From an uncultured Candidatus Binatia bacterium (GTDB lineage: Bacteria > Desulfobacterota > Binatia > UBA9968 > JAJDTQ01), in the NCBI GenBank assembly GCA_964291295.2, contig OZ219754.1, positions 1,248,001 to 1,312,000 of the forward strand: a stretch of 64,000 nucleotides of DNA, given 5' to 3'. The notes under the pieces are model-generated. The model ran no database searches and was not told the origin of the DNA. It saw nothing but the letters and a program-made list of their open reading frames with translations. Below, one piece after another: positions 1 to 64,000 of the stretch (positions are counted from its first letter, which is position 1; each line of letters begins with the position of its first letter). The position numbers and the translations under genes were made by a program.

Positions 1-975
1 GAGACGCGCGGCCGAACGGTTCAGAATGGATGCCTTGTTGTAGGTCTCGGCGATGTAGTGCGTCGTCGCGTCGTAGAGTTCCCGTTCGGCCGGGCTCAGG
101 GCGTAGCTCAGGGTATCGCAGCGCCGTTGCGGGTAGAGCGGCCGGCCGTCGAAGCGGACCATCTCCTCCTTGGTCCGGCGGATGAAGTGGCGGTGTCGGT
201 GTGCTTCGGAAAAGTCCTTGAACGCGTCGAAGTTCGCCAGCGCGTCCGGGGCAAGAAGGCGCCACAGGCAATAGTAGGGGAAGTCCTTGCCCATGTGCGG
301 CGTCGCGGTCAGCAGCAGAAGGTTCTGTGCCGACCAGCCGAGGCGCCACCGTTCATCGCTCACCGGCAGGCCGGCCAGGGCCTCGGCGAGGCGGTAGCGG
401 TCGGTCTTGCGGACATGGAAGTCCTGCTCCCGGTCGGCGGCCAGCTTGTGGGCTTCGTCGAACACCACGAGGTGGTAGGGGTCTGCGGCGCCCGAGGCCA
501 CCGCCTCGCGCATCCGCGCGACCATGCGCGCACCGGCGAGGGTGTCGATGCTGACGATGAGGCGGTCGCTCCCCGGCCCGACGAACGGATTGCCGGTGCG
601 GGCGTCGGCGCCGTGAACGATCCGGAACGGAAGCCGGAACAGCGTGCGCATCTCGCGTTCCCAGTTGCCCACCAGGCCGGCCGGGGGCACCACCAGGACG
701 CGCGTGACCAGACGGCGAGCGAGCGTTTCGCGAAGATAGAGGCCGGTCATGATGGTCTTGCCGGCGCCGGCATCGTCGGCGAGAAGGAACCGCAGCGGCG
801 CTTGGCCGAGCATGTGCTCGTAGACGGCGATGCGCTGGTGCGGCAAGGGGTCGATGGAGGAGATCTCGATCGCGAAGGCGGGATTGAAGAGGTGGCCGCA
901 GGCGAGGCGGGTGGCTTCGGCCACCGCCACCACCGCCTCCGGTTTCGCCGCAAAGTCGAGCATCGGCACCCGCAT
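1..975 (-). CDS. SNF2-family (RapA/HepA-like) helicase, N-terminal part, runs off the window edge
   Basis: Absent from the ORF track; translated by hand on the minus strand from ATG 975: MRVPMLDFAAKPEAVV...IDPLPHQRIAVYEHML...RFLLADDAGAGKTIMTG (Walker A)...VVFDEAHK (DEAH)...LLTATPHMGK...FIRRTKEEM. Confidence 0.9.
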   Translation of the reverse strand, partial: MRVPMLDFAAKPEAVVAVAEATRLACGHLFNPAFAIEISSIDPLPHQRIAVYEHMLGQAPLRFLLADDAGAGKTIMTGLYLRETLARRLVTRVLVVPPAGLVGNWEREMRTLFRLPFRIVHGADARTGNPFVGPGSDRLIVSIDTLAGARMVARMREAVASGAADPYHLVVFDEAHKLAADREQDFHVRKTDRYRLAEALAGLPVSDERWRLGWSAQNLLLLTATPHMGKDFPYYCLWRLLAPDALANFDAFKDFSEAHRHRHFIRRTKEEMVRFDGRPLYPQRRCDTLSYALSPAERELYDATTHYIAETYNKASILNRSAARL

Positions 976-989
976 ACCCGCCTTGCCGC

Positions 990-1904
990 TTACTGATATT
1001 GCGCGGCGCGGCACTGCCTGAGGAACTCCCCGGCCTTGATGGGTGGATACCGGGGCGGGCGGTGGTCGCTGCGGCAGGCGTCCATGCAGCGGACGGTTGC
1101 CCGACTGTCGGGGTTGTAGAAGAACACGTTGGAGTAGCGGGACTGCTTCACATCCGCCGGCGGCAATGCCACGCGGTGCTCCGGCGAGCGGTAGATGCCG
1201 TTGGTCCAGCGTGACAGCAGGTCCGCCACGTTCACCGTCACCGTGCCCTGGGTCGCCGGCACGGTCAGCCACCGTCCGTTCACCCGCGCTTCCAGTCCCT
1301 CCACCGACTCCTGGAAGACAAGCGTCACCGTGCCGTAGTCGGAGTGGCTCCCGGCGCGCAGCTGACCGGCGCCGGGCCTGTCCTCCACCGGAGGGTAGTG
1401 GAAGAAGCGCGCGGTGCTGGCATGGGGATCGTGCTTGTCCGCGAAGAAGTCCAGCGGCGCGTCCAGGGAGAGGGCCATGGCCTGCAGCAGCATGGCGCAG
1501 GCCCGGGCGCCGGCCGCGTGGAGTTCCAGGACCGTCTCCCGGAAACCGGGCACGGGAATGTGCCAGCGGTCCAGCAGCTTCAGGCTGGCCTGGTTCAGGC
1601 TGAAGGATTCCTTGAGGTCTCCGGGCCGTTGCGTGTCGAGGTGCTCCACGGCCACGCCGGCGTAGCCCGAGATCATGTCCAGGTCGGAGCGGCCGATGGC
1701 CTCCTTGACCTGGCGGGGCAGCGCAAAGAAGTCCTTGGCTCTGGCCGACATCCGTTGGACCAGCCCCTCCGGCAACGGCAGATTGGCGATGTTGAGAAAG
1801 CCGAACTCGCTGCAGGCGGCGCGAATTTCTCCCGCCACGCGGCGGCGCGACGCGGCGGTGCCGTTCACGAACGGCCCGAAGTCGATCTGGGGAATGCCCG
1901 GCAC
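990..1904 (-). CDS. 2-oxoglutarate/Fe(II)-dependent oxygenase, isopenicillin N synthase family
   Basis: IPQIDF start, ACSEFGF, HSDYG (HxD), EHRV (distal His) and RYS (2OG binding) motifs. Confidence 0.92.
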   Translation of the reverse strand: MPGIPQIDFGPFVNGTAASRRRVAGEIRAACSEFGFLNIANLPLPEGLVQRMSARAKDFFALPRQVKEAIGRSDLDMISGYAGVAVEHLDTQRPGDLKESFSLNQASLKLLDRWHIPVPGFRETVLELHAAGARACAMLLQAMALSLDAPLDFFADKHDPHASTARFFHYPPVEDRPGAGQLRAGSHSDYGTVTLVFQESVEGLEARVNGRWLTVPATQGTVTVNVADLLSRWTNGIYRSPEHRVALPPADVKQSRYSNVFFYNPDSRATVRCMDACRSDHRPPRYPPIKAGEFLRQCRAAQYQ

Positions 1905-2085
1905 GGTCAGCTTCCGGTGGCGGCCACGGGCCGTCGCGTCAGCCCCTGCCGCCGCTCAAGGAACCCCGTGCTCCACGAGACGGTTTCGTTGCCCGGGTGC
2001 GATTCGGTGCCGCGGCACGACCGGTCGCGGGAACCGGTGCCGCCTGGCCGCCGGCGGCGACCCCGGCTCTTCCGGGCGGCGGTGG

Positions 2086-2691
2086 TCACGCGCTGGCGGT
2101 GTCCTTCAACCGGGCCGCGTCCGCCTCGGTGACAAGCTGTTCCAGCCGCTCGTAAGGCTCCGCGCCGACCATGGCCAGACCTTCCGCCAGATACGTCGGG
2201 ACCGCCGACACGCCCAGGGAGTGGCAGCGCTGCCAGTCGTCGTTGACCGCCTGCTGGAAGGTGCGCCCGGACAGCACCTGCCGCGCCTCGTCCGCCGGCA
2301 ATCCGGCCTCCTCGGCGATGCCCAGCAGGACGTCCGGCTTTGCGATATTCGCCGCCTGGACGAAATAGGCCCGGAACACCGCGTCGTTGAAGGCGTCTTC
2401 CCGGCCCTTGCTTTTCGCCCATTTGGCCAGTTCCTGGGCCGAGCGGCTGTTGTAGCTGAACTTGCGTTCGGTGAACGGCAGGCCCTCCCGGGCCAGCATG
2501 GCATCGACCCGGCTCGGTCCGCTCATGTTGCGCGGCTTGCCGCCGGGCGGTGTCTCGGGATGCAGGGGGAACTGGGTATAGACGATGCGCAGGTCATGGT
2601 TCTGCCGCAGTTTCTCAATACGCCCGGTACTGAGATAGCACCACGGTCAGACGAAGTCGGAGAAAATCTCCAGGGTCACGGGGTCGGCCAT
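2086..2691 (-). CDS. DsbA/FrnE-family thiol-disulfide oxidoreductase, predicted selenoprotein (UPWC active site)
   Basis: RBS GGAAAGGAGG then ATG 2691: MADPVTLEIFSDFV-TGA(2649-2647)-PWCYLSTGRIEKL...FPLHP, in frame with ORF 2086..2526 that carries GVSAVPTY. TGA occupies the first Cys of the CPWC motif and is followed by a hairpin. Confidence 0.88.
2605..2646 (-). promoter_or_regulatory. Putative bacterial SECIS element
   Basis: Immediately 3' of UGA: CCGUGG-UGCUA-UCUCAGUAC-CGGGC-GUAUUGAGA-AA-CUGCGG forms an upper 9-bp stem with a G-containing apical loop and a lower CCGUGG/CUGCGG stem. Confidence 0.7.
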
Positions 2692-3127
2692 CGGAACCTC
2701 CTTTCCGGCCCTCCCTATCCGGCACCGGGACAGTCTCACGCCGGAGAGCCGCGCCGGAGAGCCGCAACAGGTGCCATGCTATCAGATTTGCCTTGAAAAT
2801 TCCCGCATGAGTGTTGTCCAATGCGACGTGAGCCTGACGGCGGGAAGCGATTCCAACACAAGGTGAGCCTGAACCGTGGATGCAGGGATGATCAGGAGAT
2901 GATGGTGACACTCGGCCTTGGCCGGCGGCTTTCGGTGCCATGGGGCCACGGGGGAGGTGCGGTCGGGTGTCCGGGCCGACCGGTGTCGGAGGAGAGGTCC
3001 CGGCCGTGCGCGGAGCAGGCCCGCACCGGGACGGGGAAAGGCCCCGGGAAGTGCGCGGGGCGCCGGTTCGCGTAGCCGCCGGAGGGCGGCGGTGCCCCGG
3101 CCGCGTGCGTCGCGTGAGCGGGTTGAA

Positions 3128-4588
3128 ATGAGCGAGATACATTTCGTCGACACCACCGTGAGGGACGGGCATCTGAGCCTCTGGGCCCTGCGCATGCGCA
3201 TCGGCCACATGCTCGGCGCCGCCCGGCAGATGGACTGCTGCGGCTTCGAGTCCATGGAGTTCTTCGGCTTTGCCAGCATCATCAAACAGGTGCGGGAGTT
3301 GAAGGAGAACCCCTGGGACTGGGTGCGGCTGGGAGTGAAGCGGTTTTCCAGAACCCGGCTGCGCTATCACGGCGGGATCGGCTCCGGGTTCGAGCCGATC
3401 CCGCCGTGCATTCGCCATCTTCTGCTGGAACGGGTCATCGCCCACGGCATCACCCTCACGCGCTCGTCCAACCCCTGGAACGACTACGACGTGCTCCGCA
3501 AGGAGGTCGAACTGCTGGGGAGCATGGGCATGGCGGTGGTGGGCAACATCATCTACACGGTCTCGCCCCGGCATACCCGCGAATACTACGAGCGGAAGGC
3601 CCGAGAGTTGGCGGCGCTGCGTCCTTGGCGCATCTGCTTCAAGGACGTGGGCGGGCTGCTGACGCCGGAACGAACCCGGGAGCTGCTCCCGCTGGTCATG
3701 GCCAACGCCGGTGGCATCCCGCTGGAGTTCCACGCCCACTGCAACAACGGCCTTGCCCCGCTGAATTATGTCGAGGCCCTCAAGCTGGGGATCAGGACGC
3801 TTCATACCTCCATTCCGCCGCTGGCCAATGGCTCGGCGCAACCCTCCATTTACAACGTGGCGGCCAACGCCGAGGCATTGGGTCTGACGCCGATGGTGGA
3901 CCTGGAGGCGGTGAAGCCGGTGGAAGAGCATTTCACCCGGGTGGCGCAGCGGGAGCACTTTCCCATAGGCGCGCCCAGGGAGTACGACCACGCGCAGTAC
4001 CTGCACCAGGTGCCCGGCGGCATGATCTCCAATCTGCACCACCAGCTCGAGGCCGTGGGCATGGGCGACCGGTTGGAGGAGACTCTGGAGGAGGCGGGCC
4101 GGGTTCGCGAGGAGTACGGCTATCCCATCATGGTTACGCCGCTGGCCCAGTTCGTGGGCACCCAGGCGGCCGTCAACGTCATGGTGGGGGAGCGCTACAG
4201 GGAGGTCACCGACCAGAGCATTCAGTACGCCCTCGGGTATTGGGGCGCGGAGGGCGCCCGGCTCATGGACGAGAATGTCAGGGACAGGATACTGAGCCGG
4301 CCGCGGGCTCGGGCGTGGAGAGACTGGACCCCGCCCGAGCCCGCGCTGGACGAGGTGCGGCGGAAGTTCGGTGGTCCGGGGGTCTCGGACGAGGAGCTGG
4401 TAATTCGGGTCATCGCCGGCCCGGACTCGGTCAGGGAGATGCTGGCGGCCGGTGCTCCCCGGGAGTTTCTCGATGCGACCCGGCCGGTGTCGGTGCTGTT
4501 GAAGCGGCTCGTGGGCCTCCGTGAACTCCGGCAGGTCCATGTCCGGCGGGATGGCCTGTCGTTGCGGCTGGAGCGTCGGGATGGCTGA
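3128..4588 (+). CDS. Pyruvate/oxaloacetate carboxyltransferase (PycB/OadA-like, HMGL fold) without a biotinyl domain
   Basis: DTTVRDGHLSL, CFKDVGG, HAHCN, HQVPGGMISNL and GYPIMVTPLAQFVG motifs; no EAMKM. Confidence 0.85.
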   Translation: MSEIHFVDTTVRDGHLSLWALRMRIGHMLGAARQMDCCGFESMEFFGFASIIKQVRELKENPWDWVRLGVKRFSRTRLRYHGGIGSGFEPIPPCIRHLLLERVIAHGITLTRSSNPWNDYDVLRKEVELLGSMGMAVVGNIIYTVSPRHTREYYERKARELAALRPWRICFKDVGGLLTPERTRELLPLVMANAGGIPLEFHAHCNNGLAPLNYVEALKLGIRTLHTSIPPLANGSAQPSIYNVAANAEALGLTPMVDLEAVKPVEEHFTRVAQREHFPIGAPREYDHAQYLHQVPGGMISNLHHQLEAVGMGDRLEETLEEAGRVREEYGYPIMVTPLAQFVGTQAAVNVMVGERYREVTDQSIQYALGYWGAEGARLMDENVRDRILSRPRARAWRDWTPPEPALDEVRRKFGGPGVSDEELVIRVIAGPDSVREMLAAGAPREFLDATRPVSVLLKRLVGLRELRQVHVRRDGLSLRLERRDG

Positions 4589-4823
4589 GGACGTCCGAAC
4601 CGACCCCGGACCGAATCGGCTCTGAACCCGCTTCGAACCGGCCGTGGTCCCGGGAGCATCGCCGCCCCGGTGCGTGGTGTGGCCGGTGGCGGGGCCGTGA
4701 GCGTGGAAGCGCCAGCCCGGGGCACCTGCGCGGTGCCGTGCGGTGAAATTCTCCCCGCCGGGGCAGGCCGCCCACGGCGGGGAGGAAAGGGGTTCCGGCG
4801 CCGCTGTTCACGGCGCGGGCCGT

Positions 4824-5321
4824 CTACGTCGAGACGATCTTCCAGTTCCCGTCAGGCTGGCGGCAGGCGGTGCCGTAGGCCTGTTCGGTGCGGCCGCCCA
4901 CGGTGATGGTCTGCTGGAACTCGCGGCAGTACGTTCCATCCGGGCGTTGATAGGTCTTTTTCGGCGTTACCGTGCCCTGGTTTCCGGAATCGGGATTCTT
5001 CCAGGTGCGGGTGGTGCCGACCTGGCCCGTCTCCAGCGTCCGCTGCGTGGTCCGCTGCATGGCCAGCCGGTCGGCGCGGTCGAGGGACCTGCCGATCTCG
5101 TTGCCGATCAGCGCGCCCAGCAGCGTGCCGACGCCCGTGGCCACCAGCTTGCCGCGGCCCTTGCCCACCTGAGAGCCGGCGATGCCGCCCGCGGCCGCGC
5201 CGAGCAGCGTTCCGGCGGCGGTCTTCGGGCCGACGTTGGCGGTGCAGCCGGCGAGAGCAAGAGCCAGGGCCATCAGGGCCACCAGGGTCAGTTTCGGTGC
5301 ATTCGTCGGTGTGTTCTTCAT
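4824..5321 (-). CDS. 17-kDa surface antigen-type lipoprotein (glycine zipper 2TM, RT0821/Lpp0805 family)
   Basis: Lipobox LAGC, glycine zipper, WKNPDSG...YCREFQQ...YGTACRQPDGNWKI. Confidence 0.93.
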   Translation of the reverse strand: MKNTPTNAPKLTLVALMALALALAGCTANVGPKTAAGTLLGAAAGGIAGSQVGKGRGKLVATGVGTLLGALIGNEIGRSLDRADRLAMQRTTQRTLETGQVGTTRTWKNPDSGNQGTVTPKKTYQRPDGTYCREFQQTITVGGRTEQAYGTACRQPDGNWKIVST

Positions 5322-5470
5322 TGCGTCTCCTTGTGCTGGACTCGTCTCGTGCTGGATTCAAGCGGCGGCGTCCCGCGACGCCTGCCGCCGACTTCCCCGC
5401 GTGGCCGACTGCCCTGCTTCGTGCGCGATCCCGCCCCCGACATTCATTCTTTCCCGATGCACGAGCGGAG

Positions 5471-8400
5471 TCAAGCGGTCTCCTGTCCGAATTGCCGGAA
5501 CATGTCCAGTTGGCTGTCCTTCCGGCGCCGTGCGCCGGCATGCCGAGTGCGGCTTTGTTCCAGGAGCCGTTCCTCGATGTCGGCGAGGTAGGGAGAGGGG
5601 CGCATCTCCCGGATCTTTCCGCGCCAGCGGCGCTTGCGGGCGCGGCAGAGGTAGAGCCGGGTCATGGCCCGGGTCACGCCGACATAGACAAGACGGCGCT
5701 CTTCGGCCAGTTCACGGGTCTTGCCCCAGGTGAGGGGAAGCAGGCCGTCCTCGCAGCCGGCAATGAAGACGACGGGGAATTCGAGACCCTTGGCGGCGTG
5801 GAGGGTCAACAGCGAGATGCGGTCGGCACGAGGATCCCAGGTGTCCACCTGCGTGGCCAGCGCCAGTTCGGACAGAAACCGTTCCAGGTCATCGCCGCAC
5901 GCCTCGGCCAGGGGTTTCAGCAGTTCGCAGGCTTCGCGTTGGTCCGTGCCCGTGCAGGCGGCTTCGAGTCGTTGGCGCACCGAACCTGTGCCGGCGCCGT
6001 GGCCCAAGGTGTCCACGAGTGCGGCCACGCCGGGATGGCTTGCCAGCGGGTCGTGCGAGCGCTGCTGGAAGGGCATGCCGGAACGCTGCAGGGCCTCCAC
6101 GAGGGGAGCGGCCTGGGCCTCGGTGCGGTAGAGCACGGCGAAGTCGGAGAACGACAAGTCGCGGCCATGGCCGGCTTCCGAGCGGCCGCTGTCGATGGAG
6201 AAGAAGTTGTGACCGCCCAGGGCCGCTTCCAGGGATTGGACGATGAATTCCGCCTCGGCCTTGTCGCTCGCGGCTTCGTGGAGAGTGATGCGGCCGGCAG
6301 CGTCGTCGAGCACGGGTATGGACGGGCCGGCCGAGGCGGAGGCTGCGATGACCTGGGACGAAAGGGTGACGATGTTGCGGCTGGAACGGTAGTTGCGGTT
6401 CAGCCGCGCCACGCGGGCACCGGGGAAGTGTTCGGCAAACTCCATGAAGAAGCGCCGCTCGGCGCCCCGGAAGCCGTAGATGGCCTGATCGGGGTCGCCG
6501 ATGGCGCAGATGTTGCCGCCGGGCGGGACCAACTGCCGGATCAGCCGGACCTGCTGTTCGTCCACGTCCTGGTACTCGTCGATGCAGACCCGGGGATGGC
6601 GTTGCCGCCACTGGCCGCGGATCTCCGGGTCGGCTTCCAGGGCGTCCGCGGCGCGTATGACGAGGTCGTCGAAGTCGCACCAATTGCGCGTCTCCATCTC
6701 GTGCCGGTAGACCTCCCATGCATGTGCGAGCCCTGCGTCCGCCGCCGGAGTACCGGTCCGCCTGCCGTGGGAGATGGCTGACAGCCGGGACCGGGCCTGC
6801 CGCTTGGATATCTGGAGTACCTCCCGCAGCAGCGCTGTCCGTTGGGCTTCCGCCACCACGCGGAAGCCCCGCTGCAATCCCGCGGCGTTCCAGTGCTGCC
6901 GGAGGATGCTCAGCCCCAGGGAATGAAAGGTGTGGAGCGGAATGGCCGCCCACACCTCCGGCAGGAGCGCGCGCAGACGGCGCCGCATCTCGTCCGCGGC
7001 CCGGCGGGTGAAGGTGACGGCCAGGCAGCCGGACGGTGCCGCACCGTGGTTGCTGACGAGGTGGGCGATGCGGTGGGTCAGGGTACGGGTCTTTCCGGAG
7101 CCGGGTCCGGCAACGATGAGCAGGGGACCGTCCACGGCCTCCACGGCTTGGCGTTGGTGTGCATCCAGGCCGGCAAGGGTATCCGGGGTGCCGGGCGGGC
7201 TGTCCGCCGGAAGGGACAGTTGACCCGGTGTTGCCGGGTCCGGCGACGGCGTGAGTGAGGCCTCCGCGGGCGCGGACTCGGGCGACTCCTGCGCACGCAC
7301 TCCCGGACGCGCTACCGGGACGACAACCGCCGGGCTGGCAACCGCCGGTTCGTCCCCGAAAAGCGGCGCGCCGCGGCTGCGCCGCTCAAGCTCGGCGTCC
7401 CGGAACAGCCGGATGGTGCCGTACACCCCGTCGTAGCCGGCCTCCCGGATCACTTCCCGCCGGCGCAGCCGCGCCACCGCCTCGGCCAGCAGCGCCGGCG
7501 CGCCGGTGCCGATCTCCTCCAGCGGCAGGCTGTCGAGCAGCGGCAGTTCCGGCCCGAGGCGCGCCAGCAGACCTTCGTAGTCCCGTGCCACCCGCTTGCT
7601 CCCGGCACCGACGCGGTGGAGTTCTCCAAGGATCTCCGGCAGCGGAATGAGGCCCCGGGTGTCGCCCGCGGTGTCGGGCGGAGCCGCGTCGGCCCCGCGG
7701 TCGGCCAGATCCTCGACCCGGTGCATGACTCCCACGGTCAGAGGCTTGCCGCAGGCCGGGCAGCGGCCGCCGCGCCGGCGGGTCTCGTCGGGCTCCAGGC
7801 GCACGTCGCAGTTGCGGTGGCCGTCCAGGTGGTACTTGCCCTCTTCCGGGAAGAACTCCAGGGTTCCTCCGTAACCCTCGCCCGTCTCCAGCGCCCGGCG
7901 CATGGCGAAATAGTCCCTCGCCGTATCGAAGACGCAGACCTCCCGGCCCAGCTTCTCCGGCGAATGGGCGTCGGAGCTGGACATCAGTCGGAAGCGGTCC
8001 AGGGACGAGACGCGCCAGTTCATCGGCGGGTCCGAAGAAAGCCCGGTCTCCACGGCGAAGATGTGCGGCGCCAGGTCTCCGTAGCAGTCGTCGACGGCGT
8101 CGAAGCCGGACTTCGAACCGAGGGCGGCGAACCACGGCGTCCACACGTGGGCCGGCACCAGATACGACCCCGGTCCGGAGTCCAGCGTCATTTCCAGCAG
8201 ATGGCGCGAGTCGAGCCCCAGGATCGGCCGCCCGTCCGAGTGCAGATTGCCGATCCTGGCAAGGGCGGTCACCAGCCGCTCCGCGGACGCGAAGTCCGGA
8301 GCGTAGACCAGGTGGTGAATCTTCCGGGTCTTGTCGCCCTTCTTGTAGATCGTCGAAATCTCCACCGACAGCATGAACCGGGTTGCGGTGAGGCCGCTGG

Positions 8401-8647
8401 CGCAGGCGGGCGGGAGGCTGCCGTCCACCACCCGCTCCAGGTCGGGGCGCAGGCGAAACAGCCCCGGCTCCGCGGTCACCAGTTGTTCCTTCAGTTCCGC
8501 CCGCCACGCCGGATGGGTGAAATCGCCGGTGCCGACCACGCCGATGCCCTTCTTGCGCGCCCAGAGGGCCAGGTGGTGCAGGTCGCCGTGGCGGCTGGTG
8601 GCGCGGGAAAAACGGGAATGGACGTGCAGGTCGGCGTAGAAGGTCAA
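5471..8647 (-). CDS. Fusion of a PHP/endonuclease Q (TIGR00375-type) domain and a UvrD/Rep helicase
   Basis: N-term ADLHVHSRFSRATS, GTGDFTHP, SDAHS, GKYHLDGHRNC...CPACGK; C-term AGPGSGKT, DEYQD, GDPDQAIYGFRGA, NYRS, TLHAAKGLEF, EERRLVYVGVTRA. TTG start at 8647 chosen because it follows a GGAG RBS. Confidence 0.9.
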   Translation of the reverse strand: MTFYADLHVHSRFSRATSRHGDLHHLALWARKKGIGVVGTGDFTHPAWRAELKEQLVTAEPGLFRLRPDLERVVDGSLPPACASGLTATRFMLSVEISTIYKKGDKTRKIHHLVYAPDFASAERLVTALARIGNLHSDGRPILGLDSRHLLEMTLDSGPGSYLVPAHVWTPWFAALGSKSGFDAVDDCYGDLAPHIFAVETGLSSDPPMNWRVSSLDRFRLMSSSDAHSPEKLGREVCVFDTARDYFAMRRALETGEGYGGTLEFFPEEGKYHLDGHRNCDVRLEPDETRRRGGRCPACGKPLTVGVMHRVEDLADRGADAAPPDTAGDTRGLIPLPEILGELHRVGAGSKRVARDYEGLLARLGPELPLLDSLPLEEIGTGAPALLAEAVARLRRREVIREAGYDGVYGTIRLFRDAELERRSRGAPLFGDEPAVASPAVVVPVARPGVRAQESPESAPAEASLTPSPDPATPGQLSLPADSPPGTPDTLAGLDAHQRQAVEAVDGPLLIVAGPGSGKTRTLTHRIAHLVSNHGAAPSGCLAVTFTRRAADEMRRRLRALLPEVWAAIPLHTFHSLGLSILRQHWNAAGLQRGFRVVAEAQRTALLREVLQISKRQARSRLSAISHGRRTGTPAADAGLAHAWEVYRHEMETRNWCDFDDLVIRAADALEADPEIRGQWRQRHPRVCIDEYQDVDEQQVRLIRQLVPPGGNICAIGDPDQAIYGFRGAERRFFMEFAEHFPGARVARLNRNYRSSRNIVTLSSQVIAASASAGPSIPVLDDAAGRITLHEAASDKAEAEFIVQSLEAALGGHNFFSIDSGRSEAGHGRDLSFSDFAVLYRTEAQAAPLVEALQRSGMPFQQRSHDPLASHPGVAALVDTLGHGAGTGSVRQRLEAACTGTDQREACELLKPLAEACGDDLERFLSELALATQVDTWDPRADRISLLTLHAAKGLEFPVVFIAGCEDGLLPLTWGKTRELAEERRLVYVGVTRAMTRLYLCRARKRRWRGKIREMRPSPYLADIEERLLEQSRTRHAGARRRKDSQLDMFRQFGQETA

Positions 8648-8716
8648 GGGGCGGTCTCCTCTCCGGTCGGATTCGGCAAAGCACTCAGGCGGCGTGCCGC
8701 CGCTGCCGTGCACGTT

Positions 8717-9607
8717 TCAGGGGCGCCGGAGGTGCTCCTTGAACCAGGCGGTGGAAAGGTCCAGCAGCCGGGTGAGGTGCGGCTCCCTGTAGATGTCGTG
8801 ATGGTTGACGTCCGGCATCACCACGTGCAGCTTGGGTTCGGGTGAGCACTCGTAGAGGCTCCGTTGCTCGTCCGTCGGGGTCAGGGTGTCGCGTTCCGCG
8901 GACACATACAGGGCCGGGCTCTCCATCTCGTGCGCCACGGTCTCGGGCTTGTATTCGATGATGGCGCCGGCACACTCCAGGGGCATCTCGACCTGGCCCC
9001 TTTCCGGGTTGGCGGCCACGGTCTCGTTCCAGAACTCCCACCCCTCCGGCGTCGTCTCCATGATGTGGTAAGGGTGCACGCGCCGGGACCGCCCACTCAG
9101 CACCCGCTGGTCGCGGTCTTCTTCGAGTTCCCGCAGGAACGCCTGCCACTCCCACTCCCGGCGCAGGCAACGGAGCCAGCGCTCGCCGTCGCCGACGCCC
9201 ACGACGCTGACAATGCAGCGGACGCGGACATCGACGGCGGCCGTGTAGGTGGCGTGGGCGCCGCCGAAGCTGGTGCCCCAGATGGCGAGACGGTTCGGGT
9301 CCACCTCGCCGCGTACCGCCAGGCAGGTGAGGCCGTTGCGGATGTCCTCGATCTGCTCCAGGGGAATCAGTCGGTGACGCGGCCCCTCGCTCTCGCCGAA
9401 ACCGCGGTAGTCGAAGCGTAGCGTCACATACCCCTCGGCGGCGAAGCGCGCGGCCACCGCGGGCATGAGCGCTTCTTTCAGGCCGGCGTACCCCTGGCAC
9501 AGCACGACGCCCGGATGGCGGTCCGCGTCGTCGCGGGCGTCGGGGATGGTGATCACCGCCGACAGGCTGTAGCCGGGGCCGCTGAAGTAGCGGATCTTCT
9601 CTTCCAT
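8717..9607 (-). CDS. Alpha/beta hydrolase
   Basis: FDYRGFGESEG, nucleophile elbow GTSFGG, C-terminal His. Confidence 0.9.
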   Translation of the reverse strand: MEEKIRYFSGPGYSLSAVITIPDARDDADRHPGVVLCQGYAGLKEALMPAVAARFAAEGYVTLRFDYRGFGESEGPRHRLIPLEQIEDIRNGLTCLAVRGEVDPNRLAIWGTSFGGAHATYTAAVDVRVRCIVSVVGVGDGERWLRCLRREWEWQAFLRELEEDRDQRVLSGRSRRVHPYHIMETTPEGWEFWNETVAANPERGQVEMPLECAGAIIEYKPETVAHEMESPALYVSAERDTLTPTDEQRSLYECSPEPKLHVVMPDVNHHDIYREPHLTRLLDLSTAWFKEHLRRP

Positions 9608-9659
9608 GAATGTCTCCCGGACCGGGTGTCTCCTGGAATCGGTTTCCCGTTTCCGCGTA

Positions 9660-10751
9660 TCAGGTACGGCGGAACAGTCGGGCGGCGCCGGCGTAGATGT
9701 GCTGGGTTCCCAAGTTTACCACGACCACCCGGGCCAGATGAAAGGCGATGACCGCGGGGACGCCGATCTCCAGCGCCTGGGCGGTGAGGGCCATCTCCGC
9801 CATGCCGCCGGGCGAGGTGCTGATGATCATGGTGCCGATGGGGAGCCGGAAGGCCCGGGCCAGGGCCACCGCCACCACGAACGAGGCGGCCAGCACGAAG
9901 AGGGAGTTCAGCAGCGCGAACGGGATGAACAGCTTGTAACGGGCGAAGAACGCCCGTTCGTAGCGCGCTCCGAGAACCAGGCCGAACATGAGCTGGGCAA
10001 ACTGCGTCATCCACTGTGGTACGGCCGAGAGCGGGACCTCGCTGACCGTGAAGGCCGCGCCGAAGAAGATGGGCATGAGCAGGTAGCCGTTGTGCATGTG
10101 CAGGCGCTCGGAGATCTCGCCCAGCACGAAACCCGCCAGCAGCCAGGGCACCAGCACCCCCACGTCCAGAGGCGCCGCCGGCCGGTAGTCGCCGGTCTCC
10201 AGCGGTACGCCGCCGTAAGTCAGCGCGAAGGGGATGACCAGTACGAGGATGGAGACCCGCAGGCTGTGGGCCACCGCCACCGGGGCGATCTGAGCGCCGT
10301 AGCGGTGGGCCAGGTTGGCCATGGCCATGGCGCCGCCGGGAATGGACGCGAAGAAGGTCGAGCGGGTCTCGACCCCCGAGACCCGGCTCAGGATCACCGC
10401 CCCCAGCGCGCCGATCACGAAGGCCGACAGGGTTGCCAGGACGATGGCCGGCCAGTTGGCGGCCAGCGCCGCTATCACCGGCGGGGTGAAATAGAGGGAC
10501 AACGCCGAACCGAGCAGCACTTGCCCCATCTGCCGCGCGTAGGGCGGCGAGTCCATGGGTACGCCCAGCAGGTTGAGCGCGGCGACGGCGATCATGGGTC
10601 CGATCATCCAGGGAATGGGCAGGTCCAGGAGGTGGCAGAGGTAGCCCGCCGGGATGCCTGCCGCCAAGGCCGTGAGGATGGCGGGCAGGCGCCGGCGGAG
10701 GTCCACGGCCCCGCGGCGCAGTTCCGTGATGGCCGGCACTCCCCGGTTCAT
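9660..10751 (-). CDS. AbrB-family (E. coli aidB regulator type) membrane protein
   Basis: Duplicated hydrophobic halves, PIPWMIGPM, SIPGG and TSPGG motifs. Confidence 0.85.
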   Translation of the reverse strand: MNRGVPAITELRRGAVDLRRRLPAILTALAAGIPAGYLCHLLDLPIPWMIGPMIAVAALNLLGVPMDSPPYARQMGQVLLGSALSLYFTPPVIAALAANWPAIVLATLSAFVIGALGAVILSRVSGVETRSTFFASIPGGAMAMANLAHRYGAQIAPVAVAHSLRVSILVLVIPFALTYGGVPLETGDYRPAAPLDVGVLVPWLLAGFVLGEISERLHMHNGYLLMPIFFGAAFTVSEVPLSAVPQWMTQFAQLMFGLVLGARYERAFFARYKLFIPFALLNSLFVLAASFVVAVALARAFRLPIGTMIISTSPGGMAEMALTAQALEIGVPAVIAFHLARVVVVNLGTQHIYAGAARLFRRT

Positions 10752-10785
10752 GGACGCCGCCGCCGGTTCCCGGGCGCGGCCCCCG

Positions 10786-11967
10786 TCATACGATGTTTCT
10801 TTCCCGAAGAGAGCGGATGTCGTCCGGCGTGTATCCCAGCCCGGCGAGGGTTTCCTCGTTGTGTTCCCCAAGCCTGGGCGGCCGCAACCGGAGGGTGATG
10901 GGAGTGTCCCGCAGGTTGAGGCCGTTCCGTACCAGCTTGAAGGAGCCGAAATCGGGATGGTCCACTTCCATGAGCCGATCCAGGTACTTCACCTGCGGAT
11001 CCTCGAAAACCTCGGCGAAGTTGTTGATGGGTGCGCACGGTACGTCCCGGGCGCGCAGCTCCTCCAGCCAGTGTTCCCGCGGCGCCGACTGCACCACCGC
11101 ACCGAAGGTGCGGGAGATGAAGTCGTAGTTCTTCGCCCGGGCGGGGCGGTCCCGGGTACGTTCGTCGGTCTGGAAGTCCGGCCGGCCCATGACCTCGGTT
11201 ACGCCGATCCAGAACTTGGGCGGGTGAGACAGGTGGATGACGAAGGGTCTGCCGTCGCCCGCCACCAGCGCGTAGACGCCGGCGGTCTTGATGCGGCTGC
11301 GCATGCTCGGCACCTCCCCGCTGAACAGGTACTGGGTGATGCCGAGCCCCAGGAAGCAGATGGTGGACTCCAGCAGCGAGGTCTCCACCTTCTGGCCGAC
11401 GCCGGTCCGTTCCCTGGCCGCCAGCGCCGCCAGCACGCCGTAGCAGCCGAAGAGGCCGCCCAGGTGATCGGAAAAGGCGGCTCCCGGTCCATGGGGCTTT
11501 TCCAGGTCCGTCAGTACGCTCAAGAGCCCGCTCAGGGACTGGCCGATGGTGTCGTAGCCGGGCCGCTTGCGGTAGGGGCCGTTCTGGCCGAAGGCGGAGA
11601 TGGAACAGTAGACGATGCGCGGGTTCATGGCGCACACCACGTCGTAGCCGATACCCAGCCGGTCGACCACTCCGGGGCGGAGGTTCTCGACGACGACGTC
11701 CGCGTCCCGGGCCAGCCGCAGGAACACCTCCCTGCCCTCGGGCGTCTTCATGTCCAGGGTCAGGCTCTTCTTGTTGCGGTTGAGGGCGCAGAAGCTCGGG
11801 CTGTAGTTCTCCGGCTCCTTGTCCCAGGTGCGGAACGGGTCGCCCTTGCCGGGGGTCTCGATCTTGTACACGTCCGCCCCCAGGTCCGCCAGCAGCAGCG
11901 AAGCGTAGGGACCGGCGATGTAGTTGGTGATGTCGAGGATCCTGATACCTTCCAGTGCTCCGGGCAT
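10786..11967 (-). CDS. CaiB/BaiF family III CoA-transferase
   Basis: LEGIRILD, AGPYA, DLGADVYKIE, NRNKKS, ENLRPG, PPRLGEH. Confidence 0.95.
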   Translation of the reverse strand: MPGALEGIRILDITNYIAGPYASLLLADLGADVYKIETPGKGDPFRTWDKEPENYSPSFCALNRNKKSLTLDMKTPEGREVFLRLARDADVVVENLRPGVVDRLGIGYDVVCAMNPRIVYCSISAFGQNGPYRKRPGYDTIGQSLSGLLSVLTDLEKPHGPGAAFSDHLGGLFGCYGVLAALAARERTGVGQKVETSLLESTICFLGLGITQYLFSGEVPSMRSRIKTAGVYALVAGDGRPFVIHLSHPPKFWIGVTEVMGRPDFQTDERTRDRPARAKNYDFISRTFGAVVQSAPREHWLEELRARDVPCAPINNFAEVFEDPQVKYLDRLMEVDHPDFGSFKLVRNGLNLRDTPITLRLRPPRLGEHNEETLAGLGYTPDDIRSLRERNIV

Positions 11968-11986
11968 GGGGCGGCAGCCTTTCCTG

Positions 11987-12277
11987 TCAGCGGGTGCGCC
12001 GGTATTCGTAGTCTTCGCGTTCGGTGGCGCCGGCCCGAAGCTCGGGCAGCAGCGGCGCCCGGGTGGCGTTCACTCGCGCGTGGACGTCCAGGGCGGCTTG
12101 GTCCACCCAGCGTTCGATCAGCACCAGCTTGTCGGGGTTCACCACGCTGCGGAACACCTCGAACTGCTCGCATCCCGGCTCCTTCATGACTTCCTCGCAG
12201 CGGCCCCGATAGCCCTCCGCGAGTTCGGCGCCTTTCCCCTCCACGGCGTTGATGGTGACGATCAGTCGAAGCGACAT
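11987..12277 (-). CDS. Antibiotic biosynthesis monooxygenase (ABM) domain protein
   Basis: MSLRLIVTI...EPGCEQFE...LIERWVDQAALDVH, 96 aa. Confidence 0.88.
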   Translation of the reverse strand: MSLRLIVTINAVEGKGAELAEGYRGRCEEVMKEPGCEQFEVFRSVVNPDKLVLIERWVDQAALDVHARVNATRAPLLPELRAGATEREDYEYRRTR

Positions 12278-12835
12278 TCCGGTTCCTCCATATGCATGGC
12301 CCGCGTCTCCGGCAGGTTCCGTGACGAGATTTCTCCAGTCTGTACCAGATATGCCGGTGAGCCGCGAGACGCGCGCCGGCCGGGCGGTTGCCTTGCTGCC
12401 GGACGCCGTGATACGGGCGTAGGGCGGGATCAAGCTGGTCGCAAGGTCCTCCACGAGGATCCTCCACGAGGGGGTGCGATGCCCATCAAGCACTACTGCA
12501 AATCCGCAAATCGCACGACATCGCGTCCCGGTCCACACTTTCCGGGGACTTGAGGCTGTGCTGCGCCGGCCGGCAAAAATCTGGTCGAAGCGACGGATTG
12601 ACGATGGCCGGTGCCACGACGTTACCCTTGAAGACGGCACCGTGGCCAAAGGTGTTGATGGAGCGTCATTCAGATCTCGTTGACCCACAGCGGCGCAGCG
12701 AGTGCAGGAATATCGGGCTACGACCGAGCAAGGATGGGGATGACTACAGGCCCGGCAACGGGAGAAATCGAATCTCCTTGACCTTGCACGGCAATCCAGG
12801 TTGTCGCGGGATACCGGGTTCGGTCCGCACGGAGG

Positions 12836-13603
12836 GTGGCGATGCCCATATGGCAGGAGTTGAGTTGGCCGCGGATCAGGGAATGCGCCGGGAAGGGGTG
12901 CGTGGTGATCCTTCCCATCGGGGTCATCGAGCAACACGGCCATCACTTGCCGCTCGACACCGATGCGTTCATCGCGCAGGAAATCGCCCGGGCGGCGGCC
13001 CGGCGGGCCCCGGAACTCCTGGTGGGACCGACGGTGCCCTTCGGCTTCACGCCCAGCAACCGGAACTTTCCCGGCAGCATCAGCCTGACGGCCGCCACCT
13101 GGATGGCGTTGATACGCGAGGTCGTCCGATCGGTGCACCGGCACGGCTTCACCCGCATCGCGCTGTTCAACGGCCACGGCGGCCAGGTGTCGCTGTCACG
13201 GTCGGTGGTGTCGGTGCTCCAGGACGAGGAGGCCATCCGCGTGGTGGCGCTGAACTGGTTCGGCCTGGTGAACAAGGAGATGGAGAGGCTGTTTCCGGAC
13301 GAGAAGATGCCCGGTGGCCGGGTCGGCCACGCCGGTGCGGTGGAGACCTCCCTCAACCTGCATCTGCGCGCCGACCTGGCGTCGCAGGGCAGCCTGGTGT
13401 CCCATCTCGGTCCGCAGATGCCGGAGTTCGTCAGCAAGGTGGGCGGCTATGTTCAGACGCCGCGAGAGGAGCTGTCGCCCTCCGGGGTGATGGGCGATCC
13501 CGGTCTTGCCAACGCCGCCAAAGGCAGGGAGCTGTTCGAGTTGTGCGTGGAACGGCTGTGCGCGTTCGCACGGGAGTACCGCGAGAACGAACAGGCGGGG
13601 TAA
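12836..13603 (+). CDS. Creatininase/creatinine amidohydrolase family protein
   Basis: PIGVIEQHGHHLPLDTD, NGHGG, HAGAVETS, SGVMGDP. Confidence 0.93.
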   Translation: MAMPIWQELSWPRIRECAGKGCVVILPIGVIEQHGHHLPLDTDAFIAQEIARAAARRAPELLVGPTVPFGFTPSNRNFPGSISLTAATWMALIREVVRSVHRHGFTRIALFNGHGGQVSLSRSVVSVLQDEEAIRVVALNWFGLVNKEMERLFPDEKMPGGRVGHAGAVETSLNLHLRADLASQGSLVSHLGPQMPEFVSKVGGYVQTPREELSPSGVMGDPGLANAAKGRELFELCVERLCAFAREYRENEQAG

Positions 13604-13607
13604 GAGG

Positions 13608-14585
13608 CTACCGCACCAGCGACCGCGCGGCCGCCGCGATGCGCTCCGGCGTGGGGGTGACGTAGTCCTCCAGCGGTACCGCGAAGGGCACCGGCACCGG
13701 CGGGACCGCCACCCGCTTGATGGGCGCCTTCAGGCTGTCGAACGCCAGATCCGCCATCAGCGCGGCCAGTCCCGCGGCCACGCCGCAGTTGTCGTGGCTC
13801 TCGTCGGTGACCACCAGCCGGCCGGTCTTCGCGACCGATGCGCACAGGGCGTCGGTGTCCAGCGGCTCGAGCGTCCGCAGGTCCACCACCTCCGCGGATA
13901 TGCCGTCCCTGGCCAGGGCGTCCGCCGCCGCCAGCGCCCGGGGCACCTGGACACCGGCCGCGATGACGGTGACATCCCCGCCCTGGCGCGCCACCACCGC
14001 CTGCCCGAACTCCGTTTCGTACGCTTCCTCCGGCACGGGACCGCGTTCGTTCAGCAGCCGCTCGTGGGCAAGGAAGATGGTCGGATCCCGGCTCTCCAGG
14101 AGCGCGGTGCGTAGCAGGCCCTTGGCGTCCCGGGGCGTGGCCGGCATGACCACCTGCAGGCCCGGCGTGTTCCAGTACCACGACTGCGGGCTGCCGGAGT
14201 GCTGCACGCCGCCGCCTCCCCGGATGCCGTAGCGCATGAAGTAGGTGACCGGAACGCGGGTCCGGCCGCCAGAGTTCGAACAGGCCACCGCCGCTTCGTT
14301 GCTGATCTGCGGGATCGCTTCGTAGGAGAAGGTCGCGGTGCCGATGTCCACCAGCGGCCGCAATCCGGCCATGGCCGCTCCCGCGGCGATGCCGCAATAG
14401 CCCAGTTCGGCGATGGGCGGGGACTTGATGCGCCGTCCGTGGCGCTGGCGCACGGCGGCGAAGCGCTCCCGGGCGGGGGCGGAGTCTGCCAGGCCGCCGC
14501 CGATCAGTATCACCCGCCGGTCCTGCTCCATGGCCCCGGCCAGAGCCTCCACCAGGGCCTCTCCCAGGGTTATTTCCCGGGTCAT
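13608..14585 (-). CDS. ThDP-dependent dehydrogenase E1 beta subunit (AcoB/PdhB-like)
   Basis: PIAELG, QHS, PGLQVVMPATPRDAKGLL, VDLRTLEPLD. Confidence 0.92.
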   Translation of the reverse strand: MTREITLGEALVEALAGAMEQDRRVILIGGGLADSAPARERFAAVRQRHGRRIKSPPIAELGYCGIAAGAAMAGLRPLVDIGTATFSYEAIPQISNEAAVACSNSGGRTRVPVTYFMRYGIRGGGGVQHSGSPQSWYWNTPGLQVVMPATPRDAKGLLRTALLESRDPTIFLAHERLLNERGPVPEEAYETEFGQAVVARQGGDVTVIAAGVQVPRALAAADALARDGISAEVVDLRTLEPLDTDALCASVAKTGRLVVTDESHDNCGVAAGLAALMADLAFDSLKAPIKRVAVPPVPVPFAVPLEDYVTPTPERIAAAARSLVR

Positions 14586-15610
14586 TGCGAGTCGCCCCTT
14601 CCGGCGTACGCGTACCGGACCGCCTCCTCCGGCGGCGGCAGCGGGCTCGTCAGCGCGAACCGCGCCGCCGCGTCCGCTTCCCGGCGCACCGCCTCGTCCA
14701 GCCGCACGAGGGTGTCCCGGTCGCAGCCCCCGCTGTCCGCCAGTTCCCGCACGTAGGCCAGCAGGCCGTCCCTCTCCGCGTACCAGGAACGCACATTCTC
14801 GGGCACCAGGCCAGGGTCCCAGGCCCAGCGGATGTCGGTGAGCCCGGCCACCAGTTCGGGATGCGCGCCGTCGTTGCCCGGCCAGGGGTGGGTGCGGGCC
14901 TCGACGAAGAACGGCCCCTCGCCGGCCCGTGTTCGTCGCACCCGTTCCCTGACCGTGCCGTGCACCTGGCCTGCGTCGCCGCCGTCCACGGCGGTGGTCT
15001 CCACGTCCAGGGCCCGCGGAATGTCTGCCAGATCCACCGCGCTGTGCCCGTCGTTGATCCTGCCGGCCCGGCGGTGGTTGTTCTCCATCAGGAAGATCAG
15101 AGGCAGTTCCCACAGCCTGGCCATGTTGAGGCTCTCGTAGAGTACCCCCTCGTCCATGGCGCCGTCCCCGAAGAAGACCACGGTGACCGCTCCCGTCTCC
15201 TGCAACTGTGCGGCCAGCGCGGCGCCGGCGGCAAGGGCGGTGCCGCCGCCCACGATGGCGGAGGTGTGGGGGATGTTCAGGTCCGGGGCTGCCACGTGGA
15301 ATGTCCCGCCGCGCCCGCGGCAGTATCCGGTCTCGCGGCCGATGATCTCCGCCAGCACCCTGCCCGGGTCGCCGCCCTTGGCGATGACGTGGCCGTGGTT
15401 GCGGTGGGTGCTGAAGAGGTAGTCTTCCGGTGCCAGCGCGGCGCAGACGCCGGCGCCGGTGGCCTCCTGTCCGATGTAGATGTGGAAGTGGCCCCGGATG
15501 AGGCCTTCGTGCTCCTCGTTGAACCGGACCACGTGTTCTTCCACCCGCCGGATCAGGAGCATTTTCCGCAGCAGGTCCAGCCGCTGGTCTCGTGGCATGT
15601 CGGGCAGCAT
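14582..15610 (-). CDS. ThDP-dependent dehydrogenase E1 alpha subunit (AcoA/PdhA-like)
   Basis: GQEA, STHRNHGH, ThDP motif GDGA...ENN; 4-bp overlap with the beta gene. Confidence 0.92.
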   Translation of the reverse strand: MLPDMPRDQRLDLLRKMLLIRRVEEHVVRFNEEHEGLIRGHFHIYIGQEATGAGVCAALAPEDYLFSTHRNHGHVIAKGGDPGRVLAEIIGRETGYCRGRGGTFHVAAPDLNIPHTSAIVGGGTALAAGAALAAQLQETGAVTVVFFGDGAMDEGVLYESLNMARLWELPLIFLMENNHRRAGRINDGHSAVDLADIPRALDVETTAVDGGDAGQVHGTVRERVRRTRAGEGPFFVEARTHPWPGNDGAHPELVAGLTDIRWAWDPGLVPENVRSWYAERDGLLAYVRELADSGGCDRDTLVRLDEAVRREADAAARFALTSPLPPPEEAVRYAYAGRGDSQ

Positions 15611-15960
15611 TCGTCCTCCCGCCGGTTCGGAGTTGGCGGTCCGACTCTACTTCGACGGAGCAGGGAATGGAAGCCCGCCCGAATGCGTCCCGCCGGCATG
15701 GGGTCGAAGTCAATGGACCGCGGGATCGAACTTCTCCGGCGGGCGCCCGGTGTGGCTGCGGGGGCCGCCCTGCTCCATCGGCCCGCCCTCTCGCGGCGGC
15801 GCGTCAATGGCTGCCGGAAGAATGGCTGCCGGGAAGATGGATCCGTCCCGGCGCCCGCTCCCGGTGTCTTGCGGAGATGCGATGGCGCCGGAGGTCCGGC
15901 GGCGTTTCGAAGCGGCTGTCCGCGGAAACGTGCCGGCGGGCTCACGTCACGGGGAGGTTC

Positions 15961-16812
15961 TCAGGGCCGGGCGGCGTCGGGCAACGGCCAGTCCAGCCAT
16001 TCGGCGATGGCCCGTCCCAGGATCCACTCCTTCTCGGCGCCGGTCAGGTCGTGAAGCTCCTCGGTGAACAGCGCCAGTGCCTGGCGATAGGAACAGGGCA
16101 GGTGGGACAGGTCGGTGCCCCAGAACACGCGCCTGGGGCCGAAGGCGTCCACGACGCGGCGGATCTGCGGATGAAGCGATGGATAGGGATAGCGCTCCGC
16201 CGCATAGCACGGCAGCGCCGACGCCTTCACCGCCACGTTGGGCAGGGCCGCGAGCTGGATCACCCCGTCGATGATGGGCTCCAGGGGCTTGCCCGCCAAG
16301 CTCGAGTTGAGTCCCATGTGGTCGATGGCCAGACGCAGTCCGGGGTGGCGCGCGGCGACCGCGGCGAGGTGGGGCAGCGCGTGGGGTGCCAGCACCATCA
16401 CCGGGATGTCATGCTGTTCGGCCGCCTTCCAGAACCAGTCGATGGCGCCGTCCTTGAGCCACGTGCGGTAACGGCCGCGATGGAAGGTGAGGCGAATCCC
16501 TCGCATGCCGGGCTGGTCTTTCCAGGTGGCCATGCGTTCCCGGCTTTCGGGCGCGTCGAGGGCCAACCGGCCCATCACCGCGAACCGGTCCGGGTACAGG
16601 CGGGCCGCATCAAGAGAGGTGTCGTTGCGGTCCGCTTCCCAGGTGGGCGGCACCAGCACCGCACGGGCGACCCCGGCGCCATCCATCTCGCGCAGCAGTT
16701 CCTCGTGCCCCAGCGGTTCGGGACGATGGGGCGCGGCCGCGTCGATCCGATCCCAGGGTTTGTCGGCGGTCTCGGGTGCCCAGATGTGCACCTGCGAATC
16801 GATGATCTGCAT
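15961..16812 (-). CDS. Amidohydrolase family 2 protein (LigI-like)
   Basis: IIDSQVHIW, IDHMG, FGPRRVFWGTD. Confidence 0.9.
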   Translation of the reverse strand: MQIIDSQVHIWAPETADKPWDRIDAAAPHRPEPLGHEELLREMDGAGVARAVLVPPTWEADRNDTSLDAARLYPDRFAVMGRLALDAPESRERMATWKDQPGMRGIRLTFHRGRYRTWLKDGAIDWFWKAAEQHDIPVMVLAPHALPHLAAVAARHPGLRLAIDHMGLNSSLAGKPLEPIIDGVIQLAALPNVAVKASALPCYAAERYPYPSLHPQIRRVVDAFGPRRVFWGTDLSHLPCSYRQALALFTEELHDLTGAEKEWILGRAIAEWLDWPLPDAARP

Positions 16813-16842
16813 GGCGGGCCAGGCCCCGGTGAGGCATCCTCG

Positions 16843-18015
16843 CTACCGTGCCGGCGGCGTCTCGGCGTCCCGGTAGGTCCACTGGAAATCTCGGTTGCGG
16901 TAGACCTCGTCGGGCATCAGGCTGGTGAGCTCCCGCTTCTCCAGTTCGGCCTCGAAGCGCTCGCGGATCCACGGATCCTCGTCCGCGTACTCGATCTGGT
17001 CCCGGGCGCGGTCCTCGACTTTCTCGGCGTGGCCGCGGAACTGGCGGGGCGGGTGGAGCGCTAGGTATCGCGCCGGCGTCCCGCCGGCATTGAAGTGCTG
17101 GTGGAACCACTTGCCCGGCGGCACGAACATGCTGGCCTCGTGCCACGGCGCCACCACCTTCTCCTTGCCCTCCTCCCAGAGGATGGAGTAGCCCGTCCCG
17201 GCGGGGATGACGATGACCCGGCCCGGGCCGTGCCGGTGGGCCTTCTTGTAGGTGCGGGACGGGAACACCGACATGTGGCACGACATCTCGGAGTGGGGAA
17301 ACGTCATCAGGACGCTGTGGCCGCCCGCGCCCCTGCGGCTGCTGCGGTTGAGCTTGTTCCAGGAGCCCATGTCGGGAAAGAAGTTGCCGTACCAGAAGAT
17401 GCCGCTGCGGCCGCCCCAGGTGCGGGTCGGGTCGCCGTCGCGCACGAGTTTCGCTTCGGAGTAGAGGGGGCCGCTCTCCGACAGATGGTCCACCCCCTGG
17501 TGGCGGTTGTTGAAGAAGAACGCCGGGTCCGTGTGGAGCGACAGCGCCAGCGGCAGGTAGCTGTAGCGCAGCAGCCGTACCGGCTGGTCGCCGCGCATGT
17601 TGCTCAGGGTGTGGTGATAGTTGTGCGGAATCTGGAACAGGCTCCGGGGTTGCCACTCGAAGGTGGTGCGGGGACCGTTGTCGCGCAGCCACACGTTGGT
17701 CACGCCGTGGCCCTGGAGCACGTAGACCAGTTCGTCAAGAGCGAATTTCAGCGGCGGCAGCGTCTGACCCGGGGGGATCTCCTGCACCATGGCGGAGGTG
17801 ACCCCCTCCTGCCCCACCAGCTGGATGAAGGCGCTCTCGCACCCCCGCTCCGGCCACCAACCCAGTTCCACCGTGCGCAGGTCCTTGATGAAGTAGCCCC
17901 GATGGATCGGCACGCCGGTGGAGGCCATCCAGTCATCGTAGGTGTATTCCTTGACTTCCAGCTCGGGTGCCACGGAGTCGTCGGAACTTGTGTCAGTCCG
18001 GACCTGCGTCGTCAA
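16843..18015 (-). CDS. Bicupin-domain protein (possible dioxygenase)
   Basis: Two cupin repeats; C-terminal KAHRHGPG...WFHQHFN; TTG start after AAGGAG RBS. Confidence 0.8.
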   Translation of the reverse strand: MTTQVRTDTSSDDSVAPELEVKEYTYDDWMASTGVPIHRGYFIKDLRTVELGWWPERGCESAFIQLVGQEGVTSAMVQEIPPGQTLPPLKFALDELVYVLQGHGVTNVWLRDNGPRTTFEWQPRSLFQIPHNYHHTLSNMRGDQPVRLLRYSYLPLALSLHTDPAFFFNNRHQGVDHLSESGPLYSEAKLVRDGDPTRTWGGRSGIFWYGNFFPDMGSWNKLNRSSRRGAGGHSVLMTFPHSEMSCHMSVFPSRTYKKAHRHGPGRVIVIPAGTGYSILWEEGKEKVVAPWHEASMFVPPGKWFHQHFNAGGTPARYLALHPPRQFRGHAEKVEDRARDQIEYADEDPWIRERFEAELEKRELTSLMPDEVYRNRDFQWTYRDAETPPAR

Positions 18016-18111
18016 TGGCTTCTCCTTGAACTGCCGCGCTCCCGCCGCCGGTGGAAGCCGGGTACCGGGTCTCGCGGGAATGGCGGATGTATGCGTTTCC
18101 GCCGGTTGGTA

Positions 18112-18537
18112 TCACGCTCCCGCCACTTCGTCGAACGAGGGCTCGGGCATGCCCTCCTTCCAGGTGGGGTCCCGCAGTTCCAGCCAGTTGCCGCTGGGGT
18201 CCGAAAAGTAGAGTTCCCGGCCCGGGAAGTACCCGCCCTTGCGGTAGTAGAGCTCCACCACGGGGACGTTCTTCTCCTTGAACAACCGGCAGGCCTCGTC
18301 GAGGGTCTCGGGACTGACCGTGAAGGAGTGATGGACGCGGTCGTCCTCCACCCTGTCCGTCGCCTCCCGCCGCTCGCACAACAGGATGTTGTGGTCGCCC
18401 ACATTGAAGCACGCCATGACGTTGTTGGCGAGCCGGCCCAGGTTCTTCAGCCCGAGCATACCACCGTAGAACTTCTCCGCCTCGTCCAGGTCGTTCACCG
18501 GAATCGACCAGTGCGTGACCCCTTCAATCCTGAGCAT
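18112..18537 (-). CDS. VOC/glyoxalase family protein
   Basis: GVTHWSIPVNDL...FYGG, HHSF, YFSDPSGNWLE. Confidence 0.92.
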   Translation of the reverse strand: MLRIEGVTHWSIPVNDLDEAEKFYGGMLGLKNLGRLANNVMACFNVGDHNILLCERREATDRVEDDRVHHSFTVSPETLDEACRLFKEKNVPVVELYYRKGGYFPGRELYFSDPSGNWLELRDPTWKEGMPEPSFDEVAGA

Positions 18538-18832
18538 CCGTCTGTCTCCTTTCCTGCCTTGCCGCCGGATCCCGGAACCTTGGTTCCGCACGGTATTCTT
18601 TACGATGGACAAAAGGGAACAGGCAACCGGCGGCGAGACAGACTTTCCCATGCTGGGGGTTGTGTTGGGATGAGGGCGGGGTGGAAAGGTGTACGGTGCC
18701 TTCCCGGCGGTTGTCGGTGCAGGGGTAATTTCGAGGGATGAGCGCCGGGCGGGGTGATCGGAGGACGGGTCAGGGCAGTCGGGTGGCCTGAGGGGGTGGT
18801 TGGGGCTGGGGTCCCGGGTCGTCGGTCGCCGG

Positions 18833-20159
18833 TCAGGGCCGGGTCACGGCGGCGAAGGCTTGGCTGTGGTCGAGTTGCAGCCGTCGGCGGGTTTCGGCGA
18901 AGCTCTCGGAGTCGCGCCGGTGGGTGAAGATCACCGCGAGTGCGATGCGGTCGAGGCGGGCGCGGTTGGCCGGTCCGTGTCCGATGCCGGTCAGGCATGC
19001 GTCCTCGCCGAAGACGCAGTCCCTCCGGCGGTGGTTGCGGTTCTCCACGACCCCGTGTCCGCGATTGAGCCGGAGCCGGTCTTTCGGGGATGCGGCTGCG
19101 GCATCGAGGGAGGTGAGGACATGGGCGGTTTCCATGTGTTCTTCCCCGGCCCTGTCCCCGTCCTCGCGCAGGGGCTCACGGCAGCGGGTGATCTGGCGGA
19201 CGCCGGGGTAGTGGACCCGGCGCGGGGGCGGGACGCGGATGGAGCGCGGCTCCGGACCACCGGGAAGCTTGTCGAGTTCCTCCTCGAAGTGGCCGGTGGC
19301 GTCTTTCTCCCAGTCAATGCGGGCGAGAAGATGGAAGGTGTCCGGCGCGTTGGCCTTGACCGGGAAAAGATCGTCGGCACCACACATGCACGGCGAGCAC
19401 GCAGGCCCACCCAGGGCTTCCGGCCCTGGTTCCGGCGGAAGTCCGGCACGACCGCCCGTTCGGCATACAGGGAACGCATCGCCACCGGGTGGCGGGAAGC
19501 CAGGCCGGGATCGACCGGAGGCGCCACGTGGGGCGGCAGCGGACGCGGGTTCGACAGCCGCGCCCGGGGGTCGGGCCGCAGCGGCTTGACCCCTGTCTCC
19601 TTCCGCCGACCGTGGGGGTCGGTGCAACGCCCGTTGGCGCGCGCAAACCCGCGGGTCCTGCCCGGCCCGCCGCCTTGTAAAGCGTGCCCGCAAACAACCC
19701 CGGATCGCGGAACGTCTCGGCCAGAAGCACCGGATGGCGGAGCACCGCCCGTCAGTCGCCTGTCCGCCGTGGGGTCATGCGGGCCCCGAAAGGGGAGGCA
19801 AGGTTGGGAAACACACCGGGCATGGAGAGCAGCAGGAGGCGCGTGTGGTTGGCGATCCGACCTGGGCGCTGGAACGGCTGCTTCGACCGCCGTGGGGTCC
19901 AAGGGTCCTGCGGTCGGCACTTGAGGGCGCCGTTCTGCCACGCGGCAGGCCCGGCATCGACCTTGGAAGGGCGCCGCAAGGCGAAGGCTGCGGCCTGCCA
20001 GACGGGGAAAGGCCTGACAAGGATGGGTGTCCATCCGCACGTGTTCCGTTCTGGAGGCTTCTCCGGCTTCACGAGAGGCACCTCCATCTCCGACAGCGCA
20101 TACCTTCCCGGAGCCTCACGGTGGATGGCGCTCGACCGCTTGCGGATGCGTTCCAACAT
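18833..20159 (-). pseudogene. Decayed ISAs1-family transposase with an N-terminal DUF4338-like domain
   Basis: Fragments in different frames: IANHTRLLLL..PGVFPNLAS..*RAVLRHPVLLAETFRDP..FAGTLYKAAG (DUF4338-like) and VKANAP...RGHGVVENRNHRRRDCVFGEDAC (ISAs1 DDE C-terminus); interrupted by stops and frameshifts. Confidence 0.8.
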
Positions 20160-20212
20160 TCCTCCTCACTATTTGCTACAGGGCAAGACCTTGACCAAGA
20201 CCTTGGCTTGAC

Positions 20213-20230
20213 GGGGGGGGGGGGGGGGGG
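20213..20230 (+). repeat. G18 homopolymer tract upstream of the RTX gene
   Basis: 18 consecutive G counted directly. Confidence 0.9.
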
Positions 20231-20316
20231 ATGGTACCACCAATGACAGCGTGGCGGGATGTGTATGGATAGGTTGGCATGCTGGATAGGTTGGCATGCG
20301 GAAAGGAGTGTTCGGG

Positions 20317-22149
20317 ATGAGTATTGAGCGAACCGGCGGCGATGGCAATGATGAACTGCGGGGCGGTATTGGCGACGATACGCTGGACGGCGGCAATGGT
20401 GACGATACGCTGGACGGCGGCAATGGCGACGACGTTCTCTACGGGGGTGACGGCAGGGACAGGCTGTCGGGGGGGGGGGGAGTCGACTGGCTGTATGGCG
20501 GCGGCGATGATGACACGCTGATGGAGGGCGGGGCGGGCAACGATTGGCTTTGGGGCGAAGAGGGCGATGACGTGCTGGAAGGGGGGGCGGACAAGGACAC
20601 GCTGTACGGCGGTTCGGGCGACGACACGCTGCGGGGGGGCACGGGGGTGGACACGCTGTATGGCGGTTTGGGGGCGGACACCTTCGCATTCGCGGTGGGG
20701 GACGGCGCGGACACGATCGTGGATTTCGAGGTGGGGGACACGATCGAGATTGCCGGGGTATCGGGTGGTTTCCCTGCGCTGGTGATCGAGCAGGATGGCG
20801 CCAATGCGGTCATCCGCTACGGCGAGGGTGACACGATCACGCTGGAGGGCGTGACGGCGGACTCTCTCGGAGCGGAGGACTTCCACTTCCTTCCGGTGGA
20901 GACGGTCGCACAGGCGGGAGTCGAGGAGGACACGGCTACGCAGGGTGCGCCTGCGGGCGGCGACATTCTGAAGGGCGGCAGGGGCGACGACACGCTGACG
21001 GGCGGTGCCGGCGACGACGTTCTGAGAGGCCGCAGAGGCGCGGACACGCTGGAGGGTGGTGCCGGCGACGACACGCTGAGGGGCGGCAGGGGCGCGGACA
21101 CGCTGACGGGCGGTGCGGGCGACGACACGCTGACGGGCGGTCGTGGCGCGGACACCTTCGTGTTCGCGGCAGGGGACGGCGCTGACACGATCACCGATTT
21201 CGAGGCAGGGGACAGGATTCGTCTTGACGGCGTGGTGGGCGGGTTCACGGCGCTCCGTATCGATCAGGAAGACGCCGATACGGTCATCCGTTACGGCGAC
21301 GGCGCCGATACGATCACCCTGTCGGGGGTGACGGCGGCCTCCTTGGGCGAGGAGGATTTCAACCTGCCTGCCGGCGACGACCTCACCCTGAAGGGCGGCC
21401 CCGGCGACGATACCCTGGAGGGCGGCCGAGGTGACGACACCCTGAAGGGCGGCGACGGCGACGATACCCTGGATGGCGGCTGGGGCGACGACACCCTGGA
21501 GGGCGGCGACGGTGACGATACCCTGGATGGCGGCTGGGGCGACGACACCCTGGAGGGCGGCGACGGTGACGATACCCTGGATGGCAGCTGGGGCGACGAC
21601 GCCCTGAAGGGCGGCGAAGACGACGATACCCTGGAGGGCAGTTGGGGTGACGACGTGATCTACGGCGGCGGCGGCAACGATACCCTGGATGGCAGCTGGG
21701 GCGACGATATCCTGGATGGCGGCGACGGTGACGATAGCCTGTCTAGCAGCCACGGCGACAACACCATGGTGGGCGGCAAGGGCAACGACACCATGACAAG
21801 TGGCTGGGGGGCCGATACCTTCGTGTTCCACGAGGGTGATGGGCAGGACACGATCAAGTCGTTCGGCCACGGGTTTGGTGGAAGCGACGAGTCCCTTCCC
21901 ACTTACGAAGATTTTGAAGCGGCCGAGAAGAAGGCCTTGGCCAATGGGTGGACGGATGTCATCCAGCTTCACCTCTACGCTACGGCCGACCAGATCTCGG
22001 ACCAAGCCGCTTTCGAGTCGCTGGATATCCGCCAGGACGGGGACCATACGGTCATCGGCTACGGCGGTTCGGGAGATACCATCACACTGCTCGATACCGA
22101 CATGGCCTCTCTGAGCATGGACGACTTCGAATTCATTTTCATGGCCTAG
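20317..22149 (+). CDS. RTX (hemolysin-type Ca2+-binding) repeat protein, probable type I secretion substrate
   Basis: Three blocks of GGxGxDxLx nonapeptides, each followed by a GADTFxF..GDGxDTIxDF module; very acidic; no signal peptide. Confidence 0.93.
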   Translation: MSIERTGGDGNDELRGGIGDDTLDGGNGDDTLDGGNGDDVLYGGDGRDRLSGGGGVDWLYGGGDDDTLMEGGAGNDWLWGEEGDDVLEGGADKDTLYGGSGDDTLRGGTGVDTLYGGLGADTFAFAVGDGADTIVDFEVGDTIEIAGVSGGFPALVIEQDGANAVIRYGEGDTITLEGVTADSLGAEDFHFLPVETVAQAGVEEDTATQGAPAGGDILKGGRGDDTLTGGAGDDVLRGRRGADTLEGGAGDDTLRGGRGADTLTGGAGDDTLTGGRGADTFVFAAGDGADTITDFEAGDRIRLDGVVGGFTALRIDQEDADTVIRYGDGADTITLSGVTAASLGEEDFNLPAGDDLTLKGGPGDDTLEGGRGDDTLKGGDGDDTLDGGWGDDTLEGGDGDDTLDGGWGDDTLEGGDGDDTLDGSWGDDALKGGEDDDTLEGSWGDDVIYGGGGNDTLDGSWGDDILDGGDGDDSLSSSHGDNTMVGGKGNDTMTSGWGADTFVFHEGDGQDTIKSFGHGFGGSDESLPTYEDFEAAEKKALANGWTDVIQLHLYATADQISDQAAFESLDIRQDGDHTVIGYGGSGDTITLLDTDMASLSMDDFEFIFMA

Positions 22150-22465
22150 GAGCCTGTGCCGCAGGACGCTTCGGGATGTCACCGGTGGGAGAGCATGGCC
22201 GGATTTTCGTCCAAAATGCCAGAAACGTGTAGCCTTGTCCCATTATTGGACATGAATTGGGTGCCAAGTGGGACTCCGGTGGATCTCTGCTTCACCAGAA
22301 TTTCCTGCGGCGCAGGCTCCTGGACGGCGGGACCGAGCCGCCCGCTGGCGTTCCTGGCATGGGACAGGCAGCGGGCGGCAGCGCGCCGGTTCCGGCCTGC
22401 TGCAATGCCCGTGACGCCGGCTGCCCACGGCTCCGGAGCCTGCCTGGGCCATGGGCGCGGCACGG

Positions 22466-24367
<1,902 letters not shown>

Positions 24368-24703
24368 CCTGCGTCTCCCCGAAGGCGTGGCCCTGGCACT
24401 GTCCATAAACCCTGCATGCCGGCGTCCGCAAGCGGAGGGGCGCGGTCCTGACGGTCCTCCGCCCGGCCGGCGCGGTACGGTCATGCCGGCGCCGCCGGGC
24501 CGCGCGTGGAGCCGGTCTCCATCGGGAACGGCGGCATCGACGGAACGGGACCCGGCCCGGTGCGCGGGGGGCACGCCATCGCGGCCCCCCGGTGCGTCAC
24601 GGGCGAACCCGTGGTCGCGGCGTGTCCGGATCGAGACCACGAAGCCCTTCTTTGACAGCGTCCGCGCGTTGGTCTAGGTACGGTAGCTGGCGGGGCACGC
24701 CTC

Positions 24704-26458
24704 ATGAGTTACCGAACCCTTCATCACCAAGCCGACGTTCTGGTCATCGGCGGCGGCGCCGCCGGGGCCATGGCGGCGATCCGCGCGCGCGAGGCGGGGG
24801 CCGATGTGCTGCTGGTGGACAAGTCCGTGTTCGGCCGCAGCGGCTGCGCGGCGCTGGCCTCGGGCGCCTACATCACCTACATGCCGGGCGACGACATCAT
24901 GCTCCATCTCGGCGGCCGCGGCGTGCTCACCAATCAGACCAAGGCCATCGAGGCCATCTACGCCACCCATGACCTGCTCCGGATCCTGGAGGGCTGGGGC
25001 GTCAGGTTCGTCAAGGAGCGCGGCGAGATCTGGCGCGGCAAGGGCGGCTCCGGGGCCGCCGCCAGCGGTGGCCTCGCCGCGGGCCTGGTGGGCGGTGGCA
25101 CGGCGATGATGAAGGTGGTGCGCGGCGTGGCCCTGCGCGCCGGAGTCCGGGTGCTCAACCGGGTGTCGGTCACCGACCTTCTGACCTCGGATGGCGCGCA
25201 CCCCACCGGCGGCCGCGTGGTGGGGGCGTTGGGGGTGTCCGGACGCGAGCGCGAGGTCCATGTGTGCGAGGCCAGGTCGGTGGTGATGTGCGCGGGCGGT
25301 TTCAACTTCGGCTACAAGAGGCCGGGGCAGTGGTTCGCCGGCATGCCCCTCAACATCACCAGCGACGGGGTCGCCATGCAGCTCCGGGCCGGCGCGGTGA
25401 TGGGCAACATGGCGGTGGGCAGCAAGTACCTTCAGACCATGGAATTCCTGTGCGCCCCCGGCATCGAGCACTTCACCACCATGGGCACCAGCTACTTCAA
25501 CCGCCTGGGCGACGACGTCATGAAGCGGTTCTCGGAATCCGAGGCCGAGTTCACCCGCCGGCTGTCGCTGGGACAGGCGGTGGCCCTGGAGATGCTGGAA
25601 GGCAACGGCCCCGTCTACCTCGACTGCACCGGGCTCGCGCCCGAGAACATGCGGCTGCTGTACGAGGTCATTCCCATCATCATGAACACCTTCGAGGCGG
25701 CGGGCTACGACCTGGCCAAGGAGCGGGTTCCGTATCTGCCGGTGCTGGCGGCCACCTACGGCTCCAGCCACGGCGGCGGCGCGGTGGTGGACGACCGCTG
25801 CCGGACCTCGCTGCCGGGCCTTTTCGCCGCCGGCGCCAGCAGTGACGGCATGAACATCTCGCCCAATCTGAACCTGTCCTGGTGCATGGTGCTGGGCTGG
25901 TGGGCGGGGCGGCACGCCGCCGATCACGCCCGCAAGGCGGACCTCAAGGGCGCGGTGGCGCGGCAGGTGGAATCGCTGGCCCGGAACGTCACCCGCCACC
26001 TCAAGCCCGCAGGCATCTCCTTCGTCGAGGTCCATGGCCGCGCCGCCGACCTGCTGCACGAGCTTGGGGTGATTCTCAGCGACGAGAAGATCGACCGGGT
26101 GCGGCGCGGCCTCCTGGAGATCCTGGCAACGTATGACAACGTCATGGCCAGGGATCCCCACGACCTGGTGAAGGTGCTGGGGCTGCGGAACTCCATCGAG
26201 GCGCTGACCGCGGTGCTGGACTACCTGCTGCACCGCCAGGAGAGCCGGGGCTCGGTCATCAACCGCGACCATCCCGAGACCGACAACGACAGGTGGCTGG
26301 TGTTGAGCAAATCCATCATCGAGAACGGCGCCCTGAAGATCTGGGACGAGCCCATCCCCCCCAGCCAGTTCTACGTGCACTACCGGCCGCGACCCGGAAA
26401 GACGATGCATCCCTTCTTCAAGGTCGCCGGGCAGGCGGTGGAAGGGGGAGTGCCGTGA
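24704..26458 (+). CDS. FAD-dependent oxidoreductase, SdhA/FrdA/AprA flavoprotein superfamily
   Basis: DVLVIGGGAAG, RSG, TSLPGLFAAG, RQESRG...RDHPETDN. Confidence 0.88.
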   Translation: MSYRTLHHQADVLVIGGGAAGAMAAIRAREAGADVLLVDKSVFGRSGCAALASGAYITYMPGDDIMLHLGGRGVLTNQTKAIEAIYATHDLLRILEGWGVRFVKERGEIWRGKGGSGAAASGGLAAGLVGGGTAMMKVVRGVALRAGVRVLNRVSVTDLLTSDGAHPTGGRVVGALGVSGREREVHVCEARSVVMCAGGFNFGYKRPGQWFAGMPLNITSDGVAMQLRAGAVMGNMAVGSKYLQTMEFLCAPGIEHFTTMGTSYFNRLGDDVMKRFSESEAEFTRRLSLGQAVALEMLEGNGPVYLDCTGLAPENMRLLYEVIPIIMNTFEAAGYDLAKERVPYLPVLAATYGSSHGGGAVVDDRCRTSLPGLFAAGASSDGMNISPNLNLSWCMVLGWWAGRHAADHARKADLKGAVARQVESLARNVTRHLKPAGISFVEVHGRAADLLHELGVILSDEKIDRVRRGLLEILATYDNVMARDPHDLVKVLGLRNSIEALTAVLDYLLHRQESRGSVINRDHPETDNDRWLVLSKSIIENGALKIWDEPIPPSQFYVHYRPRPGKTMHPFFKVAGQAVEGGVP

Positions 26459-26688
26459 CCGCGGCTCGGGACCCGCATTTGCCGAAGGTCGAGATCTACA
26501 AGGAAGTCTGCATCTCCTGCACCGCATGCGACGACGCCTGTCCGACCGACGTGATCAGGATGGGCAGGGACGGCTATCCCTTTGCCATGTACGAGGAAGA
26601 TTGCCAGGGCTGCTTCATCTGCCAATGGGACTGTCCCGTCGGCGCCATCAGGATCCGCGTCGCCCGTTGGTACGAGGCGGCGCGCTAA
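26455..26688 (+). CDS. 2x[4Fe-4S] ferredoxin (AprB-like partner)
   Basis: CISCTACDDACP and CQGCFICQWDCP; GTGA overlap with the flavoprotein stop. Confidence 0.9.
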   Translation: MTAARDPHLPKVEIYKEVCISCTACDDACPTDVIRMGRDGYPFAMYEEDCQGCFICQWDCPVGAIRIRVARWYEAAR

Positions 26689-26954
26689 CACACGTCCCGT
26701 GTCCCGCGGGTGCCCGGCCGGCAGGGGACAGGGCACCCGCCCGGGTTCGGCCGGACGCGCGGTGCCGAGCCGCCGGGAACACGCGGGAACACCGCTTTCG
26801 CCCGGCGTCTTCGGCTCGCATGCGCCGGTTCCACGCGGCCGTGCGGGCCCGGGTTCGTTCCGGTGGACGGGCAGGTTTTCATTTCGCGTGCGCCGGCTCT
26901 GCCGGCCAGCAGCCCACAGAGGATCACGGATCCGGCCCCCGGTTTTCATTTCGC

Positions 26955-27830
26955 ATGAGCATACTCTACTCCCTGATCGCGTCGTTCGGTTTCGCGGTCT
27001 CCCACATCCTGATCCGCCGCGGGCTGGCCCGGTCCAATCCCCTGGCGGGCTTCGCCATCTCCATCGTCATCTCGGCGCTGACCCTCTGGTCCATGGCGGC
27101 GGCCACGCTGCCCCTGGCGGTTTTCCGGACCCATGCCGTCTGGTACTTCGCCGTGGGCGGTCTGTTCGCTTCCGGTCTGGGCCGCTGGCTGATCTATGTC
27201 TCCATCGACCGGCTGGGGGTGGCGCGCTCCATCCCGGTCGTGAGCACCACGCCCATGTTCGCCTCGATCCTGGCCGTGTTCCTGGTGGGCGAACACTGGA
27301 CGCTGGGCGCGTTCTTCGGCACGGCGCTGATCATCGGCGGGGTCGTCGTCATCTCGCGCACCCATGAGCAAAGGGCCGACTGGCACCGCGCGGACCTGGC
27401 CTTCCCGCTCCTGGGGGCGCTGTCGTTCGCCTTCTCCGCCAGCGTCCGGAAGCTCGGCTTCTTCATTGACAACGTGCCGATCATGGCGTCGTGCGTGAAC
27501 GCCACCACGGGACTGGTACTGGCCGTCCTGATGATTTATGGCCAGGGCGGCCCGGGCAAGGTGTTGCGCATGTCCCGGTCGGTGTTCTGGTGGTTCGTGG
27601 CCGCGGGAGTCGGCAACACCACCGGGATGCTGGCGAACTTCTACGCCCTTTCCACCGGCGACATCGTCATCGTGGAGCCGCTCATCAGCACCAACCCGGT
27701 GTTGACGGTGGTTCTCACGGCCATTTTCCTGCGCGACGTGGAAACCGTGAATCTGCGGGTCTGCATCGGTGTCGCATTCACGTTCGCCGGCACCCTGCTG
27801 CTGGTCTACGCAAGGGCGGGCGGGGCCTGA
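26955..27830 (+). CDS. DMT/EamA family transporter
   Basis: About 10 TM segments in two repeats; STTPMFA..LAVFLVGE and STNPVL..LTAIFLRD. Confidence 0.9.
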   Translation: MSILYSLIASFGFAVSHILIRRGLARSNPLAGFAISIVISALTLWSMAAATLPLAVFRTHAVWYFAVGGLFASGLGRWLIYVSIDRLGVARSIPVVSTTPMFASILAVFLVGEHWTLGAFFGTALIIGGVVVISRTHEQRADWHRADLAFPLLGALSFAFSASVRKLGFFIDNVPIMASCVNATTGLVLAVLMIYGQGGPGKVLRMSRSVFWWFVAAGVGNTTGMLANFYALSTGDIVIVEPLISTNPVLTVVLTAIFLRDVETVNLRVCIGVAFTFAGTLLLVYARAGGA

Positions 27831-27896
27831 GTCCGGGCGTGACCCCGGGCCCCGCCGGGCGTGTCCTTTCCCGGCCGGCTCGGATAGAATGGCCGC

Positions 27897-29069
27897 GTGC
27901 GTACCGGACTGGAAAGGCTCCTCGACGATCCGTGCCGCTGGCTGGGGAAATCGCGGGTCGGACTGGTGGCCAATCCGACCACGGTGGATCGCCGGCTGGC
28001 CCACGCCGCCGACCTGCTGCACCGGCACCCGGACGTGAGCCTGTGCCGCCTGTTCGGGCCGGAGCACGGACTGCGCGGTTCGGTCCAGGACATGGTGGGA
28101 GTGGCGGACGACGCGGACCCCGCCACCGGCCTGCCGGTGACGAGCCTGTACGGTGCCACCTTCGAGTCCCTGTCGCCCGCGCCGAAGCACTTGGCCGGCC
28201 TCGATGTGCTCCTGTTCGACATCCAGGACGTGGGCGCCCGCTACTACACCTATGCCGCCACCATGGCCCTGTGCATGCGTGCGGCGAAGACGGCCGGGAT
28301 CCGGGTGGTGGTCCTCGACCGGCCCAACCCCATTGGCGGCACGGCGGTGGAAGGGGGCGGCCTGGACGAGGGGCTGGAGAACTTCTGCGGCCTGTACCCG
28401 ATCCCCCAGCGGCACGGAATGACCCTGGGCGAGCTGGCCCGGTTGTACAACCGGACCTTCGGCATCGGCTGCGAGCTGGAAGTGGTGGCGTGCCAAGGCT
28501 GGGCGCGAAGCGCCTGGTACGACGAGTGCGGCCTGCCCTGGGTGCTGCCGTCGCCCAACATGCCGACCCCGGAGACGGCGCTCGTCTATCCGGGCATGTG
28601 CCTGCTCGAGGGCACCAACCTGTCCGAGGGCCGCGGCACCACGCGGCCCTTCGAACTGTTCGGGGCGCCGTTCATCGACGCGGCCGCACTGGCCCGGGAA
28701 TTGCGGCGGCAGGACCTCTCCGGGGTGCGGTTCCGAGAGTGCGTCATCGAGCCGGCGTTCCACAAGTTCAAGGGCGAGCGCTGCGGCGCACTGCAGTTGC
28801 ACGTCGAAAACCGGCGCGCCTTCGAGCCCTACCGGACCGGCCTGGCGGTGCTGGTGGCGGTGCGAAAGCTGTGGCCGGAAGCGTTGGCGTGGAGAACCGC
28901 GTCCTATGAGTTCCGCGCCGACGTTCCGGCAATCGATCTCTTGACCGGGCGCGCCGCGGTCAGGCAGGCCATTGACCGCGGCGCGGCTCTGGACGCGGTG
29001 TACCGCGCCGCCCGCGGCGGGACGGCGCTTTACGAGGCCGGACGCGACGAGGCGCTGCTGTACGACTGA
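27897..29069 (+). CDS. namZ: DUF1343 / exo-beta-N-acetylmuramidase NamZ family protein
   Basis: TGLE, GLVANPT, LFGPEHG, FDIQDVGARYYTY, LDRPNP, RHGMTLGELA, PSPNMP, SEGRGTTRPFE. Confidence 0.88.
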   Translation: MRTGLERLLDDPCRWLGKSRVGLVANPTTVDRRLAHAADLLHRHPDVSLCRLFGPEHGLRGSVQDMVGVADDADPATGLPVTSLYGATFESLSPAPKHLAGLDVLLFDIQDVGARYYTYAATMALCMRAAKTAGIRVVVLDRPNPIGGTAVEGGGLDEGLENFCGLYPIPQRHGMTLGELARLYNRTFGIGCELEVVACQGWARSAWYDECGLPWVLPSPNMPTPETALVYPGMCLLEGTNLSEGRGTTRPFELFGAPFIDAAALARELRRQDLSGVRFRECVIEPAFHKFKGERCGALQLHVENRRAFEPYRTGLAVLVAVRKLWPEALAWRTASYEFRADVPAIDLLTGRAAVRQAIDRGAALDAVYRAARGGTALYEAGRDEALLYD

Positions 29070-29124
29070 GACGACGGCGGCGACGGTCGAAGTCCGCATT
29101 CATGGATCACGAAGGAGGAAGAAC

Positions 29125-29817
29125 ATGGCAGATCAGGAAGTCGCAGTGGTGGTGGGGGGCGGTCCGGGCCTGAGCGCCGCGCTCGTGCGGCTGTTCACCC
29201 GGGAAGGGATGAAGGCCGCTATCGCCGCCCGCAACCCCGACAAGCTCAAGCCCTTGTCGGAAAGCGCCGGTTGCCGGGCCTACCGGTGCGATGCGGTGGT
29301 CCCGGAGGAGGTCGACGATCTGTTCGCCCGGGTGGCACAGGACCTCGGAACTCCCGGCGTGGTGGTCTACAACGCCAGCGCGCGCGTGCGCGGACCGCTG
29401 ACCGACCTTGATGCCGGCGCCGTCCGGGACGCCATCCTGGTCACATGCTACGGCGGTTTCCTGGTAGGGCGGGCCGCCGCCAGCCGCATGCTGCGGGCCG
29501 GCGGAGGGACCATCCTCTTTACCGGCGCCTCGGCGAGCGTCAAGGGCTATGCCAACTCCGCCTCCTTCGCCATGGGAAAGTTCGGGCTCAGCGGCCTCGC
29601 CCAGAGCATGGCGCGGGAGCTTCAGCCGCAGAACATCCACGTGGCGCAGGTGGTCATCGACGGCGGTATCGACTCGTCCAGGCGCGACCCCGCCCGCGGC
29701 CCGGATGCCTGGCTGAGCCCGGACCGCATAGCGGAGACCTATCTCCATCTCCACCGCCAGCACCGCAGCGCCTGGGCCTCCCACATCGAGTTGAGGCCGT
29801 GGGTGGAGAAGTTCTGA
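29125..29817 (+). CDS. Short-chain dehydrogenase/reductase
   Basis: GGGPGLS, YNAS, FTGASAS, FAMGKF, ELRPWVEKF. Confidence 0.92.
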   Translation: MADQEVAVVVGGGPGLSAALVRLFTREGMKAAIAARNPDKLKPLSESAGCRAYRCDAVVPEEVDDLFARVAQDLGTPGVVVYNASARVRGPLTDLDAGAVRDAILVTCYGGFLVGRAAASRMLRAGGGTILFTGASASVKGYANSASFAMGKFGLSGLAQSMARELQPQNIHVAQVVIDGGIDSSRRDPARGPDAWLSPDRIAETYLHLHRQHRSAWASHIELRPWVEKF

Positions 29818-30017
29818 GCCCGACCGCCCGCGCCTGACGGCTGCGCGGGGTTCCGGAGGCGGGCGGACCCGGGACACCGGTGGCGCCGGAGACGGTCTGA
29901 ACAAGGCGATGGCGCGACATGGCGCCATCGCAACCTGTTGATTCAGCCCCGGCGAACTCGGGATTGTTCAGACCGTTCCTAAAGCACGCGCCGGAACCGC
30001 CGATCTTCCATGATCGT

Positions 30018-30530
30018 ATGGGACCGCGGAATGTACGGTCAACCGGTTGGCGGGCAGTTTTCCGTCTCCGGGGCGAGGAGGGCATCGTCCTGCCGTCGGT
30101 GCTCATGCTGGTGGCGGTTCTGGCCGTGGTGAGCGCCGCCAGCATGACCGCCACCGTGACCGAGTTGAAGATCGCCGACGCTTACCACGAGAGCGTGGCC
30201 GCCTTCTACATCGCCGAAGCCGGGCTTGTTCATGGCCGGCATGAGGTATCGGACGAGGATGGCGTTCACGACTTCGCCGCCCTGTCGGCGTCCACCATCC
30301 TCTTCAGTGGCCGGCGTTTCCACGGCGGCAGCTACACCGCCGTGGCCGAACCGGTGGCCGGCGCCATCCCCGCAAGGCTCCGGCTGAGATCCTTCGCGTG
30401 CTATCCGGCCGCCGACCCGTGCCCGCGCACCCATGCCCGGAGCGCCCTCGAAGTCCTGCTGGTGCAGAACCCTGCCGGCGCCACCCCGCGCGACCGGGTC
30501 CGCCTCATTGCCTGGAGGCGGCTGGACTGA
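30018..30530 (+). CDS. PilX N-terminal-like minor pilin / assembly protein
   Basis: RGEEGIVL followed by a hydrophobic helix, AFYIAEAG motif, C-terminal WRR; start codon uncertain. Confidence 0.72.
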   Translation: MGPRNVRSTGWRAVFRLRGEEGIVLPSVLMLVAVLAVVSAASMTATVTELKIADAYHESVAAFYIAEAGLVHGRHEVSDEDGVHDFAALSASTILFSGRRFHGGSYTAVAEPVAGAIPARLRLRSFACYPAADPCPRTHARSALEVLLVQNPAGATPRDRVRLIAWRRLD

Positions 30531-30646
30531 CCCGCCGGTGCGGGCTGACAGGAATCCGAACGGCCTTGTATGGTGGAGGACATGCTTTGCTCGACAACCT
30601 CTGGTGGACACGGTACCTTCTCTCCGGTGAGTGGGAGAGGGCTGTG

Positions 30647-30740
30647 ATGTCTTCCAGTACAAACCGCGATCCTGTACTCATGGGCAACCGCGCAGTACCG
30701 GTTCACAGATGGGTTCCTTTGGACGCCGGGTTCTGGAGGA
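30647..30740 (+). pseudogene. Probable N-terminal fragment of a DNA methyltransferase
   Basis: MSSSTNRDPVLMGNRAVPVHRWVPLDAGF resembles the recalled 'DPAF..N...PIHRWVPWIAGFS' N-terminus of a methyltransferase group; similarity is lost immediately afterwards. Confidence 0.45.
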
Positions 30741-30911
30741 CGGCTTTGGCAATCCATCCGCAAGGCAACGGACCGGGACAAGGCAGGGTAGGTCCATGGG
30801 ACATCGTACACCCCGGTGGCGGGTGGGCAACGACATGAAAACGCAGCGGCAGTGACGAAGACGTCCTTGCCTGGATCGCTACGTTTTCAGAAGTGTGAAA
30901 GGAGACCGGTT

Positions 30912-31040
30912 ATGGCCGCACAAACCGACAAGAGGCAAGACAGGAAGCTCATGGACCGCCTCATACCGAAAGATCCGAAGTGGTTCGCCAAAGAAATTTT
31001 CGAGTATGCGGACGAGCGAATCGAAAAGGCCGAAGAATAG
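30912..31040 (+). CDS. Small hypothetical protein (42 aa)
   Basis: AAGGAG RBS before ATG; MAAQTDKRQDRKLMDRLIPKDPKWFAKEIFEYADERIEKAEE; stop overlaps the next start. Confidence 0.5.
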   Translation: MAAQTDKRQDRKLMDRLIPKDPKWFAKEIFEYADERIEKAEE

Positions 31041-31315
31041 TGGCTCTCTTTACAATAGCCTTGGTTCAGCCAAGTCCAGCAGTAACTCAACTGATCCGTA
31101 CGAACTACCCAAGTTGCTTCGAGTATAGTCCGACCTTTTACCTGGTAGAGGCAGATGCTCTTGCAGAAACTTTGGCTGTTACCGTGGGCATCAAGGGAGA
31201 AGGACGTGTTTCGGATGCCTCGGGGTTCGTCATCAAGTTACAGGAATTTTCCTATGCCGGATACACGACGCGATCACTGTGGGATTGGCTCAAAGACGTG
31301 GAGAAGCGGACATGA
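31040..31315 (+). CDS. Hypothetical protein (91 aa), low-GC insert
   Basis: GTG overlapping the upstream TAG; ends YAGYTTRSLWDWLK; coupled to the next ORF. Confidence 0.65.
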   Translation: MALFTIALVQPSPAVTQLIRTNYPSCFEYSPTFYLVEADALAETLAVTVGIKGEGRVSDASGFVIKLQEFSYAGYTTRSLWDWLKDVEKRT

Positions 31316-31560
31316 GCGCCGGCCCATGGATGGCTGTTCCCGACCCTGATAGCGCAGAGAGCAGTGGCAAGGGTGGCGGCGGTAACGGGGGCGGGTTCGA
31401 AAGTCGCCTTTCCAGGCTGGAAACCCACCTTCAGTACCTTGCCACCAAAGAAGACATCCAGAAACTCAAGGTATGGTGGTTGGTCGGGATAATCACGGGA
31501 ATGGGACTGGCCGCTACTGTCGCCCTCACCGTCTTGCGATTCTTCACACCGGCTGGGTAA
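31312..31560 (+). CDS. Small coiled-coil + C-terminal TM protein (LATKED motif, phage/IS passenger type)
   Basis: ATGA overlap; GGGGNGGGFESRLSRLE..LATKEDI..LKVWWLVG followed by a TM helix. Confidence 0.7.
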   Translation: MSAGPWMAVPDPDSAESSGKGGGGNGGGFESRLSRLETHLQYLATKEDIQKLKVWWLVGIITGMGLAATVALTVLRFFTPAG

Positions 31561-31562
31561 AT

Positions 31563-32555
31563 TCACCTGTATCTTCCTGGCCGAGGCTCTTCCGTGTCGT
31601 CGGGTGCGCCGCATCGGGGCAGCCTCAGGCGGGTTTCGCCCAAGGTCGTCTCCTCGTGAAGCGTCTCCAGGACGACCGCGCACGGGGTGATGGCCTTGAC
31701 CCGGTAGCGCCGGTCGCCGAGCGGTGCGCCGGGTTGGACGACGTGGCCGAATCCCTCCGCATCTTTTACCAGTGCCACCGGCATGTGCTTTTGCCATACG
31801 ATGCCCGCGGCTTGGAATCGTGGCTCGGAAACCGGCTCGGGGGCCGGCGCCGGAGCTGGCACCACGTCCGGCTCCGGCGGGGCGGGGGGCTCGTACGGCT
31901 GAAACGGATCCCGGTGCGGGAGTCGGGTGTCGATCCGGGCCAGGACCGCGTGGGCGTTCGGTTCCGCAACCGGGCTCTCCTCCCCGGCCGTGCCCGGCTT
32001 CTCCCGCGGCACGCGCAGCAAGGCCAGTTCCAGCGCGATGCGGAGCCGGGTGTGCCGATCTTCCGGCGGGAGCGCCTCCACTTCCAATCCGGCGGCGTTC
32101 AGCCCACCGCCGGACTCCTCCGACAGCGCCAGGAACCGCAGCAGGTTGCGGAACGTTCCCTTGAGTTCCACGTTGATGGGGGTCTCGACATAGTGCTCTT
32201 CCCGGCGGGCGGCGCCGGGTTTGAAACGGGTCACGTCGAGCCCGACCGCGGCGGCTCGGGCGGAAACACTTTTCAGCGTCGACGGACCGGCCCGGCGGGG
32301 AAGCCGCGCATGCAGTTCGCGCCGCAGCGCCGCCGCCTGGTCGCGGAGTTGCGGTATCCGGCTCAACTGCGACCGCAGTCGAGCCTCCTGGAGGCGGACG
32401 AGTTCGAGGTCGGCGGCGGCGCGGGCGATGGCCCCGGCCTGGTGGCGGTACACCGTGGCATAGTCGAGCGCCGCCAGCATCAGCACGAGCGCGGCCACCA
32501 GCAGGGCGCGTTGGGCGAACGGGCGTTCCAGGAGGATGTCCAGATGGTAGGGCAT
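31563..32555 (-). CDS. Type IV pilus PilO-PilP fusion protein
   Basis: N-part PilO-like (TM, coiled coil, GLDVTRFKPG, YVETPINVELKGTFRNLLRFL); C-part PilP-like (RDPFQP, AGIVW, ALVKDAEGFGHVVQPG..LG). Confidence 0.75.
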   Translation of the reverse strand: MPYHLDILLERPFAQRALLVAALVLMLAALDYATVYRHQAGAIARAAADLELVRLQEARLRSQLSRIPQLRDQAAALRRELHARLPRRAGPSTLKSVSARAAAVGLDVTRFKPGAARREEHYVETPINVELKGTFRNLLRFLALSEESGGGLNAAGLEVEALPPEDRHTRLRIALELALLRVPREKPGTAGEESPVAEPNAHAVLARIDTRLPHRDPFQPYEPPAPPEPDVVPAPAPAPEPVSEPRFQAAGIVWQKHMPVALVKDAEGFGHVVQPGAPLGDRRYRVKAITPCAVVLETLHEETTLGETRLRLPRCGAPDDTEEPRPGRYR

Positions 32556-32557
32556 GA

Positions 32558-33127
32558 TCAGCCTTGCGGTTCGGCGCTTCGGTCATCGGTTCCCGCGCGG
32601 GCCGGGGGGCCGCCTTCGCCCTGGATGACGAAGCGCCGGAAGCCGGGCTCCGTGCCGACTTCGACGAGGCGCGCGTTCTTCAGGACCCGGGAGACGCGGC
32701 GCAGGAATTGCGCGATGGGCTCGTTGCCGGCGGCGCGGCCCTCCAGTGTCGTCGTGCCTCGGGACTCGACGTAACGCGTCAGCCACAGCCGGTCCGGCGC
32801 CGTTTCCGAGAGGCCGCGCAGGGTCCGTGCGTGCCGGCCCCGGCGCCGGAGCCAGGCATCGACAGCCTGGTTCCGTTCGCGTTGCCGCCGGATCCTTTCT
32901 TTCAGTTCCCCGACGGCCTCGGTCTCGGCCCGGAGTCCGTCGACGGTGCGCTGCCGCTCCGTCAGGTGGGACTCCAGCGCGGCCCGGCGGCGTACCTGCG
33001 AGATGTTGACCGCGGCCAGCGCGCCGGCGGCGAGGAGGAGCGTGGCGACGCCGGCGGCGAGGGCGCGGCGCCTGCGCTGGAGTCCCCGCGTTTCGGTGCT
33101 GTCAAGAAGGTTGACACGAATCATCAC
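32558..33127 (-). CDS. pilN: Type IV pilus assembly protein PilN
   Basis: MIRVNLL start, TM helix, PDRLWLT, LEGRA. Confidence 0.85.
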   Translation of the reverse strand: MMIRVNLLDSTETRGLQRRRRALAAGVATLLLAAGALAAVNISQVRRRAALESHLTERQRTVDGLRAETEAVGELKERIRRQRERNQAVDAWLRRRGRHARTLRGLSETAPDRLWLTRYVESRGTTTLEGRAAGNEPIAQFLRRVSRVLKNARLVEVGTEPGFRRFVIQGEGGPPARAGTDDRSAEPQG

Positions 33128-33208
33128 CGGAACAATCTCCTGGCCTCCTGTGAAGAGCCCTCCTGCGACGAGGCGCGCCTTGCGAGGTGCCCCCCGGCGG
33201 GGGCTCCC

Positions 33209-34282
33209 TCAACGCCGCTGCCCGGATGGGCTCCTCGCCACCAGACCGGCCACCACGGCGAAGGCCGGTCCCGCACGGGTGTCCGCCGCGGCGGAAGAGC
33301 CCTCGAAAAAAGGTCCGGCAATGCGCACCTCGGCGTCGAGGGCGCGGCCGAGGCTCGGACCGAGACCGGGCAACGGGGCGCTGCCGCCGCTCAAGGAAAC
33401 CCGGCGCGGCCCGGACTGCCCGCTCAGCGCTCCGAACAGATTGAGGCTGCCCGCGACCTGGGCGGCGAATTCATCGCACAGCCCCTCGGGCAGGCGGCCC
33501 GCGGCCGGAGGCCGGGCGCCGCGCTTGATGGCCTCGGCCTCGTCCCGGGGAACGCCCAGCTCTCCCGCCAGGCGTTCGGTGAAGTGCTCCCCGCCCAGAG
33601 TCAGATCGGTGGTGTGGCCGAGGGCGTCGCCTGTGGGGACGTGGACCGTCGTGGAGTACGCCCCCACATGGACCAGCACATCCGCGGTCTGGTGGCAACC
33701 GGACCGGAGGGCGAAATGGTCCACTTCCACGATGGCCGGAACCAGGCCCGCCGCCTCCACGAGTTCGACATGGTTCTCGACCAGAGTTTTCCTGGCCGCC
33801 ACCAGCAGTACCTCCGATCCTTCGCCGCCGTCCGGAGCTTCGAGAACATGGTAGTCGATGTTGACCTTGTCCAGATCCCCGGGAAGGGCCTCCATGGCCT
33901 CGAACTCGATGATCTCGTCCATCTTCCGGTGGTCCCGGCCAGGAATCCGCAACCGTTTGGTGAGGACTCCTCTGCCCGGAATCGACACGACGGCCCGGGG
34001 CGGTCTGCCGCGCGTCACCCCGGCAAAGTCGCGAATGGCCCCGCTGAGGGTGTCGGTCCCGCGCACCAGGCCGTTCTCCACCGCTCCCTCCGGCACCGGC
34101 AGCACTCCGGTGCGCAGGACCCGGGGGCCGCCGCGGGTGTCCATGACCTCGGCGATCTTGATGGCGCTGGAGCCGGTGTCGATGGCGAACCAGCTGCGCG
34201 CACGCCGGAAAGGGAAGGGGGCGGTCAGGAAGAGGCTGTTCATGTACGGGCAGGAACGCAAATCAGGGGCCAACACCGTCAT
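33209..34282 (-). CDS. pilM: Type IV pilus assembly protein PilM
   Basis: AIDTGSSAIKIAE, VLLVAARK, VHVGAYST, LGGEHFT, LSGGSA, AFAVVAGL. Confidence 0.87.
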   Translation of the reverse strand: MTVLAPDLRSCPYMNSLFLTAPFPFRRARSWFAIDTGSSAIKIAEVMDTRGGPRVLRTGVLPVPEGAVENGLVRGTDTLSGAIRDFAGVTRGRPPRAVVSIPGRGVLTKRLRIPGRDHRKMDEIIEFEAMEALPGDLDKVNIDYHVLEAPDGGEGSEVLLVAARKTLVENHVELVEAAGLVPAIVEVDHFALRSGCHQTADVLVHVGAYSTTVHVPTGDALGHTTDLTLGGEHFTERLAGELGVPRDEAEAIKRGARPPAAGRLPEGLCDEFAAQVAGSLNLFGALSGQSGPRRVSLSGGSAPLPGLGPSLGRALDAEVRIAGPFFEGSSAAADTRAGPAFAVVAGLVARSPSGQRR

Positions 34283-34483
34283 CGCCGCGTTCCGGCCGTC
34301 ATCCGCGCGCCTCCTCCGGCATCCGCACGAAAGCGGCCATCCACGGGGTCCGACGTGCGTCTGACGACGACCTTTTGCCCCCGCCCGCCCGGGCTTCGCA
34401 ATGGCGGACCGGGCGGAGACTTGATCTCCCGGTTACGTCAAAAGCGTGGCATTCCGACGGCGTGTCATCAATAATCCGGTGAG

Positions 34484-36709
34484 ATGAAGCGAACGGACCC
34501 CTTTGCCCTGGTGGCGGTGCCGGCACCGCTCGACGAGCCGTTGACCTACGCCGTGCCCGAGGCGCTCGCCGGGCGTCTTGATGTGGGCATGCGCGTCCTG
34601 GTGCCCCTGGGGCGGCGTCGGGTGACCGGTGTGGTGGTGGGGTTCCAGCGGGAATCGCCCGTGACCTCGGTGAAGCCGGTGGCCGAGGCGTTGGACGACG
34701 AGGCGCTCCTGGACCCGGCCTTCCTGACCATGTGCCGCTGGGCGGCGGACTATTACGTCGCTTCCCTGGGTGAGGTGCTGGCGGCGGCGTTGCCGCCGCT
34801 GTTGCGCGCCGAGAGCCGGCTGGTGGTGGCATTCGCCCGGGAACCGGAAAGTCTGGACGGGGTGCTGGACCGGGAGGTGCTGGCGGCGGTCAGGCGGCGC
34901 GGCCGCATGACTCCGGCGGCGCTGAGCCGTCTGTTCCCGCGCCGGGGTGTCAAGGCGGCGCTGGATCGGCTGGCCGCGGCCGGCGCCGTGGTACTGGAGG
35001 ACCGCCTCCGGGGCCACGTGCGCGAAGCCCGGCGCAGGCGGCAACCCCGGCCGGAAGCGGCCGCCGCGGCGGTCGCGGCCAGCCGTGCTCCGGTGCTCAC
35101 GGGGGAACAGCGGGCGGTGCTCCGGGCCATGGAGCCGCGTCTTGCCCAAGGCGGCTTCGAGACCATGCTGCTGCACGGCGTCACCGGCAGCGGCAAGACC
35201 GAGGTCTACCTCCAGGCCGTGGACCGGGTGCGCCGGCAGGGCCGGCAGAGCCTGATCCTCGTGCCGGAGATCGCGCTGACCCCGCAGTTGCTGGACCGGC
35301 TCGAAGGGCGTTTTCCGGGCGACGTGGCCGTGCTTCACAGCGGACTCACCGCGGCGGAGCGGTGGCGTCACTGGTGGCGCATCGCCCACGGCGCGGTGAA
35401 GGTGGTGGCGGGAGCCCGCTCCGCGGTCTTCGCCCCCGCCCGGGAGCTGGGGCTCATCGTGGTGGATGAGGAGCACGACAACAGCTACAAGCAGGAGGAG
35501 GGCGTCCGCTACCACGGGCGCGACTTGGCGGTGGTGCGCGCCCGCATCGTCGGGTGCCCGGTGATCCTGGGCTCGGCCACGCCCTCGGTGGAGAGCTACC
35601 ACAACGCCCGCAGCGGCCGTTACCGCATGCTGGAGCTCACCGAGCGCGTGGAGGCGCGGCCCATGCCCGGCGTGGAGGTCGTCGACCTGAAGACCCGGCC
35701 GGGGCAGACCACCGCGGACGGGCTTTTCTCCGACCCGCTGCTGCGCGCGTTGCGGGAGAATCACGAACGCGGCCGGCAAAGCCTGATCTTCCTCAACCGG
35801 CGCGGGTTCGCCTCGTTCCTGCAGTGCTGGTCCTGCGGCTTCGTGTTCCGCTGTCCGCGCTGCAGCATCAGCCTCACCTATCATCTCGCGCGCGACCGTA
35901 CCTTCTGCCATCACTGCGGCTTTCATCAGCGCAAGGCGGAAGCCTGTCCCGAGTGCGGCAATCTGTCGCTGAGCGAGGTGGGTTTCGGCACCGAGAGGGT
36001 CGAACAGGAGTTGCGGCGGCTGTTCCCCAAGGCCCGGATCGGACGCATGGATCGGGACACCACCAGCGCCCGGGGCGCCCAGGAACGGATATTCCGGTCC
36101 TGGGAGAAGGGAGAGCTCGACGTGCTGGTGGGCACCCAGATGGTCGCCAAGGGACACGATGTGGGCGGGGTCACTCTGGTGGGGGTGGTGCTGGCGGACT
36201 CGTCGCTGAATCTCCCGGACTTCCGGGCGGCGGAAAGAACCTTTCAGATCATCAGCCAGGTGGCCGGCCGTGCCGGGCGCGCGCGGCAGCCGGGCCGCGT
36301 CATCGTGCAGACGCTGGTGCCGGGGCACTACTGTTTCGGCCATGCCAAGGTCCATGACTACCCGGCGTTCTTCGCCACCGAGACCGGGTTCCGCCGGGAG
36401 CTCGGCTACCCTCCGTTCCAGCACCTGGTGCATCTGCGTCTCGACGGCGCCGACGAGGACAAGGTGGCGCGCGGCGCCCGGGAACTGGCGCGGGCGTTGC
36501 GGCGCGAGGAGCCCCTGGCGCCGCTGGACATCCTCGGCCCGGCGCCGGCGCCCATCGCCAGGCTGCGCGGCCGCTACCGCTGGCAGATCCTGCTCAAGGG
36601 GCGCAGCCGCCGGGCGCTGCTGGCCATGGCCCGGCGGGCGGTGGCGCTGGTACCCAGGGGCAGGGCCGCCAGGATCCACGTTGATGTGGATCCGTACAAC
36701 ATGCTATGA
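34484..36709 (+). CDS. priA: Primosomal protein N'
   Basis: GVTGSGKTEVY, DEEH, four CxxC zinc motifs, GTQMVAKG, QVAGRAGR, VDVDP. Confidence 0.97.
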   Translation: MKRTDPFALVAVPAPLDEPLTYAVPEALAGRLDVGMRVLVPLGRRRVTGVVVGFQRESPVTSVKPVAEALDDEALLDPAFLTMCRWAADYYVASLGEVLAAALPPLLRAESRLVVAFAREPESLDGVLDREVLAAVRRRGRMTPAALSRLFPRRGVKAALDRLAAAGAVVLEDRLRGHVREARRRRQPRPEAAAAAVAASRAPVLTGEQRAVLRAMEPRLAQGGFETMLLHGVTGSGKTEVYLQAVDRVRRQGRQSLILVPEIALTPQLLDRLEGRFPGDVAVLHSGLTAAERWRHWWRIAHGAVKVVAGARSAVFAPARELGLIVVDEEHDNSYKQEEGVRYHGRDLAVVRARIVGCPVILGSATPSVESYHNARSGRYRMLELTERVEARPMPGVEVVDLKTRPGQTTADGLFSDPLLRALRENHERGRQSLIFLNRRGFASFLQCWSCGFVFRCPRCSISLTYHLARDRTFCHHCGFHQRKAEACPECGNLSLSEVGFGTERVEQELRRLFPKARIGRMDRDTTSARGAQERIFRSWEKGELDVLVGTQMVAKGHDVGGVTLVGVVLADSSLNLPDFRAAERTFQIISQVAGRAGRARQPGRVIVQTLVPGHYCFGHAKVHDYPAFFATETGFRRELGYPPFQHLVHLRLDGADEDKVARGARELARALRREEPLAPLDILGPAPAPIARLRGRYRWQILLKGRSRRALLAMARRAVALVPRGRAARIHVDVDPYNML

Positions 36710-36824
36710 AATATCATGGATGTGTCACCGGACCGACCACCGGACCAGCCTCCGGACCAGCCTTGACGGCCCGCGGCGAATGGCCTGCGCGAGTTCCCGC
36801 ATGACCCCGGACATTCACCAACAA

Positions 36825-36924
36825 GTGATCCCCGATATTTTCGGCTGACTCCGGATATTCTCGAATGACCGTCGATACTCTCAGATGACCGCCGATATGC
36901 TCAGATGATTCTCGATATTCTCAA
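36825..36924 (+). repeat. Five degenerate 20-bp tandem units, the last being the first 20 nt of def
   Basis: GTGATCCCCGATATTTTCGG / CTGACTCCGGATATTCTCGA / ATGACCGTCGATACTCTCAG / ATGACCGCCGATATGCTCAG / ATGATTCTCGATATTCTCAA at exact 20-nt spacing. Confidence 0.85.
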
Positions 36925-37441
36925 ATTTCCCGATCCGGTTCTGCGCGAACCGGCCCGGCCGGTGGAAGCCGTCACCGGCGAGACCGTCGGGTTCATCGAA
37001 AACATGCTGGAGACGATGTATGCGGCGCCGGGCATCGGACTGGCCGCGCCCCAGGTGGGCGTTTCCATGCGCATCATCGTGCTGGACCTGGACCACGAGC
37101 ATCCCGGCGCCAACGCCATCAGGCTGGTCAATCCGGTGATCCGCGAGGCCGAGGGCGAGGTGGTGTTCGAGGAAGGCTGCCTGAGCGTCACGGACTTCAC
37201 CGCCGAGGTGAGGCGCGCCGAGCGGGTGGCGGTGTCCGGGTACGACCAGGACGGCGAAGAGGTGGAGATCGAGGCGGACGGGCTTCTGGCCGTGGCGTTG
37301 CAGCACGAGATCGACCATCTCGACGGCAAGCTTTTCATCGACCGCATCAGCCGGCTCAAGCGCGAGATCTACGTGCGCAAGCTCAGGAAAATCCTACGCA
37401 CGGGCAAGGAGCCGCAGGAAAGCCGCGGCGTCGTCATCTGA
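36905..37441 (+). CDS. def: Peptide deformylase
   Basis: GIGLAAPQVG, EGCLS, QHEIDHLDG. Confidence 0.97.
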   Translation: MILDILKFPDPVLREPARPVEAVTGETVGFIENMLETMYAAPGIGLAAPQVGVSMRIIVLDLDHEHPGANAIRLVNPVIREAEGEVVFEEGCLSVTDFTAEVRRAERVAVSGYDQDGEEVEIEADGLLAVALQHEIDHLDGKLFIDRISRLKREIYVRKLRKILRTGKEPQESRGVVI

Positions 37442-37542
37442 CTCCCGCCGCCAGTTTCGCAAGACCCGGGCGCGGCCTCCGGCATCCTCTCCTTCGGCAT
37501 CGTTCTCCGGAACGAGCGGGGCACCCGCAAGCGGATACACAC

Positions 37543-38538
37543 ATGCGCATTGTCTTCATGGGGACGCCGGCTTCGGCCGCGGCCTCCCTGGAAACCCTGC
37601 TGGGCGGCCCCGACGAGGTGGTGGGGGTGGTGACACAGCCCGATCGCCCGGTCGGGCGAGGGCGGGTCAGCATGCCGTCGCCGGTGCGGCGAAGGGCCGA
37701 GGAGGCCGGCATTCCGGTGCGGACGCCCCGGAAGATGAAGGATCCCGGCCTGTTGGAACAGCTTGCCGGCTGGCGGCCCGACCTCATGGCGGTGGTGGCC
37801 TACGGGCGCATCCTGCCGCAGGCGATCCTGGACTTGCCGCCCCTGGGCTGCGTCAACGTTCACTATTCGCTGCTGCCCCGGTATCGTGGCGCGGCCCCCA
37901 TGCAGTGGGCCATCCTCAAGGGCGAAGCGGTCACCGGGGTCACCACCATGCAACTCGTGGCGGAGATGGACGCGGGCCCGATCCTGCTGGCGGAAAAAAT
38001 GCTGATGAGACCGGACGAGACCGCGGCCTCGCTGGAGGCGCGGCTCGTTCCCGTCGGCGCGCGCCTGCTGGCGGCCACCGTGCGCGGAGTCGAGCGAGGC
38101 TCCCTGACACCGCGCTCGCAGGATCCCGCCAGCGTCACCTTTGCGCCCATGCTCCGCAAGGAGGACGGAGTGATCGACTGGACGCGCCCGGCGCGAGAGA
38201 TCGAGCGCCGGACAAGGGCATTCACTCCCTGGCCCTCGGCCTTCACATGCTGGCGCGGCAAGCGCGTCAAGGTGCACGGTGCCCGGCCGTTGCCGCCGGT
38301 CGCCGCACCGGGGACGGCACCGCCGGGAACGGTGGTGGGCGTGGGCGCGGAGGGCATCTCGGTGGCCACCGGCGCGGACGTGTTGCTCCTCACCGAGTTG
38401 CAGCTGGAGGGGCGCAAGCGCATGGCCGCGGACGCCTTTCTTCGGGGCGCCGGGGTCCGGACGGGAATGCGGTTCGGAAACCCTCCCGCCGAGGGGCCTG
38501 GTGGAACGCCGCGCGCCATTGCTCCCGCCCGTCCGTGA
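37543..38538 (+). CDS. fmt: Methionyl-tRNA formyltransferase
   Basis: MRIVFMGTP, VVTQPDRP, NVHYSLLPRYRGAAP, MDAG. Confidence 0.97.
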   Translation: MRIVFMGTPASAAASLETLLGGPDEVVGVVTQPDRPVGRGRVSMPSPVRRRAEEAGIPVRTPRKMKDPGLLEQLAGWRPDLMAVVAYGRILPQAILDLPPLGCVNVHYSLLPRYRGAAPMQWAILKGEAVTGVTTMQLVAEMDAGPILLAEKMLMRPDETAASLEARLVPVGARLLAATVRGVERGSLTPRSQDPASVTFAPMLRKEDGVIDWTRPAREIERRTRAFTPWPSAFTCWRGKRVKVHGARPLPPVAAPGTAPPGTVVGVGAEGISVATGADVLLLTELQLEGRKRMAADAFLRGAGVRTGMRFGNPPAEGPGGTPRAIAPARP

Positions 38539-39887
38539 CTCGCCGCACCGCAAATCCCCGCGAACTCGCCCTCGACATCCTCGACCGGGTGGATCGGCGA
38601 AAGGCCTATGCCGGTGTGCTGCTGAACGCGCGCCTGCGGGAAGCGGCCCTGTCCCGGGCCGACGGTGCGTTGTTGACCCGGGCGGTCTACGGCGTCCTGC
38701 GCTGGCGCGGGCGCATTGACTGGGTGCTTGGCGGCCTGTTGCGGGACCCCCTCGACGACCTGGATCCAACGGTCCGAAACCTGCTCCGGCTGGGCACTTA
38801 CGAGCTGCTCTTCCTGGATCGGGTGCCTTCCTATGCCACGGTCCATGAACTGGTGGAACTGGCCAGGAGACGCACCGGCCCGGGAAGGACGCGGCTGGCC
38901 AACGCCGTTCTGCGGCGTGTCGCGCGGCTGGACCGCGACGCCGGGTCGCCGCCCGCGCACACCGGGGACCTGGCGGCGCTGGTTTCCCACCCGCCCTGGC
39001 TCATCAGACTGTGGCGGGAGCAGTTCGGCGCCAAGGAAAGCCGTCGGCTCATGGAAGCCAACAACCAGGAGGCGCCGCTGGTGCTGCGCGCCAACCGCCT
39101 GCGGATATCACGGGACGCGCTGGTGGCGCGCCTGCGCGCCCGGGGCGTCGACGCCCGGCCCGGGCGGTGGTCGCCGCTGGCGGTTCGCCTGTCCGGGTCG
39201 GCGTCACCGAGCCGCCTGGCGGAGTTTCGCGAGGGGCTGTGTCAGGTTCAGGGAGAAGCGTCCCAGGCGGTGGGTCTGCTTGCCGGCCCCGCGCCGGGAA
39301 TGCGGATCCTCGACGTCTGTGCCGCTCCCGGCGGCAAGACGACGCATTTGGCGGAACTCATGGATGGCCGGGGCGAGGTCGTGGCCTGGGACATCTCGAA
39401 GCGCGGTCTCGCGAGGCTGGCCGACAATGCCGACCGCCTGGGGCTCGACTGCATCCGGGCCGAGGCCCGTGACGCCACCCGGGCTCTGCCGGGCATGGTG
39501 GACAGGTTCGACCGGGTGCTGGTGGATGCGCCGTGCTCGGGCTTGGGCACCCTGCGCGCGCATCCGGAGATCCGCTGGCGGCGGACCGCCCGGGACCTTT
39601 CCCGCCTCGCCGCCCTGCAGGCCCGGATACTCCACCAGGCCGCCCTCGGGGTTCTCCCTGGCGGGGTGCTGGTTTACGCCACCTGCACGCTGTCCCGCGT
39701 CGAGAACGAACAGGTGGTGGAGGCCTTCGTGGCCGGCCACGCCGACTTCGAGGTCGAGGACGCCGCCGCCCATCTCCCGCCCAGCGCCCGCGCCATGACC
39801 GCCGGGGCCTTTCTGCTGGCGCTGCCCCAACGCCACGACACCGACGGTTTCTTCGCCGCCCGCCTGCGCCGGCGGCCTCCGGAATAG
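38535..39887 (+). CDS. rsmB: 16S rRNA m5C967 methyltransferase RsmB (Sun)
   Basis: NusB-like N-terminus, SHPPW, DVCAAPGGKT, DAPCSGLG, YATCT, DGFFAA. Confidence 0.95.
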   Translation: MTRRTANPRELALDILDRVDRRKAYAGVLLNARLREAALSRADGALLTRAVYGVLRWRGRIDWVLGGLLRDPLDDLDPTVRNLLRLGTYELLFLDRVPSYATVHELVELARRRTGPGRTRLANAVLRRVARLDRDAGSPPAHTGDLAALVSHPPWLIRLWREQFGAKESRRLMEANNQEAPLVLRANRLRISRDALVARLRARGVDARPGRWSPLAVRLSGSASPSRLAEFREGLCQVQGEASQAVGLLAGPAPGMRILDVCAAPGGKTTHLAELMDGRGEVVAWDISKRGLARLADNADRLGLDCIRAEARDATRALPGMVDRFDRVLVDAPCSGLGTLRAHPEIRWRRTARDLSRLAALQARILHQAALGVLPGGVLVYATCTLSRVENEQVVEAFVAGHADFEVEDAAAHLPPSARAMTAGAFLLALPQRHDTDGFFAARLRRRPPE

Positions 39888-39961
39888 CCTTGCTGATTTA
39901 CCCCGCAGGGTTCATGTGCTAGATTCTGACGGACAAGCCAAGATTCAACCGGACCGGGAGT

Positions 39962-40038
39962 CGGGGCGTGGCTCAGCCTGGTAGAGCGCACGGTTCGGGT
40001 CCGTGAAGTCGCTGGTTCAAATCCAGTCGCCCCGACCA
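39962..40038 (+). tRNA. tRNA-Pro (anticodon CGG)
   Basis: CGGGGCG/CGCCCCG acceptor stem, D arm GCTCAGCCTGGTAGAGC, anticodon stem CACGG/CCGTG with loop TTCGGGT, T-loop GGTTCAAATCC, encoded CCA. Confidence 0.96.
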
Positions 40039-40351
40039 CTCTCTCGCCACTCTCACACCAACGTTTCACCCACTTCTCACCAACTACACTATCACCAACT
40101 CCGTCCTCTCGTCGTAAGTCGTAATCCTGTCCGCTTGATGAGGATGTCGTGGTATCGCCGCGGCGATTCCCTGCGCATGAGGCACACGATCGAAACCTCT
40201 TCACAGGCTTGGGGATGAATCCGATGGTCAGGGAGGGCAGGGTGGGGATGGACCCGATACGCCAACGCGGCACGGAGCGAAAGTCGGGGCGGAGCGAAAG
40301 TCGGGGTTCCGACGCCGGCTCGCGGACGCCGGAACCCCTCCTGATGCAGTG

Positions 40352-41344
40352 CTACATGGCGGCCTTTACCTTCGCCGCCACGTCCGCGGGCATCCACTTC
40401 GTCCACACGTTGGCGTAGTTCTTCAGAAAGTGCTCGGCGGTCTCCCTGGCGGGCGCCTTCCTGTCTTCTTTCCACGCCAGCAGCGTGTTCACCAGCGAGT
40501 TGGGCCACGATACGCTCGACACGAACTTGAACGCCGCCGGTTCCCTCTTGGCGAAATCGGCCCCCACCACCGTCAGCACCACGGACTTCGGGTACATGTT
40601 GGGTTTCGGGTCGGCGCAATCCTTGTCGACGGTGCATTCCCAGGTCTCGGGGTCGTGGTTCATCCCGCCGAGCTTCACCATCGGGTATTTGCCCAGGACC
40701 GACGTTGGTGCCCAGTAGTAGGTGAAGATGGGCTCTTTCCGCTCGTAGGCCTTGGCGATGGCGCCGGCCAGACCCGTTCCGGATCCCGGATCGAACAGCG
40801 TGAAGTCGGCTTCCTTCAACCCGTACGCCTTGAACAGGTTGGTGTTGACGATCTGGCACGCCCAGCCCGCGGGGCAGCCGTAGAAACGGCCCTTCCCCGG
40901 CTCTTCCTTGTCCGGGAACAGTTCCGGACGCTTCATGACCGCCTGCAGCGTCGTGAGTTCCGGGTGCTTCGAGACGACATAATCGGGCACCCACCAGCCC
41001 TCCTCGCCGCCGTCGCTCAGGATCTCGCCGGCGATCTTCAGGCGTCCCTCCTTGACCGCCTTGTCCATCACCTCCCGGACGGAGTTGATCCAGATCTCCG
41101 GGGCGATGTCGGGTTCACCCTTCTCCGTCATCGACGTCACGGTCGGCACCGTGTCACCGGGCACCAGTTCCACGTCGCATCCGTATCCCTTGTCCAGGAT
41201 CATGGCCTCGATGTGTGCCGCCACCGCGGCCGAGTCCCAGTTCATCTCGGATATCGTCACCTTGCCGCACTGCGCCCAGGCCGACGCGCCCGCCGCAAGC
41301 ACCAGCAACACTCCCGTCAGCAAACCCGTTGGTCGCAACCTCAT
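40352..41344 (-). CDS. Glycine betaine/proline ABC transporter substrate-binding protein (ProX-like), orphan
   Basis: Signal peptide, CGKVTISEMNWDS, PEIW, EGWWVP, GCPAGWAC, YYWAPT. Confidence 0.9.
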   Translation of the reverse strand: MRLRPTGLLTGVLLVLAAGASAWAQCGKVTISEMNWDSAAVAAHIEAMILDKGYGCDVELVPGDTVPTVTSMTEKGEPDIAPEIWINSVREVMDKAVKEGRLKIAGEILSDGGEEGWWVPDYVVSKHPELTTLQAVMKRPELFPDKEEPGKGRFYGCPAGWACQIVNTNLFKAYGLKEADFTLFDPGSGTGLAGAIAKAYERKEPIFTYYWAPTSVLGKYPMVKLGGMNHDPETWECTVDKDCADPKPNMYPKSVVLTVVGADFAKREPAAFKFVSSVSWPNSLVNTLLAWKEDRKAPARETAEHFLKNYANVWTKWMPADVAAKVKAAM

Positions 41345-41682
41345 GCAGGCCTCCCTTTCTTTCCCCTGTTCACGCGCCCCCGCCCGGTCTGTGCGTGCGC
41401 AGCCCAGAAGGCGACCCATGAAACCGTTTGAAATTCGCCAAGTATCGCACAATCTCGATCGTAAGATCTCGATCGCACGATCTCGCCCCATACGCCTTTC
41501 GGCTCCCATTCCGCGCGGTGTGACAGACCCGGCCGCGTGGTTCCGTGCACGCAACCCCGGACCCCGGTTCGGATCTTGACTGCCGCCGGTCTCATCGTAT
41601 CAGCGGGGATTATCCCCCATGTGGGCGGGGGTGGCAAGCCCTGGGGGCGGCTCGCGGCATTTGCGGCAAGGGGCCGCAGTCT

Positions 41683-42636
41683 TCACTGCTTCAACCCGCA
41701 CCCTTCGAACGCCTCCCGGGTGCGCGCCTTCTCTTCGTCGGTAAGCTGGAGGAACGGTGGGCGGGTGGGGCCGCCGACCTGGCCCAGGAGTTCCTGCCAG
41801 TATTTCTGATGGGCATGGGGCTTGCCGCCCGGTCGGGTGGACGACAGCGCCTCGCGGACCGGGTTCAGGCTGTCGCGAACCTGGCGGGCCCTGGCGGCCT
41901 GGCCGTCGAAAGCGAGTTGGGTGTACTCGTGCATGCGCCGGTCATTCCGGGTCTGGAGCAGGTAGGGAGGGGACGAGCACAGGTAGAGTTGCCAGCCGAG
42001 TTCCACGATGTTGTCGAGCCACTCTTCCTCGGATGCGGTGCTGACGATGATCCGCTCCCCCGCCAGCCGCGTCAGTTCGGCGTACATGCGGCGCGGCACC
42101 GAGTATTTGATGGCCACGATGTTGGGCAGCGCCGCCACCCGGGCGCACAGTTCCGGGCTCATCAGGTAGCCGGCATCCGGATGGCTCCACATGGCGATGC
42201 CGATGTTCACCTGGTCGCAGACGGCCTTGTAGTAGTTGTAGATGGTGTCGTCCCGGTCGCTGATGAAGTGCAGCATGGGGGCGTGCACCACGATGTAGTC
42301 GGCGCCCACCGCCTCGGCATGGCGCGCCAGTTCCACCACCGTGTCGAAGTTCTGGTCGGAGCAGGACATGATGGTGCCGGCCCGGTCGCCGGCTTCCTCC
42401 ACCGCGATCACGAAGTTGCGCTTGCGCTCCTCCAGGCTCATGGAGAAGAACTCTCCCTGTTTGCCGGCAATGAAGAGCCCCTGGATCGCCAGGTCGTCGA
42501 TCCAGTGCCGGATGTTCCGGCGCAGCCCCTCCTCGTTGAACGAGAAGTCGTCGTTGAAGGGATTCATGGCCGCGGCCCAGATGCCCTTCATGTTCTCCCG
42601 GGCATGCTCCTTCGCATCGTGCCTGGAGTACTTCAT
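41683..42636 (-). CDS. Dihydrodipicolinate synthase/aldolase family protein
   Basis: GKQGEFFSMSLEERK, NIVAIKYS (Schiff-base Lys). Confidence 0.88.
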   Translation of the reverse strand: MKYSRHDAKEHARENMKGIWAAAMNPFNDDFSFNEEGLRRNIRHWIDDLAIQGLFIAGKQGEFFSMSLEERKRNFVIAVEEAGDRAGTIMSCSDQNFDTVVELARHAEAVGADYIVVHAPMLHFISDRDDTIYNYYKAVCDQVNIGIAMWSHPDAGYLMSPELCARVAALPNIVAIKYSVPRRMYAELTRLAGERIIVSTASEEEWLDNIVELGWQLYLCSSPPYLLQTRNDRRMHEYTQLAFDGQAARARQVRDSLNPVREALSSTRPGGKPHAHQKYWQELLGQVGGPTRPPFLQLTDEEKARTREAFEGCGLKQ

Positions 42637-42736
42637 GGCTTCATGCCTCTCATGGGCTTCATGCCCTTGTGTGCTCCTGTGTCTTGTTCCGCCCTCCCGC
42701 TCCCGCCCTTTGCTCCTGACTCATTTCGCCCCTGAC

Positions 42737-43210
42737 TCATTTCCCGGCCAGCAGCCCGGGCCAGTTGGCGTCGCCCCTGGCGATGTTGCCGGGGATGTCC
42801 CGGGACCACTGGTCCCGCACGTTCAGGCTGTAATTGAGGTAGAGCGCCCCGTCCACGAGGCTCCAGGCGTCAGGGTCGATGGAGGCCGTGTAGCCCCGGC
42901 TCACCGCGAACGCGCAGTATCCGCCGTACCTGGGCGCGTACTTCTCGGGGTCGGCCTCGAACTTCGCCTTGTTCCCGGCGCTGGCGAATGACCAGGTGGC
43001 TCCTTTCCATTCCGCGCGGTGGGCCCGCTTGCCTTTCACCGGCTTCCCTTCGGTGTGGTAGGCCACGGGGTCGTAACCGCGGATGGCCCCGCCCGTGTAG
43101 GTGGAGAACACCGGGTCAAGGGCCGCCGCCGCTCCTGCCCAGCCGGCCAGAAACGCCACGGTGATGAGGACGTCGAGGAACAGGGCGTGTCGAATCCGCG
43201 CACGATGCAT
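42737..43210 (-). CDS. YHS-domain secreted protein
   Basis: Signal peptide, AIRGYDPVAY, F..DPEKYAPRYGGYCAFAV, LYLNY, DANWP. Confidence 0.92.
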   Translation of the reverse strand: MHRARIRHALFLDVLITVAFLAGWAGAAAALDPVFSTYTGGAIRGYDPVAYHTEGKPVKGKRAHRAEWKGATWSFASAGNKAKFEADPEKYAPRYGGYCAFAVSRGYTASIDPDAWSLVDGALYLNYSLNVRDQWSRDIPGNIARGDANWPGLLAGK

Positions 43211-43961
43211 GGATGCCTCCGCAAGCTTCAGTGTGGCTGATTTTCAATTTCACCCCATTACGGGCGAGTTTGCAATACGCGCGTTGGCTGCAAAGGTGCT
43301 CAAGGTGCTGCGTTACGGTGCCGGCTGAACTGATCCGTGAACGGTGCCGCGCCGCGGCCTGAGGCGGACAGGCGCGCCGATTCCGCGGTCTGCCACCGGG
43401 TTTTCCGGCCCCACCGTCCGAAACGGCCGGAGCCGCTTCTTCCGGCTCTGCTTCGCATGGAACGGCGCGATCCGGCAGGTCGTCATCGGCCGAGCGACAG
43501 GCCGGCGACGGGATACGCCCAGCCTGGAACGAATCCGCTTTCAAGGCGATTGCCTGATTGCATGCTGCCGACCGATCATGTTGCAAGAAAACATGTTGCA
43601 AGAAAAGGCTGTTTCTCACAGTACGGTTTTCCGGTTCTCCGTCAGGTACAGGTACACGCAGGCGTGGTCACCCATCGGTGTGATCACCGGGCGTCTTGCC
43701 GCCGACATTCGCGAAGGTTGTCCGCTCCCGAGGCATCGGGCCATGAATGCCACCCGCTCTACGGGCGTGTGCAACACGCACGGCGATGGCCAAGGTCCGG
43801 GTTCGTTCCCGCCGCAATTCCGCCATGGATGGCGACGTGGTACCATGGATGGCGACGTGGTATACAGGCGAACGACGCCTTTGATCGGAGGGTCGCGCGC
43901 CGCCACCGCCTGCGGTGCCTGACCCGATTGGCCCGGACCGCCTCCACCCCACGAAATTCCG

Positions 43962-45239
43962 ATGCCCACCAACCGCCGCACGGTGTTCGCCTGGTGCCTT
44001 TACGACTTCGCCAACTCGGCCTTCACCACGCTGGTGGTCACATTCATCTATGCGGCTTTCTTCACCAGGGTCATTGCCCCGGACGAGGTGACGGGCACGT
44101 GGCTGTGGTCCCGGAGCGTCAGCGTCACGGCCATCGCCGTGGCGCTGCTGTCGCCGCTGCTGGGGGCCGTGGCCGATCGGCGCGGCTGGCGCAAGCGCTT
44201 TCTCGGGTTCTTCACGCTGGCGGCCGTGGTCGGTTCGTGTTTCCTGTACACCGCCATGCCCGGCGAGTGGGTCAAGGCGCTGCTCTGGTTCACCGCGGCC
44301 AATATCGCGTTCGAGATGGGCGGCGTGTTCTACAACGCTTTCCTGCCGGACGTGGCGCCACCGGACCGCATCGGGCGCATCTCGGGTTACGGCTGGGCGC
44401 TGGGCTACGTCGGCGGCCTCAGCGCCCTGGGGCTGGCCCTGGCGGGATTCGTGGATGCGGAGGTTCCGTGGTTCGGCTTCGAGAAGGAAGGCTACCAGCA
44501 CATCCGCGCCACCAATCTGCTGGTGGCCGGCTGGTTCGCCGTGTTCAGCCTGCCGTTGTTCCTGTGGGTGCCGGAGAGCCCGGCCGGGCCCGGCGTGCGC
44601 TCGTCGTCCAGCCCCTTCCGGCGGCTGGCGGCGACGTTCCGCGAAATCCGGCGCTACCCCGATGTCTTCCGCCTGCTGCTCGCCCGCCTCTTCTACGCGG
44701 ACGGCCTCAACACGGTCTTCGCCTTCGGCGGGATCTACGCCGCCGGCACCTTCGGCTTCACCTTCGAGGAGTTGCTGTTCTTCGGCCTGACGCTCAATGT
44801 GGCCGCCGGCCTGGGTGCCTTTGCGCTGGGCTTCGTGGACGACTGGCTCGGGGGCCGGCGCACCATCCAGATCAGCCTGATGGGATTCATCGTCGCCACC
44901 GTGACGGCGCTGCTCACCGGCCGCCGTGCGCTCTTCTGGGCCGCCGGCCTTCTCATCGGCCTGTGCGGCGGACCCAACCAGGCGGCCAGCCGCTCGCTCA
45001 TGGGCCGGTTCGTACCGGAGGGGAAGAAGAACGAATTCTACGGCCTCTTCGCCTTCTCGGGCAAGGCCACCGCCTTCCTGGGCCCCTTTCTGCTGGGTGA
45101 ATTGACCCGCTTCTTCGGCTCGCAGCGCGCCGGCATGGCGGTGGTGCTGGTCTTCTTCGTCATTGGCCTCGCGCTCATCGGGCGGGTCGACGAGGCGCGC
45201 GGGAAGCGGCCGGCAGCGGCGCCGGCGCGCCCCTCCTGA
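43962..45239 (+). CDS. MFS transporter, UMF1/ATG22-like family
   Basis: WCLYDFANSAF, SPLLGAVAD, YNAFLP, GPNQAASRS; about 12 TM segments. Confidence 0.92.
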   Translation: MPTNRRTVFAWCLYDFANSAFTTLVVTFIYAAFFTRVIAPDEVTGTWLWSRSVSVTAIAVALLSPLLGAVADRRGWRKRFLGFFTLAAVVGSCFLYTAMPGEWVKALLWFTAANIAFEMGGVFYNAFLPDVAPPDRIGRISGYGWALGYVGGLSALGLALAGFVDAEVPWFGFEKEGYQHIRATNLLVAGWFAVFSLPLFLWVPESPAGPGVRSSSSPFRRLAATFREIRRYPDVFRLLLARLFYADGLNTVFAFGGIYAAGTFGFTFEELLFFGLTLNVAAGLGAFALGFVDDWLGGRRTIQISLMGFIVATVTALLTGRRALFWAAGLLIGLCGGPNQAASRSLMGRFVPEGKKNEFYGLFAFSGKATAFLGPFLLGELTRFFGSQRAGMAVVLVFFVIGLALIGRVDEARGKRPAAAPARPS

Positions 45240-45882
45240 GGATCGCCAGCGCCGCCTTGACGCGGTTGTCCACGTTGAGCTTGGCGAAGATGCTGGTGAC
45301 ATGGGCCTTGACCGTGCGCTCGCTGATGAAGGTGCGGGCGGCGATCTCCCTGTTGCCGAGTCCCTCGGCCAGCAGCTCGAGGACTTCCAGTTCGCGCCGG
45401 GTCAGGCTTTTCAGCCCGTCAGCGTTCCTTGTCGCGGGCTCGGCGGGGGCCTGGGCGGCGATGGCGGCGAACTCGCCGGCGCGCGGCAGCTTGGGGTCGA
45501 TCCATATCCCGCCGGCGTGAATCGTGCGCACCGCCTGGACAAGCGTTTCGGGAGCCGCGTCCTTCAGGATGTAGCCGCGGGCGCCGGCCTTGGCCGTGTT
45601 GACGATGCTGTCCGCCTCCTCGAAAGCGGTGAGGATGGCCGTCCGGGTCCCGGGGTGGCCCTCCTTCAGTTCCAGGAGCGTCTGGACCGCATTTCTGCCG
45701 GGCATCCTGAGGTCCAGCAGCAGGACGTCGCCCCGACCCTTGGCGACGGCCGGCTCCACCTCCTCGGCCCGCGCCGCCTCCGCCGTGACCAGCAGGTTCC
45801 GTTCCCGCGCCAGGACGTGTTTCAGACCCTCCCGAAAGAGAGTGTGGTCATCCGCCAGGACGATCTTGATGGGCTCGGCCAT
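45175..45882 (-). CDS. NarL/FixJ-family response regulator (REC + LuxR HTH), orphan
   Basis: LADDH, LLLDLRMP, GYILK, LTRRELEVL..GLGNREIA..ISERTVKAH. Confidence 0.93.
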   Translation of the reverse strand: MAEPIKIVLADDHTLFREGLKHVLARERNLLVTAEAARAEEVEPAVAKGRGDVLLLDLRMPGRNAVQTLLELKEGHPGTRTAILTAFEEADSIVNTAKAGARGYILKDAAPETLVQAVRTIHAGGIWIDPKLPRAGEFAAIAAQAPAEPATRNADGLKSLTRRELEVLELLAEGLGNREIAARTFISERTVKAHVTSIFAKLNVDNRVKAALAILRRGAPAPLPAASRAPRRPAR

Positions 45883-45955
45883 GAGGGGACACTATTTCTT
45901 CCCGGCAGTCCGGATGTCAACGTTGGACGCCGTGTGCGCCCGCCTCCGGCGGAGT

Positions 45956-46927
45956 CTACAGAAAGGCGTTGCCGGCATGGTCGCAGAACGCGTCGGCGTC
46001 ACGGATGTAGCCCATGACGGTAGCAGGGCTGGTATGGCGGGTGACGGCCATGATCTTGTCGAGCCGGGCATGGTGGGCCGCCGCGCTGGTGACGAAACCC
46101 GCTCGCAACGAATGGCCGGACAGCTCTTTCGGATTCAGGCCGATGGCTGCGCCGTAGCGCTTGACCAGGCGCGGGATATCCGAGTGGTGCAGCGGCCGTT
46201 CCTGCACCGAACCGCCCCGTTTCATCGACCGGAACAGCGGCCCGCGCGTGATGCCCGACACCGACAACCAGGCTTGCACGCGGGCGATGGGCCTGACCGT
46301 TCTCCCTTCCGGGACCGCGATGCGCTGACCTTTGCCGTTCTGGTCGGTCTTGGAGCGGCGGACGACAAGCAGCATACGCTGGGGTTGGCGCCGGGTTGAC
46401 GGGAGGATCATCACATCGGCGACGCGCAGCGCACACAGTTCGGAGCGGCGCAGGGCGGCCGCGAAGCCGAGTGCCAGCACGGCCGCGTCGCGCCTGCCGA
46501 TTACCGAGTCGGGACAGCGCGCCAGCATGGCCGCCAACTCCCCCTCGCGCAGCGCCCTGACCCGCCGCGGTGCGGCGCTCGCAAGGCGGCTCAAGCCCTG
46601 GAGGGTTGCCCGAACGGTGGGGTGACGGGTGGGAGAGGGCATGCCGGCGTCGCTGAATCGCCTGGCGATGGCGCTGCTGTAGAGGAAGACCGTACCCATG
46701 GACAGCGGGACGCCGCGTCCCGAACGGGGACGCATGGCGCAGTCCAGGAGAAAGCGGGCGACGGTCTCCGGAGAGACGGAAAGCGGATCGGCGATCTTTT
46801 CCCGCGCGCAATACGTGGCGAAACGGGTCCAGCCCTTTGCGTAGGCCAGGCGCGTGTTCGGCGCGATGGCGGACGACAGGACAAGCTGGTGAATATCGGA
46901 TTGGTGAATATCGCATGTGTTCGGCAT
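45956..46927 (-). CDS. Tyrosine recombinase/site-specific integrase (Cre-like, SAM-like N domain)
   Basis: PNTRLAYAKGW N domain; catalytic R (LRRSEL), K (SKTDQ), HxxR (GHSLRAG), H (TRH) and Y (MGYIR) all present; start uncertain. Confidence 0.92.
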   Translation of the reverse strand: MPNTCDIHQSDIHQLVLSSAIAPNTRLAYAKGWTRFATYCAREKIADPLSVSPETVARFLLDCAMRPRSGRGVPLSMGTVFLYSSAIARRFSDAGMPSPTRHPTVRATLQGLSRLASAAPRRVRALREGELAAMLARCPDSVIGRRDAAVLALGFAAALRRSELCALRVADVMILPSTRRQPQRMLLVVRRSKTDQNGKGQRIAVPEGRTVRPIARVQAWLSVSGITRGPLFRSMKRGGSVQERPLHHSDIPRLVKRYGAAIGLNPKELSGHSLRAGFVTSAAAHHARLDKIMAVTRHTSPATVMGYIRDADAFCDHAGNAFL

Positions 46928-46953
46928 TGCGGACCTGATACTGTGCGGGACGA

Positions 46954-46983
46954 GGTTTATCAAACCAGCGGGTTTATCAAACC
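46954..46983. promoter_or_regulatory. Two direct copies of the interrupted palindrome GGTTT-ATC-AAACC upstream of the recombinase
   Basis: Copies at 46954-46966 and 46971-46983. Confidence 0.55.
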
Positions 46984-47230
46984 GGCGCGATTCCAGCGCA
47001 GTGCGATTGCTTGTCGATTGATCAAATATCGGGCGCGACGTTATCGGCCACGGAGTCGCGCAGGGGTCACCGCATGGGCGTGGACCGTAACAACAAGGCG
47101 GTATCAGGGGGTAGGAACTCCGGAGAACGGCCGGGTGACAGGGAGTGGCGGCAGGTGGTGGCTGGCGGGAAGGTGGCCTCTTGTGGCCTCCCGGATGCGA
47201 TTCGAGAAGGCTGCCCGGGCGGCCGGCGGC

Positions 47231-47266
47231 AAAACAGGGCCGTTCCACGAAGGAACGACCCTGTTT
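47231..47266 (-). terminator. Intrinsic terminator of left porin copy
   Basis: AAACAGGGTCGTTCC-TTCGT-GGAACGGCCCTGTTTT hairpin followed by a U-run, about 27 nt after the stop. Confidence 0.75.
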
Positions 47267-47292
47267 CCGTGCGGTTCCGGCGATGGACGGCG

Positions 47293-48789
47293 CTAGAACC
47301 GGTATTCGGCGATGAGGGTGAAGACGTTGGTCTTGTCGTCGCCCTTGTCCGCAGTGGCAAGCTGCTCGTTAGGCTGCTTGTGCGGACAGCCCTCGCCGTC
47401 GCAGCTGAGTTGATCCCACACGCCGTGGATCTGCATCCAGCCGCCGGGGGCGTTGTACACCACCGCCAAGCCGCTGTTGTTCCCTTCCTGGTCTTTCAGC
47501 GCGACGTTATTTCCGTACGTACCCTTCGAATCGACATCCGTGACGGAGTACATCGGGGAGAGGTAGATGCCTCCTTCCTTCTTGCTTCCGCCCATCATGC
47601 CGCTCTTGGGACCCCACAGCCAGACCTGCGCGGCCAAGCGAATCTCCGAGGCCTCGCGGTCGTATTTCATCGCTGTGTACAAACGGTTATCCGGTTCACC
47701 CTTGTAAGTTGCCAAGTGGGCGGACAGTCCGAGCCACTTCAGAGGCGACCAAGAAACGTTATGGTACGTGTAGGTGTGATCACCCGTCACCTTGCCGCCG
47801 ACATACGCGAAGTTGATCCGCTCCTGAGTCGTCGGGCCGTAAATGTCGCCCACGCCGTGGTAGAGATCCTTCATCTGCTCGTAGGTGAAGGAGTACTTCA
47901 GGCTCGATACGTCGAAGCCGCCCATCTGCGGCGACTTCGCCATGGGCTGGATGCCGATGCCGAAGGCCATGCTGCGCCCATCCCTGGACAGGATATTCTC
48001 GCCGCCTTCCCTCTTGAGATCAGGAGCAGTCGTCTCTTTGGTTTTGTCATAGGCAGTGACCGGGGTGCGGCCGTACTCATCCTGTTGATCGAGGCCGACG
48101 GCGAATGCGATGTGGTTGATCTTGCTGATGCCCATGGCGGGAAGCTTGCCCCAGTTCAGCACCAGGCTGCCGTCCTGCGATCCGCCCATGGCCAATGCGT
48201 TGATGAACGGCGAGTCTTCTGTCCGGCCATAACCGTTGTTCTTGTTGCCGTTGAACGAAGGGTTGTAGCCGTAGGCCACCGTCGGCAGCCAAGGGTTCAT
48301 CTTCTCGAAGTGGAGATAGGCGTCGCCGTCAAAGGCCACGGAGGTATTTCCGCTGAAGGTCCACTTGACTTCGTAGAAGCCCTGGTTCGACGTCACGTTG
48401 ATGTTGGGCCGAAAACGCCGGATTCGGATCACGCCGTTCTGGTAACCCATTGCGGGGTCGTCATTGGTGAGCCATATGCTGGTGTAGATCTGGAGCCGCT
48501 GCCCGAACGTGATGCTCCAGTTGTTGTCCGCCGCGGCGATGGTCAGGCCCTTGCCCGCGGAATACTTGAACGACGGCCCCTTCATCTCGGCCGCGAGGGC
48601 GCTCTCCTGGTTCCGTCTCTCCTGGTTCTGCTTCAGCTGCACCAGTTCCCGCTCCAGGGCTGCTATTCTTCCATCCACGTCGGTTTCGTCCACGTCGGAC
48701 GCCTGCACCGGCGATGCCGCGAGCACCATGCCCGCTGTCAGGACCAAGGCACTTGCGAAACCCAGCGCCTTCTTCAACACGTCATTCAT
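47293..48789 (-). CDS. Outer-membrane beta-barrel/porin-like protein, copy A (498 aa)
   Basis: Signal peptide ending VQA-S, short coiled coil, alternating aromatic beta strands, C-terminal AEYRF beta-signal; RBS AAGGAGG. Confidence 0.85.
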   Translation of the reverse strand: MNDVLKKALGFASALVLTAGMVLAASPVQASDVDETDVDGRIAALERELVQLKQNQERRNQESALAAEMKGPSFKYSAGKGLTIAAADNNWSITFGQRLQIYTSIWLTNDDPAMGYQNGVIRIRRFRPNINVTSNQGFYEVKWTFSGNTSVAFDGDAYLHFEKMNPWLPTVAYGYNPSFNGNKNNGYGRTEDSPFINALAMGGSQDGSLVLNWGKLPAMGISKINHIAFAVGLDQQDEYGRTPVTAYDKTKETTAPDLKREGGENILSRDGRSMAFGIGIQPMAKSPQMGGFDVSSLKYSFTYEQMKDLYHGVGDIYGPTTQERINFAYVGGKVTGDHTYTYHNVSWSPLKWLGLSAHLATYKGEPDNRLYTAMKYDREASEIRLAAQVWLWGPKSGMMGGSKKEGGIYLSPMYSVTDVDSKGTYGNNVALKDQEGNNSGLAVVYNAPGGWMQIHGVWDQLSCDGEGCPHKQPNEQLATADKGDDKTNVFTLIAEYRF

Positions 48790-48872
48790 GACCCCCTCCT
48801 TGGTAATCAGAGTTAACTACAACAGCCTGCAATCTGATTGGAGTTTTGTACTTTTTTCGCGTTATCCATGCA

Positions 48873-48901
48873 ATTGTACACAGGTATGGTTTTCCGCCCA
48901 A
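48873..48901 (-). promoter_or_regulatory. Putative sigma70 promoter facing porin copy A
   Basis: Minus strand TTGGGC (48901-48896), 17-nt spacer, TACAAT (48878-48873), within the AT-rich end of the spacer. Confidence 0.5.
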
Positions 48902-49240
48902 CATGGGCTGTAGGTGCCCATAAAGTAGTACCCAAGTCTTGTTTCCAGGATAGTCTGGCCGCATCCGGACGGCACCGGGCAAGAGCAGCGGCAGAGAGAC
49001 CGTCCTGTACCAACTGTTTCCGGCCCTGACCGAACCGGAACCGGACCGCAAGCCCCATCGGCCCGGAAACCCGGCCCGAAGGCCGCCTGACAATGCTGGC
49101 CAGCCCGGTGGAACGATTGTCGGCCTCGGTCCGGGTGACCGCATGGGCCGCATCGCTTCCGTGCATCGTTGCACCCCCTCCAGGACCACCCGAGCAGCCC
49201 CGGAAAGTCCATGATTACTCTGATTACCAAGGAGGGGGTC

Positions 49241-50611
49241 ATGAATGACGTGTTGAAGAAGGCGCTGGGTTTCGCAAGTGCCTTGGTCCTGACAGCGGGC
49301 ATGGTGCTCGCGGCATCGCCGGTCCAGGCGTCCGACGTGGACAAAAGAATAGCAGCCCTGGAGCGGGAACTGGCGCAGTTGAAGCAGAACCAGGAGAGAC
49401 AAGATCAGGAGAACGCGCTCGCGGCCGAGATGAAGGGGCCGTCGTTCAAGTATTCCGCGGGCAAGGGCCTGACCATCGCCGCGGCGGACAACAACTGGAG
49501 CATCACGTTCGGGCAGCGGCTCCAGATCTACACCAGCATATGGCTCACCAATGACGACCCCGAAATGGGTTACCAGAACGGCGTGATCCGGATCCGGCGT
49601 TTTCGGCCCAACATCAACGTGACGTCGAACCAGGGCTTCTACGAAGTCAAGTGGACCTTCAGCGGAAATACCTCCGTGGCCTTTGACGGCGACGCCTATC
49701 TCCACTTCGAGAAGATGAACCCTTGGCTGCCGACGGTGGCCTACGGCTACAACCCTTCGTTCAATGGCAACAAGAACAACGGTTATGGCCGGACAGAGGA
49801 TTCGCCGTTCATCAACGCATTGGCCATGGGCGGCTCGCAGGACGGCAGCCTGGTGCTGAACTGGGGCAAGCTTCCCGCCATGGGCATCAGCAAGATCAAC
49901 CACATCGCATTCGCCGTCGGCCTCGATCAACAGGATGAGTACGGCCGCGGGCCGGGACACGACACCGACGGGCGCAGCATGGCCTTCGGCATCGGCATTC
50001 AGCCCATGGCGAAGTCGGACCAGATGGGCGGCTTCGACGTATCAAGCCTGAAGTACTCCTTCACCTACGAGCAGATGAAGGATCTCAACTACGGCGTGGG
50101 CGGCATTTATGGTCCGACGACGCAGGAGCGGATCACCTTCGCGAATGTCGGCGGCAAGGTGCTGGGTGATCACACCTACATGTACCATAACGTTTCGTGG
50201 TCGCCCTTGAAGTGGCTCGGAATGTCCGCCCACTTGGCGACTTATGAGGGTGATGCGGACAGCGGCATGATGGCTGACGACCGCGAGGCCTCGGAGATTC
50301 GCCTGGCGGCGCAGGTCTGGCTGTGGGGTCCCAAGAGCGGCATGATGGGCGGAAGCAAGAAGGAAGGCGGCATTTCCATCTCCCCGATGTACTCCGTCAC
50401 CGATGTCGACACGATGGGCATGAAAGACCAGGAAGGTAACAATAGCGGCTTGGCGGTGGTGTACCACGTGCCCGGCGGCTGGATGCAGATCCACGGCGTG
50501 TGGGATCAACTCAGCTGCGACGGCGTGGACTGTCCGGATGAGATTGCCACTGCGGACGCGGGCGACGACAAGACCAACGTCTTCACCCTCATCGCCGAAT
50601 ACCGGTTCTAG
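49241..50611 (+). CDS. Outer-membrane beta-barrel/porin-like protein, copy B (456 aa), inverted paralogue of copy A
   Basis: Same 24-bp leader with RBS, same signal peptide, near-identical N-terminal half, same C-terminal DDKTNVFTLIAEYRF. Confidence 0.85.
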   Translation: MNDVLKKALGFASALVLTAGMVLAASPVQASDVDKRIAALERELAQLKQNQERQDQENALAAEMKGPSFKYSAGKGLTIAAADNNWSITFGQRLQIYTSIWLTNDDPEMGYQNGVIRIRRFRPNINVTSNQGFYEVKWTFSGNTSVAFDGDAYLHFEKMNPWLPTVAYGYNPSFNGNKNNGYGRTEDSPFINALAMGGSQDGSLVLNWGKLPAMGISKINHIAFAVGLDQQDEYGRGPGHDTDGRSMAFGIGIQPMAKSDQMGGFDVSSLKYSFTYEQMKDLNYGVGGIYGPTTQERITFANVGGKVLGDHTYMYHNVSWSPLKWLGMSAHLATYEGDADSGMMADDREASEIRLAAQVWLWGPKSGMMGGSKKEGGISISPMYSVTDVDTMGMKDQEGNNSGLAVVYHVPGGWMQIHGVWDQLSCDGVDCPDEIATADAGDDKTNVFTLIAEYRF

Positions 50612-50637
50612 CGCCGTCCATCGTCGGAACCGCACGG

Positions 50638-50680
50638 AAAGAGGGGCGTTCCTTCATGGAACGGCCCTCTTTTTTTATTT
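50638..50680 (+). terminator. Intrinsic terminator of right porin copy
   Basis: AAAGAGGGGCGTTCC-TTCAT-GGAACGGCCCTCTTTTTTT hairpin with a long U-run. Confidence 0.82.
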
Positions 50681-50849
50681 TGTGACATCCGGAGCGGCAG
50701 GCTTCCGCACCGCCGGGTGCGGCTTGACGAACCGCGGCTGGTGGAATAGATCACTCACATGATGGGGATACCCATCGGCCCGCCCGGGTTGCGCGGGACC
50801 GGTGGCCGTGAAGGGCGGGAGGTCGGCCGAAAACGGCCTGGAGGAACGA

Positions 50850-51509
50850 ATGGTGCGAGCCGGACGAACGATACGCGGACTTTTCGGTGGGGTTGTCGTC
50901 TGCACCCTTCTGATGGCAGGTCTTTCGGGCTGTTGGCGGCCCTCGGGCATCGGGGTGGGGGGCAAGTACAACGACGCGCTGAACGAGATGGGCAAGACCC
51001 TGCGTGGCGGGCAGGCCAGGAAGGCCATTGTCGACTTGCAGTATGTGGTCAGCAGGAACCCCCGGTACAAGGACAGCCTGACACAGCTCGGGCGCGCCTA
51101 CTATTACGCGGGCCGGTACGGTGACGCTTTCGACGTAGTGAAGCGGGGCTTGGCGCTGAACAGGGACGACGAGATCGGGTGGCTGGTTCTCGGGCTCACT
51201 CAGATGCAGCGCGGCGACGATGAGGGCGGACTTGCGAGCTTCAAGGGCGGCCTGACCCTGCTGGCCAAGGCCACGCGGGAAGGCTACAGGGACATACCGG
51301 ACGAGTTCTGGGACACCCGGGGGGTGGTACGCAGAGCCTTGCGCCGGAGCATCTCGCTGGCGCGCAAGGGTGTCGGCGAAAAACGCCGAATCATTCAGGC
51401 GGGTGAACTATTGCTCCACCGCGTCGACCGCGAACTCTATGACGCCGAACAGCTTCAGAGCCACAGCGAGTATCTGGACAGCCGGCGCGACCGGGAAAAG
51501 GACAATTAG
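50850..51509 (+). CDS. TPR-repeat lipoprotein
   Basis: Lipobox LSGC, TPR helices (LGRAYYYAGRYGDA, WLVLGLTQ); GAGG RBS. Confidence 0.8.
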   Translation: MVRAGRTIRGLFGGVVVCTLLMAGLSGCWRPSGIGVGGKYNDALNEMGKTLRGGQARKAIVDLQYVVSRNPRYKDSLTQLGRAYYYAGRYGDAFDVVKRGLALNRDDEIGWLVLGLTQMQRGDDEGGLASFKGGLTLLAKATREGYRDIPDEFWDTRGVVRRALRRSISLARKGVGEKRRIIQAGELLLHRVDRELYDAEQLQSHSEYLDSRRDREKDN

Positions 51510-51955
51510 TTCCTGATCCCGGGCCCGCTCCGTTCGACGAGGAGATGGAGGGCCGCGCCCTGTTCGCGCAGCAGGGCGCTCTGTTCGCGCAGAGCGGCGC
51601 CTTGCTCACGAAGCGCCTCGCCTTGCTCACGAAGCGCCTCGCCTTGCCGTTCCAATGCCAGAAGGTTGGCATTCAGCACTTTCATGGTCTCCTCATGGTT
51701 GGCCATGTATTGCTCATGGTTGGCCATGAATTCCGCGTGGCGGCGTTCTTGGGCGGCGACGACTTCGGCGTTCTGCATGTCCCTGCGCTGCATTCCCCGG
51801 TGCATGATCCATAGACCGGAGCCGATGAGCAGACACTGAGCGGTGCCGACACCGGCACTGATCCACAGCCCGGCATACTGATAGGACAGCGCCGTGGCCT
51901 GATAGGCCAGTACCGCGGACTGGTAAGCCAGCGTTGCGGTCTCGAATTCCGTCAT
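51506..51955 (-). CDS. Hypothetical TM + heptad-repeat coiled-coil protein
   Basis: MTEFETATLAY.., TM helix, 21-bp repeats encoding MANHEQY/MANHEET and about five REQGEAL-type heptads. Confidence 0.7.
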   Translation of the reverse strand: MTEFETATLAYQSAVLAYQATALSYQYAGLWISAGVGTAQCLLIGSGLWIMHRGMQRRDMQNAEVVAAQERRHAEFMANHEQYMANHEETMKVLNANLLALERQGEALREQGEALREQGAALREQSALLREQGAALHLLVERSGPGIRN

Positions 51956-52090
51956 GATGCGAGCCTTCGCCCTGGTCCCACAACCCGTGCTCCGCCAAGA
52001 TACACTATCGTACATATCGGCAAAAAGCGGAGGCCCTTTAGGTGCCGGAGAAAAATACTAGTTGCCGGGAGGGCCGATTGCAAGATTCGA

Positions 52091-52864
52091 TCACCGGTCC
52101 GGTGGCAACCCGGCCCCCGGACGGCGTTGGAGAAAATGGGGCCTCAGGCTGCCATCCCGCAGCTTGGCGGCGGTTGCCTGCAGCCGCTCCGGCGTACCCA
52201 GGTCGTGCCAGTCGCCGTTGAAGGGGAATCCGCAGAGGGGCTCCTCGCCTGTCAGCATCCGTGGGTACGTCGTGTGCGTGATGCTGAAGGGCTCCGTACC
52301 GTCCATGTACCGGAAGATCCGGGGTTCCACCACATGGACTCCGGTGAACATGTACTGTTCCAGAGGGCCGGCCGGGTGGCCCGGGGCTTCGTGCCGGAGC
52401 AGCCTTCGTATCGTTCCTCTCGCATCCGTCCAGATGGAACCGTAGACAATGGCCCGCGGGTCCTTGCGCAGGACCAGGGTCACCGCCGCCGCGCGCTCGC
52501 GATGAAACCGCAGCACCTGGTCCAGCCGCAGGTCTATCAGCACGTCGCTGTTCATGATCACGAAAGTTTCCCGGCACAGGAACCGCTTGGCGCCCAGCAG
52601 GCCGCCGCCCGTATCCAGCAGCACCGGCTCGCGGGACCAGGCGATGTCGAGGCCAAGGCGGGAGCCGTCTCCCAGATATGCTTCGACCCGCTCGGCATGA
52701 TGGTGGACGTTCACCACGATCTCGCGGATTCCGTAGTGGCGCAACAGCAGCAGCGGGTAGTCGATCATCGGCCTGCCGTTCACCGGCACGAGGCACTTGG
52801 GCAAGGTGTCGGTCAACGGGCGGAGCCGGGTTCCCAGACCGGCGGCGAAGAGCATCGCCTTCAA
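52091..52864 (-). CDS. murU: Nucleotidyltransferase (MurNAc-1P uridylyltransferase MurU-like)
   Basis: KAMLFAAGLGTRLRPLTDTLPK, LDTGGG, WHDLGTPE; start overlaps the amgK stop. Confidence 0.82.
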   Translation of the reverse strand: MKAMLFAAGLGTRLRPLTDTLPKCLVPVNGRPMIDYPLLLLRHYGIREIVVNVHHHAERVEAYLGDGSRLGLDIAWSREPVLLDTGGGLLGAKRFLCRETFVIMNSDVLIDLRLDQVLRFHRERAAAVTLVLRKDPRAIVYGSIWTDARGTIRRLLRHEAPGHPAGPLEQYMFTGVHVVEPRIFRYMDGTEPFSITHTTYPRMLTGEEPLCGFPFNGDWHDLGTPERLQATAAKLRDGSLRPHFLQRRPGAGLPPDR

Positions 52865-53952
52865 GGGATCTCCTCGAAGTGTGCCGCCAGGACCGGCGCC
52901 AGGTGATGGAACCCCGGCGTCCGGCCGAGGTTCCTCCCGATGCGTCTCAACGTGGGGGCGATGTGCCGCGTGTAGGCGGGCTTTCCCTTCACCCGGTCGA
53001 GAAACCGGAAACGGCCCACGACCTTGAAGTCCCGTTGCAGCGCGGACAGCAGGTAGGTCTCCCGGAATTCGTCCCGGGACACCTCGGGCGCCCGCCATTC
53101 CTTCAGGCGCCAAAGATAATAGTCGACGAGCGCGTCTTCCACCTCGGGTGTCACCACCCGGTCCGTCTCCCGGTCGTTCAACAGCGACGCCAGATCGTAC
53201 GGAGCTGGCGCCATCAGCGCATCCTGGAAGTCGATGACCGCGATGGCATCGTCGCACACCATCAGGTTCCAGCTGTGGTAGTCCCGGTGACTGAGCACCC
53301 GCGGCTGCCCGGAAAGATGCCCGGCGATGTTCTCGAAAGCCTTGTCCAGGAGTCCCCGTTCCGCCGCCGGCAGGCTCCCCTTGTTGCCCGCCTCCAGCCC
53401 GTGCTCGATGAAGTGGGCGAACTCCCGGAGATAAAGCCGGCGGTCGAAGGCCTGGTGGAACGCCACGCAGTGGTCGTCCCGGGCCCGGGTTCCGCCAACC
53501 TGCAACACCAGCAGTTCGTCGATGGCCTTGCGGTACCAGCGGATCACTTCCGCTGCCGGTGCCTGCCGCACTTGGTCCCAGAGGCAGAGACCGCCCAGAT
53601 CCTCGAGCAGTATCAGTCCCTGCTCCACCCAGTGGCCGTAGACCGCCGGCACCCTCACCCCGATTGCCTTCAGGAAGCGGTGCACGTTCAGGAACGGCAA
53701 CTCCTCCGGAGGCTTCCCGAACACCGCCAGCTCCTCCGACGCCAGCGGCAGGCCCGGGTCGTTCCAGTGCATCACGATGGCCGAACCCGGCCCTGCCGGC
53801 CCTTTGATGGCGGCCCGGAAATAGCGCCGGGACGAGGCGTCTCCCGCCAGCGCCGCCAGCGCCGTCACCCGCGTGTCCGCGCCGAACACCTCCGCCACCT
53901 TCACCGCCACCGTCTCACCGATCTCCTCCATGGGTTCCATGATGTAGTCCAT
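52861..53952 (-). CDS. amgK: Anomeric MurNAc/GlcNAc kinase AmgK-like phosphotransferase
   Basis: LAGDASSRRYFR, LEDLG, HRDYHSWNLM, IDFQDA, YDLASLL, LQRDFKVVG. Confidence 0.85.
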   Translation of the reverse strand: MDYIMEPMEEIGETVAVKVAEVFGADTRVTALAALAGDASSRRYFRAAIKGPAGPGSAIVMHWNDPGLPLASEELAVFGKPPEELPFLNVHRFLKAIGVRVPAVYGHWVEQGLILLEDLGGLCLWDQVRQAPAAEVIRWYRKAIDELLVLQVGGTRARDDHCVAFHQAFDRRLYLREFAHFIEHGLEAGNKGSLPAAERGLLDKAFENIAGHLSGQPRVLSHRDYHSWNLMVCDDAIAVIDFQDALMAPAPYDLASLLNDRETDRVVTPEVEDALVDYYLWRLKEWRAPEVSRDEFRETYLLSALQRDFKVVGRFRFLDRVKGKPAYTRHIAPTLRRIGRNLGRTPGFHHLAPVLAAHFEEIP

Positions 53953-54041
53953 CGCCTTGCCGAATTCCAGGAACCTGGCGTTCCCGGCCGAGCCCGCGCG
54001 GCCCGCTTCCTCGCCTCGCGGAAATGTGTTAGTCCCCCTCC

Positions 54042-54899
54042 ATGCCTTTCCGAGTCGGCATGGCGCAGATCAACCCGAAGCTGGGCGACATTGAGGCGAA
54101 CATGGCCCTCTACGAGGCCCGTGTGCGCCAGGCGGCGGGCCAGGACGTGGACCTGCTGGTCTTCCCGGAGTTGAGCCTCACCGGATATTTCCTGCGGGAC
54201 ATGGTGCCCGACGTGGCGGTGCGGCTGTCGAGTCCGGAGATGGAGCGGCTCAAGGCGCTGAGCCGGAATGTGCCGCTGGTGGCCGGACTGGTGCTGGAGA
54301 GCCGCGACCACCGTTTTTACAACGCCGCGGTGTACCTGGAGGACGGCGACGTCGGTCATATCCACCGCAAGGTGTATCTCCCCACCTACGGCATGTTCGA
54401 TGAGCAGCGCTATTTCGCCCGGGGCGACCGCCTGAGGGCGTTCGACACCCGGTACGGCCGGCTCGCGCTGCTCATCTGCGAGGACCTCTGGCATCCATCC
54501 ACCGTCTACCTGGCGGCGCTGGACGGGGCGCTTGCCGTTCTTTGCCCGTCTTCCAGCCCGCTGCGCGGCGTCAGCGACGGCGTCGATCAGGACGATAACG
54601 CCCGTTACTGGGAGCTCATCACCCGGAGTTATGCCGAGACTTACGGTCTCTTCATCATCCACGCCAATCGAGTCGGCTTCGAGGACGGGGTCGGCTTCTG
54701 GGGCGGCTCCCGCGTCCTGGACCCCTTCGGCCGCACGGTGTGCAAGGCGGACTACTACGACGAGGCGTTCGTGGCCGGGGACGTGTCTCACGAGGTGGTG
54801 CGGCGAAAACGCACCCGTGCGCCGTTGATACGCGACGAGGACATGGATCTTACCCTCCGCGAGCTGGATCGCATTCGTCGCGGGCCGACCGGCCGATGA
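54042..54899 (+). CDS. Carbon-nitrogen hydrolase, probable glutaminase subunit of NAD synthetase
   Basis: E-K-C triad: [28 protein letters not shown]; coupled to nadE. Confidence 0.9.
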
Positions 54900-55711
54900 T
54901 CTCCACCAACGTGCCACTGATGCGCCGGATCCTGGTGGCGTTCATCCGGAACGAGGTGCGCAAGGTGGGCCTCGAACGGGTGGTGGTGGGCCTCTCCGGC
55001 GGCGTGGATTCGAGCCTGAGCGCCATGCTGGCGGCCGAGGCCCTGGGCCGGGACCGTGTGCTGGGCATCATGATGCCCTACCGGACCTCCAGCGCCGAGA
55101 GCCTGGAGCACGCCCGGCTGGTGGTGCGGAAGAGCGGTATCCGTTCCGCCACGGTGGAGATCACGCCCCAGATCGACGCCTATTTCGCCGCGTTCCCCGA
55201 TGCCGACCCCAGGCGCCGGGGCAACAAGATGGCCCGGGAACGCATGACCATCCTCTACGACCACTCCGCGCGCTGGGACGCCCTGGTGGCGGGCACCAGC
55301 AACAAGACCGAGCTTCTGCTGGGCTACGGCACCCTGCACGGCGACATGGCCTCCGCGCTGAACCCCCTGGGCGATCTGTACAAGACCCAGGTGTGGGCCT
55401 TGAGCGAGGCCGTCGGTGTACCCGACGAGGTGGTCCGGAAGAAGCCGTCGGCGGATCTCTGGGAAGGGCAGACCGACGAGGCCGAACTGGGCTTCAGCTA
55501 CCGCAAGGTGGACGAACTGCTCTACCTGATGGTGGATCAGCGTTACCGCCGGGCCGAGCTCATCGAGGCGGGCTTTACCCCGGAGTTCGTCGACGACATC
55601 GCCCGGCGCATCAGGACCTCCCAGTTCAAGCGCCGCCTTCCGGTCATCGCCAAGGTGTCGCACCGCACCATCGACCGCGACTTCCGCTATTCCCGGGACT
55701 GGGGCCGGTAG
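54896..55711 (+). CDS. nadE: NAD+ synthetase (synthetase domain only)
   Basis: [44 protein letters not shown]. Confidence 0.95.
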
Positions 55712-55773
55712 GCCCGCCCGGCGGCGGGCGGACGACCGGACCGCGCCCGCGCCCCGTCCTCATCACCCTGTCC

Positions 55774-56598
55774 TCATGGCCGTTCGGCGACTTCAAGCAC
55801 GAGCTTGTAGATGTCCCGTTTTGCCAGGGGAGAGGTCTGCGCCATGAGCCGGGCCACGTCGCTGACCTTTCGGCCCTCCCGCAGGAGCTTCCCGATCTCG
55901 TCCCGCAACACGGCCTCGCTCATCGGCGGCGCGTCGCCGGCGCCTTCCACCACGATCACGAACTCGCCGCGCGGCTCGTTCTCGCCGATCTCCCCGGCCA
56001 GTCGCGACAGCGTCCCGCGCAGCAGCTCTTCGTGTACCTTGGTCAGTTCCCGACCCACCACCGCGGCGCGGTCTCCCAGGACCGCGTGCATGTCGGCCAG
56101 GGATTCCCGGAGCCGGTGCGGCGCCTCGTAGAACACCACCGTGCGGTCGTCGTCCCGGAGCCGCCGCAGCGTCTCCCGCCGCCGGCTCCGCCTGGCTGGC
56201 AGGAAACCCTGGAACACGAACCGGTCGGTGGCGAGCCCGCATATGCTCAAGGCGGCTGTGGCCGCGGTGGCACCGGGAACCGGCGCGATGCGCACGCCGG
56301 CCGCGGCCGCCGCCCGGATCAGGTGGTAGCCCGGATCCGAGATCGTCGGAGTTCCCGCGTCCGACACCAGCGCGATGTCCTCGCCGGCCTCCAGCCGCCG
56401 CACCAGCGCCGCGGTCCGGGTCCGTTCGTTGCGGTCGTGATAGCGGGTCAGCGGGGTGCGGATGGCGTGCCGGGCCAGCAACTTGCGGGTGTGGCGGGTG
56501 TCTTCCGCGGCGATGAGGTCCACCTCCCGCAGCACGCGCACCGCGCGCAGGGTGATGTCCTCAAGGTTGCCGATGGGTGTGGCGACGACATAGAGCAT
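55774..56598 (-). CDS. rsmI: 16S rRNA C1402 2'-O-methyltransferase
   Basis: LYVVATPIGNLEDIT, AEDTR, VSDAGTP, FYEAPHR, RELTKVHEE. Confidence 0.96.
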   Translation of the reverse strand: MLYVVATPIGNLEDITLRAVRVLREVDLIAAEDTRHTRKLLARHAIRTPLTRYHDRNERTRTAALVRRLEAGEDIALVSDAGTPTISDPGYHLIRAAAAAGVRIAPVPGATAATAALSICGLATDRFVFQGFLPARRSRRRETLRRLRDDDRTVVFYEAPHRLRESLADMHAVLGDRAAVVGRELTKVHEELLRGTLSRLAGEIGENEPRGEFVIVVEGAGDAPPMSEAVLRDEIGKLLREGRKVSDVARLMAQTSPLAKRDIYKLVLEVAERP

Positions 56599-56638
56599 TC
56601 GTCCAACCGGAATTCCTTCCACTCCCGGGCGGGTGGGA

Positions 56639-58708
<2,070 letters not shown>

Positions 58709-58917
58709 TCATCCCTGCCGGCAAACCGGGTGTGCCGACAGGAAGGCCCGTGCAATGGCTCTCACGTACACTCCGCCAGGGTCCGCAGACATGGCCCGGA
58801 AACCCGGGATGTTGCCGGCGCGGTGCGCTCCCGCCTCCGCGTCACCGTCCTGGAACGTTGACCGGTCCCGCCGCCTGTGGTAGTCAGATTCCGACAGTCC
58901 CATCCTGGAATTCCGAC

Positions 58918-58987
58918 AATTCTGACCGGACGTTCCTGACCTGATAATTCTGACCGTACAATTCTGACCGTACAAACCTGACATCTC
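58918..58987 (+). repeat. Five degenerate 14-bp tandem units (AATTCTGACCGTAC consensus)
   Basis: AATTCTGACCGGAC / GTTCCTGACCTGAT / AATTCTGACCGTAC / AATTCTGACCGTAC / AAACCTGACATCTC; flanked by CCATCCTGGAA at 58900-58910 and 58987-58997. Confidence 0.85.
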
Positions 58988-59003
58988 CATCCTGGAAAAT
59001 ACC

Positions 59004-60725
59004 ATGCGCCATCTTCTCCGGGGAATCGTCTGTGTACTGTTTCTCACGGGTTGCGGTCCCGTGGCGACGGTCCCCGGGCTTTCGTCCGGTGTTCGCGGCG
59101 GTGAGAAGACAGTGGCGGTGCCGCCGGAAGCCCGGGCCATGTACCACTATCTGCGGGCCCGGCTGGAACTGCTCGGCGGCGATTCCCGGGCGGCCCACGA
59201 ACACTACCAGGCGGCTGCCGAACACGATCCGTCCAGCGTTTTCATCCGCTTGCGCCTGGCCAGGTCTCATCTCCGCCACGGCGAGATCGACGCCGCCCTG
59301 GGCGAGGCGGAGGCCGCGGTTCGGCTCGATGGCGAGGACCGGGAGAGCCGCCGGCTGCTGGCGGCTCTCAACAGCGCCGCGGGAAAGGTATCGGAGGGGG
59401 TCCGGGAGTACCGGAAGCTGCTGGAAGCCCACCCGGAGGACGCTCCGGCGCTGCTTTATCTGGGTGCGCTCTATCTCGACCAGAAGCGCTACGAGCTTGC
59501 GCGGGAGCAACTGGAGCGGTATGCGAGGCGCAATCCCGGATCGCCGCGGGGTCACTACTACCTGGGCCGCATCCTGGCCGAGTCCGGGAAGCTGGCGGAA
59601 GCGGAAAAGAGCTACGAGGTCGCCCTCGGGCTGCATCCATCGTCCGCACGGGTGTTGACGGAACTGGCACTGGTCCGGGAGTTTCGCGGCCGCCGCCACT
59701 CCGCGCTGGCGACGTACGAGAAGCTGCTCGAGATCGATCCGCGCAGCGCATGGGCCGGGCCGCGCGTCGAGATCCTTCGCTCCGGCGGCCGGGACCTGGC
59801 GGGCGCGCGCGCCGAGTTCGATCGCCTGCGCTGGCGGGAAGCGGCACCGGGCGCGGTCCGGACGACCATGGCTTTGGTCCACTACGAACTCGGCAACCTG
59901 GAGGAGGCGTTGACGGAGTTCAATCTGGTTATTGCGGAAAGGCCCGAAGACCATCGTGCGCGGTTCTTTCTCGGTCTTGCCTACAGCCGTCTGCAGGACT
60001 CCAGGGGGGCGGTGGCGCAGTTCCGGCGCGTCCCCGCGGACAGCGAGTACTTCGTCGATGCCCGAGTGCAGCTCGCCTCGCTCTACGAGCGGCAGGAGAA
60101 GTTTTCCGAGGCTGCGGCCGCGGTCCAGGCGGCCCTCGAACAGGACGACGAGCGGCGCAAGGAGTTGTTGCATCTTCTTGCCGAAATCCACCGCGCGGCC
60201 AAGGACTACCCCAACGCCATCAAGGCCATGCGTACCGTGGTGGATCTGGATCCGGAAAGCGACCGGGCGCACTTTGCGCTGGGAGCGCTCTACGACGAGA
60301 GCAAGGACAAGGACAAGACCATCGAGTACATGAAGAAGGCCATCGAGTTGAATCCGGACTATGCGGCGGCATTGAACTACCTGGGTTACACCTACGCCGA
60401 CATGGGTGTGGAACTCGACCAGGCCGAGCGGCTCATCATCCGCGCACTGGAGATCGCGCCCAACGACGGCTTCTATATCGACAGCCTGGGCTGGGTGTAT
60501 TACCAGAAGGGCGACTACCCGCGGGCCATCGAACAGTTGGAGAACGCGGTCCGCCTGGTGGTGGACGACCCCGTCATCATCGAGCACCTGGGCGACGCCT
60601 ACCTCAAGGACGGCAGGCCGGTCAAGGCGCTGGAGAGCTATCGCGGCGCGCTGAAGGCGGCCAGCGAGGACGAGCAGGTGGAGCGGCTCCGATCGAAGAT
60701 CGCGGATCTCGAACAAGGGATATGA
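59004..60725 (+). CDS. TPR-repeat lipoprotein (PA4667-like)
   Basis: Lipobox LTGC, many TPRs, ALNYLGYTYAD, YIDSLGWVYY, EHLGDAY. Confidence 0.92.
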   Translation: MRHLLRGIVCVLFLTGCGPVATVPGLSSGVRGGEKTVAVPPEARAMYHYLRARLELLGGDSRAAHEHYQAAAEHDPSSVFIRLRLARSHLRHGEIDAALGEAEAAVRLDGEDRESRRLLAALNSAAGKVSEGVREYRKLLEAHPEDAPALLYLGALYLDQKRYELAREQLERYARRNPGSPRGHYYLGRILAESGKLAEAEKSYEVALGLHPSSARVLTELALVREFRGRRHSALATYEKLLEIDPRSAWAGPRVEILRSGGRDLAGARAEFDRLRWREAAPGAVRTTMALVHYELGNLEEALTEFNLVIAERPEDHRARFFLGLAYSRLQDSRGAVAQFRRVPADSEYFVDARVQLASLYERQEKFSEAAAAVQAALEQDDERRKELLHLLAEIHRAAKDYPNAIKAMRTVVDLDPESDRAHFALGALYDESKDKDKTIEYMKKAIELNPDYAAALNYLGYTYADMGVELDQAERLIIRALEIAPNDGFYIDSLGWVYYQKGDYPRAIEQLENAVRLVVDDPVIIEHLGDAYLKDGRPVKALESYRGALKAASEDEQVERLRSKIADLEQGI

Positions 60726-61481
60726 TGGAGTTGCGGCAAGAGCGAACCATGACAATGGCGGCGGTTGTCGGGCTGTGCGTTGCCGCCCTGCTGGCGGGTT
60801 GCTCGCTCCCGGAGCCGGCGCCGGCGCCGACTCCGAACCTCCGCCTTCCGCTGCTGCTCGCGGATCGGAACGAGTCGTTCCAGTCCCTGCGCAGCCTGGC
60901 CCGGATCCGCTACCGGACGCACGGGGAGAGGGGCTCGTTCTCCGCCGCGGTGCTGGTGCGCAGGCCCCATCGGCTGCGGCTGGAAGCGTTCTCCGTGGTC
61001 GGCGCGGCGCTGATACTCACGGCCGATGATGTCATGGTCACCGGGTTCCGCCCCTCCGAGGCGCAGTTCTATCGCGCCAGGACGTCCCGGATGAATCTGT
61101 TCCGCGCGACCCGGTTGTTGCTGGAGCTGGACGAACTGTCAGCCTTGATGATGGGCCTTCCGCCGGTGGATTCGACGGCCGCCTGGGACCTCGGAGCACG
61201 GGAGTTGCGGCGCGTCCGCGCCGACGGCAGCACCGACGTTCTCACCTTCGGCCCGGACGAGGCCGCTCCGGTCCGCTGGCAGCACCTGGGCCCGTCGGGC
61301 GAGCCTTGGTACATCGCCACCTTCGAGGATTTCTTCGATGCTCCGGCCGGACGCTTCCCGCTGAGGATCCGGTTGGAGACCCCGCCGCTTCAACGCTCCT
61401 ACGAGATCCGCTACGACAACCCGGAGATCAACATCACCCTGCCCGAGTCCCACTTCGTCCAGGATCTGCCCGAGGGCGCCG

Positions 61482-64000
<2,519 letters not shown>

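What the first reader, a model, noticed from the sequence alone, without database searches (positions are those of the whole stretch)
45956..50680. Candidate invertible-promoter switch between two porin alleles, with an adjacent tyrosine recombinase
Seen: two outer-membrane beta-barrel genes lie head to head as an inverted duplication (about 47231-48813 and 49217-50680). They share an identical 24-bp leader with the RBS (ACTCTGATTACCAAGGAGGGGGTC), a near-identical ~700-bp 5' half, a conserved 3' end and homologous terminators, and they bracket a unique 403-bp spacer. A catalytically complete tyrosine recombinase gene starts ~365 bp past the left copy's stop. Known: the geometry matches DNA-inversion antigenic switches such as Campylobacter fetus sap (RecA-mediated promoter inversion across conserved 5' regions) and Dichelobacter nodosus omp1. 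Inference: recombination in the inverted arms flips the spacer and moves one promoter from allele A to allele B without disrupting either ORF, changing the displayed porin to evade phage or host recognition. I know of no such system described for this porin family.
Basis: partly seen in the sequence, partly recalled or inferred. Interest (0 to 1): 0.9.

Follow-up and report, generated by a model that had tools for sequence, protein, structure and literature searches.

The report
Invertible promoter between two porin genes
Two head-to-head copies of an outer-membrane porin gene share one promoter on a short DNA segment that is found flipped either way in related genomes, always beside a recombinase gene, so the cell can probably switch which porin it displays.

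Summary
porA (47293-48789, -) and porB (49241-50611, +) are an inverted duplication around a 403-bp spacer. A Cre-like tyrosine recombinase gene (45956-46927, -) lies beside them.

In 9 of 28 genomes of the genus the same head-to-head pair exists, always with the recombinase ortholog. In the 11 single-porin loci and the one tandem locus I inspected, the recombinase is absent there.

The spacer holds exactly one conserved promoter module, the one found upstream of the single-copy porins. It faces the recombinase-proximal gene in 3 genomes, including this one, and the distal gene in 6. Two sister species differ, and their whole spacers align in reverse. All 18 gene copies are intact. The arms always begin 23-26 nt upstream of the ATG. 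The two alleles differ mainly in predicted surface loops of an OprO/OprP-like barrel. Paralogs of the recombinase flank inverted specificity-domain copies of Type IIG restriction genes.

Not shown: switching within one population, because only contigs were available. Also not shown: the transcription start, the crossover site, and whether the recombinase is required.

Verdict: a new member of the known promoter-inversion antigenic switches. Confidence 0.7, interest 0.6.

The parts
45956..46927 (-). Cre-like tyrosine recombinase gene (323 aa), the candidate invertase
   Evidence: PF00589 at 50 bits. Start mapped. Best solved relative is Cre, E 9.7e-6. Catalytic residues invariant in 14 of 14 aligned sequences. 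An ortholog lies beside all 9 head-to-head pairs.
47225..47292 (-). Hairpin terminator after porA, homologous to the one after porB
   Evidence: RNA fold -42.7 kcal/mol, z -6.6, 0 of 200 shuffles as good. Part of inverted repeat I5, 94%.
47293..48789 (-). porA, recombinase-proximal porin allele (498 aa). In this assembly it is the copy that carries the promoter module.
   Evidence: ORF. AF2 model with an N-terminal helix plus beta-barrel. Foldseek best hits OprO/OprP. Promoter module faces it.
48790..48813 (-). Left copy of the 24-nt leader with the ribosome-binding site; the inner edge of the inverted repeat and candidate recombination site
   Evidence: Identical to 49217-49240 in reverse complement. 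Arms start 23-26 nt upstream of the ATG in 9 of 9 pair genomes. The ACTCTGATTACC form is in 18 of 18 copies of pair genomes and in 0 of 12 single or tandem genes listed.
48814..49216 (.). Unique 403-bp spacer, the segment proposed to invert
   Evidence: Homologous spacers of sister species align 77% over 297 nt in reverse orientation.
48845..48895 (-). Conserved promoter module: upstream element GGAAAACCATACC (48895-48883), -35-like TTGCAT (48873-48868), 17 nt, -10-like TACAAA (48850-48845), then a UTR of about 55 nt
   Evidence: Alignment of 21 upstream regions has invariant TTG, GTA and AAA..AC columns. It occurs exactly once per pair locus, 9 hits in 159 kb on both strands. Not confirmed by the generic sigma-70 scan. 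No transcription-start data.
49217..49240 (+). Right copy of the 24-nt leader with the ribosome-binding site
49241..50611 (+). porB, recombinase-distal porin allele (456 aa), without the promoter module in this assembly
   Evidence: ORF within 49169-50611. 83.5% aa identity to porA by tblastn. Its upstream 260 nt are GC-rich and unrelated to the module.
50612..50673 (+). Terminator after porB
   Evidence: Terminator-like site 50647-50663 followed by a T run. Inverted repeat I5.

Best explanation
This is a two-state DNA-inversion switch. A segment of about 400 bp carries the only promoter of the locus. It sits between two divergent, complete porin genes whose leaders and 5' coding regions are inverted repeats. 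Inverting the segment, with the crossover in or just inside the repeats, moves the promoter from one allele to the other without damaging either ORF. The cell therefore makes either porin A or porin B, which differ mainly in predicted surface loops.

The neighbouring Cre-like tyrosine recombinase is the likely invertase. Its site is probably within the always-identical core, about -26 to +48 relative to the ATG. Homologous recombination and gene conversion between the long arms additionally keep the 5' halves alike.

Shown: the anatomy; one conserved promoter module; both orientations among related species; co-occurrence of pair and recombinase; intact ORFs.

Inferred: promoter activity; silence of the other copy; the role and site of the recombinase; switching within populations; benefit against phages or other surface-directed threats.
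For: 1. Both orientations. The promoter module faces the recombinase-proximal gene in 3 of 9 pair genomes (G000, G005, G010) and the distal gene in 6 of 9. The spacers of G005 and G002 align 77% over 297 nt in reverse. On a tree of four flanking proteins these two are sisters (SH-aLRT 95), and the orientation needs at least 2 changes.

2. One promoter. The module is the ancestral porin promoter region, conserved upstream of single-copy porins in 12 further genomes. It occurs exactly once per pair locus.

3. Linkage to the recombinase. The ortholog (77-82% aa identity) is adjacent in 9 of 9 pair loci. It also sits at the same place in G018, whose contig breaks there. It is absent from the 11 single-porin loci and the one tandem locus inspected.

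4. The family acts on inverted repeats elsewhere. Paralogs (64% and 77% identity) lie 110-150 nt from 171-nt and 112-nt inverted repeats. These join an Eco57I/TaqI_C restriction-methylase gene to an inverted spare TaqI_C domain. This class of programmed inversion is reported in PMC9881135 (passages read).

5. Both alleles are kept. 18 of 18 copies are intact ORFs of 443-530 aa.

6. The repeat edge is fixed. It lies 23-26 nt upstream of the ATG in 9 of 9 genomes. The arms are identical for at least 71 nt from there, apart from one mismatch in G008. That holds even in G008, where the rest of the two alleles is only about 62% identical and they belong to the two deep porin clades.

7. Where the alleles differ. 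A/B differences fall in alternate connections of the barrel (32-60% of cells differ) against 2-13% in most strands and the short turns.
Against: - No evidence of two orientations within one population. The four runs found hold only assembled contigs, and the spacer unitig stops inside the repeat.
- The generic sigma-70 scan finds no promoter in the spacer on either strand, and there are no RNA data.
- No lox-like dyad or other recognisable core site was found. No motif is shared with the repeats of the restriction loci.
- The arms (71-1400 nt, 77-99% identical) are long enough for RecA-type inversion without a dedicated enzyme.
- Two orientation changes among 9 species could be rare events rather than a fast switch.
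- The pair and recombinase could have arrived together as one insertion, so part of the co-occurrence is shared ancestry. Only 3 independent contrasts exist, sign test p 0.25.
Confidence: 0.7

Rival explanations
1. The spacer does invert and moves the promoter, but only by general homologous (RecA-type) recombination between the long inverted arms, as recalled for the Campylobacter fetus sap locus. On this reading the neighbouring recombinase is a leftover of the element that delivered the second porin copy, or serves another function.
For: - Arms of 685-1621 nt at 77-99% identity are ample substrates.
- A and B are sister sequences in 6 of 9 genomes, which shows frequent gene conversion.
- Crossover mapping in the G005/G002/G010 trio gave mixed parallel and crossed sites for the G005/G002 comparison (2 against 5), as expected if exchanges are scattered.
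- No core site was found.
Against: - The recombinase is kept intact at 77-82% identity with invariant catalytic residues in every pair genome, while the porins diverge to 50-75%.
- It is missing from the 11 single-porin loci and the tandem locus inspected.
- Its paralogs sit at classical recombinase-driven inversion loci.
- The leader form ACTCTGATTACC goes with the recombinase in 3 of 3 independent contrasts (not significant).
- In G008 only 224 nt remain alike, yet the repeat edge is unchanged.
Confidence: 0.18
2. These are two ordinary divergent paralogs, each expressed from its own signals. The orientation differences among species are rare evolutionary rearrangements without a switching function.
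For: - No within-population heterogeneity has been seen.
- The sequence next to the promoter-less copy has a conserved stretch of about 20 nt of unknown role, which could be another control element.
- The generic scan supports no promoter on either side.
Against: - The conserved module occurs once per locus and always abuts one leader.
- The other side shares no similarity with it.
- The whole spacer is cleanly reversed between sister species, with end points at the repeats.
- The recombinase linkage would be unexplained.
Confidence: 0.1
3. The inverted duplication is an assembly artefact that merges strain variants.
For: Logan contigs break at the repeats, and one run (X2) shows unequal depths: spacer 224, flanks 64-67.
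Against: The same architecture, with conserved flanking genes, occurs in 9 genomes, among them single-contig chromosomes of 3.9-5.0 Mb.
Confidence: 0.02

Closest known systems
Mycoplasma vsp/vpma and vsa systems and the Ureaplasma parvum mba/UU376 and UU172/UU171 elements
   Same: Site-specific DNA inversion links one active promoter (vsp, vpma), or the promoter plus ribosome-binding site and 5' coding end (vsa, mba), to alternative, otherwise silent surface-protein genes. The Ureaplasma genes are oppositely oriented and expressed alternately. Tyrosine recombinases are proposed for them or, for Xer1, named in the abstract of PMC5634654 (search listing). The mechanism description comes from passages read in PMC3047005.
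   Different: Those targets are lipoproteins of wall-less pathogens, and the repeats are short (12-51 nt). Here the targets are complete 16-strand porins of an uncultured environmental lineage. The repeats extend for hundreds of bases into the genes, and there are just two alleles.
Campylobacter fetus sap S-layer switch
   Same: A promoter-bearing segment flips between oppositely oriented homologs with conserved 5' regions; both ORFs stay intact.
   Different: I recall that system as mainly RecA-dependent and without a dedicated neighbouring recombinase. This is from memory: the full-text search for it found no paper, and the second search listed nothing I read. Here a conserved recombinase gene is linked to the pair.
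Dichelobacter nodosus Omp1 multiple-inversion system (Moses et al. 1995)
   Same: An outer-membrane protein is varied by site-specific inversion.
   Different: I saw only the citation in the reference list of PMC5903667. From memory it joins one 5' region to several 3' cassettes. Here two whole genes alternate.
Programmed inversions of Type II/IIG restriction-modification specificity domains (PMC9881135)
   Same: Paralogs of this very recombinase (64-77% identical) flank such loci in G010 and G011. The repeats lie inside coding sequence.
   Different: Those inversions swap 3' coding cassettes and so alter the gene. The porin switch moves a promoter and leaves both genes unchanged.
Cre/loxP of phage P1
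   Same: Closest solved relative of the recombinase (E 9.7e-6, residues 94-313).
   Different: Similarity is distant. No 13-8-13 lox-like site was found near the repeat edge: the best dyad had 6 of 11 matches.
ON/OFF invertible promoters (E. coli fimS, Bacteroides invertons)
   Same: A short promoter segment is flipped by tyrosine recombinases (recalled; the review-type statement was seen in PMC9881135).
   Different: Those toggle one gene set ON or OFF. Here both orientations are productive, giving allele A or allele B.

Membership tests
Tyrosine recombinase (PF00589), Cre-like branch | Match to the catalytic-domain profile above the curated cutoff | tested here: met
   PF00589: 50 bits against a cutoff of 27.1. 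XerC/D/A NCBIfam models match only far below their cutoffs, so it is not a Xer equivalog.
Tyrosine recombinase (PF00589), Cre-like branch | Catalytic R, K, H-x-x-R, H/W and Y residues present | tested here: met
   R160/R161, K193, H272, R275, H298 and Y307 are invariant in 14 of 14 sequences. Assigning these columns to catalytic roles rests on the Cre alignment and on recalled knowledge of the family.
Invertible-promoter switch (inverton) | Segment bounded by inverted repeats | tested here: met
   repeats start 23-26 nt upstream of both ATGs in 9 of 9 genomes.
Invertible-promoter switch (inverton) | A promoter lies inside the segment and serves a different gene in each orientation | tested here: inconclusive
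   One conserved TTGCAT-17-TA(C/G)AAA module per locus. The generic scan is negative and there are no transcription-start or RNA data.
Invertible-promoter switch (inverton) | Both orientations exist | tested here: met
   Met across species only: 3 of 9 against 6 of 9, and sister species differ. Within one population this could not be tested, because only contigs were available.
Invertible-promoter switch (inverton) | Inversion depends on a dedicated recombinase | not testable with these tools
   Only linkage was seen: 9 of 9 pair loci have the gene; 0 of the 11 single-porin loci and the one tandem locus inspected have it.
16-strand trimeric porins (OprO/OprP-like) | Beta-barrel fold similar to solved porins | tested here: met
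   AF2 pLDDT 77, pTM 0.73. Foldseek: OprO 4rjw E 9.6e-15, OprP 2o4v E 2.9e-14, TM 0.65 on the target.
16-strand trimeric porins (OprO/OprP-like) | Sequence membership in a curated porin family | tested here: not met
   No Pfam, NCBIfam or PDB sequence hit. Of the 120 homologs listed (184 found), the few that carry a name are 'hypothetical protein' and none has a Pfam domain. It is a porin by fold, not a member of a named family.
16-strand trimeric porins (OprO/OprP-like) | Channel activity, trimer formation, surface exposure of the long loops | not testable with these tools
   Loop assignment is inferred from the model's strand order and the usual porin topology.
RecA-dependent sap-type inversion | No dedicated recombinase; dependence on recA | not testable with these tools
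   Long arms are present. A conserved recombinase gene is linked to them, which differs from that system as I recall it.

The most novel reading that the evidence does not exclude
In this genus of uncultured bacteria one recombinase family may run a coordinated variation programme against phages. One member would flip the single promoter between two alleles of the main OprP-like porin, using a recombination site embedded in the translated leader. Its paralogs would reshuffle the specificity domains of Type IIG restriction enzymes. The record titles of the related loci name Candidatus Binatia. If so, the porin toggle would be the first recombinase-driven allele switch of a classical general porin. 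It would also be a natural, compact two-output genetic switch in which both states are productive.
Probability: 0.3. Interest if true: 0.75.

Novelty: new member of a known kind. Interest (0 to 1): 0.6.

Why it matters
Porins are common phage receptors and targets of other surface-directed attack. A built-in switch between two loop variants would let a clonal population hedge against such threats.

The case extends promoter-swapping inversion, so far known mainly from host-associated bacteria and mycoplasmas, to classical porins in an uncultured environmental lineage. The switch can be read directly from long-read metagenomes.

It also links a Cre-like recombinase family to two kinds of target, a receptor and restriction specificity. 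It offers a small natural A-or-B switch for study. Finally, assemblies of such genomes report only the majority orientation, so annotation of which porin is expressed depends on the sample.

Tried and rejected
- Read evidence. The look-up of sequencing runs listed 4 runs of one study, all kept as Logan contigs; no RNA holder was listed. Read laying showed the spacer as a 463-nt unitig (48784-49246) that ends 30 nt inside each repeat. Orientation and heterogeneity therefore cannot be read. The joints listed there are copies of one arm laid on the other. This is no evidence either way.

- Metagenome scan with the recombinase alignment: 523 relatives, best only 51% identical, so no further orthologous loci.

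- Genome-collection scan with the 19-nt leader motif: 7 loci with two inverted hits. All appear to be loci already in hand, judged by equal contig lengths. There were also 4 single hits, about the number expected by chance by my own estimate.

- Crossover mapping in G005/G002/G010: 0-5 informative sites per comparison. It was uninformative because the copies are homogenised within each genome.

- Search for a lox-like dyad: best 6 of 11 matches. Search for 14-mers shared with the repeats of the restriction loci: none. The recombination site remains unidentified.

- Generic promoter scan: no hit in the spacer. The promoter claim rests on conservation only.

- Rfam: one sub-threshold ZTP match (27 bits against a gathering score of 39, E 0.19) lying on the porA terminator hairpin. 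Rejected as chance.

- Pfam on genes around the G023 paralog and inside the 4.3-kb segment of G009: nothing useful.

- Independent-contrast test of leader form against recombinase: 3 of 3 contrasts agree, p 0.25. Too few to count as support on its own, and I assigned the leader states by eye.

- Literature. The four-term search for C. fetus sapA found 0 papers. The Binatia/porin/inversion search listed no paper with Binatia or Binatota among its 12 rows. Supplements were not opened, so the supplementary tables of PMC9881135 might list related loci that I could not see.

Full report
**Observation**

The window holds two divergent ORFs, porA (47293-48789, -; 498 aa) and porB (49241-50611, +; 456 aa). 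They are inverted repeats of each other over almost their whole length:
- 130 nt at 98% plus 624 nt at 97% next to the spacer;
- 91-94% further out;
- 94% over the 3' ends and terminators (by blastn 747 nt at 95.9% and 752 nt at 85.8%).

The repeats begin with an identical 24-nt leader that holds the ribosome-binding site (48790-48813 and 49217-49240). They enclose a unique 403-bp spacer, 48814-49216. The left 140 nt or so of the spacer are AT-rich and the rest is GC-rich. A 323-aa ORF on the minus strand (46927-45956) starts 366 nt past the porA stop and matches PF00589. The own genome (3.7 Mb, 3 contigs) has only these two porin copies.

**What the proteins are**

The two proteins have no Pfam, NCBIfam or PDB sequence match. 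The database holds 184 homologs. Of the 120 listed, the few that carry a name are 'hypothetical protein', and none has a Pfam domain.

An AlphaFold model built on 41 sequences (pLDDT 77, pTM 0.73) shows a signal peptide, a long N-terminal helix (residues 35-69) and a beta-barrel. Foldseek ranks OprO and OprP first (E 1e-14, TM 0.65 on the target), followed by general 16-strand porins. So 'porin' holds at the level of fold, not of family membership.

The recombinase is closest to Cre among solved structures (E 9.7e-6). It is far below the cutoffs of the Xer models. The catalytic R, K, H-x-x-R, H and Y columns are invariant in 14 of 14 aligned orthologs and paralogs.

**Comparative anatomy**

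The genus has 28 genomes in the collection. The flanking genes are syntenic: MFS transporter, LuxR-type response regulator, porin, TPR protein, nucleotidyltransferase, kinase-like gene. The 28 genomes fall into these groups:

| Genomes | Arrangement at the porin locus |
|---|---|
| 9 (G000, G002, G005, G006, G008, G010, G019, G020, G042) | Head-to-head pair, with the recombinase ortholog (77-82% aa identity) between the response regulator and the proximal copy |
| 1 (G018, 76% complete) | Recombinase at that place, then the contig ends; no porin assembled |
| 13 | One porin copy. In 11 of them I inspected the locus and no recombinase is there. For G041 and G043 only whole-genome searches were made |
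| 1 (G024) | Tandem porin-TPR duplication without the recombinase |
| 2 (G009, G023) | A full copy and a 5'-truncated inverted copy 4-5 kb apart |
| 2 (G001, G007) | No porin match |

No ortholog of the recombinase was found in 95 genomes of 26 other genera of the order. The record titles of the related loci found with the leader motif name metagenome-assembled genomes of Candidatus Binatia (six) or Thermodesulfobacteriota (one).

**The key result: one promoter, two orientations**

I oriented all loci with the recombinase on the left. Each spacer then contains one conserved block of about 105 nt next to one of the two leaders. The same block lies upstream of the single-copy porins. In the 21-sequence alignment the invariant columns are:
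- AAA..AC of an upstream element (GAAAACnGTAC);
- TTG of a -35-like TTGC(A/G)T;
- 17 nt further on, GTA opening a -10-like TA(G/C)AAA.

A pattern built from these blocks hits exactly once in each pair locus: 9 hits in 159 kb on both strands, all in the spacers. The block faces the recombinase-proximal gene in G000, G005 and G010. It faces the distal gene in G002, G006, G008, G019, G020 and G042.

The spacers of G005 and G002 align over 297 nt at 77% in reverse orientation, so the entire spacer is turned round between them. On a tree of four concatenated flanking proteins (24 rows, quick search, SH-aLRT only) G005 and G002 are sisters (95). The orientation needs at least two changes among the nine.

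The sequence upstream of the other, promoter-less leader shares nothing with the block. Its only conserved feature is a stretch of about 20 nt next to the repeat.

**The arms**

In all nine genomes the inverted homology starts 23-26 nt upstream of both start codons. It is identical for at least 71 nt (G042) and up to 701 nt (G019) from there. G008 has one mismatch at +6.

Within a genome the two copies are 77-99% identical in the 5' part, whereas orthologs are only 50-75% identical at the protein level. On a porin tree the A and B copies are sisters in 6 of 9 genomes. That is concerted evolution by recombination between the arms.

G008 is instructive. Its alleles belong to the two deep porin clades and are about 62% identical beyond +198, yet -25..+198 is kept alike.

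The leader form ACTCTGATTACC is found in 18 of 18 copies of pair genomes. It is not found in the single or tandem genes, which mostly have TCTCGTTACC or unrelated forms; G021 differs by one base.

All 18 copies are intact ORFs of 443-530 aa. Differences between A and B concentrate in five alternate connections of the barrel: residues 234-271, 298-333, 367-377, 422-433 and 466-485, where 32-60% of cells differ. Most strands and the short turns in between differ in only 2-13% of cells. With the usual porin topology (recalled) these connections are the extracellular loops.

**The recombinase family elsewhere**

Paralogs (77% identical in G011, 64% in G010) lie 110-150 nt from inverted repeats of 112 nt (100%) and 171 nt (91%). 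These repeats sit inside coding sequence. They connect an Eco57I-type restriction-methylase gene with a TaqI_C specificity domain to an inverted spare TaqI_C copy. Programmed inversions of Type II restriction enzymes with nearby tyrosine recombinases are described in PMC9881135 (passages read). The family therefore appears to act as an invertase family.

**How it most likely works**

Inversion of the spacer, with the crossover at or just inside the repeats, places the single promoter in front of either allele. Both alleles keep their own ribosome-binding site and start codon. Each has a terminator.

I consider the neighbouring recombinase the probable catalyst, with its site in the always-identical core (about -26 to +48). 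Gene conversion between the arms would be a by-product or a parallel process.

The following steps are not shown: promoter activity, silence of the other copy, the exact site, the enzyme requirement, and switching in a living population.

The reads that could have shown the last point were available only as assembled contigs. Those contigs break inside the repeat.

I could find no core site by dyad search or by comparison with the restriction-locus repeats. The generic promoter scan does not pick up the module.

The main rival is the same switch driven by RecA alone. It cannot be excluded, because the arms are long.

**Comparison with what is known**

The nearest systems are the mycoplasma vsp/vpma and vsa families and the Ureaplasma mba/UU376 and UU172/UU171 elements. 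There, inversions link a unique promoter, or the promoter plus the 5' end, to alternative surface-protein genes (PMC3047005, passages read). The C. fetus sap switch is also close, but I cite it from memory only. D. nodosus Omp1 is an outer-membrane precedent, known to me here only as a citation.

My searches found no description of such a switch for a classical porin or for Binatia. PMC9881135 does not mention porins; its supplements were not seen.

I therefore rate this as a new member of a known kind. The mechanism is familiar. The target, a fold-level OprP-like porin family without annotation, and the lineage are new, and both orientations are productive.

**Verdict**

Confidence in the recombinase-linked promoter toggle is 0.7. 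Confidence that the spacer inverts at all on evolutionary time is above 0.9. Interest is 0.6.

Noticed in passing
L051 8772-14470 (G010) and L049 6842-9425 (G011): Paralogs of the recombinase (64% and 77% identical) lie next to an Eco57I/TaqI_C restriction-methylase gene and an inverted spare TaqI_C domain. They are joined by 171-nt (91%) and 112-nt (100%) inverted repeats inside coding sequence. This is a likely specificity shufflon. In G011 the large gene looks truncated beside transposase-like ORFs.
   Followed up: partly
L045 5399-13470 (G009); L046 6618-14161 (G023): A different layout: a full porin gene next to the response regulator, and a 5'-truncated inverted copy 4-5 kb away (convergent; repeats of about 390 nt at 89% and 720-765 nt at 85%). 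In G009 the recombinase is beside the truncated copy. Inversion there would swap the 3' part of the expressed gene. The ORFs in between have no Pfam match.
   Followed up: partly
L044 7478-13737 (G024): Tandem duplication of the porin-TPR unit, without a recombinase. The second copy lacks the promoter module at the place I read.
   Followed up: no
L048 6625-8214 (G042): The recombinase-proximal allele is 530 aa. It has an extra stretch of about 250 nt after codon 73, in the N-terminal helix region, and is still one open frame.
   Followed up: no
window 45175-45920: A LuxR-type response regulator (Response_reg + GerE) lies directly downstream of the recombinase on the same strand. It has its own sigma-70-like site (TTGACA-18-AATAGT, 45920-45891). 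In single-copy genomes it is divergent from the porin. The conserved GAAAACnGTAC element upstream of the porin -35 box could be its binding site; this was not tested.
   Followed up: no
L033 6806-6912 (G005): Short decayed porin fragments (matching residues 150-185) lie between the recombinase and the proximal allele. They may be remains of an older copy.
   Followed up: no
window 49212-49227: On the promoter-less side of this genome the repeat edge carries a direct duplication, TGATTAC-TC-TGATTAC. The repeat starts at -24 instead of -26 as in most relatives. This may be a scar of exchange at the edge.
   Followed up: no
window 48784-49246 in run X2: The spacer unitig has depth 224 while the flanking contigs have 64-67; in run X1 all are about 122-127. 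Several strains may share the spacer, or there is another reason. Unexplained.
   Followed up: no
window 51545-51724: Two pairs of tandem 21-nt repeats (51555-51596 and 51683-51724) lie inside the ORF 51506-52015 (-), which encodes heptad-like repeats (ALREQG and similar).
   Followed up: no
flank-protein tree: Pair-plus-recombinase and single-copy states are intermixed on the tree of flanking proteins (4 changes among 21 rows). The leader form follows the state rather than the tree. This suggests repeated loss, or exchange of the whole porin locus between species.
   Followed up: partly
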